Origin: Acidimicrobiales bacterium
GTDB taxonomy: Bacteria; Actinomycetota; Acidimicrobiia; Acidimicrobiales; GCA-2861595
Direction: 5' to 3'
NCBI GenBank assembly: GCA_046596195.1
Contig: JBKJNA010000233.1
Location: 638 to 64,637 of the forward strand
Length of the DNA: 64,000 nucleotides
Numbering within the stretch: position 1 is the first letter of the stretch; each line of letters opens with the position of its first letter. Position numbers and translations under genes: made by a program. A model generated the notes under the pieces. The model had not been told where the DNA came from, searched no databases, and saw only the letters and a program-made list of their open reading frames with translations. Positions 1-64,000 of this stretch are shown one piece after another.

Positions 1-1026
1 CGATTCGACCGTCAGATCGTGGTGGACCGCCCCGACCTCGAAGGCCGCAAGGCCATCCTCGAGGTCCACGCCAAGGGCAAGCCGCTCGAGGACAACATCG
101 ATCTGGAGATCCTGGCCCGCCGCACGCCCGGGTTCACCGGCGCCGACCTGGCCAACCTCATGAACGAGGCCGCCCTCCTGTCGGCCCGCCACGGCCGCAA
201 GAAGATCGACATGGCGTCGATGGAGGACGCCATTGACCGGGTGATCGGCGGTCCCGAGCGCAAGACGCGGGTGATGAGCGAGAAGGAGAAGCTCGTCATC
301 GCCTACCACGAGGGCGGCCATGCCCTGGTGGGCCACGTGCTGCCGTACGCCGACCCGGTGCACAAGGTGTCGATCGTGGCGCGGGGCCGCGCCCTCGGGT
401 GGACCATGTCGCTGCCCACCGAGGACAAGTACCTGGTGAGCCGGTCCGAGCTGCGTGACCAGCTGGCCGTCCTCATGGGCGGCCGCACCGCCGAGGAGCT
501 CATCTTCTCGGAGATCACCACCGGTGCCGCCAACGACATCGAGAAGGCGTCGGAGATCGCCCGGGCCATGGTCACCCAGTACGGCATGAGCGACGTGCTG
601 GGGCCGCTGCAGCTGGGTGAGAAGAACGGCGAGGTCTTCCTCGGGCGCGACTTCGGCCACCAGGCCAACTACTCCGACGACATGGCGGCCCGCATCGACG
701 CCGAGGTCCGCAAGCTGATCGACGGCGCCCACGACGAGGCGGTCGACATCCTGCGCACCCACCGGGCCACCCTCGACCAGCTGGCGTCGGCGCTCATCGA
801 CCAGGAGACGCTCGACACCGCCGCGCTGATGGAGATCCTTGGCGACCTGCCGCCGTGGGCCACCAAGAAGAAGGTCGACTCCCCGCCGCCCGCCCAGGTG
901 GCGGCGGCGTCCGCCGTCGAGCCCCCGCCGTCGTACGACGAGCGTGGCGGCACGGGGCCTGGCACCGCCGCAAGCCGGCTGAGCCGGAGGCTGCGTCGAG
1001 CGACCAACCGCCCTGCCACGGCGTAG
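1..1026 (+). CDS. ftsH: ATP-dependent zinc metalloprotease FtsH, C-terminal part (5' end upstream of window)
   Basis: The frame is open from nt 1 (RFDRQIVVDRPDLEGRKAILEVHAKGKPL...). It shows an AAA+ lid followed by an M41 peptidase with the HEGGHA zinc motif. ORF track 19..1026. Confidence 0.95.
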   Translation, partial: RFDRQIVVDRPDLEGRKAILEVHAKGKPLEDNIDLEILARRTPGFTGADLANLMNEAALLSARHGRKKIDMASMEDAIDRVIGGPERKTRVMSEKEKLVIAYHEGGHALVGHVLPYADPVHKVSIVARGRALGWTMSLPTEDKYLVSRSELRDQLAVLMGGRTAEELIFSEITTGAANDIEKASEIARAMVTQYGMSDVLGPLQLGEKNGEVFLGRDFGHQANYSDDMAARIDAEVRKLIDGAHDEAVDILRTHRATLDQLASALIDQETLDTAALMEILGDLPPWATKKKVDSPPPAQVAAASAVEPPPSYDERGGTGPGTAASRLSRRLRRATNRPATA

Positions 1027-1029
1027 CCG

Positions 1030-1602
1030 GTGACGGAGGTCGACCGGGGGCGCATCCAGAGGGCGGTGCGGGAGATCCTCGAGGCCATCGGCGAGGATCC
1101 CGAGCGGGACGGTTTGCGGGACACCCCGGCGCGGGTGGCCGACATGTACGCCGAGATCATGGCCGGCCTCCACACCGACCCTCGTGAGGTGCTCGACGTC
1201 ACCTTCGAGGCGGGCCACGACGAGATGGTCATGGTGCTCGACATCCCGCTCTACAGCCTGTGCGAGCACCACCTGGTGCCCTTCGTGGGGAAGGCCCACG
1301 TGGCCTACATCCCGGACGTCGACGGCCGCATCACCGGCCTGTCGAAGCTGGCCCGGCTGGTGGACGGCTACGCCCTGCGGCCGCAGGTGCAGGAGCGCCT
1401 CACCACCCAGATCGCCGACGCCATGGAGGACGTCCTCCAGCCCCGCGGCGTGCTGGTGTCGCTCCAGGCCGAGCACCTGTGCATGTCGATGCGGGGCGTC
1501 AAGAAGCCCGGCACCACCACGGTGACGCAGGCCGTACGGGGGCTGTTCCGGGACGACCCCCGCACCCGGGCCGAGGCGATGGCCTTCATCCACGGTCGGT
1601 AG
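1030..1602 (+). CDS. folE: GTP cyclohydrolase I
   Basis: 190 aa with the FolE-typical strings [23 protein letters not shown] and [12 protein letters not shown] start 4 nt after the ftsH stop. Matches the conserved actinobacterial ftsH-folE-folP-folB-folK order. Confidence 0.95.
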
Positions 1603-1984
1603 GGACTGCCGGTCGTTTGTATTTTTGCGGCTGGTCGGTGCTCCTCTTCTGTGCCGGCCCCGGGGGGCGGCGGCAACGAGGGGGGATCGCCGGAAGGGCC
1701 GGGCAATGGCGCCCGGTCCTTCGGCGCGTCACGGATCGATGGCGCTCGGTCGCCGGGTACCTACGCCCGCGACCCGGGACCTTCCTTTCTCATTGGACCA
1801 CACCGGATGTGGCCAGACGAGAAAAGAAAGCGCGCCGGCCATCCTCGCGACGATTGCCGGTTCTTCAGCGCCCTCCGCCACTGGAAGGGAAGCGTCTCGA
1901 CCGTGGTGGTGCACCGCAAGGGCAGCAGCGCCCCCGAAGGCGGCGGCGGGCGCCGGCGGGCGCCGGCGGGTACGGTCGCCAGCC

Positions 1985-3412
1985 ATGGCGCGGCGCTACG
2001 ACCTGGTGATCATCGGCATGGGGTCGGGCGGGATGGTGGCGGCCGAGTTCGCGGCCAAGCTGAAGCTGAAGGTGGCGGTGGTCGAGCGGGGGCGGGTGGG
2101 CGGTGACTGCCTGTGGACGGGATGCGTGCCGTCGAAGGCGCTGCTGGCGTCGGCCAAGGTGGCCCACCACCTGCGGACGGCCGACCGGTGGGGGTTACCG
2201 GCCACCGATCCCGCCATCGACACGGCGGCGGTATGGAGGCGCATCCGGGCCGTCCAGCACGACATCGCCGCCACCGACGACAACCCCGATCGCTTCCGGG
2301 CCCTGGGCGTGGAACTGGTCACCGGCACGGCCCGCGTCAGTGGGCCCCACAGGGTCGAGGTGGGCGGGCGAACGCTGCAGACCCGCTACGTCCTGCTCTG
2401 CACGGGCAGCAGGCCGGCTACGCCCCCCATCCCCGGGCTGGTCGAGGCCCGGTACCTCACCAGCGAGAACGTGTTCGAGATCGACAAGGCGCCGGCCCGG
2501 ATCGTCGCCATCGGCGGCGGTCCCATCGCCATCGAGCTGGCCCAGGGCCTCAACAGACTCGGCGTGAAGGTCACCGTCCTCCAGAAGGGACCCGGCATCC
2601 TGCCCCGCGACGAGCCCGAGCTGGTGGCCATCCTCACCCGGCGGCTGCGGGCGGAGGGCGTCGACGTGCGCCTTGACGTCGACATCGAGCGGGTGGCCGT
2701 CACCGACGACGGCGCCAAGGTGGTGCACGGCACCCAGGCCGGCGAGCCCACGTCGTGGGAGGCCGACGAGCTGCTCGTGGGCGTGGGCCGGCGGCCCAAC
2801 GTCGAAGGGCTGGGGCTGGAGGACGTCGGCGTCGAGATCGGGCAACGGGGTGTGAAGGTCGACGACCGCATGCGCTCGACCGTGCCGTCGATCTATGCGG
2901 CCGGCGACGTGGCCGGGCGGTTCCTGTTCACCCATTCGGCCGGCCACGAGGCGGTGCGGGCTGTCCGCGACATGTTCTTTCCCGGCCGAGGCACCGTGAG
3001 CGACCTGGTGCCGTGGTGCACGTTCACCGACCCGGAGCTGGCCCACGCCGGGCTCACCGAGGGCGAGGCCAGGAAGGTCCACGGGGAGGTGCAGGTCCAC
3101 CGGATGGACCTGTCCCACTCGGACCGGGCCAGGGCCGACGGCGACGTCGAGGGCCGCATCGTGGCCGTGTGCGGCCCCAAGGGACGCCTGGTGGGCGCCG
3201 GCATCCTGGCCGCCGGCGCCGGCGAGATGATCCACGAGCTGGCCCTGCTCATCAAGGACGGGCGGCCCCTTACCGACCTTTCCAGCCTCATCCACGTGTA
3301 CCCGACACGGTCCACGTCGATAGGGCAACTGGCGGCCGAGGCCACCTTCGCCTCCGCCCTGCGCCTCGTCTGGGTCACCCGCCTCACCCGGCTGTGGCCG
3401 TTCGGGCGGTGA
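1985..3412 (+). CDS. class I pyridine nucleotide-disulfide oxidoreductase (dihydrolipoyl dehydrogenase / mercuric reductase-like)
   Basis: ATG at 1985 is in frame with ORF 1625..3412. N-terminus MARRYDLVIIGMGSGGM (FAD GxGxxG), redox-active GGDCLWTGCVPSK, and a C-terminal dimerisation region HVYPTRS. The upstream part of the tracked ORF is Arg/Pro/Gly junk. Confidence 0.85.
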   Translation: MARRYDLVIIGMGSGGMVAAEFAAKLKLKVAVVERGRVGGDCLWTGCVPSKALLASAKVAHHLRTADRWGLPATDPAIDTAAVWRRIRAVQHDIAATDDNPDRFRALGVELVTGTARVSGPHRVEVGGRTLQTRYVLLCTGSRPATPPIPGLVEARYLTSENVFEIDKAPARIVAIGGGPIAIELAQGLNRLGVKVTVLQKGPGILPRDEPELVAILTRRLRAEGVDVRLDVDIERVAVTDDGAKVVHGTQAGEPTSWEADELLVGVGRRPNVEGLGLEDVGVEIGQRGVKVDDRMRSTVPSIYAAGDVAGRFLFTHSAGHEAVRAVRDMFFPGRGTVSDLVPWCTFTDPELAHAGLTEGEARKVHGEVQVHRMDLSHSDRARADGDVEGRIVAVCGPKGRLVGAGILAAGAGEMIHELALLIKDGRPLTDLSSLIHVYPTRSTSIGQLAAEATFASALRLVWVTRLTRLWPFGR

Positions 3413-3467
3413 ACATCCCCCGCTGGCGTCGGCTCCGGCGGGGCGGCTGGCCGGTACGCTCGACCCG

Positions 3468-4235
3468 ATGGCCCCCCTCGTGATGGGCGTGCTCAACGTG
3501 ACCCCTGATTCGTTCTCCGACGGCGGGCGGTTCGTCGACCCCCGGCGGGCGGTGACCCACGGCCTCGCATTGGCCGCCGAAGGGGCGGACGTGGTCGACG
3601 TGGGCGGCGAATCCACCCGTCCCGGAGCGGCGCCGGTCGACGAGGCCGAGGAACTGCGCCGGGTGGTCCCGGTGGTGGAGGCGCTGGCACCCCACGTGCG
3701 GGTGTCGATCGACACCACCAAGGCGGGGGTTGCGGCCGCCGCCCTGGAGGCGGGCGCCACCCTGGTGAACGACGTTTCCGCATCGCTGCACGACGTGGCG
3801 GCGGCTGCGGGCGCCGGCTGGGTGGCCATGCACCGCCAGGGCGACCCCCGGTCCATGCAGGTGGCACCTGCCTACGACGACGTGGTGGCCGAGGTGGTCA
3901 ACTTTCTCGCCGAGCGGGCGGAGGCGGCCCGGCAGGCCGGCGTCTCCGAGATCTGGATCGATCCCGGCATCGGCTTCGGCAAGCTGGCCCGTCACAACCT
4001 CCTGCTGCTGCGCCATCTCGACGTGTTGGTCGCCACCGGCCTCCCGGTCGTGGTGGGCAGCAGCCGCAAGTCGTTCCTGGGCGCCCTCGCCGGCGGCACA
4101 GCACCCCACGACCGCCTGGAGGGCTCCCTGGCCACCGCCGTGGTGGCCATGGCCAAGGGCGCCCGGATGGTGCGGGTGCACGACGTGGCCGCCACCGTGC
4201 AGGCCGCCCGCCTGGTGGGGGACGTGGCGGCATGA
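3468..4235 (+). CDS. folP: dihydropteroate synthase
   Basis: 255 aa with MGVLNVTPDSFSDGG, DVGGESTRPGA and GFGK motifs. Confidence 0.95.
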   Translation: MAPLVMGVLNVTPDSFSDGGRFVDPRRAVTHGLALAAEGADVVDVGGESTRPGAAPVDEAEELRRVVPVVEALAPHVRVSIDTTKAGVAAAALEAGATLVNDVSASLHDVAAAAGAGWVAMHRQGDPRSMQVAPAYDDVVAEVVNFLAERAEAARQAGVSEIWIDPGIGFGKLARHNLLLLRHLDVLVATGLPVVVGSSRKSFLGALAGGTAPHDRLEGSLATAVVAMAKGARMVRVHDVAATVQAARLVGDVAA

Positions 4236-4726
4236 GAGGCAAGTGGGCGGCCGGCCTGGCCCCCCGCAACTTCACCTGGATCATCAAGGACTCCCTCGCC
4301 GTGAGCGAGCGGCCGGGGGGCTACGCCCGCAACCACCGCCGGGTCCGCCGCCAGGAGGAGATCATCTGGCTGCGGGAGCAGGGCTTCAGCCGGATCGTCT
4401 CGCTGCTGGGTTCGCCCCACAACCTGCACGCCTACGACGAGTTGGGCGTCACCTGGTCGCACATCCCGTTCAGCACACTCGACGAGCCCCGCACCGTCCT
4501 GCCCGAGCTCTACGGCCGGCTCCAGGGATGGCTGGCGGCGGGCGAGAAGGTCCTCGTCCACCAGGAGGACCTGGGCGACCGCCTCATGGGCGTGATGGCC
4601 GGGTATCTGCTCGTCACCAAGATGATCGAGACAGGGCCCCAGGCCATCGCCGTGGTGGAGCGCATCGTGGCCCGCCAGATGGGGCCCGACGGCCGCCAGC
4701 TGGTCGCCCTCGCCCCCACGCTCTAG
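4232..4726 (+). CDS. dual-specificity/PTP-fold protein lacking the catalytic cysteine (hypothetical)
   Basis: 164 aa. The P-loop position reads VLVHQEDLGDRLMG where HCxxGxxR is expected (Cys replaced by Gln). The start overlaps the folP stop (ATGA) and the stop abuts the folB ATG. Confidence 0.6.
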   Translation: MRGKWAAGLAPRNFTWIIKDSLAVSERPGGYARNHRRVRRQEEIIWLREQGFSRIVSLLGSPHNLHAYDELGVTWSHIPFSTLDEPRTVLPELYGRLQGWLAAGEKVLVHQEDLGDRLMGVMAGYLLVTKMIETGPQAIAVVERIVARQMGPDGRQLVALAPTL

Positions 4727-5107
4727 ATGGCGCCAGTGCCCGCGGGCGACGTGATCGAGCTGCGGGGCCTTCGGGCACTCGGCCGCCACGGGTGCCTCCC
4801 CGAGGAGAAGGAGCGGGACCAGCCCTTCGAGGTCGACCTCGACATCCACCTCGACCTGTCCGTCGCCGGGCGGTCGGACGACCTGGGCGACACGCTGGAC
4901 TACGGCGAAATTGCCGTCGCAGCTGCGGGCATGGTCGCCGGCCCGCCCGCCCATCTGCTCGAGCGGGTGGCCGAGCGCATCGCCGACCGTGTCCTGGCCG
5001 ACGCCCGGGTGACGGCCGTCACCGTCGCCGTGCGCAAGCTGCGCCCGCCCGTGCCGGTCGACCTGGCCACCGCCGGCGTGCGCATCACCCGGCACCGCCC
5101 GGCCTAG
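4727..5107 (+). CDS. folB: dihydroneopterin aldolase
   Basis: 126 aa; LRGLRALGRHGCLPEEKERDQPFEVDLDI is typical FolB. Operon position fits. Confidence 0.9.
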   Translation: MAPVPAGDVIELRGLRALGRHGCLPEEKERDQPFEVDLDIHLDLSVAGRSDDLGDTLDYGEIAVAAAGMVAGPPAHLLERVAERIADRVLADARVTAVTVAVRKLRPPVPVDLATAGVRITRHRPA

Positions 5108-5120
5108 CGGCGGCGGCGAC

Positions 5121-5567
5121 ATGCGGGCCTTCGTCGCCCTCGGCTCCAACCTGGGCGACCGCCGGGCCCACCTGCGCGCCGCGGTGGAAGGTCTTCCCGG
5201 CGTTGTCGCCGTGTCCGGCGTCTACGAGACCGACCCGGTCGGCGGCCCCGGCGGGCAGCCGCCCTACCTGAACGCCGTGGTCGAGCTGGAGACCGATCTG
5301 TCGCCGAGGGCGCTGCTCGACATCGGCCGGCGCCTGGAGGAGGCGGCCGGCCGGGTGCGGGCTGGGCGGTGGGGGCCCCGTACGCTCGACGTCGACATCC
5401 TGCTGGTGGGCGACCTCTCGGTGGACGAGCCCGACCTCACCGTGCCGCATCCGCGCCTGCGTGAGCGGGCGTTCGTGCTCGTCCCCCTCCACGATGTGGC
5501 GCCCCATCTGGCGGGCCTTCGCCCTGCCGACGGGTCGGTCCGGCCCGCCGGCCGGCTGGAGTCGTAG
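5121..5567 (+). CDS. folK: 2-amino-4-hydroxy-6-hydroxymethyldihydropteridine diphosphokinase
   Basis: 148 aa with AFVALGSNLGD, RWGPRTLDVDILL and PHPRLRERAFVLVPL motifs. Confidence 0.92.
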   Translation: MRAFVALGSNLGDRRAHLRAAVEGLPGVVAVSGVYETDPVGGPGGQPPYLNAVVELETDLSPRALLDIGRRLEEAAGRVRAGRWGPRTLDVDILLVGDLSVDEPDLTVPHPRLRERAFVLVPLHDVAPHLAGLRPADGSVRPAGRLES

Positions 5568-5622
5568 GAGCAAACGCGCCCGTTTCGGTGGTGGTTTCAG
5601 CTGCCCTGCCGATAAGACGCCT

Positions 5623-7510
5623 GTGGGCTTCCTCGGATGCACCGAACCGGAGCGCAAGCGGCTGCCCGATCCGGTGGCAGCGCCGGTCGGCACCGTGGCG
5701 GCTGCGGACGGGGTCGACGAGCGGCGGGCGCTGCGCCTGGCCAACCACCGCCTCCGACTGGCCCTCGACGCGGCGGACGACGCCTTCGTCGGCATGGACG
5801 CCGCCGGCTGCATCACGGAGTGGAACCGGACGGCGGAGGCGATGTTCGGCTGGCGGGTCGAGGAGGTGGCCGGCCGCGAACTGGCGGACACGATCGTTCC
5901 CGCCCGCCACCGGGAGGCACACCGGAAGGGCTTGTCCCGGTACCACGAGGCAGACCACGCTGCTCGGCCAGCGTGTCGAGATCACCGCCGTAGACCGCGA
6001 CGGGCGTGAGTTCCCTGTCGAGGTCGCCGTCCGGGCGGTCGACGGCGGCCCCGACGGCAGCAGCTTCTTCGCCTACGTCCAGGACATCTCGGAGCGGCTG
6101 GCGCAGCGGGATGCACTGCGCGAGAGCGAGACGAGGCACCGCGTCCTGGCCGAGCAGCTTGTCGCCGCACAGCAGATCGCCGGGATCGGCAGCTGGGAAT
6201 GGGACGTGCCGGCCAATTCGGTGACCTGGTCTGAGGAGCTGTGCCGGATCTTCGGCGTCCGCCCGGGAAGCCAGCCGCGCACGTATGAGGACTACCTGGC
6301 CGCCGTGCACCCCGAGGACAGGCACGACACGGACGCCATGATCCGTCTCACCTACGCGGCCGGCAAGGCCTTCAGCTTCGACCATCGCGTCGTGCACCCG
6401 GACGGCACCGTGCGGAACATCCACTCGCGGGGCGACGTGACCATGGGGGACGACGGCATGGTGTTGCGCCTCGCCGGGACGGCGCAGGACGTGACCGACA
6501 GCGTCGCTGCGGCGATCGCCCTGCGCGACAGCGAGCGCGGCCTGGCCGAGGCCCAGCGGATCGCCCGGCTGGGGAGCTGGGAGTGGGACCCGGCGTCCGG
6601 CCGCGTGATCTGGTCCGCCCAGATGTGCAGCCTGCTGGCTCTGGACCCGGGGACCGCAGGGGTCGAGCCGGGGGACTTCGTCACCGCCCACCGGCGCTAT
6701 CTGGATGCGGTCCATCCGGAGGACCGGGCCGAGGCCGAGTCGGCCATCGGCACGGCCATCGAGACGCGCCAGGAGTACGCCTTCGACCACCGCCTGGTGG
6801 GGACGGACGGCGCCGTCACCTGGGTCCAAGGCCGCATCCGGGCCGAATTCGACGACGACGGCGTCCCGAGCCGGGTGCACGGGACGGCGGTGGACATCAC
6901 CGAGCGGGTCGCCCTCGAGCAGGAGTTGACGGCCCTCGCGCTGTTCGACGACCTCACCGGTCTCCACAACCGCCGAGGCTTCGTCACCCTGGCCGACCAC
7001 CACCTCGCCCTGGCCATGCGTACCGGCCGGCCGGTTCCCCTGCTGTTCGTCGACATGGACGGCATGAAGACCATCAACGACACGTACGGCCACAACGAGG
7101 GGGACCGGGCGCTGGTGGATGTGGCGTCGTTCCTGCGGGCCGCCCTGCGCGCCTCGGACCTGGTGGCCCGTGTCGGTGGTGACGAATTCTGCATCCTCAT
7201 GGTCGACGACGGCTCGGGGTCCGCCACCGACGTCGAGCGGGTGGCGGAAGGCCTCCGCGCCGGCCCGCCCCGGGGCGGTCGGGCCTACCCACTGACCCTG
7301 AGCGTGGGTATAGCCGGGCTCGAGCCGAGATCGATGTGGTGCGTCGCACGAGATCGACCGCATGGACTGGTTCGTGGCCGGCGTGGAGGGCGACGTGCCG
7401 GCGCGGTAGCCCGACGGCCGGGCCGGCGAGCCGGGGGCGGTACCATCGGTTCCACGGACGGCACCCCGGAAGGGGGCCGGAACGGAAGGGCCCGGCTCTG
7501 CGCGACATGA
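5623..7510 (+). pseudogene. PAS-PAS-PAS-GGDEF diguanylate cyclase, frameshifted as sequenced (about nt 5950)
   Basis: The first PAS domain starts in frame 1 (FVGMDAAGCITEWNRTAEAMFGW...HRKGLSRYHE) and continues in frame 2 (TTLLGQRVEITAVDRDGREFPVEV). Two more PAS domains follow (GSWEWD repeats), then a GGDEF domain with an RASD I-site and VGGDEF. The start (GTG 5623) and the 3' end (7510 vs about 7409) are uncertain. Confidence 0.8.
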
Positions 7511-8331
7511 ACCTGATCGACACCATCCCGGCGCTGCGCAAAGCGCTCGATGCCGAGCGGGCGGCCGGGGGCACAGTCGGCCTGGTTCCCACCATGGGCG
7601 CGCTGCACGAGGGTCACCTGTCGCTGGTGCGGCGAGCCGCCGCCGAGTGCGACGCGGTGGCGGTCACCGTCTTCGTCAACCCCCTTCAGTTCGGGCCGGG
7701 CGAGGACCTGGCCGCCTACCCCCGGCGCCTGGACGGCGACGCCGCCCTGGCCGGGGGGGCCGGCGCCTCCTACCTCTTCGCCCCGTCAGTGGAGGAGATG
7801 TTCCCGGCCCGCACACTGACCGTTGTGCACGTGGCCGAGGTCGGCGACGGGCGCGAGGGCGGCGCCCGGCCTGGGCACTTCGATGGCGTGGCCACGGTGG
7901 TGGCCAAGCTGTTCGCCGTGGCCGGCGCGTGCCGGGCGTACTTCGGCGAGAAGGACCACCAGCAGCTGGAAGTGGTTCGGCGCATGGCCGCCGACCTGTC
8001 CTTCCCGGTAGAGATCGTGGCCTGCCCCACGGTGCGGGAGGCCGACGGGCTGGCCCTGTCGAGCCGCAACGACTACCTGTCGGCGGCCGAGCGGGCGGCC
8101 GCCCCGGTCATCCACCGGGCCCTGCTGGCCGGGCGGGCGCTGGTGGAGCGGGGCGTCACCGGTCCGGCCGCAATCGGCGCGGCCATGGCGGAGGTCCTCG
8201 CCACCGAGCCCGCCGCCCGCCTCGACTACGCCGAGGCGGTGGCGGGTGCCGACGGGACGGTGCGGCTCCTTGTGGCCGCCCGCATCGGCACCACCCGCTT
8301 GATCGACAACCTGGAGGCCACAGGCCGGTGA
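7507..8331 (+). CDS. panC: pantoate--beta-alanine ligase
   Basis: [11 protein letters not shown]...[17 protein letters not shown] is the PanC signature. ATG 7507 overlaps the upstream stop (ATGA). The tracked ORF 7336.. carries a spurious N-terminal extension. Confidence 0.95.
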
Positions 8332-8689
8332 GACGGCAGATGCTGAAGTCCAAGATCCACCGGGCCACCGTCACCGATGCCAACGTCGACTACGTGGGGT
8401 CCGTCACCATCGACGCCGGCCTGCTGCGGCGGGCCGACATCCGCGAGCACGAGCAGGTGCACGTGGTCGATGTGGACAACGGCGCCCGCCTCGTCACCTA
8501 CGCCATCGCCGGCGGGGCGGGGGAGCTGTGCCTCAACGGGCCGCCGCCCGCCTCGTCGAACCCGGTCATCGGGTGATCGTGATCAGCTATGCCGAGTACG
8601 ACGAGGCCGAGCTCGACGCCCACCAGCCGATCGTCGTCCACGTCGACGCCTCCAACAAACCCATCGCCCCGGCCGCCGCCGGCCGGTAG
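8328..8689 (+). pseudogene. panD: aspartate 1-decarboxylase, frameshifted as sequenced (about nt 8539)
   Basis: (V)[28 protein letters not shown]...ELCLNG is in frame 3. The rest ([35 protein letters not shown]) is in frame 2 and ends at TAG 8687-8689. The shift sits at a G-run (aacggg/gcc). Confidence 0.9.
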
Positions 8690-8701
8690 ATTCGCCCGAC
8701 G

Positions 8702-10294
8702 GTGGATATCGACCTGCTGGTGCTGGGCTCGGGGGTGGCCGGTCTTTCGGCCGCCGTGCGGGCGGCGGTGGCCGAGCCCGGCCTGCGGGTGGGCGTGCTC
8801 ACCAAGGCCGAGCTGGCCCAGTCGGCCACCCGGTGGGCACAGGGCGGGGTGGCCGCCGTGCTGGGCGGCGACGAGGACTCCACCGACCTCCACCTGGCCG
8901 ACACCCTGGCCGCCGGCGCCGGCCTCTGCGACGTCGACGCCGTGCGGGTGCTGGTGGACGAGGGTCCCGGCCGGGTCAACGAGCTCATCGCCCTCGGGGC
9001 CGTGTTCGATCGGGACCACAAGGGCGCCCTCCAGCTGGCGCGGGAGGGCGGCCACTCGGTGGCCCGGGTCGTGCATGCCGGCGGGGCCGCAACCGGCGCC
9101 GAGATCGAGCGGGCCCTGGTGGACGCCGTGCGGGAGACCGCCGCCGCCGTCCTGGAACGCTGGTTCGCCCTCGACCTGCTGGTGGAGGGCGGCCGCTGCC
9201 GGGGCGTGGTGGCGCTCGACGAGCACGGCGGGCGCCGGGAGGTGCGGGCCACCCATGTGCTCCTGGCCACCGGGGGAGCGGGCCAGCTCTACTCGGTGAC
9301 CACCAACCCGCTGGAAGCCACCGGCGACGGCCTGGCCATGGCCCTGCGGGCCGGCGTGCCCGTCGCCGACGTCGAGTTCATGCAGTTCCACCCGACCGCC
9401 CTCCACCACCCGGCCATGCCCCGGCCGCTGTTGTCCGAGGCGCTGCGGGGCCATGGCGCCCTCCTGCGCGACGCCGCCGGCGAGCGCTTCGTCGACGAGT
9501 TGCGGCCGCGGGACCAGGTCAGCCGGGCCATGACCGAGCGCCTGCTGGAGCAGGGCGTCGAGCACTTGTGGCTCGACGCCACGGGCCTCGAGCGCTTCGA
9601 CGAGCGCTTCCCCACCATCGCCGCCTCGGTGCGTAAGGCCGGCCTCGACCCCACCACCGACTGGCTGCCGGTGGCGCCGGCCGCCCACTACCTGTCCGGC
9701 GGCGTCCTCACCGACCTCGACGGCGCCACCGCCCTTCCCGGCCTGTGGGCGTGCGGCGAGGTGGCGTGTACCGGCGTTCACGGCGCCAACCGCTTGGCGT
9801 CCAACTCGCTGCTCGAAGGCATGGTCTTCGGGCCCCGGGTGGTCGAGGCGGTGCTGGCCGGCGTCGACGGGCCGACGGCCACCGGTGCCCTGCGCGACGT
9901 GCTCGGCAGCGGGCGCGACGTGCTCGGCAGCGGCGTCCGGCCGGCCCTGTCCCTCGCCGCCGTCGGCACTCCACCCACCGGAGCCCTACCGGCACGGTCC
10001 GGTCCGGCCGACCGGAGGGGTCCGGGGGAGGCTGTCAAGACCCGGACCGTGCTCCAGCACGCCATGACCGAAGGTGCGGGCGTCCTCCGCTCGGCGACCT
10101 CGCTGGCGCAGACGGCGGGGGTGCTCGACGGGCTGGGCGAGGTGTCCGGCGACCCGGAGCTGGCCAACCTCCATGTCGTGGCGCGGGCGCTCGTGCTGGC
10201 CGCATCGGCCCGAGAGGAGTCCCGGGGCTGCCATGGGCGGACCGACTTCCCCGAGCCTCGCCCCGTGCTGGCCCACCGGCTCGTGATCGGATGA
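8702..10294 (+). CDS. nadB: L-aspartate oxidase
   Basis: 530 aa with DLLVLGSGVAGLSAA FAD motif, ...RWAQGGVAA..., HPTAL and ANRLASNSLLEG motifs. Confidence 0.93.
   Translation: MDIDLLVLGSGVAGLSAAVRAAVAEPGLRVGVLTKAELAQSATRWAQGGVAAVLGGDEDSTDLHLADTLAAGAGLCDVDAVRVLVDEGPGRVNELIALGAVFDRDHKGALQLAREGGHSVARVVHAGGAATGAEIERALVDAVRETAAAVLERWFALDLLVEGGRCRGVVALDEHGGRREVRATHVLLATGGAGQLYSVTTNPLEATGDGLAMALRAGVPVADVEFMQFHPTALHHPAMPRPLLSEALRGHGALLRDAAGERFVDELRPRDQVSRAMTERLLEQGVEHLWLDATGLERFDERFPTIAASVRKAGLDPTTDWLPVAPAAHYLSGGVLTDLDGATALPGLWACGEVACTGVHGANRLASNSLLEGMVFGPRVVEAVLAGVDGPTATGALRDVLGSGRDVLGSGVRPALSLAAVGTPPTGALPARSGPADRRGPGEAVKTRTVLQHAMTEGAGVLRSATSLAQTAGVLDGLGEVSGDPELANLHVVARALVLAASAREESRGCHGRTDFPEPRPVLAHRLVIG
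9892..9933 (+). repeat. perfect 21-bp tandem duplication inside nadB (RDVLGSG x2)
   Basis: gcgcgacgtgctcggcagcgg occurs twice back to back (9892-9912 and 9913-9933), in frame. Confidence 0.95.
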
Positions 10295-10310
10295 GCCCCC
10301 TGGCGTTCCA

Positions 10311-10348
10311 GGTACGGAATCTCACGCTGTGGCGTGAGATTCCGTACC
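10311..10348. other. perfect 17-bp stem / 4-nt loop inverted repeat between nadB and nadC
   Basis: GGTACGGAATCTCACGC-tgtg-GCGTGAGATTCCGTACC. It is relatively AT-rich for this genome and has no U-tract after it. Confidence 0.9.
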
Positions 10349-10370
10349 GAGAAAGCCCGGGAGCGGGTCC

Positions 10371-11210
10371 GTGAGCCCGTTCGACCCTCCGATGGCGGCC
10401 GTGCGCGAGGTGGTTGCCCGTGCCCTGGCCGAGGACCTGTTGCCGCTCGGCGACCTCACCGCCGGCCTGGTCGACCCGTCGGCCAAAGGCTCGGGCGCCG
10501 TCGTGGCCCGGACCGCCGGCGTGCTGGCCGGCTCCCTGTGCGTCACGGAGACCTACGCGCAGGTGGATCCGGCGGTGTCGGTGCGCTTCGTGCTGGCCGA
10601 CGGCTCGTCGCTGGCGGCCGGCACCAGGGTGGCGGAGGTCGACGGGTCGCTGGCCTCGCTGCTGTCGGGGGAGCGGACGGCGCTGAACCTGCTGTGCCAC
10701 CTGTCGGGCGTGGCCTCGCTGACCAGGCACTTCGTCGACGCCGTGGGCGCCTCGTCCACCCGGGTGCTGGACACCCGCAAGACGCTGCCTGGCCTCCGCG
10801 CCATCCAGAAGGCGGCCGTGCGGGCGGGCGGGGGCCACAACCACCGGGGGAGCCTGTCGGAGATGGTGCTGGTGAAGGACAACCACCGGGCCGCCCTTGG
10901 CATCGTCGACGCAGTGGCGACGGCCCGTCGGCGCTGGCCCTTCCGGGCCGTCGAGGTGGAGTGCGACACGGTCGAGCAGGTGGAGGAGGCCGTCGTCGCC
11001 GGCGCCGCCGCAGTGCTGCTCGACAACATGAGCCCGGCCGAGGTCCGCCGGTGCGTCGACCTGGTGGCGGGCCGGGCCCTCACCGAGGCGTCGGGGGGCA
11101 TGACGCTCCGCACCGTCGCCGCCTATGCAGCGACCGGCGTCGACTTCGTGTCGGTGGGCGCGCTCACCATGTCGGCCCCCTCCCTCGACCTCGGCCTCGA
11201 CCTCGCCTGA
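10371..11210 (+). CDS. nadC: nicotinate-nucleotide diphosphorylase (carboxylating)
   Basis: 279 aa with ALAEDLLPLGDLT, ERTALNLL, DTRKT.PGLR and VKDNH motifs. Confidence 0.93.
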   Translation: MSPFDPPMAAVREVVARALAEDLLPLGDLTAGLVDPSAKGSGAVVARTAGVLAGSLCVTETYAQVDPAVSVRFVLADGSSLAAGTRVAEVDGSLASLLSGERTALNLLCHLSGVASLTRHFVDAVGASSTRVLDTRKTLPGLRAIQKAAVRAGGGHNHRGSLSEMVLVKDNHRAALGIVDAVATARRRWPFRAVEVECDTVEQVEEAVVAGAAAVLLDNMSPAEVRRCVDLVAGRALTEASGGMTLRTVAAYAATGVDFVSVGALTMSAPSLDLGLDLA

Positions 11211-11982
11211 TGCTGCTCACCATCGACACCGGCAACACCCAGACGGTCCTCGGCCTGTTCGACGGCGCCGAACTGGTGTCGAGCTGGCGCATCGCCACCA
11301 ATGCCGAGCGGACCTCCGACGAGCACGCCCTGGTGGTGAACCAGCTGCTCGACCTGGAGGGCTACCCGCCCGACGACGTCGTCACCGGCATCGCCATCGC
11401 CTCCACCGTCCCCGCCCTCACCGCCACCCTTCGCGCCATGACGGCCCGCTGGTTCGACGTGCCCACCGTCGTGCTGGAGCCGGGCGTGAAGTCCGGGGCA
11501 GCCATCCTGGCAGACAACCCCAAGGAGGTCGGCGCCGACCGGGTGGCCAACACGGTCGCCGTGCACACCCTTTTCGGCGGGCCGGCGGTGGTGGTCGACT
11601 TCGGCACGTCCACCAACTTCGACGCCGTGTCGGCCAAGGGCGAGTACCTGGGCGGCGCCATCGTCCCCGGCATCGAGATCAGCCTCGACGCCCTGTTCGG
11701 GCGGGCCGCCGCCCTGCGCCGGGTTGAGCTGGTGAGCCCCGCAACGTCATCGGCAAGACCACGGTGGAGTGCATCCAGTCGGGCGCCCTCTACGGCTACA
11801 CCGACCTGGTGGACGGCATGTGCCGGCGCATGCGGGCCGAGCTGGGCGGGGCCACGGTGGTGGCCACCGGCGGGCTGAGTGGACTCATCAGCCCCCTGTC
11901 CGACACGATCGACCACCACGAGCCCTGGCTGACCCTGCACGGGCTGCGGCTCGTCTTCGAGCGCAACACGACCGAGAAGTAG
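11210..11982 (+). pseudogene. coaX: type III pantothenate kinase, frameshifted as sequenced (about nt 11740)
   Basis: MLLTIDTGNTQTVLGLF...VVDFGTSTNFDAVS...LRRVELVSP is in frame 2. The continuation RNVIGKTTVECIQSGALYGYTDLVDG...TGGL is in frame 1. The shift sits at a C-run (agcccc/gcaac). The ATG overlaps the nadC stop (TGATG). Confidence 0.9.
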
Positions 11983-11989
11983 GCCCCCT

Positions 11990-13399
11990 GTGTCCCCAGC
12001 CGACGTCCCCTACCGCTACGACCGCGACCGCACCGCCGCGTCCTTGCACGCCGAGTTCGACGGGCTGGAGCCGGGCGCCGAGACGGGCGTCACCGTGTCG
12101 GTGGCGGGCCGGCTCATGCTGCGCCGGGACCAGGGCAAGGTGGCCTTCGGCACCCTCCAGGACTCGAGCGGACGCGTCCAGCTGTTCGCCCGGGCCAACG
12201 CCACGCCGTCGTACGACGGCTTCTGCGCCCTGTCGCTCGGCGACTGGATCGGTGTGAAGGGCCAGGTCGTGAAGACCCGCAAGGGCGAGCTGAGCGTCAC
12301 CGTCGACGAGTGGACGGTGCTGGCCGAGGCCCGCCGCTCCTTCCCCGACAAGTGGCACGGCATCACCGACACCGACACCCGCTACCGCCAGCGGTATGTC
12401 GACCTGTGGGTCACCGACGAGGCCCGCGCCGCCCTCCAGCTGCGCAGCCGGGCCGTGAGCCTGTTGCGCCGCTTCCTGGAGGACCGGGGCTTCATCGAGG
12501 TGGAGACGCCGATCTTCCACCCGATCCCGGGTGGGGCCACGGCCAAGCCGTTCGTCTCCCACCACAACGCCCTCGACATGGACCTCTACCTGCGGGTCGC
12601 CACCGAGCTGTACCTGAAGCGGCTGGTGGTGGGTGGCTTCGAGAAGGTGTTCGAGGTGGGCCGCACGTTCCGCAACGAGGGCCTGTCGCCCCGCCACAAC
12701 CCCGAGTTCACCATGCTGGAGCTGTACGAGGCCTACGCCGACTACGGCGACATGATGCGCATCACCGAGGAGCTGGTGGCCCACCTTGCCACCGAGGTGC
12801 GCGGCACCACCAGGCTCACCTACGGCGGGCGCGAGCTCGACCTCACGCCGCCGTGGCGGCGCGCCACCCTCACCGAGCTGGTGGAGGAGCACGCCGGCGT
12901 GCACATCGACATCGATACGCCGATCGACGACCTACGCGCCATCGCCTCCGCCTCGGGCGTGGAGGTGGACGAGGCCTGGGGCCCCGGGAAGCTGGTGCTG
13001 GAGGTCTACGAGAAGACCACCGAGTCCGAGCTCTGGGGCCCGGTCTTCGTGTGCGACTACCCCAAGGAGGTCTCTCCCCTCGCACGGGCCCACCGGACCG
13101 AGCCCGGCCTGGCCGAGCGCTTCGAGGCCATCGTCGCCGGCCGGGAGCTGGCCAACGCTTTCAGCGAGCTGGTCGACCCCGACGACCAGCGGGCCCGCTT
13201 CGAGGACCAGGCCCGGGCCAAGGCTGCGGGCGACGACGAGGCCATGGAGCTCGACGAGGACTTCCTCCGCGCCCTCGAGTACGGCATGCCTCCAACCGGT
13301 GGCCTCGGCATCGGCATCGACCGCCTGGTCATGCTCCTCGCCGACGCCCACCACATCCGCGACGTCCTCTTGTTCCCGACCCTCAGACCGGAGCAGTAG
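11990..13399 (+). CDS. lysS: lysine--tRNA ligase (class II)
   Basis: 469 aa with an OB-fold N-terminus, and FIEVETPIF, FRNEG.S.RHNPEFTMLE and GLGIGIDRLVMLL motifs. Confidence 0.95.
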   Translation: MSPADVPYRYDRDRTAASLHAEFDGLEPGAETGVTVSVAGRLMLRRDQGKVAFGTLQDSSGRVQLFARANATPSYDGFCALSLGDWIGVKGQVVKTRKGELSVTVDEWTVLAEARRSFPDKWHGITDTDTRYRQRYVDLWVTDEARAALQLRSRAVSLLRRFLEDRGFIEVETPIFHPIPGGATAKPFVSHHNALDMDLYLRVATELYLKRLVVGGFEKVFEVGRTFRNEGLSPRHNPEFTMLELYEAYADYGDMMRITEELVAHLATEVRGTTRLTYGGRELDLTPPWRRATLTELVEEHAGVHIDIDTPIDDLRAIASASGVEVDEAWGPGKLVLEVYEKTTESELWGPVFVCDYPKEVSPLARAHRTEPGLAERFEAIVAGRELANAFSELVDPDDQRARFEDQARAKAAGDDEAMELDEDFLRALEYGMPPTGGLGIGIDRLVMLLADAHHIRDVLLFPTLRPEQ

Positions 13400-13460
13400 C
13401 AGTTCTCGTCGGTGAAGCGGCGCGAAATTCGCACCGTTCTGCCGACAAGAACGGCTGGCC

Positions 13461-14438
13461 TTATCCCGTGACGTCCTCCAGCAGCTTGTGGCCGAGTTGG
13501 GCCATGGCGCTGGTGACGGGGCCGGGGGGGAATACGGCGGCGGCCGAGGCCGCCTGGTCGGCGTAGCTGCGGCCGACGCGGCAGGCGGCGGCGATGCCCT
13601 CGCTTGACTTGACGATGTCGCGGGCCTTGTCCCGCTCGGGGCTGTCGAGGGGCTTGCCGAGCAGGGCCCGCAGCTCGCCGCCCGCCTCCGTCTCGGCCAG
13701 GGCCACGATTACCGGCAGGGTGTAGGTGCCCTGCACCAGGTCCTGGCCGGCCGCCTTGCCGAGCGACTCGTCGGTGCCGACCACGTCGAGGATGTCGTCG
13801 CGGATCTGGAACACCATGCCGAAGGCGAGGCCGTAGGCGGTGAGGGCGTCGATGGCGGGGCGGTCGAGGCCCGCGGTGATGCCGCCGATGCGGCACGACG
13901 CCGACATGAGCGACGCCGTCTTGCCGGCGATGGAGGAGAGGTAGGCCTGCTCGGTGCGGGCCACGTCGAAGGCGGTGCGCAGCTCGCCCACCTGGCCCTC
14001 GCAGAGGCGCCCGATGGTGGCGGCCAACAGGCCGGCCACCTCGTTGCCCAGCGAGGCGGCGATCTCCGACGCCCGGGCCAGGAGGAAGTCGCCGGCCAGG
14101 ATGGCGACCAGGTTCCCCCACCGGGAGTTCACCGTCTCCACGCCGCGCCGACTGGTTCCCTCGTCCATCACGTCGTCGTGGTAGAGCGACCCGAGATGCA
14201 CCAGTTCGACCGAGACGCCCCCCTGGATCACGTCGGGCGTGGCCTCGACACCGCCGGCCGCCGCCGCCATGAGGGCGAGGGCGGGCCGCAACCGCTTGCC
14301 GCCGGCGGTGATGAGGTGACCGGCCACCTGGGAGAGGAACGGGTCGTCCGCCACCACCGAGCCGTGGAGCGCCTCCTCCAGCCCGGCGAGGTCGTCCCCC
14401 AGCCGGGGAAGGTTCAGCAGCTCGGCGATGTTGACCAT
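13461..14438 (-). CDS. polyprenyl diphosphate synthase (trans-isoprenyl, GGPP/heptaprenyl type)
   Basis: 325 aa with a first Asp-rich motif LYHDDVMDE and a second FQIRDDILD. Confidence 0.88.
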   Translation of the reverse strand: MVNIAELLNLPRLGDDLAGLEEALHGSVVADDPFLSQVAGHLITAGGKRLRPALALMAAAAGGVEATPDVIQGGVSVELVHLGSLYHDDVMDEGTSRRGVETVNSRWGNLVAILAGDFLLARASEIAASLGNEVAGLLAATIGRLCEGQVGELRTAFDVARTEQAYLSSIAGKTASLMSASCRIGGITAGLDRPAIDALTAYGLAFGMVFQIRDDILDVVGTDESLGKAAGQDLVQGTYTLPVIVALAETEAGGELRALLGKPLDSPERDKARDIVKSSEGIAAACRVGRSYADQAASAAAVFPPGPVTSAMAQLGHKLLEDVTG

Positions 14439-14564
14439 CGACTAAGACCGTACGCCACGTCGCCGATCAACAGACAACCGACGACGAGGGTCCGATCGCT
14501 CACAATCCGAAGCCCTGGGTAGACTTACAACCCGGACCACTCACTCCACCTAGGAGGCGGTCAC

Positions 14565-17063
<2,499 letters not shown>

Positions 17064-17085
17064 GCGCCGACCGCACCGAGTAGGT

Positions 17086-17119
17086 GAAGAAGCCCCCGCC
17101 GAGAGGCGGGGGCTTCTTC
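17086..17119. terminator. bidirectional stem-loop between clpC1 (+) and protease gene (-)
   Basis: GAAGAAGCCCCCGCC-gaga-GGCGGGGGCTTCTTC: a 15-bp perfect stem flanked by A/T-containing arms. Confidence 0.8.
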
Positions 17120-17139
17120 GTACCTGTGGTCGGGTGGGG

Positions 17140-18531
<1,392 letters not shown>

Positions 18532-18716
18532 GTTCTGTCCCTTCGGTGTCGGCGCCGACCGGCGCCCCTTCCTGTCGAGCCGTTCGTCGCTCGTTCCGTA
18601 CACCCAACCATCGGCCATGACTGGCACCGTTGGGAGCCTGCGAACTGCGCTTTGTCCCACGGCGGAGAGCCCACCCACCACAAGTAGACGCTTCAGGGCT
18701 GAGTTCCAAGGGGCAG

Positions 18717-19568
18717 ATGGCCCGTCCTGGAGCGCGCCACGGAGCAGCCGGCGGGGTGGCCTACCCTTCGTCGGTGGGCGACGTTCTCGGTCGCCGCCGT
18801 CGGGCGGCAGGGCGGTCCCGCTCCCTCCGGGTGCTGCCGGCGGTACTGCTGATGGTCCTCCTCACCGGTTGCCGGGCCGATCTGTCCGTCGAGATCGAGG
18901 CCACCGCCCGAGGCGCCGGGCACGTCCGGGCCACGGTCACCCTGGACAAGGAGGCAGCCGCCCAGGTGCCCGACTTGGCCCAGCAGTTGCGGGTGGACGA
19001 CCTGGAGGCGGCGGGCTGGACGGTGGACGGCCCGTCGCCGGCGAAAGGGCGGGTGGGCGGGCTCACCCTCCGAGTGTCCAAGCCCTTCACCACGACCGAA
19101 GGGGCGGTGCTGGCCATCGAGGAGCTGAGCGGCGCCGGTGGACCCTTCTCGACGCTGCGCTTCACCCGGGAGCGGGGGTTCTGGAAGACGAAGACGTCGC
19201 TCACCGGCACGGTCGATCTCACCGCCGGCCTCGGGGCGTTCGGCGACGCCGCCCTAACCGAGACGCTGGGGGCGCCCAACCTGGGGCTCGACCCGGCGGC
19301 GGTGGAGCGGGAGTTGGGCAAGCCCCTGGCCGAGGCCGTCCACGTCGAGCTGATCGGGCGGCTGCCGGGCACGGTCACGTCGAACGCACCGTCATCTCGG
19401 GACGGTGCCGGCGTGTGGCCCGTCGTCCTCGGCGCCACCTCGGCCGTGACGGCCTCGTCGGAGGCGTGGAACGTGCTCACGCTGGCCTTCACCGGGCTGG
19501 CGGCGGTGAGCGGGCTCGCCCTTCTTGTCGTCCTTGTCAGGCGTAGCCGATTCTTTTCGTGGATGTGA
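18717..19568 (+). CDS. hypothetical lipoprotein with C-terminal TM anchor
   Basis: Lipobox LLTGC after an Arg-rich n-region, plus a C-terminal hydrophobic helix LAFTGLAAVSGLALLVVLV. No recognisable family, and the start is ambiguous. Confidence 0.55.
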   Translation: MARPGARHGAAGGVAYPSSVGDVLGRRRRAAGRSRSLRVLPAVLLMVLLTGCRADLSVEIEATARGAGHVRATVTLDKEAAAQVPDLAQQLRVDDLEAAGWTVDGPSPAKGRVGGLTLRVSKPFTTTEGAVLAIEELSGAGGPFSTLRFTRERGFWKTKTSLTGTVDLTAGLGAFGDAALTETLGAPNLGLDPAAVERELGKPLAEAVHVELIGRLPGTVTSNAPSSRDGAGVWPVVLGATSAVTASSEAWNVLTLAFTGLAAVSGLALLVVLVRRSRFFSWM

Positions 19569-19628
19569 CCGAAGGCCCTGGTGCCGCCTGTCGGTGCCGG
19601 CGGTGGACGGCGGCGCCGCAATTCGAAA

Positions 19629-19661
19629 GCGATCGGTCTCCGGAATCCGGATACAGATCGC
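19629..19661. other. imperfect 16-bp inverted repeat centred on CCGGAATCCGG
   Basis: GCGATCGGTCTCCGGA-a-TCCGGATACAGATCGC (14/16 pairing). It lies 60 nt after the lipoprotein stop and upstream of radA. Confidence 0.7.
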
Positions 19662-19740
19662 TTGGGAACGCCCAACGGCGACTGCCCCCAGCGCCACCTC
19701 CTCGACTCTTCCTTGCCTCTTTCCCCGGCGGCGGCGGCCG

Positions 19741-19763
19741 TTGTCGCACCGGTTCTCTAGCCT
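19741..19763 (+). promoter_or_regulatory. candidate RecA-independent DNA-damage promoter (RecA-NDp-like) for leaderless radA
   Basis: TTGTCGcac-N8-TAGCCT, compared with the remembered motif tTGTCRgtg-N8-TAnnnT. The -10 ends 8 nt before the radA ATG. Confidence 0.45.
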
Positions 19764-19771
19764 GGCGCTCC

Positions 19772-21154
19772 ATGGCCCGGGTCCGGACAGTGCACCGGTG
19801 TCGGGAGTGCGGGGCGGGGGCGGCGCAGTGGAGCGGGCGGTGCCCGGGGTGCGGTGAGTGGAACACCCTCGTGGAGGAGATCGAGGGCCCCACGGCGGCC
19901 CGGCGGGCGACGACCTCGCCGGCCGGCGCGGCGATGGACGACCGGCCGGTCATGGTGGCCGACGTGGAGATGGCGGAGTGGCGGACCCGGCCCACCGGCA
20001 TCGGTGAGCTCGACCGGGTGCTGGGTGGCGGGCTGGTGCCGGGGTCGGCCACGTTGGTGGGGGGCGAGCCGGGGATCGGGAAGTCGACCCTGCTGCTCCA
20101 GGCGGCGGCGGCCATGGCAGCCGGCGGGGCCCGGTGCCTGCTGGTGTCGGCCGAGGAGTCCAAGCAGCAGGTGCGGCTGCGGGCCGAGCGCCTGGGCGCA
20201 CTGGAGGCCGGCCTGTGGCTGGTGTCGCAGACGTCGCTCGGCGGGATCGTGGCGGCGGTGGACGAGGTGAAACCCGACGTCCTGATCGTCGACTCGATCC
20301 AGACCGTGTTCGACCCCGAGATCGGCTCGGCGCCCGGCTCGGTCGTGCAGGTGCGCGAGTGTGCCCACCAGCTGGTCGGGCTGGCCAAGCAACGCGGCCT
20401 CGCCACCATCCTGGTCGGCCACGTCACCAAGGACGGCAGCCTCGCCGGGCCCCGGGTGCTCGAGCACGTGGTCGACACCGTGCTGTCCTTCGAGGGCGAG
20501 CGCCACCATTCCCTGCGTCTCCTGCGGGCGGCCAAGCACCGCTTCGGCCCCACCGGCGAGCTCGGCCTGTTCGAGATGGCGGGCGCCGGCTTGGTGGGCG
20601 TCCCCGATCCGGGCGCCCTCTTCCTGGGCGACCGGCGGCCGGGCGTGCCGGGGTCGGTCGTCGTGCCGGCCATGGAGGGCCAGCGCCCGCTGCTGGTGGA
20701 GGTGCAGGCGCTGGTGACCAGGAACGAGGCGCCCAACCCCCGCCGGTCGGCCCAGGGCCTCGACGCCGGCCGGGTGTCGCTCGTGCTGGCCGTACTGGGG
20801 GAGCGGGCCGGCGTCCAGCTGAGCAGGTATGACGTCTACGCGTCGACCGTGGGCGGCGTGCGGATCATGGAGCCGGCCGCCGACCTGGCCGTGGCGCTGG
20901 CCCTCGCCTCGGCCGCCACCGGTCGGCCCCTGCCGTCCGACCTGGTGGCGTGCGGGGAAGTCGGCCTGGCCGGCGAGCTGCGCCGGGTCGGGCACGCCGA
21001 GCGGCGCCTGTCGGAGGCGGCGCGCCTCGGGTTCCGTCGGGCCGTCGTGGCCGCCTCCGCCCCCGACGGCCCCGCCGGGCTGGAGGTGGTCAGGCTGGCG
21101 TCCCTCGACGAGGCGCTCAGGCTGCTCGGTCTCACGGGGTCCTCACAGAAGTAG
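19772..21154 (+). CDS. radA: DNA repair protein RadA
   Basis: MARVRTVHRCRECGAGAAQWSGRCPGCGEWNTL zinc finger, GEPGIGKSTLLLQ Walker A, KNRFG-like AKHRFG, and a Lon-like C-terminus. Confidence 0.95.
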   Translation: MARVRTVHRCRECGAGAAQWSGRCPGCGEWNTLVEEIEGPTAARRATTSPAGAAMDDRPVMVADVEMAEWRTRPTGIGELDRVLGGGLVPGSATLVGGEPGIGKSTLLLQAAAAMAAGGARCLLVSAEESKQQVRLRAERLGALEAGLWLVSQTSLGGIVAAVDEVKPDVLIVDSIQTVFDPEIGSAPGSVVQVRECAHQLVGLAKQRGLATILVGHVTKDGSLAGPRVLEHVVDTVLSFEGERHHSLRLLRAAKHRFGPTGELGLFEMAGAGLVGVPDPGALFLGDRRPGVPGSVVVPAMEGQRPLLVEVQALVTRNEAPNPRRSAQGLDAGRVSLVLAVLGERAGVQLSRYDVYASTVGGVRIMEPAADLAVALALASAATGRPLPSDLVACGEVGLAGELRRVGHAERRLSEAARLGFRRAVVAASAPDGPAGLEVVRLASLDEALRLLGLTGSSQK

Positions 21155-21163
21155 AATCTGGTC

Positions 21164-22237
21164 GTGCTCAGCCGGCGCACTACGGCAATGACCGAGGCAC
21201 TGGGCGCCGTCGCCCCAGGCCGACCCCTGCGAGAGGGGCTCGACCGCATCCTCCAGGCCAACATGGGCGCCCTCATCGTGGTGGGCGACGGTCCGGAGGT
21301 GCTTGCCATCTGCTCGGGCGGGTTCCTGCTGGACGCCGAGTTCAGTCCCCAGCGGCTGTCCGAGCTGGCCAAGATGGACGGCGCCATCATCCTGGCGTCC
21401 GACGCCAGCCGTATCGCCCGGGCCAACGTCCACCTGGTGCCCAACCCCAACGTGCCCACGTCGGAGACGGGCACCCGGCACCGCACGGCCGAGCGGGTGG
21501 CCAGGTCGGTCGATGTGCCGGTGATCTCGGTGTCCGAGGACATGTCGATCATCGCCGTCTACCGCCACGACAAAAAGCACCCGCTCGAGCCGGTGCCCCG
21601 CCTCGTCAACCGCGCCAACCAGGCACTCCAGACCCTGGAGCGCTACAAGACCCGCCTCGACGCCGTGAGCGGAGCCCTGTCGGCCCTCGAGGTCGAGGAC
21701 CTGGTGACGGTGCGCGATGTGGTCACCGTGCTGCAGCGGGCCGAGATGGTGGGCCGCATCGCCGAGGAGATCGACGGCTACATCGTCGAGCTCGGCACCG
21801 ACGGCCGCCTCGTCCTGCTCCAGCTCGAGGAGCTCATGGGCGGCGTGGCCGACGACCGCCGGCTGGTGATCAAGGACTACTTCCAGGACCGGCTGCGGTG
21901 GAAGCTGGAGAAAGCGCTGGAGGCGCTGTCGAGCCTGACCACCGAGGACCTACTCGACCTCAAGACGGTCGTCGGCGTGCTGCACCTGCCCGACTCGGCT
22001 ACAGAGCTGGAGGCCGGCGTGCAGGCGCGTGGCTACCGGCTGCTGTCGAAGATCCCCCGCCTGCCGGAGCAGATCATCGAGAACATCGTGGCCCGCTTCG
22101 GCGGCCTGCAGAAGGTCCTGCGGGCCAGCATCGACGATCTCGACGACGTGGACGGGGTGGGCGAGGTGCGGGCCCGCGCCATCAAGGAAGGCCTCTCTCG
22201 CCTGGCCGAGACGTCAATCCTCGACCGCTATGCCTGA
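21164..22237 (+). CDS. disA: DNA integrity scanning protein DisA (diadenylate cyclase)
   Basis: 357 aa with a DAC domain (GALIVVG...DGAIIL...GTRHRTAERV) and a C-terminal HhH. Conserved radA-disA pairing. Confidence 0.93.
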   Translation: MLSRRTTAMTEALGAVAPGRPLREGLDRILQANMGALIVVGDGPEVLAICSGGFLLDAEFSPQRLSELAKMDGAIILASDASRIARANVHLVPNPNVPTSETGTRHRTAERVARSVDVPVISVSEDMSIIAVYRHDKKHPLEPVPRLVNRANQALQTLERYKTRLDAVSGALSALEVEDLVTVRDVVTVLQRAEMVGRIAEEIDGYIVELGTDGRLVLLQLEELMGGVADDRRLVIKDYFQDRLRWKLEKALEALSSLTTEDLLDLKTVVGVLHLPDSATELEAGVQARGYRLLSKIPRLPEQIIENIVARFGGLQKVLRASIDDLDDVDGVGEVRARAIKEGLSRLAETSILDRYA

Positions 22238-22402
22238 GGGTTCCGTCCTCACTCGCTTCGCTCCGTTCGGACGGGCTTGCGGTGCTGTGACGGCCGGCTC
22301 CGCCGGCCGCCACAGCGCTGATTTCCTCTTGCCGCCAGCCGGGGGGGCGGCCTTCGGCGGCTTCTGCGGCCGGCGGCACCCCTGGCGGACCACCCCCTCC
22401 TG

Positions 22403-23047
22403 GTGAGCCGGGTAACGCTTCCTTCGGGGACTCCTGCCGAACTCGTTCGGCCTCCCGGTCGTCCTTCTCGGGGGCTGGTGCTGGCGCCGGACATCATGGG
22501 GTTGCGGCCGCTCTTCGACGGGATGTGTGCCCGGTTGGCCGAGGAGCACGGGTGGGCTGTGTGCGCGCCCGAGCCGTTCCCCGGGCGGGAGCACCTGCCG
22601 ATGGAACAGCGCGAGATCGGGTCGAATGACGACGAGGAGGTGCTCGGGGACCTGGTGGCCGCCGCCGACCTGCTCGACGTGGAGCCGGTGGCCGTGCTCG
22701 GGTTCTGCCAGGGCGGGATGTGGGCGCTGAAGGCGGCGGGTACGGGCCGGTTCGACAAGGCGGTGGCGTTCTACGGGCTGCTTCGCGTGCCGTGGGCCCG
22801 CCCCGGTCACGCCCAGCCGCTCGAGTTCCTCACCAGGCCGGGCACCGCTCCTGTCCTGGCCATCGCCGGCGGCCGGGACCACCTGGTCCCGGTGGAGGAT
22901 GTCGACGCCCTGCGGGAAATACCGGGGGTCGAGGTGGTGTTCTACCCGGAGGGCGAGCACGGATTCGTCCACGACCCGGCACGGCCCACCCACCGGCCCG
23001 ACGACGCCGCCGACGCGTGGCGCCGAGTCCTCGCGTTCCTCGCCTGA
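22403..23047 (+). CDS. dienelactone hydrolase family protein
   Basis: 214 aa with the nucleophile motif LGFCQGGMW and a C-terminal GEHGF histidine context. Confidence 0.8.
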   Translation: MSRVTLPSGTPAELVRPPGRPSRGLVLAPDIMGLRPLFDGMCARLAEEHGWAVCAPEPFPGREHLPMEQREIGSNDDEEVLGDLVAAADLLDVEPVAVLGFCQGGMWALKAAGTGRFDKAVAFYGLLRVPWARPGHAQPLEFLTRPGTAPVLAIAGGRDHLVPVEDVDALREIPGVEVVFYPEGEHGFVHDPARPTHRPDDAADAWRRVLAFLA

Positions 23048-23133
23048 GGCGACGGCTGCGTTTCGGTTGTCCGGTCCGGGCGATTCCCGGTACCCTGCGT
23101 TCATCCCCCCTTCATCTCTTCCTCTGGAGAGGT

Positions 23134-23622
23134 ATGCCTGAAACTGCGTTCGATGTCGGTGACAAGGTCGTCTATCCACACCACGGGGCGGCGGTGATCG
23201 AGAAGCGAGAGAAGAAGGAGGCCTTCGGTGAGATCAGGGAGTACCTGGTCTTGAAGCTGGCCTACGGCGATCTCACGCTGATGGTGCCCTGTGACAACAC
23301 CGACGAGGTCGGGCTCCGCGAGGTCATCAACGACGAGGAGGTGGAAGAGGTCTTCGCAGTCCTTCGCAAGAAGGAGGCGCGGATGCCCACCAACTGGTCC
23401 CGTCGCTACAAGAACCACGTCGAGAAGCTGAAGTCGGGCGACATCTACCAGGTCGCCGAGGTCGTGCGGAACCTCTCCATCCGCGACAAGGACAAGGGCC
23501 TGTCGGCCGGCGAGAAGCGGATGCTCACCCGCGCCCGACAGATCCTCGTGTCCGAGCTCACCTTCGCCATCGGCGTCTCCGAAGAGGAAGCAGAGCAGAA
23601 GCTCAACGAAGCGCTCCCGTAA
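23134..23622 (+). CDS. carD: RNA polymerase-binding transcription factor CarD
   Basis: MPETAFDVGDKVVYPHHGAAVIEKREKKEAFGE...YLVLKL plus NWSRRYKN...SGD. Strong CarD recognition. Confidence 0.95.
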   Translation: MPETAFDVGDKVVYPHHGAAVIEKREKKEAFGEIREYLVLKLAYGDLTLMVPCDNTDEVGLREVINDEEVEEVFAVLRKKEARMPTNWSRRYKNHVEKLKSGDIYQVAEVVRNLSIRDKDKGLSAGEKRMLTRARQILVSELTFAIGVSEEEAEQKLNEALP

Positions 23623-23671
23623 ATCGGGGCCCTTGTTACAGGCCTCTGCCCGGGAGGTCGATAAGAGCGCA

Positions 23672-24787
23672 GTGTTCGTAGAAGTCGTCCGTCTCTTCAT
23701 CGTGTTGCTGGCGACGGCCGCGGGCTTTGCCATCGGCAGGGACCCGTCGGCCGTCGACGCCGGCAACGGGGCGATCCTCGGCGCCACCCTCGGCGCCTGT
23801 GTGGGCTACGTGGCGGGCGGCGTCCTCGGGCGCCTGCTCGACCACGGCCTCGGCATGGCCGAGCGCCGTTTCGAGCACACGCCGGCCCACCAGCTGCTGG
23901 CCGGCGGGGTCGGCGCCATCGTGCTGGGCGGCCTGGTCGGCGTGGTCGTGCTGCCGGCCGCCCTGGTGTTCCCGCCGCAGATCGGCTGGTCGGCGGTGGG
24001 GCTGGTGGTGTGGGTCGGGGCCTTCCTCGGCTACCGCATCGGCGCCCGCAAGAGCGACGAGCTGCTGGCCATGGCCGGCCTGTCGTCGCAGCCGCTCCTG
24101 CGCACGACCCAGTACGGCTCGCCGGAGTCGCCCGCCGTCCTGATCGACGCCACGACGGTCGCCGACGGGCGCCTGCTCGCCGTGGTGCGGGCCGGCTTCC
24201 TGCGCGACGCAGTGGTGGTGCCGCGCTTCGTCCTCGACCACCTCGAGGCCATCGCCGAGAGCGAGGACCCTGTGCGCAGCCGCCGGGGCCGGCGCGGGCT
24301 CGAGATGCTCGAGGCGCTGCGGCTCCAGCCGGAGGTGACGCTGCACGTGCTGGAGGACGAGCTGCCCGAGCACGACGACGCCCACGCCAAGCTGGTGGCC
24401 CTGGCCCGCCGCTCCAACAGCGCGCTGCTCACCCTCGACGAGACGCTCCAGCGCACGGCCGAACTGCAGGGCGTGCGGTGCCTCAGCCTGCGCCGGCTGG
24501 GGGAGGGCATGCGCCCCGTCTACCTGCCCGGCGAGGTGGCCCGCCTGCCCATCGTGCGCGAGGGCAAGGAGGCCGGGCAGGGCGTCGGCTTCCTCGACGA
24601 CGGCACCATGGTGGTCGTCGGCGGCGCCCGGGCGCTCGTGGGCCAGGAGGTGGACGTGCGTATCACCAGCAAGGTGGAGACGTCGGTTGGGCGGATGCTG
24701 TTCGCATCCCTCGATTCGGAACCGGAGGTACCGAATCGAACTGACGGTGCTGCGGACGACCGGCAAGCCGGCCGCCCTCCGCGCTGA
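23672..24787 (+). CDS. PIN/TRAM domain membrane protein (YacL-like)
   Basis: N-terminal TM helices, a PIN domain (VLIDATTVADGRL...LTLDETL) and a C-terminal TRAM (GQGVGFLDDGTMVVV...VDVRITS). GTG 23672 has a GGGAGG SD; the tracked ORF starts at 23633. Confidence 0.85.
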   Translation: MFVEVVRLFIVLLATAAGFAIGRDPSAVDAGNGAILGATLGACVGYVAGGVLGRLLDHGLGMAERRFEHTPAHQLLAGGVGAIVLGGLVGVVVLPAALVFPPQIGWSAVGLVVWVGAFLGYRIGARKSDELLAMAGLSSQPLLRTTQYGSPESPAVLIDATTVADGRLLAVVRAGFLRDAVVVPRFVLDHLEAIAESEDPVRSRRGRRGLEMLEALRLQPEVTLHVLEDELPEHDDAHAKLVALARRSNSALLTLDETLQRTAELQGVRCLSLRRLGEGMRPVYLPGEVARLPIVREGKEAGQGVGFLDDGTMVVVGGARALVGQEVDVRITSKVETSVGRMLFASLDSEPEVPNRTDGAADDRQAGRPPR

Positions 24788-24950
24788 CACCTCATCGACT
24801 GCGGGCCGCCAGCCGTGGGGGCCGCCTGCGGCGGCGTCGGCGGCCGGCGCCCAACCCCACCGCCCCGCCGGCGTCCTGCGGCCGGTGGCAACTGCAAACC
24901 CTGACCTGGTCGCTTTCGTGACTTTGTCGGTGTTCGGGCGATGATGCGGT

Positions 24951-26051
24951 GTGCCTGTGTGGACGATCGTCTTGGCAGCGGGGACCGGGTCGCGGTTCGG
25001 GGGGGCGAAGCAGTATGCGTCGCTCGGGGGGCGGCGGGTGCTCGACTGGTCGCTGGATGCCGCCCAGGCGGCGGGCGACGGGGTCGTGCTCGTGGTGCCG
25101 GCGGGCGAGGTGGGGCGGCCGGAGGCGGCTGACGCCGTGGTGGCGGGGGGCGACACCCGCTCGGGCTCGGTGCGCAACGGGCTGGGCGCGGTGCCGGACG
25201 ACGCCGACGTGGTGGTTGTCCACGACGCTGCCCGCCCGCTGGCCCGGCCTGTGCTGTTCCGGGCCACCGTCGAGGCGGTGCGCCGGGGCGCCGCCGGCGC
25301 GGTGTGTGCCGTGCCTGTCACGGACACGGTGAAACGGGTGGCGGGGTCCACTGTGGTGGCCACCCTGGACCGCTCCGAGCTGTGGGCCGTGCAGACGCCG
25401 CAGGCATTCGACGCCGGGGCGCTGCGGGCGGCCCACGCCGGCGAGGGCGAGGCGGGTGACGACGCCGCCCTGCTGGAGGCGGCCGGTGCGGAGGTCGTCG
25501 TCGTGCCCGGCGATCCCCGCAACCTCAAGCTCACCGGCCCCGACGACCTGGCCATGGCCGAGGCGCTCGCCGGTTCACCTGCGGTACGCATCGGGCAGGG
25601 CTACGACGTGCACGCCTTCAGCGACGACCCGGCCCGGCCCCTGGTGCTCGGCGGCGTGGTGTTCGAGGGTGAACGGGGCCTCAGCGGCCACAGCGACGCC
25701 GACGTGGTGGCGCATGCCGTCGCCGACGCCGTGCTCGGCGCGGCCGGGCTTGGCGACCTGGGCCGTCACTTCCCCGACACCGACCCGGCCTGGGCCGGCG
25801 CCGACAGCCTGGTGCTGCTGGCCGAGGTGGTGCGCCGGGCGTCCGACGCCGGCTGGCGCCCGGCCAACGCCGACTGCACGGTGGTGTGCGAGGGGCCCCG
25901 CCTGGCGCCCCGGCGCGACGACATGGAGGCCCGCCTGGCCGCCGTCCTGGCCGCGCCGGTCAACGTCAAGGCGGCGCGGGCGGAGGGCCTCGGCGCCCTC
26001 GGGCGGGGCGAGGGCATCGCCTGCTCGGCCGTCGTCCTGGTGGGCCGGTGA
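24951..26051 (+). CDS. ispDF: bifunctional 2-C-methyl-D-erythritol 4-phosphate cytidylyltransferase / MEcPP synthase (IspDF fusion)
   Basis: A single 366-aa ORF. The IspD part reads IVLAAGTGSRFG...NLKLTGPDDL. An in-frame linker AGSPAV follows, then the IspF part RIGQGYDVHAF...GHSDADV. Confidence 0.92.
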   Translation: MPVWTIVLAAGTGSRFGGAKQYASLGGRRVLDWSLDAAQAAGDGVVLVVPAGEVGRPEAADAVVAGGDTRSGSVRNGLGAVPDDADVVVVHDAARPLARPVLFRATVEAVRRGAAGAVCAVPVTDTVKRVAGSTVVATLDRSELWAVQTPQAFDAGALRAAHAGEGEAGDDAALLEAAGAEVVVVPGDPRNLKLTGPDDLAMAEALAGSPAVRIGQGYDVHAFSDDPARPLVLGGVVFEGERGLSGHSDADVVAHAVADAVLGAAGLGDLGRHFPDTDPAWAGADSLVLLAEVVRRASDAGWRPANADCTVVCEGPRLAPRRDDMEARLAAVLAAPVNVKAARAEGLGALGRGEGIACSAVVLVGR

Positions 26052-26941
26052 CACCGCCGCGAGGCGGAGGTCCCAAACCAGCGGGCGGTGGTGGCGGAAG
26101 CCAGCCGCCCCGTGGCCGGCGCCCGTCCGCCGCCGGCCCCGCCAGGCGGGGCTCGCCGCCGGGTGCACCGTCGCGCCGCGGCGGTCGGTCGGCGCTGCAG
26201 GGGATCGGCGGTGAGCAGGTCGAGGGCCGCCACGCCGTGCGCGAGCTGCTGGCCGCCGGCCGCCGGCGGGTGCGCGAGGTGCTGGTGGCCGACGGCATGG
26301 ACCCGTCCGCCCTCGTCAACGAGATCCTCGACCTGGCCGCCGCCGCCCGCGTGCCGGTGCGCCGGGTCACCCGCGCCCGGCTCGACGCAGCGGCAGCCAC
26401 CGATGCGCCCCAGGGCGTGGTGGCCAGGGCCGAGGCCCTCACGGAGGCGGATCTCGACGACCTGGTCCGCACCGTGGGCGGGCGAACGCCGTTCCTCCTC
26501 GCCCTCGACGGCGTCACCGACCCCCACAACCTGGGCGCCCTGCTGCGCACCGCAGAGTGCGCCGGAGCGACGGGCGCGGTGTTGCCGCGCCACCGGGCCG
26601 TCCACATCACACCCACCGTCGCCAAGACGGCGGCAGGCGCCATCGAGCACCTGCCCCTCGCCGTCGTCCCCGGGCTGCCGGCGGCCCTCAACCAGCTGCG
26701 CAAGGCGGGGGTGTGGACGGTCGGGCTCGACCAGGACGCCCGCCAGAGTGTCTACGACCTGGAGCTGGGCGCCGAGCCCGTGGCCCTGGTCCTGGGCGCC
26801 GAGGGGAGCGGCCTGTCGCGACTCGTCCTCCAACGGTGCGACGTGGCCGTGCACATCCCCCAGAGGGGGTCGCTGCCGTCGCTGAACGTGGCCGCCGCCG
26901 GGGCGGTGGCCTGTTTCGAACTCGCTCGCCGGCGGGCCTAG
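26048..26941 (+). CDS. TrmH/SpoU-family 23S rRNA 2'-O-methyltransferase (RlmB/YacO-like)
   Basis: GTG 26048 overlaps the ispDF stop (GTGA). Gly/Arg-rich head, then EGRHAVRELL..., DGVTDPHNLGALLRTA and SLNVAAAGAV SpoU motifs. Confidence 0.85.
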   Translation: MTPPRGGGPKPAGGGGGSQPPRGRRPSAAGPARRGSPPGAPSRRGGRSALQGIGGEQVEGRHAVRELLAAGRRRVREVLVADGMDPSALVNEILDLAAAARVPVRRVTRARLDAAAATDAPQGVVARAEALTEADLDDLVRTVGGRTPFLLALDGVTDPHNLGALLRTAECAGATGAVLPRHRAVHITPTVAKTAAGAIEHLPLAVVPGLPAALNQLRKAGVWTVGLDQDARQSVYDLELGAEPVALVLGAEGSGLSRLVLQRCDVAVHIPQRGSLPSLNVAAAGAVACFELARRRA

Positions 26942-27024
26942 CGCCCGGCGGCGGGCCGGCGACCAATTTGGGCGGCGGGCCCCGATTTCGGCGCGCCCAC
27001 ACACGCCTATCGCCATTCTGACCA

Positions 27025-27060
27025 TTGACACTCGGGGTGCCCCTAGTTACAACTAACTAG
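27025..27060 (+). promoter_or_regulatory. candidate promoter (TTGACA-17-TACAAC) overlapped by AT-rich inverted repeat CTAGTTA-caac-TAACTAG
   Basis: The only AT-rich patch in the 190-bp region upstream of the sigma gene. The -10 match is weak. Confidence 0.3.
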
Positions 27061-27132
27061 TTCTTCCCCGCAGGGCCGCTGCTCAAACCGCACGTTTCGG
27101 TCTTCGTCACACCACCGCAGGAGCTCACGCCA

Positions 27133-27789
27133 ATGCCGGTCCGCTGCGACATCCCCTCCGCCGACGTCTCCGACGCCGACCTCGTCGAGCGCTATCACGC
27201 CGGCGACACGGACGCCCTGCTGGTGCTGCTCGAGCGCTACCGGCGCTTCGCCGCCGTTCGGGCCCGCACGTATTTCCTGGCCGGTGGCGACTCCGACGAC
27301 ATCGAGCAGGAAGGGATGATCGGTCTCTTCAAGGCGGCACGCGACTTCCGGGGCGACCGTGAGTCGTCGTTCCGGGCCTTCGCCGAGCTGTGCATCACCC
27401 GCCAGGTCATCAGCGCCGTGAAGTCGGCCACCCGGCACAAGCACCGCCCGCTCAACCAGTACGTGTCGCTCTCGGGCGTGCGGGGCGGCGACGACGCCTC
27501 CGAGCGCTCGGTCGAGGACCTGCTCGATCCCCACGCCGTCGCCGACCCGGCCGACGCGGTGGTATCCAACGAGCGCATGGCAGCCATGAAGCGCTCGATC
27601 GGTGAGACCCTCTCCGGGCTCGAGGTCGAGGTGCTGCGCCTCTATGTGGAGGGCAAGTCCTACCAGGAGATCAGCGCCCAGCTCGGCCGGCACGTGAAGT
27701 CGATCGACAACGCCCTCCAGCGCATCAAGCGCAAGCTCGAGGGCCACCTGAACGAGGGCGCCGCCACCGAGGACCTGGTCCTCGTCTAA
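27133..27789 (+). CDS. sigH: RNA polymerase sigma factor, Bacillus SigH-type
   Basis: 218 aa. DIEQEGMIGLFKAARDF, SFRAFAELCITRQVISAVKSATRHKHRPLNQY and SYQEISAQLGRHVKSIDNALQRIKRKLE match B. subtilis SigH as I remember it. It follows the yacO-like gene, as in Bacillus. Confidence 0.85.
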   Translation: MPVRCDIPSADVSDADLVERYHAGDTDALLVLLERYRRFAAVRARTYFLAGGDSDDIEQEGMIGLFKAARDFRGDRESSFRAFAELCITRQVISAVKSATRHKHRPLNQYVSLSGVRGGDDASERSVEDLLDPHAVADPADAVVSNERMAAMKRSIGETLSGLEVEVLRLYVEGKSYQEISAQLGRHVKSIDNALQRIKRKLEGHLNEGAATEDLVLV

Positions 27790-27865
27790 CGGTAGCGACC
27801 GGCGGACCTGAGGTCCGGCCGGCCGCCTGGCGGCTGGGCTGAGTGCCGATCGACCCGCACGGAAG

Positions 27866-27939
27866 AGCCCGAGGCCGGATTCGAACCGGCGACCTGACGC
27901 TTACAAGGCGCCTGCTCTGGCCAACTGAGCTACTCGGGC
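27866..27939 (-). tRNA. tRNA-Thr (anticodon UGU)
   Basis: The reverse complement folds as GCCCGAG-UA-GCUC-AGUUGGCCA-GAGC-A-GGCGC-CUUGUAA-GCGUC-AGGUC-GCCGG-UUCGAAU-CCGGC-CUCGGGC-U (74 nt, no encoded CCA). Confidence 0.93.
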
Positions 27940-28056
27940 GGGGCAGCGGCAGCGTAGGGACTACAGGTCGAAGACGTGGTGGCAGACAGGAGGGCGTCGG
28001 CGCCTCTGCGGGGAGGGTCCTTGAACTGGGGGGAGTTGGCTGGCAGGCTGCCAGGG

Positions 28057-28317
28057 ATGTCCATCTCCGACCGCGACCGGGCGATCCTCGACTTCGAACG
28101 AACGTGGTGGACCCTGGCGGGGCCCAAGGAGCTGGCCATCCGCAAGCGACTCGACCTGTCAGCCACGCGGTACTACAAGGTGCTCGGCGATTTGGTCGAG
28201 TCAGCCGACGCCCTGGCCTACGATCCCCTCGTGGTGCGGCGGCTGCGGTTGAAGCGTGACCTGCGTCGGCGCGCCCGGTACGAGGGGCCGGCCAGCGGGC
28301 GGCCCCAGATCCGTTGA
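28057..28317 (+). CDS. DUF3263 domain protein
   Basis: MSISDRDRAILDFERTWWTLAGPKELAIRKRLDLSATRYYKVLGDLV matches the actinobacterial DUF3263 pattern. The tracked ORF starts earlier, at 27976. Confidence 0.75.
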   Translation: MSISDRDRAILDFERTWWTLAGPKELAIRKRLDLSATRYYKVLGDLVESADALAYDPLVVRRLRLKRDLRRRARYEGPASGRPQIR

Positions 28318-28334
28318 GGCCAGATCCGTTGAGA
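28305..28334 (+). repeat. 15-bp tandem duplication (14/15) spanning the DUF3263 stop codon
   Basis: ccagatccgttgagg followed by ccagatccgttgaga. Confidence 0.85.
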
Positions 28335-28337
28335 AGC

Positions 28338-28973
28338 ATGCGCCGCCCTCGTCAGTCAGGCGACGACGGCTCGTTCGGGCGGTCGGCGGGCATGCAGCCG
28401 GCCCGGGGCGCGGCTCTGCTCGTGGTGGCGGTGCTGCTCGGCGTGGTCCTGCTCAACGCGGCCGACGACGCGCCGCCTGACCGGGTGTCCGCCGGGTCGT
28501 CGGACAACGGGTCCTCCGAGACGACCCCCCCCACGGAGGCCACCACCACGACCGTGGTCACGCTGCCTCTCCGTGCGCCGGCCGACGTGAAGGTCATCGC
28601 CGCCAACGGCACCGACACCAAGGGCGTGGCCCGCAAGGCCACCGACTTGTTGAAAGCCAGCGGCTACAACGTCCTGTCGCCCACCGACGCCACCGCCAAG
28701 GCAGGGGCCAGCAACGTGTACTTCGTGGGTGACTTCCAGCGCGAGGCGGAGGCGGTCGCCGCCGGCCTGGGCCTGCCTGCGACCAGCGTCCAGCCGGCCC
28801 CGACGACGCCGCCGCCCGTCGCCGACGCCCGGGGCGCCACCGTCATCGTGATCGTCGGCCCCGACCTGGCCTCGACCCTCGCAGGGTCGACAACGGCGTC
28901 GACGGCGGCCGGCGCCACCAGCACCACGACGGCGGCGCCGGGCGCCACGACGTCCACCACCAAGAAGCCCTGA
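28338..28973 (+). CDS. LytR C-terminal domain (LytR_C) membrane protein
   Basis: Arg-rich head, TM helix GAALLVVAVLLGVVLL, Thr/Pro linker, then VKVIAANGTDTKGVARKATDLLKASGY...VIVIVGPDL. The start is ambiguous (28314, 28338 or 28392). Confidence 0.75.
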   Translation: MRRPRQSGDDGSFGRSAGMQPARGAALLVVAVLLGVVLLNAADDAPPDRVSAGSSDNGSSETTPPTEATTTTVVTLPLRAPADVKVIAANGTDTKGVARKATDLLKASGYNVLSPTDATAKAGASNVYFVGDFQREAEAVAAGLGLPATSVQPAPTTPPPVADARGATVIVIVGPDLASTLAGSTTASTAAGATSTTTAAPGATTSTTKKP

Positions 28974-28985
28974 CCGAGGGCCGCG

Positions 28986-29777
28986 TCAGCCGGCGCGGCG
29001 GGTCGTGGCCGTCACCTCGACGTCGAGCGTTCCCGGCACCGCCACGCCGCTCACTCCGGCGGGCGGCAGCAGGGTGACCGCGTACCGGCCGGTGGTGCGG
29101 GACTCGACGGCATGGACCTGTTCGTCGTCGAGGTCGTAGGAGACCACCGCCATGGTGTCGAGCGACCCATCCAAGGCGAAGCGCCCTCCCGTGTCGCCGG
29201 CCGTCTGGCGCACCGGCAGCCGGTAGCGGCTGTCCACCCGTGCCACCCGCCGCCCGCCGTCCACGCCGAGCGCCACCAGCCGCCCCCGCCCCGTGACCCG
29301 TGCCGAGGACGAAGCGGAAGGCAACGCCACCGGCTCGTCGATCTCCCAGGTCTCACCGGGGGCCAGCGCCCGCCGGGGCGGCGCCGCAGCCGCCGCAGGC
29401 AGGATCTCCGACAACCCCAGGTCACCCAGGGCGTCCGCCGGCAGTCCCTCGATCCGCTCCACCTCGACGAGTTGGCCGGACCGGTCGAACCGCACCACGA
29501 ACGTTGAGGGAGCAACTCCCTCCTGCGACAACCGGACCTCGACATCAGCCCCCTCCGCCCCCGACGCCAGCACGCGGTGGCGAGCCGTCAGGGTCGAAGA
29601 CGCCACCCGCCGCCGGGCAGCTTCGTCGCCGAACCGGGTGACTGTGACGGCGCGCACCGAGGTCCGGTAGGTCACAACCTCGCCGACGTCCGGCCGGTAT
29701 GAGATCCGGACCGTCCCCGGTGAGCAAGCAGGCAGCGCGACCAGCCCCAGAACCCCCACCCACCGAAGCGCGCGCAC
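28986..29777 (-). CDS. hypothetical lipoprotein
   Basis: MRALRWVGVLGLVALPAC lipobox. No family recognised. Confidence 0.55.
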   Translation of the reverse strand: MRALRWVGVLGLVALPACSPGTVRISYRPDVGEVVTYRTSVRAVTVTRFGDEAARRRVASSTLTARHRVLASGAEGADVEVRLSQEGVAPSTFVVRFDRSGQLVEVERIEGLPADALGDLGLSEILPAAAAAPPRRALAPGETWEIDEPVALPSASSSARVTGRGRLVALGVDGGRRVARVDSRYRLPVRQTAGDTGGRFALDGSLDTMAVVSYDLDDEQVHAVESRTTGRYAVTLLPPAGVSGVAVPGTLDVEVTATTRRAG

Positions 29778-29845
29778 ACCCCATCCCTACCCCATCAACC
29801 GACCATCCCGCCCCGGGGAGGCTCGGCGCAGGTACGTTCACCCGG

Positions 29846-30625
29846 GTGGACGAGCTGTTCGCAGCATTCAGGAGCGAGCCGGGAACCGCAGGCATCCTCA
29901 GCGACTTCGACGGGACCCTCGCCCCGATCGTCGACGACCCGGATGCCTCCAGACCCCTGCCCGAAGCCGTCGACCTGCTCCACCGTCTGGCCACCACCTA
30001 CCGGCGGGTCGCCGTCATCTCGGGCAGGCCCGCCTCCTTCCTGTCCACCCACCTCCGACTGGCCGAGGGCGACGGCCTGATGGCCATCGGTCTCTACGGC
30101 CTGGAGACGGCCGACGGCGACCAGGTCACCGTCGACCCCCGCGTGCTTTCGTGGCTGCCCGTCGTCGACGAGGTGGCGTGCCTGGCCGAGGAGCAGGCCA
30201 CCGCCGGTGTGTACGTGGAACGCAAGGGCCTGTCGGTCACGCTGCACTACCGCACCACGCCGTCAGCCGCCGCCTGGGTGACGAAGTGGGCGGCCGCGCA
30301 GGCCGGGCGCACCGGGCTCATCCGCCACCCGGCCCGCATGTCGGAGGAGCTGCGGCCGCCGCTGCCGGTGGACAAGGGCACCGTCGTGGCCCAGCTGGCC
30401 GAAGGGCTCCGGCGGGTCTGCTTCGTGGGCGACGACGTGGGCGACCTGCCGGCGTTCGCCGCCCTCGACGCCCTGGCGTCCTCGGGCGCCGTCACCACCG
30501 TGAAGGTCGGCGTGCGCAGCGAGGAGGCGCCGCCGGAGCTGCTGGCCGGCGCCGATCTGGTGGTGGACGGCCCGGGTGGGGTCGTCGACCTCCTCAGTCG
30601 CCTGCTCGCCCCGACGCCGGCGTAG
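29846..30625 (+). CDS. otsB: trehalose-phosphatase
   Basis: HAD motif ILSDFDGTLAPIV, plus VAVISGR and GDDVGD. GTG 29846 is in frame with tracked ORF 29699... Confidence 0.85.
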   Translation: MDELFAAFRSEPGTAGILSDFDGTLAPIVDDPDASRPLPEAVDLLHRLATTYRRVAVISGRPASFLSTHLRLAEGDGLMAIGLYGLETADGDQVTVDPRVLSWLPVVDEVACLAEEQATAGVYVERKGLSVTLHYRTTPSAAAWVTKWAAAQAGRTGLIRHPARMSEELRPPLPVDKGTVVAQLAEGLRRVCFVGDDVGDLPAFAALDALASSGAVTTVKVGVRSEEAPPELLAGADLVVDGPGGVVDLLSRLLAPTPA

Positions 30626-31991
30626 CGACCGCCAGCTGGTCGTCGAGCCAGTCCTGGGGCGTGCGCCGGGTGGCCGCCTTGCGCAGGATGGCGGCCCGGG
30701 CGGCCCGCTCCTCGGCCGGCATGGAGAGCGCCTCGGACAGGGCGGCCGCCGTGCCCGAGATGTCGAAGGGGTTCAGGCCCAGGGCCCCGTGGGCCAGCAC
30801 GTCCCAGGCGCCCGCCTCCCTGCTCAGGGCCAGGACACCGTCGCGCTCGTTCAGCACGGGGCCTTCGAGGGCGACCAGGTTCATGCCGTCGCGCACCGGG
30901 TTCACCAGGAGCACGTCGTAGCGGCGCAGCGCCGCCACCGAGCGGGGGAACGAGTCGCTCATGTCGAGCAGCACCGGGGTCCATGACGGTGTCGACCAGG
31001 TGGTGTTGAGCCGTTCGACGAACGCCTCGACCTCGGCCCGGTAGGCCAGGTACTCGGGCAGGCCGTCCCTCGACGGGTACACCGAGGCGGCGAACACGAC
31101 CCGCTCGCGCCAGTGTGGCTCCTCCTCGAGCAGGGCCTCGAAGGCGAGGAAGCCCCGCAGCAGGTTCTTGGAGAGCTCGATGCGGTCGACCCGCACGATG
31201 AGGTGGCGGTCGCCCACCCGCTCCTCGAGGCGCTGCAACTCGGCGGTCGACTCGGGCGACGCCGCCACCACGGCCAGCTCGGTGGCGTCGATGGCGGCGG
31301 GCGACACGAACGTCGCCGGCGTGCGGCCGAGCACGGCCCGGGCGCACCCCTCGAAGGCGTGCGACCAACGCTCGGAGTGGAACCCGCTGGCGCCGTGGCC
31401 GGCCATGGCCGCAAGGAGCTCGGTTGCGACTGCGTCGGGCAGCACCCGTAAGGTCGACGGCTCGCAGAACGGCGTGTGGTGGAAGTACCCGGTGCGCAGG
31501 TCGGGCCGCAGTCTTGCCACCGCCGCGCCCACCAGGGGCAGCTGGTAGTCGTGCACGAGCACGGTGCCGCCCTCGGGCGCTTCGGCGGCGACGGCGGCCG
31601 CGAACGCGTGGTTCACGTCACGGAAGGTGGCCCATGCCTCGTGCCAGCGCCTGTCGATGCGGGGGCGCCGGGGCAGGTCGTAGAGGTCGTGGTTGAGGAA
31701 CCAGAGGGTGGCGTTGGCGATGACGTCGTAGAACTGGCGGTAGGCGGCCGGGTCGATGGCCAGCGAGCACAGGCGGAAGCCCTCGGCCTCCACCGGCCCC
31801 TTGGCCGCTGCCAGCCGGTCGGCTTCTGTGATGGCGGCAGCGACCCACGTGGCGCCCGTGCCGGCGACCGCCGGACCGAGGCTGGACACCAGGCCGCCGG
31901 CCCCCCGCCGGGTCACCAACTCGCCGTCCGCACCGGTGCTGAAGGACAGCGGACCACGGTTCGAAACGACGACCAGGTCGGGGTGCCCCAT
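30594..31991 (-). CDS. otsA: alpha,alpha-trehalose-phosphate synthase (GT20)
   Basis: MGHPDLVVVSNRGPLSF..., HDYQL, HTPF and NPVRDGMNLVA motifs. The upstream 148 codons of the tracked ORF are Arg/Pro junk. Confidence 0.92.
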   Translation of the reverse strand: MGHPDLVVVSNRGPLSFSTGADGELVTRRGAGGLVSSLGPAVAGTGATWVAAAITEADRLAAAKGPVEAEGFRLCSLAIDPAAYRQFYDVIANATLWFLNHDLYDLPRRPRIDRRWHEAWATFRDVNHAFAAAVAAEAPEGGTVLVHDYQLPLVGAAVARLRPDLRTGYFHHTPFCEPSTLRVLPDAVATELLAAMAGHGASGFHSERWSHAFEGCARAVLGRTPATFVSPAAIDATELAVVAASPESTAELQRLEERVGDRHLIVRVDRIELSKNLLRGFLAFEALLEEEPHWRERVVFAASVYPSRDGLPEYLAYRAEVEAFVERLNTTWSTPSWTPVLLDMSDSFPRSVAALRRYDVLLVNPVRDGMNLVALEGPVLNERDGVLALSREAGAWDVLAHGALGLNPFDISGTAAALSEALSMPAEERAARAAILRKAATRRTPQDWLDDQLAVATPASGRAGD

Positions 31992-32011
31992 GCCGGTGCA
32001 ACGATACCCGT

Positions 32012-33028
32012 GTGCATCGTGTGGTCGCCGCCCCTGACAAGTTCCGTGGCACGGCGTCGGCGCGCCAGGTCGCAGCGGCCATAGCGGCAGCCGCCGCAGG
32101 CGCCGGCTGGGCGTGCGACGAGGCGCCCGTCGCGGACGGCGGCGAAGGCACCCTCGACGCCATCGGCGGAAGCGTGCGTACCTCCCGCGTGCGCGGCCCG
32201 CTGGGCGAGGCGGTGGAGGCGGAGTGGCGACTGCTGTCGTCCCCGCCGGAGACGATGGTCGGCAGCGGGCCCATGGCACTGGTCGAGATGGCCAGAGCAG
32301 CGGGGCTCGACCTGGCGGGCGGGCCCGAGTGGAACGACCCCATGCGGGCGTCCACCGAAGGCGTCGGCGACCTGATCCTGGCCGCCGTGGCGGCCAAGGC
32401 CCGGCGGGTGGTGGTGGCCGTCGGCGGCTCGGCATCCACCGACGGCGGGCTCGGCTGCCTCAACGCACTCCGGCCACGGGGCCGGCTGGCGGGCGTCGAC
32501 CTGGTGGTGGCGTGCGACGTCACCACGACCTTCGTCGACGCGGCCGCCGAGTTCGCTCCGCAGAAGGGTGCCACGCCGGCGCAGGTCGCCCTGCTCGGCC
32601 GCCGGCTGGAACGGCTGGCCCAGGTGTACCTCGACGAGTACGGCGTCGACGTGCGGTCCATCCCCGGCGCGGGCGCGGCCGGGGGCCTGGCCGGCGGGCT
32701 GGCCGCTGTGGGCGCCACCCTCCTTCCCGGGTTCGACTTCGTGGCCGACACCATCGAGCTGGCCGAACGCATCGAGGGCGCCGACCTGGTGGTGACCGGC
32801 GAGGGCTTCCTCGACGAGCACTCCTTCGACGGCAAGGCGGTCGGCGGCGTGGTCGAGCTGGCCGAGGAGGCAGGCGTGGCGGTCCTCGTTGTTGTGGGGG
32901 AGGCGTTCGATGCCGGCCCCGTGCCCGCCGTCTCGCTGGTGGAGCGCTTCGGCCGCACGCGCGCCTTCGAGGACACCCTCGCCTGCATCGAAGAGGCCGT
33001 GTCGGCGCACCTGCGGGCGTTAGCCTGA
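32012..33028 (+). CDS. glxK: glycerate kinase
   Basis: APDKFRGT, ADGGEGTLDA, GGSASTDGG, PQKGA, PGAGAAGG and DLVVTGEG motifs. Confidence 0.88.
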   Translation: MHRVVAAPDKFRGTASARQVAAAIAAAAAGAGWACDEAPVADGGEGTLDAIGGSVRTSRVRGPLGEAVEAEWRLLSSPPETMVGSGPMALVEMARAAGLDLAGGPEWNDPMRASTEGVGDLILAAVAAKARRVVVAVGGSASTDGGLGCLNALRPRGRLAGVDLVVACDVTTTFVDAAAEFAPQKGATPAQVALLGRRLERLAQVYLDEYGVDVRSIPGAGAAGGLAGGLAAVGATLLPGFDFVADTIELAERIEGADLVVTGEGFLDEHSFDGKAVGGVVELAEEAGVAVLVVVGEAFDAGPVPAVSLVERFGRTRAFEDTLACIEEAVSAHLRALA

Positions 33029-33032
33029 GGCG

Positions 33033-34277
33033 GTGACCGGCCCAGGAGGACGGACCAGAGTGGACTCACCGGTGACCGAGGGGGTCCGACGGGCGGGCCA
33101 GGTGTCGTGGGCGGCGGTGGGCGTGGCCACGCTGCTGGCCGTCGCCGGGATCGTGCTGTGGACCGTGCGGGTGATTTTCCCGCCCCTGATCCTGGCCGGT
33201 GCCATCGTCTTCCTCCTCAACCCGGTGGTGACGGGCCTCCAGCGCCGGGGCGTGCCGCGGGCTGCCGGCGCCGGCATCGCCTACCTCGGCGTCATCGGGC
33301 TCGTGGTGCTCGCCGGCGCTCTGATCTACCCCATCGCCGCCGACCAGGCGCGCGATCTGGGCGACGACTGGCCCGAGATCAAGATGAAGGCCGAGAACTG
33401 GCTCGACGATGCGGCCGACACGTCGCAGGGCACCTTCATCGAGTTCACCCGCGCCGACCTCGAGGACGCCTTCGGCAACGACAACACGACCTTCCGCCAG
33501 CAGCTCGACCAGGCGCGCGACCTCGGACTGAAGATCTTCCACGTCCTGCTGATCCTCCTGCTGGCGCCGATCATCGCCTTCTACCTGCTGGTGGACGCGC
33601 CCCGTGTCCGGGAGGTCATGCGGTCCCTCGTACCGCCGGGGGCGCAGTCCGAGGTCGACCACGTGGCGCACCGGCTCAACCGCGCCATAGGCGGGTTCTT
33701 CCGCGGGCAGCTTCTGGTGGCCACCATCGTCGGCGTCATGTGCTCCATCGGCCTGCTCGTCATCGGCCTGCGCTTCTGGTTCCTCGTCGGGATGATCGCC
33801 GGGCTCTTCAACATTGTCCCCCTCATCGGCCCGTGGGTCGGCGGCGTGCCCGGCATCATCATCGCCCTCACCACCGGCACACCGCTCCAGGCCGTCGGCG
33901 TGATCGTGGTGATGGTGACGGCCCAGCAGATCGACAACCACTTCATCACGCCCCAGGTGATGCAGCGGGTGGTCCAACTCCACCCGGCCGCGGTGATCCT
34001 CGCCCTCCTCGCCGGCGGCTCACTGGGAGGCTTCTTCGGCCTCCTCCTCGCCGTGCCCCTCACCGCCGTGCTGAAGATCATCTGCGGCCACGTCTGGCGG
34101 ACCCACATCCTCGACGAACCCTTCGAGCAAGCCGTTGCGGACGAGGAAGGCCCCGGGGCAATCTCCTACGCCGTGCGCAAGCCGCCGGATGAGGACGAGG
34201 CAAGCGAAGCCAACTCCGCCACACAAGGACCGGCACCAGCCCGTGCCAGCACGGTCCGCAGGACAGACTCAGCCTGA
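33033..34277 (+). CDS. AI-2E family transporter (PerM-like)
   Basis: A multi-TM protein with the FNIVPLIGPWVGGVPGIIIAL core. The exact start is uncertain. The 3' end overlaps the gpgS 3' end, convergently. Confidence 0.85.
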   Translation: MTGPGGRTRVDSPVTEGVRRAGQVSWAAVGVATLLAVAGIVLWTVRVIFPPLILAGAIVFLLNPVVTGLQRRGVPRAAGAGIAYLGVIGLVVLAGALIYPIAADQARDLGDDWPEIKMKAENWLDDAADTSQGTFIEFTRADLEDAFGNDNTTFRQQLDQARDLGLKIFHVLLILLLAPIIAFYLLVDAPRVREVMRSLVPPGAQSEVDHVAHRLNRAIGGFFRGQLLVATIVGVMCSIGLLVIGLRFWFLVGMIAGLFNIVPLIGPWVGGVPGIIIALTTGTPLQAVGVIVVMVTAQQIDNHFITPQVMQRVVQLHPAAVILALLAGGSLGGFFGLLLAVPLTAVLKIICGHVWRTHILDEPFEQAVADEEGPGAISYAVRKPPDEDEASEANSATQGPAPARASTVRRTDSA

Positions 34278-35011
34278 GGACCGAGCTCGGCCAAGGGGCG
34301 GTTCCGGTGCACCCGGCGCCCCAGGTCCACCTGCACCATCGAACCCAGCCCGTACCGCCCGGCCACGTCCGCCAGCAGCGCGATGTCGACCCCGTAGCCC
34401 CGCACGAACGGCACCTGTTCGAGCACGTCCCGCCGGCCGGCGCACTCACCTGCCAGCGGCTGGGTGAAGCCGGCCAGCGCCGGCAGCAGCACGCGGAGGG
34501 CCGGCTTGGCCATCAGCTCCGTGACCCGCCCGCCCTCGCCGTCGCGGCCGTCGTAGGGCCGGGCGTAGAAGGCCTTCACGAAGGTGACGGTGGCGTCGGC
34601 CAGCAAAGGCCCGACCAGCCCCACCACGAAAGCGGTGGCGAACGAGCGCACGTCGGCGTCGCAGTACACGACGAGGTCCCCGTCCGACGCGGCGAGGCCG
34701 GCCTGCATGGCCTCGCCCTTACCGCCCCCTCCGCCCGGCACCACGCGGGCGCCGGCTGCCCGTGCCGCCGCCGCCGTGGCGTCCGTGGAGCCGTCGTCGA
34801 CAACCACGATCTCGTCCACCAGCCGGTGTTGCACGCACAGGCGTCGGTGCACGGCGGCCACGATGGGGCCGACCGTCGCCTCCTCGTCCCTCGCCGGGAG
34901 GCACACCGAAACCCGCCGGCCGCCCTTCACCGCCACCAGGGCGGCGGCGTCGAACGACGACCCGGGCACCGTCGCCGGGCCCCGGCCGGGGAGGGGAGGG
35001 ACGGTCGCCAC
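34166..35011 (-). CDS. gpgS: glucosyl-3-phosphoglycerate synthase (GT81/GT2-like)
   Basis: VSVCLPARDEEATVG, VVDDGSTD, GKGEAM, DADV, and GGRVTEL...VHRNRPL match mycobacterial GpgS as I remember it. GTG 35011 was chosen because the tracked start (35206) would overlap the riboswitch and the thrC-like start. Confidence 0.82.
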   Translation of the reverse strand: MATVPPLPGRGPATVPGSSFDAAALVAVKGGRRVSVCLPARDEEATVGPIVAAVHRRLCVQHRLVDEIVVVDDGSTDATAAAARAAGARVVPGGGGGKGEAMQAGLAASDGDLVVYCDADVRSFATAFVVGLVGPLLADATVTFVKAFYARPYDGRDGEGGRVTELMAKPALRVLLPALAGFTQPLAGECAGRRDVLEQVPFVRGYGVDIALLADVAGRYGLGSMVQVDLGRRVHRNRPLAELGPQAESVLRTVLARAGAGPCVAELASLASSSSGGLRTA

Positions 35012-35087
35012 GCCCTCATCTTCATCGATCCGCCGCAGCCGTCGGTCAATGGTTTGCCAAGGTGACGGCCGGCGGTCGACAATGGAG

Positions 35088-35182
35088 CCGTCATCCAGAG
35101 CGGTCGAGGGACCGGGCCCAGCGACACCGCGGCAACCAGCGGGCTTCAGCCCATCAGGTGCCAATGCCCGGAACGATGAGGA
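35088..35182 (+). promoter_or_regulatory. SAM riboswitch (SAM-I clan; P4 very short, possibly SAM-I/IV-like)
   Basis: UCAUCCAGAGCGGUCGAGGGACCGGGCCCAGCGACACCGCGGCAACC...GGUGCCAAUGCC..GAUGA. P1 is UCAUC/GAUGA and P2 is GCGGU/ACCGC. The 3' P1 strand abuts SD GAGGAGG, which lies 8 nt upstream of GTG 35194. Confidence 0.75.
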
Positions 35183-35193
35183 GGAATCACGTC

Positions 35194-36450
35194 GTGCCGT
35201 CCCCACCTGGCCCCTACGTCACGGGCCTCACCTGCCGCGAGTGCGGCCGTCCGTACCCGGCCGAGGCCCTCCACGTGTGCGAGTACTGCTTCGGCCCGCT
35301 CGAGGTGGCCTACGACTACGAGGCCATCGCGTCGGTCACGAGCCGGGAGCGCATCGCCGCCGGTCCCACCAGCATGTGGCGCTACGCCGACCTACTGCCG
35401 GCCGAGTCCACCGATCCGGTGAGCCTGGGTGCCGGCTTCACGCCGCTCGTGCGGGCCGACCGCCTGGCCGCCGAGCTCGGTCTCGGTGAGCTGTGGGTGA
35501 AGAACGACACCCTCAACCCGACCGGGTCGTTCAAGGACCGGGTGGTGTCGGTCGCCCTCACCAAGGCGCGTGAGCTGGGCTTCAAGGTGGCAGCATGCGC
35601 CTCCACCGGCAACCTGGCCAACTCGGTCGCCGCCCATGCCGCCCACGCCGGCATGCAGTCGATCGTCTTCATCCCATCGGACCTGGAGGAGGCCAAGATC
35701 GTCACCACCGCCGTCTACGGCGGCCGGCTGGTGGCGGTCGAGGGCAACTACGACGACGTGAACCGCCTGTGCGCCGAGCTGGCCGGCGAGCACCCCACGT
35801 GGGCGTTCGTCAACGTCAACATCCGCACCTACTACGCCGAGGGCTCCAAGACGCTGGCATTCGAGGTGGCCGAGCAACTGGGGTGGCAGGCCCCCGACCA
35901 CGTGGTGGTGCCCATCGCCTCGGGCAGCCAGCTGGTCAAGGTCCACAAGGGCTTCAACGAGCTGCACAAGGTCGGGTTGCTCGACGAGGAGCCGCACGTA
36001 CGGGTGTCGGGCGCCCAGGCGGCCGGGTGCTCGCCGGTGGCCACCGCCTTCTTGGAGAAGAGCGACCTCATCCGGCCCCAGAAGCCGAAGACCATCGCCA
36101 AGTCGCTGGCCATCGGCAACCCGGCCGACGGCTGGTACGCCCTCGACGTCATCCGCTCCACCGGCGGCGGGGTGGGCTCGGTGACCGATGACGAGATCGT
36201 GGAGGGCATCCGCCTGCTGGCCCGCACCGAGGGGATCTTCGCCGAGACGGCCGGCGGTGTCACTATCGCCACGCTGGCCAAGCTGGCCGCCTCGGGCGTG
36301 GTGCGGCCCGACGAGCGGGTGGTGGCCTACGTCACCGGCCTCGGCCTCAAGACGATCGACGCCGTCAGCCCCCACGTCGGGCCGACCGTTACGATTCCGC
36401 CCAGCATGGAGGCGTTCGCGGCCTTCATGGAGACGGAGAACGGTCGATGA
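35194..36450 (+). CDS. threonine synthase-family PLP enzyme with N-terminal 4-Cys ribbon (candidate O-phosphohomoserine sulfhydrylase rather than ThrC)
   Basis: 418 aa with CRECG...CEYC, the PLP lysine motif NPTGSFKDR, and ASTGN. It lies downstream of a SAM riboswitch and is coupled (ATGA) to a CysO-like gene. Confidence 0.85.
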   Translation: MPSPPGPYVTGLTCRECGRPYPAEALHVCEYCFGPLEVAYDYEAIASVTSRERIAAGPTSMWRYADLLPAESTDPVSLGAGFTPLVRADRLAAELGLGELWVKNDTLNPTGSFKDRVVSVALTKARELGFKVAACASTGNLANSVAAHAAHAGMQSIVFIPSDLEEAKIVTTAVYGGRLVAVEGNYDDVNRLCAELAGEHPTWAFVNVNIRTYYAEGSKTLAFEVAEQLGWQAPDHVVVPIASGSQLVKVHKGFNELHKVGLLDEEPHVRVSGAQAAGCSPVATAFLEKSDLIRPQKPKTIAKSLAIGNPADGWYALDVIRSTGGGVGSVTDDEIVEGIRLLARTEGIFAETAGGVTIATLAKLAASGVVRPDERVVAYVTGLGLKTIDAVSPHVGPTVTIPPSMEAFAAFMETENGR

Positions 36451-36725
36451 GTGTGAACGTACGGATCCCCACCCAGTTGCGCACCCTCACCGGCGGCGCC
36501 GGCGACGTGAGCCTCGACGGGGCCACGGTGGGCGAGCTGCTCACCGCCCTCGACGTCGCCCACCCGGGCTTCGGCGAGCGGCTCTTCGACGACGACCGCA
36601 AGCTGCGCCGCTTCGTGAACGTGTTCGTGGCCGACGAGGACGTGCGCTTCCTCCAGGGCCTCGACACGCCTGTGTCGGCGGGGCAGACGGTGTCGATCGT
36701 GCCGGCGGTGGCGGGCGGCATCTGA
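36447..36725 (+). CDS. MoaD/ThiS-family sulfur carrier protein (CysO-like)
   Basis: 92 aa. MSVNVRIPTQLRTLTGG...RRFVNVFVADEDVRF...VSIVPAVAGGI parallels M. tuberculosis CysO as I remember it. GG is followed by one extra residue. Confidence 0.88.
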   Translation: MSVNVRIPTQLRTLTGGAGDVSLDGATVGELLTALDVAHPGFGERLFDDDRKLRRFVNVFVADEDVRFLQGLDTPVSAGQTVSIVPAVAGGI

Positions 36726-36776
36726 TACCTGCCCCCGTTCCCTCAACCGGAGGCGCCACCGTGCCGATAGCGGAGC

Positions 36777-37247
36777 ATGGCCGAGGTGCTGATCGTCGAC
36801 GACGACGATGACATCCGGGCGATCCTGGCGTTCACGCTGGAGGACGCCGGGTTCGAGGTGCGGGAAGCGGCCGACGGCAACCAGGCGGTGGCCGCCCTGG
36901 AGGCGAAGGCCCCGGACTGCCTCGTCCTCGACGTGATGATGCCGGCCTTCGACGGGTTCGGGGTGCTGCGCACCCGGCGCCAGTCGAACCTGGCGCCCGA
37001 CGCGCGGGTCATCCTCCTCACCGCCCGGACGGCCGAGCGCGACTTCGTCCGTGGCTGGGAGCTCGGGGCCGACGAGTACCTCACCAAACCCTTCGACCCC
37101 GACGAGCTGGTGGTGACCGTGCTCAGGCTCCTCAAGAGTTCCGCCGCCCAGCTCCACGAGCGCCGGGAGTCGGAGCTGAAGAAGGCCGAGCTGCTCGACC
37201 GGCTCGAATCCGCCTTCAACCGGCCGAGGGCCACCCCGCTGTCCTAG
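36777..37247 (+). CDS. single-domain response regulator (receiver + short coiled tail)
   Basis: VLIVDDDDDIR, LVLDVMMPAFDG, LLTAR and DEYLTKPF motifs. No output domain and no adjacent kinase. Confidence 0.85.
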   Translation: MAEVLIVDDDDDIRAILAFTLEDAGFEVREAADGNQAVAALEAKAPDCLVLDVMMPAFDGFGVLRTRRQSNLAPDARVILLTARTAERDFVRGWELGADEYLTKPFDPDELVVTVLRLLKSSAAQLHERRESELKKAELLDRLESAFNRPRATPLS

Positions 37248-37255
37248 GGGCAGTT

Positions 37256-37282
37256 CTGGCACTCGCTTGCGTTGAGTGCCAA
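37256..37282. promoter_or_regulatory. CIRCE-like inverted repeat (degenerate HrcA operator)
   Basis: CTGGCACTC-N9-GAGTGCCAA. Confidence 0.6.
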
Positions 37283-37294
37283 CGGGTCGTAGCA

Positions 37295-37321
37295 TTAGCA
37301 CTCAGATACCGAGAGTGCTAA
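37295..37321. promoter_or_regulatory. CIRCE element (HrcA operator)
   Basis: TTAGCACTC-agataccga-GAGTGCTAA is a perfect match to consensus TTAGCACTC-N9-GAGTGCTAA. It lies 75 nt upstream of groEL. Confidence 0.92.
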
Positions 37322-39030
<1,709 letters not shown>

Positions 39031-39055
39031 AGGCAGGCTTCCTCGTCACGCGTGA

Positions 39056-39085
39056 AACGACCCCGGTCCAGCGACCGGGGTCGTT
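39056..39085 (+). terminator. stem-loop downstream of groEL
   Basis: AACGACCCCGGTC-cagc-GACCGGGGTCGTT (13-bp perfect stem). Confidence 0.75.
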
Positions 39086-39113
39086 GCGCGGTACGCCGCC
39101 GGGTGGCGCCAAC

Positions 39114-39226
39114 ACTTCCGGCGTCAGCCCCCGGAATCCGGGGTCCCACGCCGCATGAATCGACAGCGGAGAGGACTTCCGGCGTCAGCCCCCGGAATCC
39201 GGGGTCCCACGCCGGATGAAGTCGAC
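39114..39226. repeat. two copies (61-bp period) of a 52-bp hairpin-containing element
   Basis: ACTTCCGGCGTCAGCCCCCGGAATCCGGGGTCCCACGCCG is identical at 39114 and 39175, followed by (c/g)ATGAA(-/g)TCGAC. The internal hairpin is CCCCGGA-a-TCCGGGG, closed by GCGT/ACGC. Confidence 0.9.
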
Positions 39227-39245
39227 CGGCCGGTCACGCGACTCG

Positions 39246-40982
39246 TCAGTCGGGTGTCTGCCTGCGTCGGCGGACGGGGGCGCGACCGAAGGCGAGGCCG
39301 CCGCTCGCGGCCATGAGGAGGAGCCAGGCCAGCGCGCCGAGGGCGACCTTCGAGGCGGGCGTAGGCGGGTCGGCGGCGGCAGCGACGGCGGCGGGCAGGG
39401 CGGCGGCTGTGGCGGGGTCGGCCGCAGCGGCCGGCGCGGCGGCGAGGTCGGGAGGGGCGCCGGCCGGGTCGCCCGGCAGGCCCTGCACCGGGCCGCCGTC
39501 GGTGGGGGGCGGTGGTGGGGCGGAGGCCGATTCGGCCAGGCGGACCGTGAACAGCGTCGAGCGCAGCCCGAGGGTGCGGTCGAAGTCGAGGCCGCTGACG
39601 GACCGGGCGCCGCCGGTGCCCTCCACCGTCACCTGTACGACCCGCCCTGAGGGGCCCGTCCGGGTCACCACGTTGGTGACCTTCCCCCGCAGTCCGACGC
39701 GGGCGGCCACGTCCCGCAGCGACACGGTGACGGTCCACGGGTCCGGGTCGGGGGAAAGGTAGGCGGCCGGCCGCAGGTAGGGGTAGCCGGCGCCGGGCGT
39801 GCCGAAGCCTTCCTCGGTGCTGGCCGAGAAGCCGCCGCCGTTGGCCGAGTACACGGCCGACACGAGAGATTTTCGATACATCAGGACTTGGCCCCGGGTG
39901 GCGGTCACCGCCTTGTCCATGGCTGCGTACTCGGCCTGGGCGCCGAGATAGACCTGGCAGCGCTGGGTGTCGCACAGCTCGCCCCCGCCCGCCAACGCCC
40001 GCATAGCGTAGGTGCGGGCGGCGACGGCCTGCGCCCGCAGGGAGGCTGCCGGCCACGACGGGTCGCGCACCTCGCCCATGCCCCGCAGGTACTGCTCCAC
40101 GTCGACGTGATTCACCAGGCGGAGCGGCCCGCCGCCCACCGTCTGCACGACGCCGCGGTAGCGGGCGCTGCGCTCCGGCAGGTCGATGGTGCCGCCGCCC
40201 GCCGGTACCGCCCACAGGGAGCGGGTGGACGTCGCCCGACCTGCCACCGTCGTCGGTGGGGCGGACGCAGCCGCCGGCGCCGTGGTCGTCGTGAGCAGCG
40301 GCACGGTGGGCACCGGGAGGATCGGGACGGCGGGAAGGGGTAGCAGGGGTTGGCCGGGCGGCAGGAGGGCGAGGCCGGGAGCGGTGGTCGTGGTGGTCGC
40401 CGGCGCCGTCGTCGGCGGCTCCTGGGCGGCCGCCGTCGTGAAGCGACCGGTGGGTCCCGGGGGCCCGGCCAAGGCGTGGCCTGCGGCGGCCGCCACCTGG
40501 CCGCCGCCACCGCCGGGCGCAGCCGCCGCCACCTGGCCGCCTCCGCCTCCGCCGGCGGCTGGCGCCGCCGACCCGCCGGCCGCCGTCTCCACTACGAACA
40601 GGCGCCCGTCGGAGCGCAGGCGGGCCTGGCCGCCGGCGGCCACCCGGACCGGGAAGCCCGGGGACTGGGCGCCGTCTCGGGCGTCGCGTACCTCCCCACC
40701 GTTCGGGAAGCGCACCACCACGTTGTCGGCCGGCGATGTGAGCACGGACACCCGCAGCTCACCGCCGGCCCGGCCCAGCGTGGTTCCTGGATAGAACTGG
40801 TTCAGGATCTGGGCCGTGGTCGACCCCGCCCTGCCCATGGCCAGTGCGCCGTCCTGGGCCATCCCGACCCCGTGGCCGTAGCCCTTGCCGTCGATCACGA
40901 GTACCGGGACGGCAGCCCCGGCGGCGGGCGCAGGAGCGATCAGGGCCCCGACCAGCCCGAGCACGAGAAGGGGCCGGCGCAT
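39246..40982 (-). CDS. SpoIID/LytB domain protein (secreted, C-terminal TM)
   Basis: Signal peptide MRRPLLVLGLVGALIAPAPAAG. SpoIID core VEQYLRGMGEV...AQAVAARTYA...CDTQRCQVY...AVYSANGGG. Ala/Gly/Pro-rich linkers. Confidence 0.88.
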   Translation of the reverse strand: MRRPLLVLGLVGALIAPAPAAGAAVPVLVIDGKGYGHGVGMAQDGALAMGRAGSTTAQILNQFYPGTTLGRAGGELRVSVLTSPADNVVVRFPNGGEVRDARDGAQSPGFPVRVAAGGQARLRSDGRLFVVETAAGGSAAPAAGGGGGGQVAAAAPGGGGGQVAAAAGHALAGPPGPTGRFTTAAAQEPPTTAPATTTTTAPGLALLPPGQPLLPLPAVPILPVPTVPLLTTTTAPAAASAPPTTVAGRATSTRSLWAVPAGGGTIDLPERSARYRGVVQTVGGGPLRLVNHVDVEQYLRGMGEVRDPSWPAASLRAQAVAARTYAMRALAGGGELCDTQRCQVYLGAQAEYAAMDKAVTATRGQVLMYRKSLVSAVYSANGGGFSASTEEGFGTPGAGYPYLRPAAYLSPDPDPWTVTVSLRDVAARVGLRGKVTNVVTRTGPSGRVVQVTVEGTGGARSVSGLDFDRTLGLRSTLFTVRLAESASAPPPPPTDGGPVQGLPGDPAGAPPDLAAAPAAAADPATAAALPAAVAAAADPPTPASKVALGALAWLLLMAASGGLAFGRAPVRRRRQTPD

Positions 40983-41057
40983 CCCTGCATTCTCGCCCGA
41001 GCGTTCACCTTCCGGAAATCAGGTGCGGAACCAAATGCGCAGGGCCACAGGTAGCCT

Positions 41058-41723
41058 GTGATCGTGGCACTCGGCCGACGGCCCCGGCGCGTTGCGATCT
41101 CCGTGTTGGCGGTGGTCGCTGCCTACTCCACGGCGCTGTCCGCCTGCGGTGGGACGCAGTACCACTACGTCAAGAGCACCTCGGACCGGACCTTCGTGCG
41201 CGTGCCCTCGAAGTGGACGCTTTTCGACGAGGACGACCTGCTCGAGGTCAGCGACGACTCCGTCGAGACCAAGACGCTCTTCAAGAAGCTCACGTGGTCC
41301 GTCGCCTTCGACGCCGCCCCGAAACCGTCGCTCGAGCACCTGCTGACCCCCTCCGCCCATCCCACCGGCCTCGTCCAGGTGCGCACCCTCCTGCCGACCC
41401 AGCGGGATTCGTTCTCGCTCGCCGACCTGCGGACGCTGCTGCTATCGGTTGACCCGCTGTCAGACGAGGCGCAGGCCAACGGTGAGGTGGAGGTACTGGA
41501 TGTCAAGGAGGTGCGCCGGGGCGGCGGACTGCACGGCAGCGAGCTGTTGGTCAACCTGAAGACCGAAGCAGGCAAGATCGTGAAGTGGCGCCAGATAGCG
41601 CTCACCGACGCATCCATCAGCAAGGTCCACGTGCTGGCGATCAGCTGTAACGAGGATTGCTACGCCGCCAACGAGGACGTGATCGACAAGATCATCGACT
41701 CGTGGAAAGTGAAGGAGCCATGA
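41058..41723 (+). CDS. hypothetical lipoprotein
   Basis: Lipobox ALSACGG. 221 aa, no family recognised. The stop overlaps the ATG of uORF1 (ATGA). Confidence 0.6.
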   Translation: MIVALGRRPRRVAISVLAVVAAYSTALSACGGTQYHYVKSTSDRTFVRVPSKWTLFDEDDLLEVSDDSVETKTLFKKLTWSVAFDAAPKPSLEHLLTPSAHPTGLVQVRTLLPTQRDSFSLADLRTLLLSVDPLSDEAQANGEVEVLDVKEVRRGGGLHGSELLVNLKTEAGKIVKWRQIALTDASISKVHVLAISCNEDCYAANEDVIDKIIDSWKVKEP

Positions 41724-41856
41724 CCAGCCCGGGAGGAAGGTCCAACAGCAACTCGCTGGCGCGACATCACGAAGGGATGGTGCGCCAGTGACCAGCCCGG
41801 GAGGAAGGTCCAACAGCAACTCGCTGGCGCGACATCACGAAGGGATGGTGCGCCAG
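41721..41856 (+). repeat. perfect 68-bp tandem duplication (2 copies)
   Basis: 41721-41788 and 41789-41856 are identical base for base. A third unit starts with TGACC and then diverges into the FtsH-paralogue coding sequence. Confidence 0.97.
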
Positions 41857-44483
41857 TGACCGGCCAACACCGAGACCAGGACACCGACCTGGTGCTGCGC
41901 CCTGAACCCTCCCGGCCGGGCCCGGCCGGGGGGTACACGAGCCGCATCCGCGACGACGAACGCAAGACCCGCAAGCCTGCGGGCTGGTGGGACCGCGCCA
42001 AGATCCTCACCTTGCTGGGCGGTCTGTGGATCGTCCTGGTATGGACGGCGATGGCCGACAACCCGATCCTGCCGTTCCGCGACGCCGTGCGCGAGCAGGT
42101 GCGGTCCGGGCTGTGGCTCATCGTCCTGGCCGGCCTCGAGGTGGTGCGCCAGGTCCACTACCTCATCAGCGAGAAGTCGGCCGGCTGGCACGCGTTCTGG
42201 ACCAAGAAGGTCTTCGGTGGCCTCGACCGGCGCACGGCGCGGATGAGCTCGTGGACCCGGTTCCGTGTCGCACGGGTCATCCGGTGGACCCTCATCCTCA
42301 CGGTCGCCGGCATCGGCCTGGGGAAGCTCTTCGACACCACGCCTGTGATCGCCCTGTTCGAGGCGCCCGCCCGCCTGGTGAGCTCGCTCCCGAACGTCCT
42401 CCAGTTCGCCCTGCTGTTCTTCGTGATCATCATCCAGTTCGCGGGCATGGCGTGGTACGCCGCCCGCCAGGGCATCGAGATCTACTTCCCCGACGACATC
42501 AAGACCCGCTTCACCGACGTGTGGGGCCAGGACAGCGTGCTCGAGAAGGTGAAGGAGAACATCGTCTTTCTCGAGGACCCCGAGGCGATCGAGGCCAAGG
42601 GCGGCTACGTGCCGGCCGGCATCCTGCTCTGGGGCCCTCCGGGCACCGGCAAGACGCTGATGGCGGAGGCGGTCGCAGGCGAGACGGGCAAGCCCTACGT
42701 GTTCGTGGACCCGGGCGGCATGACGTCGTTCGGCTTCGGCGCCCTCGCCGTCAAGGGCGTGTTCCGCAAGCTGCGCAAGCTCGCCCTCCGCTACGGGGGT
42801 GTCATCGTCTTCTTCGACGAGGCCGACTCGCTGGGCAGCCGCCGGATGACCGCCCCGCAGCCCTCGCCCACCGGCTACGGCCCCGGCAGCCCCTTCGCAT
42901 GGTCAGCCAACCCGTCGTGCAACGGGCTGTCCTACGTCGACCCCCGGTCGGCCCGGAACCTGATGATGGCGTCGCTCAACCCCGGCGAGGCCGACGAGGT
43001 GCCCCGGAGCCGACGGGACGGCTTCTTCATGATGGGCGGCGGGGGGGGCGGCGGCGGCATGCTCCAGGCGCTGCTCACCGAGCTGTCCGGCCTCAAGAAG
43101 CCCCGCGGCTTCATGAACCGGGTGGTGCGGCGCTCGCTCGGCATGCGCCCCAAGCCGCCGCCCAAGTACCGCATCCTGGTGATGATGGCCACCAACCTGC
43201 CCGAGGTGCTCGACGAGGCCCTCCTGCGGCCGGGCCGCATCGACCGCATCTACAAGGTCGGCTACCCCTCCAAGCCCGGCCGCATCCGCACGTTCGAGGG
43301 TTACCTCGACAAGGTGAAGCACGAGCTCACCCCCGCGCAGGTCGACAAGCTGGCCACGATCACCCCCTATGGCACCGGCGCCACCATCAAGGACATGGTG
43401 AACGAGGCGCTCATCCAGGCCATCCGCGACGACCGCGACACGATCACCTGGCAGGACATGATCCGGGCCAAGCACCTCAAGAGCCTCGGCCCGCCCGAGG
43501 ACGTGGAGTACATCGAGCGGGAGCGCCACGCCGTCGCCGTGCACGAGGCGTGCCATGCGGTGGCGGCGGCCAAGGTACGTCACCACCTCCACATCGACAT
43601 CGCCACCATCGAGAAGGGCGGCACCTACCTGGGCATGGTGGCGTCGATCCAGCCCGAGGACCTCTTCACCCAGTGGCGGTCGGAGTACGAGGCCGACATC
43701 ATCGTGTGCCTGGCCTCCCTCGCCGGCGAGCGGCTGTTCTTCGGCGGCGACAACTCCTCGGGCGTCTCCGGTGATCTCGAGACCGCCACCTCCATCGCCA
43801 CCATGATGCACGGCTACTGGGGCATGGGCACCACCGTCGTGTCCCATGGCATCACCCACAGGGTGGGCATCGGCGGCGGGGGCCGGCCCGGTCCGAAGGG
43901 GGAGGACGGCAAGGAGAAGGAGCTGCTGGAGGGTGGCCTCGGCCAGCGCATCGAGGAGCACCTGACCGAACTGCTCGAGCGTACGAACCGACTCCTGGTC
44001 GAGAACCGTCGCCTGGTGCTGGCCGTCGCCCACGCCCTCGAGACCACCAAGACGCTGGCCGGCGAGGACGTCATGGCCATCGTCGAGGGCCGCCAGGGAC
44101 CGCTGGTCGACGGCCGGCCCTACCACACGCCCGAGTTCATGGAGCTGGCCGAGCGGTACCACGCCGCCGCCCTGTCGGCCCACGAGGGCCACTCCACCAT
44201 CAACCTCCCGCTGCCGCGCTGGTCGCCCAGTTCGAACGGCCACCATCCCTTCGGCCCCGAGGCCCACGTGGCCCCGCTGCCCGGCAACGGGTACGCCAAC
44301 GGCGACGCCGTGGCCCACGAGGAGAGCGAGGAGGCCTACCTGCAGGGCGACGGCCCGCCGGAGGAAGCCGCCGACCCGCCCGACCAGGTCATCGTGCCCA
44401 ACGGAGAGGGCGCGGCCGACGCCGATGTACCGCCCGACCAGGCGCCCGACACCCGCCGGCGCCTGCGCCGTCCCCGTGACTGA
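41856..44483 (+). CDS. divergent FtsH-family AAA+ / M41 metalloprotease paralogue
   Basis: 875 aa with four predicted N-terminal TM helices. Walker A GPPGTGKT, Walker B VIVFFDEAD, SRH ATNLPEVLDEALLRPGRIDR, HEACHAV zinc motif. There is an insertion of about 60 aa between Walker B and the poly-Gly segment. Confidence 0.88.
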   Translation: MTGQHRDQDTDLVLRPEPSRPGPAGGYTSRIRDDERKTRKPAGWWDRAKILTLLGGLWIVLVWTAMADNPILPFRDAVREQVRSGLWLIVLAGLEVVRQVHYLISEKSAGWHAFWTKKVFGGLDRRTARMSSWTRFRVARVIRWTLILTVAGIGLGKLFDTTPVIALFEAPARLVSSLPNVLQFALLFFVIIIQFAGMAWYAARQGIEIYFPDDIKTRFTDVWGQDSVLEKVKENIVFLEDPEAIEAKGGYVPAGILLWGPPGTGKTLMAEAVAGETGKPYVFVDPGGMTSFGFGALAVKGVFRKLRKLALRYGGVIVFFDEADSLGSRRMTAPQPSPTGYGPGSPFAWSANPSCNGLSYVDPRSARNLMMASLNPGEADEVPRSRRDGFFMMGGGGGGGGMLQALLTELSGLKKPRGFMNRVVRRSLGMRPKPPPKYRILVMMATNLPEVLDEALLRPGRIDRIYKVGYPSKPGRIRTFEGYLDKVKHELTPAQVDKLATITPYGTGATIKDMVNEALIQAIRDDRDTITWQDMIRAKHLKSLGPPEDVEYIERERHAVAVHEACHAVAAAKVRHHLHIDIATIEKGGTYLGMVASIQPEDLFTQWRSEYEADIIVCLASLAGERLFFGGDNSSGVSGDLETATSIATMMHGYWGMGTTVVSHGITHRVGIGGGGRPGPKGEDGKEKELLEGGLGQRIEEHLTELLERTNRLLVENRRLVLAVAHALETTKTLAGEDVMAIVEGRQGPLVDGRPYHTPEFMELAERYHAAALSAHEGHSTINLPLPRWSPSSNGHHPFGPEAHVAPLPGNGYANGDAVAHEESEEAYLQGDGPPEEAADPPDQVIVPNGEGAADADVPPDQAPDTRRRLRRPRD

Positions 44484-45174
44484 CGGCGGCCGGCCGGAGC
44501 CGGTCACCCCGTCCACGGGGTGGGGTGTCGTGCACCTGTTCTGCAAGGCAGGCCCGTCGGTCGATGCCGAGGCGGTTGTGAGCGCCGTGAAGGCGGCCAC
44601 GGGCGACGACCACCAGGTGGTCTCCTTTGCTGTCCTCGGCCACAAGGCCGATCTCGGCTTCCTGGCCATCGGCCCCGACCTGTGGCGCCTCCGGGCGTTG
44701 CAGACGGCGCTGACGCAGGCCGGACTGGTGGTGGCCGACTCCTACGTGTCGCTCACGGAGGTGTCCGAGTACACCAAGGGGATGCCGGCGGAGCTGCTCA
44801 GCCCCCGGCTGTACCCGCAGCTGCCGCCCGAGGGTATGCCCGCCATCTGCTTCTATCCCATGTCGAAGCGGCGCACCCCGGGCCAGAACTGGTTCACCCT
44901 GCCCTACGACGACCGCCAGCGCCTCATGTACGAGCACGGCACCTCGGGCCGTGCCTTCAAGGGCCGGGTCCTCCAACTGGTCACCGGCTCCACCGGCGTC
45001 GACGACTGGGAATGGGGCGTCACCCTCTTCGCCGTGCGCCCCGACGACCTGAAGGAGGTCGTCCACACCATGCGCTTCGACGAGGCCTCCGCCGTCTACG
45101 CCGACTTCGGCTCGTTCACAACCGGCCTGATCGAAGAGATCGAGGTCGTCCTCCGCCAGGTCGGCCTGTCCTGA
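44476..45174 (+). CDS. hemQ: chlorite dismutase-family protein (coproheme decarboxylase HemQ/ChdC-like)
   Basis: GWGVVHLFCK..., LGHKADLGFL, YVSLTEVSEY, ICFYPMSKRR and WEWGVTLF motifs. GTG 44476 and ATG 44425 both overlap the upstream gene. Confidence 0.85.
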   Translation: MTDGGRPEPVTPSTGWGVVHLFCKAGPSVDAEAVVSAVKAATGDDHQVVSFAVLGHKADLGFLAIGPDLWRLRALQTALTQAGLVVADSYVSLTEVSEYTKGMPAELLSPRLYPQLPPEGMPAICFYPMSKRRTPGQNWFTLPYDDRQRLMYEHGTSGRAFKGRVLQLVTGSTGVDDWEWGVTLFAVRPDDLKEVVHTMRFDEASAVYADFGSFTTGLIEEIEVVLRQVGLS

Positions 45175-45180
45175 CGTCGT

Positions 45181-45215
45181 TCCCGAGTAAATAACCACCG
45201 GATTCCGACGGCTAT

Positions 45216-45225
<10 letters not shown>
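45181..45225. terminator. AT-rich 13-bp perfect inverted repeat with 19-nt loop between convergent hemQ and livF
   Basis: TCCCGAGTAAATA-accaccggattccgacggc-TATTTACTCGGGA. The right arm covers the last livF codons and its stop. Confidence 0.6.
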
Positions 45226-48026
<2,801 letters not shown>

Positions 48027-48030
<4 letters not shown>

Positions 48031-48920
48031 GCGCGTGCCCGCCCGAGGCTCTCACCGAGCAGGCCGTTGGGCCGGACCAGCAGCACGAGCACCAGGACCG
48101 TGAAGGCGAACACGTCCTTCCACTCGCCGCCGAGCACGGTGGCCCCCCAGTTCTCGAGCAGCCCGAGCAGCAGCCCGCCGAGGAGCGCGCCCCGGATGTT
48201 GCCGATGCCGCCGAGCACGGCGGCGGTGAAGGCCTTGATCCCGGGGAGGAAGCCGATGTTGAAGCGGGCCGCCTCGAAGAACACCCCGTAGAGCAGCCCG
48301 GCGGCGCCGGCGAGGAGCCCGCCGAGGAAGAACGTGAGCATGACGACCCGGTTGATGTCGACGCCCATGAGGGCGGCCGTCTCGGAGTCCTGGGCGGTGG
48401 CCCGGATGCCCCTACCCAGCCGGGACTTGGCCACGAATCGTTCCAGGGCGATCATGAGCACCAGCGCCGACACGATCACGAGGACCTTGTCGGCCCGCAC
48501 GTCGGCCCCGCCCAACTCGAACAGCTGGCGCTTCTCCAGCACCCGGGGAAAGGGGAGGAGGTCGCGGCCGTAGCGGGCGGCGAACAGCTCCTGGAGGAAC
48601 AACGAGATCCCGATGGCGGTGATGAGGGCGGCCAGCCGGGGGGCCCCGCGCCGGCGCAGCGGCCGGTAGGCGATGCGCTCCATGGCCACGGCGCTGAGGC
48701 CCGACGCCAGCATGGCCACCACCAGCACGCCGACGAGGGTGAGCACGAGCGCCACCCCGGTGCGGGCCGGGTCCGAGGTCTCGATCCCCAGCCCGTGCAT
48801 GGCGAACAGGGAGGCGAAGATCCCGATCATGAAGATCTCGGAGTGGGCGAAGTTGATCAGCCGCAGCACCCCGTAGACCAGGGTGTAGCCGAGGGCGATC
48901 AGCGCGTAGATGGCGCCCAA
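48027..48920 (-). CDS. livH: branched-chain amino acid ABC transporter permease (LivH-type)
   Basis: LGAIYALIALGYTLVYGVLRLINFAHSE... The conserved N-terminal residues (SEQFWPQTLDGLT) continue upstream of the tracked TTG start with no ATG or GTG in frame. The true start may be GTG 48975 via another indel. Confidence 0.85.
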
Positions 48921-49053
48921 GGTGAGCCCGTCCAGGGTCTGGGGCCAGAACTGCTCGCTCAGACAGCGGAAGCACGAGTCGATGCTGGTCTCCCTGGACG
49001 AGGGCGGAGGGGCCCGATGCCCCTCCGCCCGCCTGCCTATTTCATTGTTCCGG

Positions 49054-50268
49054 TTACTTCAGAAGCGCGACGGTGGAGCCGAGCTCGGTTATCTTGCCGC
49101 CCTTGATCTCGTAGACGAACACGTCACCCGACTTCACGTTGCCGTTCTCCTCGAACTCGATGGTCTTGGAGAGGCCGGCGAAGGAGGTGAACGTCTCCTC
49201 GATGTAGGAGAGCAGCTTCTCGCGGGTGTCGTTGCCTGCCTCGATGCCCTCGATGACGAGGTTGGTGGCGTCGTAGCCCTCGGTGGAGTAGGTGCCGGGG
49301 TCGGCGCCGTTGAGCTCCTTGTACTTGGTGGCGAACGCTCCCAGCTCGCCGGGGGCGTCGGTGGTGGCCAGCTTGCACGGGCAGGTGATGAGGGCGCCCT
49401 CGCCGCCCGCCGCGCCCGACGCCTCGATGAAGCCCTTGTCGAGGGAGCCGTCGCCGGTCACGAACTTGGCCTTCACGCTGGCGTCGGTGAGCTGCTTCTT
49501 GAGCCGGCCCGCCTCGGCGTAGTAGCCGCCGTAGAAGATGAAGTCGGCGTTGGCCGCCTTCACCTTGTTGACGGCGGCCGAGTAGTCCTGGCCCTTGGGG
49601 TCGATGGCCTCGACCAGGGCCGTCTTCACGCCCTGGCCCTCGAGCAGCTTCTGCGTGCCCTCGGCCAGACCCTTGCCGTACTCGGAGTTGTCGTGCACGT
49701 AGGCGGCGTTCTTGGCCGCCAGCTTCTTGGTGATGTAGTCGGTGAGCCCCGCGCCCTGCACGTCGTCGTCGGGGATGATCCGGTGGAACACCTTGCTGTT
49801 CGGCACCACGGTGGGCAGGGCGGCGTTGGTGGCCGACGAGCTCACCATCACCAGCCCCGCGTCCTCGAGGGTCGGGAGCACGGCCTTGGTCTCGCCTGAG
49901 AACTCCGGGCCCACGATGGCGATGATCTCCTTGTCGGGGATGTACTTGTCGGCCTGGGTCGGCGCCTGGGCGGGATCGCCCTGGGTGTCGAACTCCTTCA
50001 GCACGTACTCGTACTTCTCGCTCTTGGCGTTGGCCTCCTCGAGGGCCACCTTGATGCCGTTGCGGGTGTTGATGCCGAGGTTGGCCGCGTCGCCGGTGAG
50101 CGGCCCCACGAACGCTAGCCCGATGGTCTTCTTGTCGCCCCCGCCCCCCGTTGCCGTGGTGTCGGTCCCACCGGTCGTTGTGTCCTTTGCGTCATCCCCG
50201 CACGCTGCCAGCACCAACGTGGCAGTGAGGAGAAGTACGAGAACCCGCCAGAGTCCCTTACGGGGCAT
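49054..50268 (-). CDS. branched-chain amino acid ABC transporter substrate-binding lipoprotein (LivJ/K-type)
   Basis: Lipobox LVLAACGDD, a Thr/Gly linker, and a type I periplasmic binding fold (IGLAFVGPLTGDAA...). Confidence 0.9.
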   Translation of the reverse strand: MPRKGLWRVLVLLLTATLVLAACGDDAKDTTTGGTDTTATGGGGDKKTIGLAFVGPLTGDAANLGINTRNGIKVALEEANAKSEKYEYVLKEFDTQGDPAQAPTQADKYIPDKEIIAIVGPEFSGETKAVLPTLEDAGLVMVSSSATNAALPTVVPNSKVFHRIIPDDDVQGAGLTDYITKKLAAKNAAYVHDNSEYGKGLAEGTQKLLEGQGVKTALVEAIDPKGQDYSAAVNKVKAANADFIFYGGYYAEAGRLKKQLTDASVKAKFVTGDGSLDKGFIEASGAAGGEGALITCPCKLATTDAPGELGAFATKYKELNGADPGTYSTEGYDATNLVIEGIEAGNDTREKLLSYIEETFTSFAGLSKTIEFEENGNVKSGDVFVYEIKGGKITELGSTVALLK

Positions 50269-50324
50269 GGGTAAGCCTCCTGTTTCGTGAGCAGATCACC
50301 TGCGGGAGTGAGCATACGCACGGA

Positions 50325-51221
50325 GTGGCAGGATGGGGTGTGATCGTGCCGCTGAACGAGGATGAGCTCGTGTCCTTCGCCGAACGACGTGCCGCCGTGG
50401 CGGGTGGCGCGTCCCTCGACTTGCTGCGCTCGCGGCTGCGCGAGCTGGCGCCGGTGGTCGTGGCCTTCAGCGGGGGGGCCGACTCCGCCTTCCTGGCGTG
50501 GGTGGCCAACGACACCCTGGGCGCCGCTGCCACTGCTGTCACCGCCGTGTCACCGTCGCTGGCCCCCGAGGAGGAGGCCGACTGCCGGGCCCTGGCCGAG
50601 GAGTGGGGCCTGCGGTGGACGCCTGTGCACACCGACGAGCTGGCCGACCCTGCCTACTCGGCCAACGACGGCCGGCGGTGCTACTGGTGCAAGACGGCCC
50701 TCCTCGACGCGCTGGCGCCATTCAGCGCCGGCGGCGCCACCGTGGTGCTCGGGGTGAACCTCGACGACCTGGGCGACCACAGACCGGGGCAGGAGGCGGC
50801 CGCCGAGCGGGGCGCCGCCTTTCCGCTCGTCGACGCCGGCTTCACCAAGGCCGACGTGCGGGCCGAGTCGTCCCGGCTGGGTCTGCGTACGTGGGACAAG
50901 CCGGCCGCCGCCTGCCTCGCCTCGCGGGTCCCGTACGGCACGCCCGTCACCCTCGGCGTCCTGTCGTCGGTTGCCTGCGCCGAGTCGGCCCTGCGGGCGC
51001 TCGGGTTCGGCCAGCTGCGGGTCCGCCATTACGGGGACCTGGCCCGCATCGAGCTCGAGGGTGACGACCTGTACCGGGCGGTCCACGAGCGGGAGGCGGT
51101 GGTCGCCGCGGTGCGGTCGGCGGGTTACGCCTATGTCACCCTCGACCTCGAGGGTTTCCGCTCCGGCAACCTCAACGGCGCCCTGGTCGGCAGCGGCACC
51201 ATCGGGGGAGGCGCACGATGA
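50325..51221 (+). CDS. PP-loop ATP-utilising sulfur transferase, LarE-like (TIGR00268-type)
   Basis: PP-loop VVAFSGGADSAF, CxxC in DGRRCYWCK, and ACLASRVPYG (the LarE Cys-loop context, from memory). Confidence 0.8.
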   Translation: MAGWGVIVPLNEDELVSFAERRAAVAGGASLDLLRSRLRELAPVVVAFSGGADSAFLAWVANDTLGAAATAVTAVSPSLAPEEEADCRALAEEWGLRWTPVHTDELADPAYSANDGRRCYWCKTALLDALAPFSAGGATVVLGVNLDDLGDHRPGQEAAAERGAAFPLVDAGFTKADVRAESSRLGLRTWDKPAAACLASRVPYGTPVTLGVLSSVACAESALRALGFGQLRVRHYGDLARIELEGDDLYRAVHEREAVVAAVRSAGYAYVTLDLEGFRSGNLNGALVGSGTIGGGAR

Positions 51222-51457
51222 GCAAGGCCAGGGTCAGGCTCACGTTCCCCGAGCACCTCATCACCGAGCCGGTCCTCGCCCGCATGATGCGCCGGTTCGA
51301 CGTGGAGCCGAACATCCGCCGGGCCAACGTCGAGGAGAAGTTCGGCTGGATCATGTGCGAGTTGGTCGGCGACGGCGAGCTGGTGGAGTCCGCCATCGCG
51401 TGGCTGCGGGACGAGGGCGTCGAGGTCGACCGCCTGGGCGACATCGTCGAGGGCTGA
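51218..51457 (+). CDS. stand-alone NIL domain protein
   Basis: 79 aa. RVRLTFPEHLITEPVLARMMRRFDVEPNIRRANV...GWIMCELVGD resembles the NIL domain found at the MetN C-terminus. ATGA overlap with the larE-like gene. Confidence 0.7.
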   Translation: MSKARVRLTFPEHLITEPVLARMMRRFDVEPNIRRANVEEKFGWIMCELVGDGELVESAIAWLRDEGVEVDRLGDIVEG

Positions 51458-51467
51458 CGGCCGGCTG

Positions 51468-52085
51468 TTGCGCAAGCTGCTGGCGCTCGCCGTCCTTGCC
51501 GTCCTGCTGCTCGCCGCCGACCAGGGCGCCCGGGTGGTGGCCGAGGGCAAGCTGGCGTCCCGCGCCCGGGAGGCGGCCGGGGGCCCCGACTCGGCTGCGG
51601 CCACCATCACCTCGTTCCCCTTCCTCGGCCGGCTGCTCGCGTCCGGCTCCGTGCCCCACGTCGCCGTGCGTGTCACCGGCGCCAGGGCCGGGCCGCTGCG
51701 CCTCGCCGCCGTCGATGTCGACGCGTGGGGCGTCTCGCTCGACCGGGGCTCCTTGCTCTCGGGCGACGTCCGCATCAAGGACATCGAGCGGGGGGTGGTG
51801 GCGGTGGAACTGGATGCGTCGGCCATCACGGGCGTGGTCGATCTCCCCGTCGAGATCGCCGATGGCAAGGTCCTCGTCGGTACCGGCTCGGTGGCGGTGC
51901 CGGCCACCGTCACCGTGGACGGCGACGGCGCTCTCGTCCTGTCGGTCGGCGGGCTACGGACGCTCAGGGTCCCGGTGGCCCGGACCCCGCTCTTCCCGTG
52001 CGCGGCCACGTCGGTGTCCGTGGACGACGACCGCGTGCGCCTCACCTGCGAGGTGGACGAGCTGCCCGCCGTGCTCCGCCGATGA
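51468..52085 (+). CDS. DUF2993 (LmeA-like) protein with N-terminal TM/signal
   Basis: MRKLLALAVLAVLLLAADQGARVVAE...ITSFPFLGRLLSG-like...V.V.DL pattern. Family call is moderate. Confidence 0.6.
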   Translation: MRKLLALAVLAVLLLAADQGARVVAEGKLASRAREAAGGPDSAAATITSFPFLGRLLASGSVPHVAVRVTGARAGPLRLAAVDVDAWGVSLDRGSLLSGDVRIKDIERGVVAVELDASAITGVVDLPVEIADGKVLVGTGSVAVPATVTVDGDGALVLSVGGLRTLRVPVARTPLFPCAATSVSVDDDRVRLTCEVDELPAVLRR

Positions 52086-52567
52086 ACCCCGACCCGGAAC
52101 TCGATGAGAAGGCGGCGGCGCTGGCGACGGCCGTCGAGGCCGCCGTCCCGGGCTGGGTGGAGCGGTCGGTGACGCGACTGCTGGTGGCGTTCGCAGGCGG
52201 AGCCGACCCCGCTGTCGTGGACGAGGCCCGCGCTGCCGGCGCGGTGGCGAGGACCGAGGTCGGTGAACGACTACGGGCCCTCCTGGCCGCCGACATCGAT
52301 GAGCAGCGGGGCAACCCCCTGTCGGTCCTCCGTGCCGCTGTTGCCCACCCGACCGCCGTGCTGCGGCGTGCGGGCGTGCCGCCCGTGGTGCGGGACGACT
52401 TCGCCGAGGCCAACTTCCCGGACGACGACTACGACCTCACGCCCGCCTCGTTCGCCGAGGTGGACCCCGCGCTGCACGAGCCCGGCATGGAGTGGGGCGT
52501 GGCCAAGGCCTGGGCCCACAAGCAGCGCCACAGCCGGCCCCCCACCACGACCGAAGGACACCAGTGA
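52082..52567 (+). CDS. hypothetical protein
   Basis: 161 aa. ATG 52082 overlaps the upstream stop (ATGA). Coding-like composition, no family recognised. Confidence 0.5.
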   Translation: MNPDPELDEKAAALATAVEAAVPGWVERSVTRLLVAFAGGADPAVVDEARAAGAVARTEVGERLRALLAADIDEQRGNPLSVLRAAVAHPTAVLRRAGVPPVVRDDFAEANFPDDDYDLTPASFAEVDPALHEPGMEWGVAKAWAHKQRHSRPPTTTEGHQ

Positions 52568-52869
52568 CCCGCATCGCCGCCTACGTGCCCGACCTCATGG
52601 ACCGCTCCAAGGTGGCCGCCGCCGGCGGGGCCGACGTCACCTTCGTGCGCGCACCGTCCGAGCTGGCCGATTCCGGCGCCGAGCTGGTGGTGGTCGACCT
52701 GGCCCGGCCCGGCGTGCTGGATGCGCTGCCCGGCCTGGCCGGCGTTCGCACCATCGGCTTCGCCAGCCACGTCGACAAGGAGCTGGCCGAGGCGGCCGCG
52801 GCAGCCGGCTGCGACGAGGTGCTGCCCCGCTCCCGCTTCTTCTCCACGCTCGCCGAACTTCTGGCCTGA
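52564..52869 (+). CDS. hypothetical protein
   Basis: 101 aa. GTG 52564 overlaps the upstream stop (GTGA). Alternating beta/alpha pattern, flavodoxin-like by eye. Confidence 0.45.
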   Translation: MTRIAAYVPDLMDRSKVAAAGGADVTFVRAPSELADSGAELVVVDLARPGVLDALPGLAGVRTIGFASHVDKELAEAAAAAGCDEVLPRSRFFSTLAELLA

Positions 52870-52897
52870 GGAGGCGGCTGACCACTGCGGGCTTGCC

Positions 52898-53113
52898 TCA
52901 GTCGCCCGGGTCCTTCGGCCGGCGCTCGACCGTCCAGCCGGCGTCGGTGATGGTGCGGGGCTCGAAGAACAGGCAGCCCTCTGGGCAGGCGAACGGGTCG
53001 AGCTCGGAGACGTCAAGGCGGCAGCGCTGCAGCTTCTCCTGCAGCGACGTGGTGCGCTCAACGTAGTGCCGGCAGTCCGCGCGAACGCCCACCCCCGTAT
53101 GGTACGGCCCCAT
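52898..53113 (-). CDS. small 4-Cys hypothetical protein
   Basis: 71 aa: MGPYHTGVGVRADCRHY...QRCRLD...FACPEGCLFFE. Its ATG and the ATG of the divergent oxidoreductase share the tetranucleotide CATG (53111-53114). Confidence 0.45.
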   Translation of the reverse strand: MGPYHTGVGVRADCRHYVERTTSLQEKLQRCRLDVSELDPFACPEGCLFFEPRTITDAGWTVERRPKDPGD

Positions 53114-54461
53114 GGCCGAGCGGCTGGTGGTGGTGGGCGGAGACGCCGGCGGGATGGCGGCGGCCACCCAGGCCCGGCGCCGGCGGCCTGACCTGGAGAT
53201 CGTGGCCCTGGAAAAGGGCCGCTTCACGAGCTATTCGGCGTGCGGCATCCCGTTCCTCATCGGGGGCGACGTGGACGAGCTCGAGGACCTGGTCGCCCGT
53301 TCGCCCCAGGCGTTCCGCGACAAGCTCAACATCGACGTGCGCACCGGCCACGAGGTCACGGCCATCGACCTTGACGCCCGCAAGGTCGAGGTGCGCGACC
53401 ACAACCACGACCGCACGTTCTCGCTCGGCTTCGACCTGCTCCACCTGGGCACGGGCGCCGTCCCGCGGCGGCCCGACCTGCCCGGGATCGGCGGCGAGCA
53501 GGTCCACGGCGTGCAGAACCTGGAGGACGCCGCCGACCTCCTCGAAAGCCTGGCGGCGACGGACGTCCGCCACGTGGTGGTGGTCGGCGCCGGCTACATC
53601 GGCCTGGAGATGGCCGAGGCGTTCGTCCGTCGCGGCTGCGACAGCGTGACCGTGGTGGAGCGCGGCGACGAGGTGATGGGCACGCTCGACCCGGACATGG
53701 GGTCGCTCGTGGCCGCCGCCATGCGCCGGTTCGGCATCGATGTCCGCACCGGCGTCGCCGTCGAGGCGTTCGAGCCGGGCGTCGTGCACACGTCCGCCGG
53801 CGACCTCCCGGCCGACCTCGTTGTGCTCGGCCTCGGCGTGGTGGCCAACACCGGCCTGGCCATGGCCGCCGGGATCGAGACGGGGGCCAAGGGCGCCATC
53901 GTCGTCGACACCCGCCAGCGCACGTCGGCGCCCGGCGTGTGGGCGGCGGGGGACTGTTGCCTGTCGCGCCACCTCGTCACGGGCCGCCCGGTGCACCTGC
54001 CCCTCGGCACGGTGGCCAACAAGCAGGGCCGGGTCGCCGGCATCAACATGGCGGGCGGCTACGCCACGTTCCCGGGCGTCGTCGGCACCGCCGTCACCAG
54101 GATCTGCTCCACCGAGGTGGCCCGCACCGGCCTGTCGGAGAAGGAGGCGGGAGCGGCCGGCCTGGAGTGGGAGGCGGTGCGCATCACCAGCACCACCCGG
54201 GCCGGCTACTTCCCCGGCGCCGGGGAGATCACCGTCAAGATGCTGGCCGAGCGGGGCGCCGGGCGGCTGCTGGGCGCCCAGCTGGTGGGCGAGGAGGGGG
54301 CGGCCAAGCGCATCGACGTGGTGGCCACGGCCCTCATGGCCGGGATGACGGTGGCTGAGGTCATCGATCTCGACCTGTCCTACGCGCCGCCGTTCTCGCC
54401 GGTCTGGGACCCGATCCTCATCGCTGCCCGCCAGGCGGCCAGGGCGGTCGACCCGAGGTAG
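53112..54461 (+). CDS. FAD-dependent pyridine nucleotide-disulfide oxidoreductase, CoA-disulfide reductase / NADH oxidase family
   Basis: LVVVGGDAGGMAAA, the single redox Cys in SYSACGIP, a second GxGxxG (VVVGAGYIGLE), and GDC. Confidence 0.85.
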   Translation: MAERLVVVGGDAGGMAAATQARRRRPDLEIVALEKGRFTSYSACGIPFLIGGDVDELEDLVARSPQAFRDKLNIDVRTGHEVTAIDLDARKVEVRDHNHDRTFSLGFDLLHLGTGAVPRRPDLPGIGGEQVHGVQNLEDAADLLESLAATDVRHVVVVGAGYIGLEMAEAFVRRGCDSVTVVERGDEVMGTLDPDMGSLVAAAMRRFGIDVRTGVAVEAFEPGVVHTSAGDLPADLVVLGLGVVANTGLAMAAGIETGAKGAIVVDTRQRTSAPGVWAAGDCCLSRHLVTGRPVHLPLGTVANKQGRVAGINMAGGYATFPGVVGTAVTRICSTEVARTGLSEKEAGAAGLEWEAVRITSTTRAGYFPGAGEITVKMLAERGAGRLLGAQLVGEEGAAKRIDVVATALMAGMTVAEVIDLDLSYAPPFSPVWDPILIAARQAARAVDPR

Positions 54462-54470
54462 CCGCACGCG

Positions 54471-54508
54471 TTCACATTGGCGCGACGGCCTCGAAACACG
54501 CCAGAAAC
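54471..54508 (+). promoter_or_regulatory. GlnR-type operator: four 5-nt boxes with 6-nt spacers upstream of amtB
   Basis: TTCAC-attggc-GCGAC-ggcctc-GAAAC-acgcca-GAAAC, compared with the remembered actinobacterial GlnR pattern gTnAc-n6-GaAAc-n6-GtnAC-n6-GAAAc. Confidence 0.5.
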
Positions 54509-54554
54509 ACAGCTTCGCCATGCTGGCCCCCGGCGCGAAGCAAGGGGACTGCGA

Positions 54555-56173
<1,619 letters not shown>

Positions 56174-56178
56174 CACTG

Positions 56179-58464
56179 ATGCGGCAGGAGCGGGCAGCAC
56201 TGCTTGCAGAAGGCGGGCCGCGTGGGCCCGCCTTCTGCCGCGCCTACGCCGACGTGGCCGACCGCTGGCTCACCGGTCTGCTCGGCGCCCAGGAGCACAT
56301 GGCCTTGGTGGCGGTGGGCGGGTTCGGCCGGCGCGAGCTGTGCCCCGCCAGCGACCTCGACGTGGTGCTGGTGCACGACGGGCGCAGCTCGGCGGCGGTG
56401 GTGCAGTCGGTGGCCGAGCGGATCTGGTATCCGGTGTGGGACGCCGGCGTCGGCCTCGACCACAGCGTGCGGACCGTCAAGGAGGCCCTCGCCGGCGGCG
56501 ACCTGAGGGCGGCCCTCGGGCTGCTCGACGCACGGCTGGTGGCGGGGGACGCCGGCCTCGCTGCGGACCTGGTCGGGAGGTCCCGGCGTCAGTGGGTGAA
56601 GGGCGCCGGCCGCTGGCTGCCGGCGCTGGCCGAGTCGGTCGCGGCGCGCCACGAGCGCTTCGGCGAGGTGGCCTTCCTGCTGGAGCCCGAGTTGAAGGAG
56701 GGCAAGGGCGGCCTGCGCGACGTGCACGCCCTGCGCGCCGCCGCGCTGGCCACGCCGGTGGTCGATGGCGGCGGGGCCGCCGTCGATGCCGCCCACGACC
56801 TCCTGCTCTGCGTGCGGGTGGAGCTGCACCGGCGGGTGGGCAAGACCATGGACCGCCTCCTGTTGCAGGAGCAGGACGCAGTGGCGGACGCCCTCGGGTA
56901 CGCGGACGCCGACGTCCTGATGGCGGCCGTCTCGGCCGCCGCCCGCACCATCGCCTGGACGGGCGACGACGCCTGGCGACGGGTGGCGTCCGCCCGCGCC
57001 GGTCCCCGGGGGCGCACCACGGGGCGGGACCGCCCGCTCGGCCCCGGGCTCGTGCTGCGCGACGGCGAGGTCGCCCTCACCGCCGACGCGAATCCGGCCG
57101 GCGACCCGTCGCTGGCCCTGCGGGGTGCGGCGGCGGCTGCCCAGAGCGGCACGTGGCTGGCCCGTGCGGCCCTCGACCGCCTGGCCGCCGAGACACCGCC
57201 GATGCCCGATCCGTGGCCGGTGGCCGCCCGCACCGCCCTGGTCGGCCTGCTGGGGACAGGCGTCGACGCCGTCGCCCCCCTCGAGGCGCTCGACCAGCAG
57301 GGGCTGCTGGTGCGGGCGCTCCCCGAGTGGGAAGCGGTGCGGTGCAAGCCGCAGCGCAACGCCTACCACCGCTTCACCGTCGACCGTCACCTGCTCGAGG
57401 CGGCGGCCAACGCGGCCGCCCTCACCCGCAACGTCGCCCGGCCCGACCTCTTGCTGGTGGGCGCCCTGCTGCACGACATCGGCAAGGGCTTCCCGGGCGA
57501 CCACACCGACGCGGGTGTCGAGGTGGTGGGGCGCATCGGGCCCAGGCTCGGCTTCGGGCCCGACGACGTGGCCGTGCTGGTCGACATGGTGCGCCACCAT
57601 CTCCTGCTCCCCGACGTGGCCACCCGTCGAGACCTCGACGACCCCGCCACCGTCGAGGCGGTGGCGGCGGCGATCGGGGACCGGGACCGCCTCGAGCTGC
57701 TGGCCGCCCTCACCGAAGCCGACAGCCTGGCCACCGGCCCGGCCGCGTGGGGCGCGTGGAAGGCAGGTCTGGTGGCCGACCTGGTGGCGCGGGTGGCCAG
57801 GCGGTTGGCCGGCCACCAGGTCGCAGCCGCACCCGCCCTTCCCACCGCCGCCCACCGCCGGCTGATGGCCGACCGCCGGCCGGTCGTGGACGTGGCGGGC
57901 ACCGAGGTCACCGTCATCGCGCCCGACCGGCCGGGGCTGTTCTGCCGGGTGGCCGGGGCGCTGGCCCTGCACGGGCTCGACGTCCGGTCGGCGGCCGTCG
58001 CCGCCGAGGCCGGCATGGCGGTCGAGGTCTTCGAGGTGGAGCCCGTCTTCGGGTCGCCGCCCGACTGGACACGCGTGACGGCCGACGTGGAGCGGGCCGT
58101 CGGTGGCCGCCTCTCGTTGGATGCCCGTCTGTCCGAGCGGGCCCGGGCCTACGCCGGCCTGCGCCGGGCGTCCACCGCCCGTCCGGCCGAGCCCCGGGTG
58201 CTCTTCGACGACGAGGCATCGGCCAGCGCCACCGTGGTCGAGGTGCGGGCCCCCGACGGGATCGGCGTCCTCTACCGCATCACCCGGGCCCTGGCCGACT
58301 GCGACCTCGACGTACGCTCGGCCAAGGTGTCGACGCTCGGCCACGAGGTGGTGGACGCCTTCTACGTCATGGACGTGTCCGGCTCCAAGGTCACCGACGC
58401 AGGCCACCGGCGCGAGGTCGAGCTCGCCGTGCTGGCCGAGCTCCGCCTCGTCGACCCCGGCTGA
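56179..58464 (+). CDS. glnD: [protein-PII] uridylyl/adenylyl-transferase
   Basis: NTase motif GGFGRRELCPASDLDV, HD domain LLHDIGKG, and two C-terminal ACT domains. In frame with tracked ORF 55459... Confidence 0.92.
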   Translation: MRQERAALLAEGGPRGPAFCRAYADVADRWLTGLLGAQEHMALVAVGGFGRRELCPASDLDVVLVHDGRSSAAVVQSVAERIWYPVWDAGVGLDHSVRTVKEALAGGDLRAALGLLDARLVAGDAGLAADLVGRSRRQWVKGAGRWLPALAESVAARHERFGEVAFLLEPELKEGKGGLRDVHALRAAALATPVVDGGGAAVDAAHDLLLCVRVELHRRVGKTMDRLLLQEQDAVADALGYADADVLMAAVSAAARTIAWTGDDAWRRVASARAGPRGRTTGRDRPLGPGLVLRDGEVALTADANPAGDPSLALRGAAAAAQSGTWLARAALDRLAAETPPMPDPWPVAARTALVGLLGTGVDAVAPLEALDQQGLLVRALPEWEAVRCKPQRNAYHRFTVDRHLLEAAANAAALTRNVARPDLLLVGALLHDIGKGFPGDHTDAGVEVVGRIGPRLGFGPDDVAVLVDMVRHHLLLPDVATRRDLDDPATVEAVAAAIGDRDRLELLAALTEADSLATGPAAWGAWKAGLVADLVARVARRLAGHQVAAAPALPTAAHRRLMADRRPVVDVAGTEVTVIAPDRPGLFCRVAGALALHGLDVRSAAVAAEAGMAVEVFEVEPVFGSPPDWTRVTADVERAVGGRLSLDARLSERARAYAGLRRASTARPAEPRVLFDDEASASATVVEVRAPDGIGVLYRITRALADCDLDVRSAKVSTLGHEVVDAFYVMDVSGSKVTDAGHRREVELAVLAELRLVDPG

Positions 58465-58494
58465 CCGCCGGTCCACCGCCACTACGCTTCGGCC

Positions 58495-58713
58495 GTGCCG
58501 TCCGCCCGCTACCGGTGCGCCGCATGCGGCAACCTCACGCGTTTCGACGTCATCCTCACCCGCCGGACCCGCCGGTTCCACCACTACACGGTCGGCGGCG
58601 AGCTGTCGGTGGAGGACGAAGAGGTGTTGTCGGAGGTGCTGGAGGAGGTGTCGTGCCGCTGGTGCGGCACGGCCAAGGCAGTCGAGGAGCTGGCCGACGG
58701 CGAGCCGCAGTAA
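58495..58713 (+). CDS. small zinc-ribbon protein (hypothetical)
   Basis: 72 aa with CAACG...CRWCG. Confidence 0.55.
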   Translation: MPSARYRCAACGNLTRFDVILTRRTRRFHHYTVGGELSVEDEEVLSEVLEEVSCRWCGTAKAVEELADGEPQ

Positions 58714-58720
58714 CCCCGCC

Positions 58721-60298
58721 GTGCCCGACTCCGGCCCGCCCACCGGGGCGGACGGCGTGCTGCGGCCCGCCCTCGACCTCGCCTTCGATGTCGCACGGAT
58801 CGGCGCCCGGTCGGTCCCGCCCATCGAGGCGCCGCGGGCGGTGCGGCCCTTCCTCCAGTTCACCGGGCGACTGCCGGACGGCGCGTTGGGTGCCCTACGG
58901 CGCGGGCTCGACGAGGACGAGGGCTTCCGGGCGCGGGTGGCCGGACTGGCGGACGAGGACGAGCTGGGGCGGGCCGGCTGGCTGCTCGTCGTGCGCCCCG
59001 AGGGCTGGGACGCGGAGCTGGCGGGGATCCTGGACCAGGCCGGCGCCAAGGCCCGGGCCGAGCAGGAGGAGAAGGAGGAGCGCAGCGCCCGCCGGCGCCT
59101 GGCCCACGCCGAGCAGGCCACCGAGCGGGCGCAGGCGGCGGCGGCCCGGGCGAGGGCCGAGCTGGCGGCGGCCGCCACCGAGCTGGCGGCCGAGCGCCGT
59201 TCCCGGCGGGCGGCCCAGGACGACGTCGCCCGGCTGACCCGCAAGGTCGATTCGCTGGAGGGCGAGCGGGACAGCGCCCGCCGGCGGGCGGCCGAGTCGG
59301 CGGCCGAGGTGGCGCACCTGGCGGCCGGGCTCGATGCGGCGCAGGGCGAGGCGGCCCGGCTGGGCTCGGCCCTGGAGGCAGCCGAGGCCGATGCCGCGGC
59401 GCGGGCGCTCAGGGAGCGGGCCGAACAGCTGCGGGCCGGGGCGGGCGGGAGTGACGCCGGCACTGTGCCGGCGAAGGGGCGTCCCGGTGACGGGCGCCGG
59501 CCGGTGGGAAGGGGTGGGTCGGCCGGGCCCGCAACGGGCGACTCCGGACGCGCTGGCGTGGCGGGCACGTCGGCGTCGAGCATCAGCGGCGGGGCGGGCG
59601 CCGGCGCGTCAGCGTCGAGCAGCGGCGGTCGGGCCGGGACGCCGGCGTCGAGCAGCGGCCGCCGGGCCGGGGACGGTCCCGATCTCCGGCTCGTGGCCGA
59701 TGCCGTCGCAGCCGCCGCTGCCGCTGCATCCAACCTCGGCAGGGCCCTCGCCGACGCATCGTCCGCCCTGGCCCCAGCGGCTGTGCCCACCGCCACGTCG
59801 CCTCCGTCCCGGACTCCTCGCGGCGGCCCCGCCGCCGCACGCCGCCGACCCGCAGCACTGCCGCCTGCGGTATTCGACGACACGACCGAGGCGGCCGCCC
59901 ACCTCGTCCGTGTCCCGGGGGCGCTGGTGCTGGTCGACGGTTACAACGCAGCGAAGGCGCTGTGGCCGGACGAGGCGCCCCTCGAGCTCCGCGAGCGCCT
60001 CGTCGACGCACTGAGCGAGCTGGTCGCCCGCACCGGGGCCGTCATCCACGTCGTCTACGACGGGGCCGACCTCGGAATGCCACCGTCGCGACCGGCCACG
60101 ACGCGCGGGGTGCGGGTCAGTTTCTCGCCGGCCGATGTGGAGGCGGACGACGTCATCCTCGACCTCGTCGACGCCGAGCCACCGGCTCGGGCTGTCGTGG
60201 TGGCGTCGAGCGACCACCGCGTGCGCGACGGCGCCCGCCGGCGTGGCGCCAACGTCATCACGAGCGCGCAGCTTGCCGCCGTCCTCGGGCGGTCCTGA
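58721..60298 (+). CDS. Ala/Arg-rich coiled-coil protein with C-terminal YacP-like NYN (PIN-like) domain
   Basis: The C-terminus LVLVDGYNAAK...VIHVVYDG...EADDVILDLV...VVASSDHRV parallels B. subtilis YacP/Rae1 as I remember it. The central part is Ala/Arg/Glu heptad-like and low complexity. GTG 58721. Confidence 0.75.
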   Translation: MPDSGPPTGADGVLRPALDLAFDVARIGARSVPPIEAPRAVRPFLQFTGRLPDGALGALRRGLDEDEGFRARVAGLADEDELGRAGWLLVVRPEGWDAELAGILDQAGAKARAEQEEKEERSARRRLAHAEQATERAQAAAARARAELAAAATELAAERRSRRAAQDDVARLTRKVDSLEGERDSARRRAAESAAEVAHLAAGLDAAQGEAARLGSALEAAEADAAARALRERAEQLRAGAGGSDAGTVPAKGRPGDGRRPVGRGGSAGPATGDSGRAGVAGTSASSISGGAGAGASASSSGGRAGTPASSSGRRAGDGPDLRLVADAVAAAAAAASNLGRALADASSALAPAAVPTATSPPSRTPRGGPAAARRRPAALPPAVFDDTTEAAAHLVRVPGALVLVDGYNAAKALWPDEAPLELRERLVDALSELVARTGAVIHVVYDGADLGMPPSRPATTRGVRVSFSPADVEADDVILDLVDAEPPARAVVVASSDHRVRDGARRRGANVITSAQLAAVLGRS

Positions 60299-60353
60299 GG
60301 GCTGTCCCTCTGTGTCGGAGGAGGCTGTCACAGGGTCACGTCATCCTTTCCTC

Positions 60354-60554
60354 ATGACCGCATCGCTCTCCATCAGCTGCGACGACTGCATCGCCCACGA
60401 CACCGACGCCTGCGCCGACTGCGTGGTGAGCTTCATCTGCGACCGCGAGCCCGGTGACGCCGTGATCATCGACGTCGTCGAAGAGCGGGCCGTGCGCCTC
60501 CTGGTGCAGGCCGGCCTCGTGCCGGCCCTGCGGCACAGGAAGCGGACAGGTTGA
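60354..60554 (+). CDS. small Cys-rich hypothetical protein
   Basis: 66 aa: SCDDCIAHDTDACADCVVSFIC (C-x2-C-x7-C-x2-C-x5-C). Confidence 0.45.
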   Translation: MTASLSISCDDCIAHDTDACADCVVSFICDREPGDAVIIDVVEERAVRLLVQAGLVPALRHRKRTG

Positions 60555-60605
60555 TGCCCGAAGATCCCCGGAGCCGGGTAGCCCGGGTGGTACGTTCCGC
60601 ACAGC

Positions 60606-63059
60606 GTGAAGAAGCTCCACCTCATTGGCTTCACACCCGACGATGACGGGGTGATTCTGACTGCCCGTAAGGGCTCAAAATCAGGCGGCTTCGTGGTCGC
60701 ACTCGACGACGGTCTGGTAGCGGCAATCGACCAGGCGCGCCGGCGCCGGTCCGGCGAGGAGATCCCACACGACGGCACGTCGAGCGCGGACGGAACTACC
60801 CGTGGCGTCGGCCGGGCCCGGGCGCACAGCTCGCTGAGTCCACGGGAGATCCAGTCGAGACTGCGGGCGGGGAGCACCATCGCCGAGGTGGCCAGCCAGG
60901 CCGGGGTCGGCGACGAGTGGGTGGTGCGCTTCGCCGCACCGATCCTTGCCGAGCAGGCCCAGGTGGTGGCGAGCGCGCAGCGGCTCACCCTGGTGAAGGC
61001 CCGGCGCGGCCCGTCGATCGAGTCGCTGGCGCCGTCGGTGCAGTGGAACCTCAGCGACCGGGGCGTGAACTTCTCCGACGACGTGTTCGCCGACAGCTGG
61101 AGCGCCTTCAACCTGCACGGAGCCCGCTGGGCGGTGCGCTTCGCCTACACGTCGCGCAAGCGTCGCCAGATCGCCGAGTGGGAGGTCGACCTGCGCGAGC
61201 GCTCCCTCGTGGCCCGCAACCGCATGGCCACCGAACTCGGCCACGTGGAGGAGGGCCGGCGGCGTCCCAGCCTCGAGCCGACCGACCCGGGTGCGCTCGA
61301 GGCGGCGACGTCCGCCTCGGCCGGTCGGGTCGTTGGCACGGCACGCCCCGGCAGGCCGGGGCCGGCGAGCGGTGGCGGGCGGGCTGCCTCGGTTGGCGGA
61401 CGGGCGCCGGCGCGGCCGGCAGCCAAGAAGGGGGCGGCGACGGCGGCCAAGCGCGCTGCCGGGGCGGCGCGGCCGGCGGCCAGGAAGGGGGCGGCGACGG
61501 CGGCCAAGCGCGCTGCCGGGGCGGCGCGACCGGCGGCCAGGAAGGGGGTGGCGCGGGCTGGCGCTGCGGCCAAGGGCGCGAAGAAGGTGGGCGCTGCGGT
61601 CGGGAAGCGGGCCGGAGCGACGGGTGGGCCGGCGAAGGGAGCGACAGCCACGGCGACGGGCGCTGCCGCCGCCAAGGCCGGAGCGAGCAGCGCAGCGGCC
61701 AACGCCGGCTCGAGGGGCGCAGCGGCGAAGGCCGGTACTCCGGGTGCAGGAGCCAAGGCGGCCGGTCCGGCGACCCGGGCCGGCGGCGGGCTGGCGGCGG
61801 GTGCGGCGTCCTCCCGTGGTGCCGCGTCCTCCCGTGGTGCCGCGTCCTCCCGTGGAACGGCATCCTCCGGGGCGGCTCGCTCCACCCCGGCGAGTCGATC
61901 GGGTCGGGAATCGTCGCCCCGCAAGGCTCGTCCGGCGGAGAAGGCGGCCGGGGACACACCAGGAGCGTCCGACACGGGCCGTCGAGGGCTGTCGCCTGCG
62001 CCCGAGCCTGTCTCCGACCGGCCGAGTCACCTGGCCCGCCCACCGTCGCCCATGAAGATGGCGAACCGGGCCACCAGCTACGCAAGCCAGCGTCTCACGG
62101 CAACCAACGCCAGGCCGGCGCCGCCTGCACCGCAGCCAGCACGCACGGCGCCGGGCCGGCCGCATCCCGGCGCGGCCGTGCCGGAGCCGTCCCATCCCGG
62201 GAATCCCCGCTTCGAGCTGGCGCCCGAGCCTCGCCGCCCGCCGAAGCCGTCCCCGGCGAAGGCGTCCGCACGCCAGGCCGGCGACGTTCGGCGTGACCAG
62301 GGCGCAGGGGGGCGCCCGACTGTGATCGGGAGCGGCGTGTCCCGCACCGGCGGGGGAGCCGGCAACCGGATCGCCGGCGGCGCGCCGCTGCGGGCCGGCT
62401 CCTCGACCGTCGTGGTTCGGCCGCAGGCGCAACCGGGCGAGGGCCCGCCGCCCGCTGTGCCCGGACGCACCGGCGAACGCCCGCCGGCAGGGTCGGGACG
62501 GAACAGCGAACGCCTGCCGGCAGGGTCGGGACGCGAACGCCCGCCGGCGGCACCCACGATCGCAGTGCCGCCCGCGAGTGCTGTCCGCCGGGAGCCGGCC
62601 GGCGACAACGGTGCGGACCCGCCCGCCCGGCGCGGCGCAGCACGCCCAGGTCCGGCTGGCGCCACCGGGTCGATGCCTGCACCGGGCGATGGCGCCCGGC
62701 CGATGCCCGCCCGGGACGGCGTCCCCGACCAGCCGGTACGGCGGGCTGCCGCCGGGCCTACGGTCGCGCCGGTCCCGTCCGAGGCGCCCCCACAGCCCGC
62801 ACCGCGAACGGCGGTGGCGCCGCCCATCGGGCGGCAGCCCATGGCCTCGCGCCCAGAAGCGGCGGCGGAGGTCGACGAACGCCCGGCCGTGGTGATCCTC
62901 GCCCCCCGGGCGGCCGGTGGCGGCGCTGCGCCCGGGACGCCCGAAGACAAGGAACGGCGGGCCCGGCTGGCCTCCGCCGAGCGCCTGCGCAGCGCACTGG
63001 CCGGAGCGACCGCCACCCCCGGCAGCGGAGGGGGTACGGGCCGCTCCCGCCGCGGCTGA
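60606..63059 (+). CDS. sepH: SepH-like septation protein (DUF3071) with about 560-aa disordered repeat-rich tail
   Basis: The N-terminus LHLIGFTPDDDGVILT...LSPREIQSRLRAGSTIAEVA...RFAAPILAEQA...WEVDL matches the DUF3071/SepH pattern. The remainder is an Ala/Gly/Lys/Arg/Pro tail. Confidence 0.8.
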   Translation: MKKLHLIGFTPDDDGVILTARKGSKSGGFVVALDDGLVAAIDQARRRRSGEEIPHDGTSSADGTTRGVGRARAHSSLSPREIQSRLRAGSTIAEVASQAGVGDEWVVRFAAPILAEQAQVVASAQRLTLVKARRGPSIESLAPSVQWNLSDRGVNFSDDVFADSWSAFNLHGARWAVRFAYTSRKRRQIAEWEVDLRERSLVARNRMATELGHVEEGRRRPSLEPTDPGALEAATSASAGRVVGTARPGRPGPASGGGRAASVGGRAPARPAAKKGAATAAKRAAGAARPAARKGAATAAKRAAGAARPAARKGVARAGAAAKGAKKVGAAVGKRAGATGGPAKGATATATGAAAAKAGASSAAANAGSRGAAAKAGTPGAGAKAAGPATRAGGGLAAGAASSRGAASSRGAASSRGTASSGAARSTPASRSGRESSPRKARPAEKAAGDTPGASDTGRRGLSPAPEPVSDRPSHLARPPSPMKMANRATSYASQRLTATNARPAPPAPQPARTAPGRPHPGAAVPEPSHPGNPRFELAPEPRRPPKPSPAKASARQAGDVRRDQGAGGRPTVIGSGVSRTGGGAGNRIAGGAPLRAGSSTVVVRPQAQPGEGPPPAVPGRTGERPPAGSGRNSERLPAGSGRERPPAAPTIAVPPASAVRREPAGDNGADPPARRGAARPGPAGATGSMPAPGDGARPMPARDGVPDQPVRRAAAGPTVAPVPSEAPPQPAPRTAVAPPIGRQPMASRPEAAAEVDERPAVVILAPRAAGGGAAPGTPEDKERRARLASAERLRSALAGATATPGSGGGTGRSRRG
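61427..61540 (+). repeat. 57-bp tandem repeat x2 (1 mismatch) inside sepH-like tail (KGAATAAKRAAGAARPAAR x2)
   Basis: gaagggggcggcgacggcggccaagcgcgctgccggggcggcgcg(g/a)ccggcggccag occurs at 61427 and 61484. Confidence 0.9.
61803..61856 (+). repeat. 18-bp tandem repeat x3 inside sepH-like tail (AASSRG x3)
   Basis: gc(g/c)gcgtcctcccgtgg(t/a) occurs three times in a row. Confidence 0.9.
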
Positions 63060-63131
63060 GCGCGCCTCGCTCCCGCCGCCGCTGAACCCGAGCTAGCGCC
63101 AGAATTGCGTTCCCGCAAGCGGTCATAGCCA

Positions 63132-64000
63132 CTACGCCACCTCGGCTTCCCCCGGCGGCGCCGGGCCCTGGTTGCGGTTCTTCGGGCGCCGGGGGTCGTC
63201 CGGAGGCACCATCGGCCGCTTCCCCGTCCCCTCGACCCAGGCCCACCCCTTGTATCTCTTTCTGTCGTGGCAGCCTCCACAGCCCGGGTCCATGCCGTGC
63301 AAAAGGGTCACCTTCGACTCCGCCCACGGCACCCGGTGGTCGTTGTCCAAGCGAACCTTGGCGTTGCACCCGAGCGTCGTGCACTCCGGGCTGCGCCAGT
63401 CGAGGCCGGTCTGCTGGTAGGCCGCAGACCCGCCGGCCGCAGACCCGTCCGTTGCACTGCCGCCCTCCGGCCCGGACCCGCCCGCGCCGGAACACTGCGA
63501 CGCCCGCACGGCGTCGAGCAGGCAGTCGGCCAGGTAGGCCTCGCCCGGCTCGTGGCGTCCTTCGGCCCGGGCGGTTCGGAAGCGGCGGTCGGCCCGGCCC
63601 TGGGCGATGGCGTACATCTCCGCCACCTCCTCCAGGGTGGAGCGGTACAAAAGCTCCCCGGCGCCGTCGGCCGTGCGCCGGCGGCGCAGGATCTTGGAGG
63701 CGTGGATGGCCCGCTGGCGTGCCTCGTCGTCGGGCTGGGCCGCCGCCTTGGTGCGGGCACAGGCGTCGAGCAGCTCGCCGAGGGAGGCCTGTTTGGCCGT
63801 GGTGAGCAGGCGACGCTCGCTGCCGGGCGCCTTGGAGGCGGCGTCGGCGATGGGCGCCGCCTGGGCGGGCGACACCTCGCCCCGGCGGGCCGCCGCCTCC
63901 AGCGCCGGCAGCCCGCCCAGGCGCCCCGCCGTCTCCAGCGCCGGCAGCCCGCCCAGGCGCCCCGCCGTCTCCAGGGCCTCTCGGGCCTTGCCCACGCTGG
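63132..64000 (-). CDS. DUF222 / HNH endonuclease (13E12-repeat family-like); may extend past window end
   Basis: HNH region CNAKVRLDNDHRVPW...CGGCHDRKRY. DUF222-type helical N-terminal part. The reading frame stays open to nt 64000 upstream of the tracked ATG (63993-63995), and DUF222 proteins are usually longer than 287 aa. Confidence 0.8.
   Translation of the reverse strand, partial: SVGKAREALETAGRLGGLPALETAGRLGGLPALEAAARRGEVSPAQAAPIADAASKAPGSERRLLTTAKQASLGELLDACARTKAAAQPDDEARQRAIHASKILRRRRTADGAGELLYRSTLEEVAEMYAIAQGRADRRFRTARAEGRHEPGEAYLADCLLDAVRASQCSGAGGSGPEGGSATDGSAAGGSAAYQQTGLDWRSPECTTLGCNAKVRLDNDHRVPWAESKVTLLHGMDPGCGGCHDRKRYKGWAWVEGTGKRPMVPPDDPRRPKNRNQGPAPPGEAEVA
63897..63968 (-). repeat. 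perfect 36-bp tandem duplication inside the DUF222/HNH gene (ETAGRLGGLPAL x2)
   Basis: ctccagcgccggcagcccgcccaggcgccccgccgt occurs at 63897 and 63933. Confidence 0.95.

Follow-up and report, generated by a model that had tools for sequence, protein, structure and literature searches.

The window analysed here is a 64,000-nt stretch of a contig from an Acidimicrobiales metagenome-assembled genome, in which a gene for a SigH (Spo0H)-family sigma factor lies directly 3' of rlmB. The order of genes along the window is clpC, radA, disA, carD, a membrane PIN/TRAM-like ORF, ispD-ispF, rlmB and sigH, and the features of interest are as follows.

14565-17063: clpC
Between clpC and disA: radA
21164-22237: disA
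Between disA and the membrane PIN/TRAM-like ORF: carD
23633-24787: membrane PIN/TRAM-like ORF, read from sequence
24951-26051: ispD-ispF fusion, 5' of rlmB
26048-26941, plus strand: rlmB, yacO-type 23S rRNA 2'-O-methyltransferase
27025-27053, plus strand: predicted housekeeping-type promoter of sigH (TTGACA at 27025-27030, 17-nt spacer, TACAAC at 27048-27053)
27043-27060, no strand assigned: palindrome CTAGTTA-CAAC-TAACTAG, overlapping the -10 element of the predicted promoter
27119-27123, plus strand: Shine-Dalgarno AGGAG of sigH, 9 nt 5' of the ATG, read from sequence
27133-27789, plus strand: sigH, SigH (Spo0H)-family sigma factor of 218 aa (ORF with ATG start, family models, domains, predicted structure)
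27865-27939, minus strand: tRNA-Thr (TGT), the downstream neighbor of sigH (ARAGORN; Rfam tRNA, 69 bits)
27976-28317, plus strand: DUF3263 gene (Pfam PF11662, 94 bits)

The stop codon of the ispD-ispF fusion is overlapped by the start of rlmB, whose product contains the Pfam domains SpoU_methylase and SpoU_sub_bind and scores 194 bits against TIGR00186 (cut-off 160), confirming an earlier note on this DNA that had placed the sigma factor gene immediately behind a yacO-type methyltransferase. The same note had read the region as following the Bacillus gene order. This holds for clpC, radA, disA, ispD-ispF, rlmB and sigH, whereas the run from clpC to sigH is broken by a minus-strand subtilase-like gene, a lipoprotein-like ORF and a dienelactone hydrolase gene, the locus has neither cysS nor yacP, and the yacL call was made by reading only (the PIN/TRAM-like ORF has no Pfam match and a weak NCBIfam match). 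No anti-sigma gene adjoins sigH, the downstream neighbors being the tRNA and the DUF3263 gene. DUF3263 genes are found 3' of sigH in about 35 actinobacterial loci and are probably not part of the sigH system.

A SigH orthologue in an Acidimicrobiales genome

The ORF is an orthologue of Bacillus SigH (Spo0H), an alternative RNA polymerase sigma factor. Its product exceeds the cut-offs of two NCBIfam SigH models (NF006148, 256.2 bits, cut-off 208; NF006145, 241.5 bits, cut-off 212), while the best non-SigH NCBIfam model, generic sigma70-ECF, gives 73.2 bits; against TIGR02859, the model for SigH of endospore formers, the protein scores 245.5 bits, below the cut-off of 294.8. The earlier note had set a floor of about 30% identity for the alignment with B. 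subtilis SigH; against Bacillota SigH proteins, full-length identity is 50-57%, and for instance 110 of 202 residues (54%) are shared with SigH of Lysinibacillus fusiformis in a pairwise BLASTP alignment. Pfam assigns residues 32-101 (nt 27226-27435) to Sigma70_r2 and residues 163-202 (nt 27619-27738) to r4_2, and region 3 is absent. The AlphaFold model comprises two helical domains and a flexible, low-confidence linker (residues 115-137), and its best fold match, at 47% identity, is the 218-residue integrative model 9a4r_A, which we take to be B. subtilis SigH (RPSH) with RpoB.

Both sequence blocks on which the earlier note had relied are present in the alignment with Lysinibacillus SigH, as FRAFAELCITRQ.I.A.K.ATR.KH.PLN.YVSL and SY.EIS..L.RHVKSIDNALQR.KRKLE. 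The promoter-reading segments within them (FRAFAELCITRQ in region 2.4 and RHVKSIDNALQR.KRKLE in region 4.2) are common to the two proteins, whose recognition helices are identical, and invariant among 26 homologues; the DNA-reading helices of both regions hardly differ from their counterparts in Bacillota SigH. In total, 81 residues are invariant among the 26, more conservation than would be expected of a decaying relic. We found no second SigH-type gene in the same genome, even at E 1e-3.

In principle, automated pipelines could have mislabelled an ordinary ECF or group-3 sigma factor of actinobacteria that merely looks like SigH: the protein shares its two-domain layout with ECF sigmas, matches ECF models weakly and falls under the TIGR02859 cut-off. 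We consider this very improbable given the SigH score of 256 bits, far above the 73 bits of the generic ECF model (25-73 bits across ECF models), the full-length identity to Bacillota SigH, the conserved synteny and the lack of any other matching locus in the genome. A comparison of sigma families had been proposed to settle this point, and in both the family models and the tree described below the protein belongs with SigH and apart from the ECF and group-3 sigmas of actinobacteria. The chance that sigH is contamination or a mis-binned Firmicute fragment seems smaller still and close to nil: we found nothing in its favor, the G+C content of its 2-kb bin (0.73) is like that of the rest of the window, the contig is at least 64.6 kb long and holds sigH amid carD, ispDF, rlmB and DUF3263, and both other genomes searched from the same genus carry the gene.

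Promoter, candidate operator and target sites

The region upstream of sigH contains elements that are conserved among relatives. Of 25 Acidimicrobiia relatives, 21 have a TTGACA-N17/18-TAnnnn motif at the matching place, 52-130 nt 5' of the start codon, and we infer that the TTGACA/TACAAC element of the window is a housekeeping-type sigH promoter. The palindrome is a possible operator; in relatives, a (G)ACTAGT(C) core persists immediately 3' of the -10 element, and CGCAGGAGC is likewise kept in their sigH leaders. The combination, in this clade, of a conserved, near-consensus promoter of housekeeping type and an operator-like palindrome across its -10 element suggests control by a repressor and not autoregulation. 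RNAalifold returned no consensus pairs for ten sigH leaders of the clade, the single folds of which differ, and Rfam identified only the tRNA in this region.

With region 2.4 and 4.2 helices so close to the Bacillota ones, the SigH holoenzyme would be expected to recognise promoters with AGGA at -35 and GAAT at -10 and to activate a small regulon during a growth transition. Genome-wide, this Bacillus-type motif (AGGA-N16-19-GAAT) has 69 matches, no more than decoys, and it ranks 6th of 72 permuted motifs in non-coding DNA. There is a modest spacing peak at N18, with 14 non-coding matches compared to about 6 at other spacings; the matches are heterogeneous, several of them falling in IS ends, ribosome-binding sites or mobile elements. 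Two of the AGGA/GAAT matches belong to paralogous IS ends, several coincide with ribosome-binding sites, and the genes behind the matches are unrelated (a PhnD-like protein, a relaxase, an excisionase and a PIG-L deacetylase). Near sigH itself, the motif has no consistent position across about 95 actinobacterial loci. A spacing-specific search for 4-mer pairs in non-coding DNA yielded dispersed repeats, not promoters, and was set aside.

The genome encodes comEA-comEC, dprA and two PilB-type ATPases. SigH-type promoters near com and pil genes, which the earlier note had suggested seeking, did not emerge: even with one mismatch allowed in AGGA, there is no AGGA-N16-19-GAAT site in the non-coding DNA around comEA-comEC, dprA and the two PilB-type pilus loci. 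We also detected no match to Spo0A (Spo0A_C) or SpoVG in this 95%-complete genome.

Distribution and descent of sigH in Actinomycetota

SigH matches above the cut-off occur in 152 of 401 sampled Actinomycetota species genomes (~38%). Presence is mostly all-or-none by family and is patchy even within the window's own order, Acidimicrobiales, where 39 of 151 genomes are carriers. Elsewhere in the phylum, carriers include Conexibacter, Nitriliruptor, Gaiellaceae, other Thermoleophilia and Coriobacteriia, and SigH-like proteins are also found in Thermotoga and Fusobacterium. Conexibacter sp. SYSU D00693 and Nitriliruptor alkaliphilus are two cultured carriers. Corynebacterium glutamicum, included as a control, has no SigH match at E 1e-20. 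Four SigH-less relatives retain ispDF-rlmB with no sigma gene behind it, and in one SigH-less relative tRNA-Thr(TGT) is directly 3' of rlmB. One genome (G521) was rejected as a SigH-less member of the window's family: rlmB is unmatched there too, and the region as a whole may just be missing from the assembly.

Of 110 related loci, about 100 have the rlmB-(yacP)-sigH linkage, as do 15 of another 20 from actinobacteria; in all, sigH lies behind rlmB or rlmB-yacP in most of the 130 loci from both phyla (~115/130). In a quick-search tree with an uncertain root (a single, very long Fusobacterium branch), 72 actinobacterial rows and the window form one group (SH-aLRT 81) and 24 Bacillota rows form another (96), with most actinobacterial and Bacillota copies on opposite sides of one branch. 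The window SigH lies inside a 23-row clade labelled mostly Acidimicrobiia or Acidimicrobiales (97). Two non-syntenic actinobacterial rows (L121 and L124) group with Bacillota on a long branch.

The near-clean phylum split favors an old arrangement that both phyla inherited and that was later lost several times over. Under such a scenario, sigH and its position after rlmB would date back to a common ancestor of Actinomycetota and Bacillota, having been kept by many non-model actinobacterial lineages and lost repeatedly in others, the latter including most of the well-studied actinobacterial families and most Acidimicrobiales families. The earlier note had supposed that one deep-branching lineage had kept an ancestral arrangement; the rlmB linkage and the phylum split agree with the ancestral part, whereas the carriers are spread patchily over many actinobacterial classes. 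Its other suggestion, an uncharacterised regulon, is also true and is compatible with an ancestral arrangement.

The moderate support for the actinobacterial group, together with the quick tree and its one-branch root, would allow for one very old block transfer, in which rlmB-(yacP)-sigH moved a single time between the stem lineages of Bacillota and Actinomycetota, from either one to the other. The SigH-like proteins of Thermotoga and Fusobacterium imply a family history wider than two phyla, and the placement of L121 and L124 indicates that transfers in the SigH family may happen. However, sigH ends a longer cluster, carD-ispD-ispF-(cysS)-rlmB, that SigH-less relatives within the order also have, and no actinobacterial subclade is nested among the syntenic Bacillota rows; we thus find a single early transfer quite unlikely. 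With respect to function, SigH could be a master regulator of DNA uptake (competence) specifically, in line with the com and pilus genes of a genome that is non-sporulating by gene content (Spo0A and SpoVG not found). This strikes us as doubtful, given the absence of target sites in the non-coding DNA around those loci and the occurrence of com and pil genes in C. glutamicum, which has no SigH match at the threshold given above. Taken together, we consider it probable that this SigH orthologue descended vertically with rlmB and directs an AGGA/GAAT transition regulon, possibly under repressor-type control. The analysis establishes its identity, family membership, synteny, distribution, place in the tree and promoter conservation, whereas vertical descent, promoter specificity and physiological role are inferred.

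SigH is taught as a Firmicute factor for sporulation and competence. The earlier note described the family in these terms, which is accurate for experiments and not for databases, where actinobacterial proteins are already labelled SigH. NCBI and JGI name close homologues "sporulation sigma factor SigH", a designation that their occurrence in these actinobacteria makes misleading. Our literature search found no paper on Bacillus-type SigH in Actinomycetota; in an actinobacterial review, SigH refers to the Streptomyces stress sigma factor. An orthologue in the same chromosomal slot in this share of the sampled genomes suggests that sigH arose before endospores did and before the two Gram-positive phyla diverged. 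It is conceivable, though we advance this tentatively, that sigma-H is older than endospore formation and that deep-branching actinobacteria still run an ancestral growth-transition regulon, possibly with mobile-element or DNA-exchange genes. If so, the repeated loss of sigH, including in model actinomycetes, would mark rewired stationary-phase control in the phylum, and a cultured carrier would offer the first chance to define the ancestral sigma-H program. The practical value of the finding is modest, as SigH annotation already exists; it draws attention to a regulator yet to be studied in lineages that are abundant in soil and gut (Acidimicrobiia, Thermoleophilia and Coriobacteriia).

Comparison with known systems

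The best solved-structure relative by sequence is the sigma-H of Fusobacterium nucleatum (PDB 3mzy; E 1.3e-22, residues 51-208), which is far more distant than Bacillota SigH and has a very long branch in the tree. PDB 3mzy is a structural-genomics entry, and we know of no functional study of it. ECF (group 4) sigma factors resemble the window SigH in having regions 2 and 4 only, in their similar size and in weak sequence and fold matches to RpoE-type proteins, but they belong to another family, as the bit scores indicate (73 compared to 256), and the window sigH has no adjoining anti-sigma gene. The shared name is a confusing coincidence, as Mycobacterium SigH is an unrelated ECF sigma and Streptomyces SigH is a stress sigma.

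SigH has been reported to turn on competence genes in the non-sporulating Staphylococcus aureus and Lactobacillus sakei. As in these species, a SigH-family sigma factor is present in a host without endospores whose genome has com and pilus genes; in contrast to them, the window genome shows no SigH-type promoter at those genes.

Another close counterpart is SigH of B. subtilis (Spo0H, sigma-30), the transition-state and early-sporulation factor. The host of the window gene differs in being an Acidimicrobiales member with 72% G+C in which Spo0A and SpoVG were not found; its locus is without yacP and the downstream rpmG-secE-nusG (L. fusiformis has cysS-mrnC-rlmB-yacP-sigH-rpmG-secE-nusG), and its SigH scores under the cut-off of the endospore-former model. 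B. subtilis sigH has a housekeeping-type promoter, as the window gene would by its conserved motif. Both genes follow rlmB, and both encode proteins of 218 aa with the same two-domain layout and nearly identical helices in regions 2.4 and 4.2.

A SigH-type sigma factor in a high-G+C actinobacterial genome

The assembly holding the window comprises 3.74 Mb in 244 contigs and is 95% complete, and the G+C content of the window is uniformly high (0.67-0.78). The sigma factor gene and its associated features are located as follows.

24951-26051: ispD-ispF fusion, one 366-aa open reading frame
27025-27053, + strand: TTGACA-17 nt-TACAAC, in the 190-bp spacer 5' of sigH
27043-27060: palindrome CTAGTTACAACTAACTAG, containing an ACTAGT-type core
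Nine bases 5' of the ATG, + strand: AGGAG, the Shine-Dalgarno motif of sigH as read from the sequence
27133-27789, + strand: sigH, 218 codons, ATG start

The encoded protein exceeds the cut-offs of both NCBIfam SigH equivalog models (NF006148, 256.2 bits against 208; NF006145, 241.5 bits against 212), whereas the top non-SigH model, generic sigma70-ECF, reaches only 73.2 bits. The earlier note was correct in calling it a Bacillus-type SigH orthologue. The cut-off of TIGR02859, a model from endospore formers, is not reached (245.5 vs 294.8). The similarity to Bacillus subtilis SigH put forward in the earlier note is real: the protein is 50-57% identical to SigH from the Bacillota genera Lysinibacillus, Solibacillus, Planomicrobium, Paenisporosarcina, Thermosyntropha, and Moorella, with 110 of 202 residues (54%) shared with Lysinibacillus fusiformis SigH, in which the two sequence blocks quoted as near-identical are essentially the same.

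Pfam detects region 2 (residues 32-101) and region 4 (163-202) but no region 3, and the AlphaFold model (mean pLDDT 72) consists of two helical domains with a linker of low confidence between them (115-137). In a comparison with solved or deposited structures, 9a4r_A (47% identity) ranks first, a 218-residue chain of an integrative model which we take to be B. subtilis SigH (RPSH) with RpoB; the best crystal structure by sequence is Fusobacterium sigma-H (3mzy). No further SigH-like genes were detected in the rest of the genome, where sigH is single-copy. The closest proteins (97-70% identity) derive from Acidimicrobiales and Acidimicrobiia metagenome bins and are named “RNA polymerase sporulation sigma factor SigH” by NCBI and JGI. 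The protein thus adds one more member, annotated automatically before this analysis, to a known family, and its identification as SigH is part of public annotation. A full-text literature search found no paper discussing Bacillus-type SigH in Actinomycetota, and the interest of the finding lies in the unstudied regulon of the actinobacterial SigH.

Distribution, gene order and origin

With each species represented by one genome, a search recovered 470 loci encoding a SigH-type protein. Among 401 evenly sampled Actinomycetota species genomes, 152 have a SigH model match above cut-off (B. subtilis and Thermotoga maritima were positive controls; Corynebacterium glutamicum was negative at E 1e-20). 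Presence is mostly all-or-none per family, with several large families lacking any match (0/32, 0/29, 0/23, 0/17, and 0/13), and the window's own order (39/151 genomes) likewise varies family by family. Carriers identified by exact-sequence look-up include Conexibacter sp. SYSU D00693 (WP_205697358.1), Nitriliruptor alkaliphilus (WP_245617670.1), Gaiellaceae, other Thermoleophilia, Coriobacteriia/Anaerosomatales, and Acidimicrobiales; among the looked-up proteins with a name, the majority go by SigH or sigma-H. Candidatus Aquicultor and bins assigned to Frankiales or Mycobacteriales by bin label alone are also among the carriers.

Of 110 loci, about 100 have the sigma gene placed behind rlmB or rlmB-yacP. 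Across Actinomycetota, this linkage recurs in 15 of 20 further loci, one per actinobacterial family, the exceptions including second copies. Actinobacterial loci read carD-ispD-ispF-(cysS)-rlmB-(yacP)-sigH, often with DUF3263 behind, whereas Bacillota have cysS-mrnC-rlmB-(yacP)-sigH, continued in Bacilli by rpmG-secE-nusG; L. fusiformis shows the textbook order cysS-mrnC-rlmB-yacP-sigH-rpmG-secE-nusG-rplK. In the window, clpC, radA, disA, carD, a membrane protein with a PIN/TRAM-like tail, the fused ispD-ispF, and rlmB lie 5' of sigH, and an opposite-strand tRNA-Thr(TGT) followed by a DUF3263 gene lies 3'. The proposed Bacillus order from clpC to rlmB-sigH is present, but it is broken up by a subtilase-like gene, a lipoprotein-like ORF, and a dienelactone hydrolase, it includes carD, it lacks cysS (between ispF and rlmB) and yacP, and no family model backs the yacL-like call for the membrane protein. 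A YacP-type NYN domain (PF05991, 60 bits) occurs at 59927-60286 (+), inside a long open frame ~32 kb 3' of sigH; in Bacillus and some actinobacteria, the YacP gene lies between rlmB and sigH.

In a quick-search maximum-likelihood tree of 101 non-redundant sequences, whose root (a partial Fusobacterium sequence with a branch length of 7) is unreliable, all 24 Bacillota rows form one starred group (96). Opposite them, the window joins 72 actinobacterial rows (SH-aLRT 81), within a 23-row clade mostly labeled Acidimicrobiia/Acidimicrobiales (97, starred); one low-GC row floats. SigH-like genes that are not linked to rlmB occur in some actinobacterial genomes. Two of these, loci L116 (genome G001) and L126 (G215), are second copies; L121 (G158) and L124 (G031) are very divergent and non-syntenic, have altered region 4 helices, and join Bacillota on a very long branch, which could reflect later transfer or fast evolution.

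In four genomes of the window's order that lack SigH, ispDF-rlmB is retained without a sigma gene within 1.5 kb; cysS is absent from this run in three of them, and the fourth has a possible gap between ispF and rlmB. In one (G062, locus L137), tRNA-Thr(TGT) at 2320-2392 of contig C1 directly occupies the slot ~76 nt after rlmB, whereas in the window sigH precedes the tRNA, a difference that would fit a clean loss of sigH. Alternatively, the rlmB-(yacP)-sigH block might have been transferred once, at a very early stage. Taken together, however, synteny, the tree, and the SigH-less relatives favor an old shared arrangement of Actinomycetota and Bacillota with many later losses, in support of the earlier suggestion that an ancestral arrangement was retained.

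Candidate target promoters and control of sigH

The match of the recognition helices to those in Bacillota SigH prompted a search for AGGA-N16-19-GAAT. Over the whole genome, the frequency of this motif does not exceed that of decoys; within non-coding DNA, it comes 6th among 72 permutations. The 18-nt gap gives a peak (14 hits vs about 6 at other gaps) of heterogeneous hits. The genes behind the hits are unrelated, two hits fall in IS-element ends that are paralogous, and several others correspond to ribosome-binding sites. Paralogous regions on contigs C87 (~2190, -) and C157 (~9135, -) of this genome each carry a good AGGAA-N18-CGAAT beside divergent transposase-like starts; these matches may have arisen by chance or may mark an outward-facing promoter at the end of an IS. 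SigH-type promoters, sought near competence and pilus genes, were absent near comEA-comEC, dprA, and two PilB-type loci. Spo0A and SpoVG were not found in the 95% complete genome, and the “sporulation” label therefore misfits.

When word pairs with a specific spacing were sought without bias, dispersed repeats alone were recovered. One palindromic repeat of ~45 nt, (TTTC)GAGTAAATAACCACCGGAATCCGGTGGTTATTTACTC(GAAA) with core CCGGAATCCGG, has about 29 copies in non-coding DNA (window 45185-45221 and 28 others, e.g., C3 ~779, C5 ~24525, and C5 ~39255) and resembles a hairpin element of the REP or MITE kind. A second, of ~50 nt (ATTCTGTGGAGTCCTACGTCCGGTATCCGGACGTAGGACTCCACAGAAT), is present at some seven loci (C5 ~103.3 kb, in the spacer before comEA-comEC, C18, C25, C127, C173, C189, and C197) and may represent either a terminator-like hairpin or a site for a regulator.

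Ahead of sigH itself, a perfect TTGACA stands 17-18 nt before TAnnnn (mostly TAnAAn) in 21 of 25 Acidimicrobiia relatives, 52-130 nt from the start codon, often with (G)ACTAGT(C) directly after the TAnnnn hexamer. The sigH leaders share CGTCACA and a ribosome-binding site; no consensus fold was found among them, and the tRNA is the sole Rfam match at the locus. Judged by its motifs, the spacer looks like it carries a strong housekeeping-type promoter with a candidate operator over the -10 element. Bacillus sigH is sigma-A-dependent and repressor-controlled, and the candidate promoter and operator would parallel that control.
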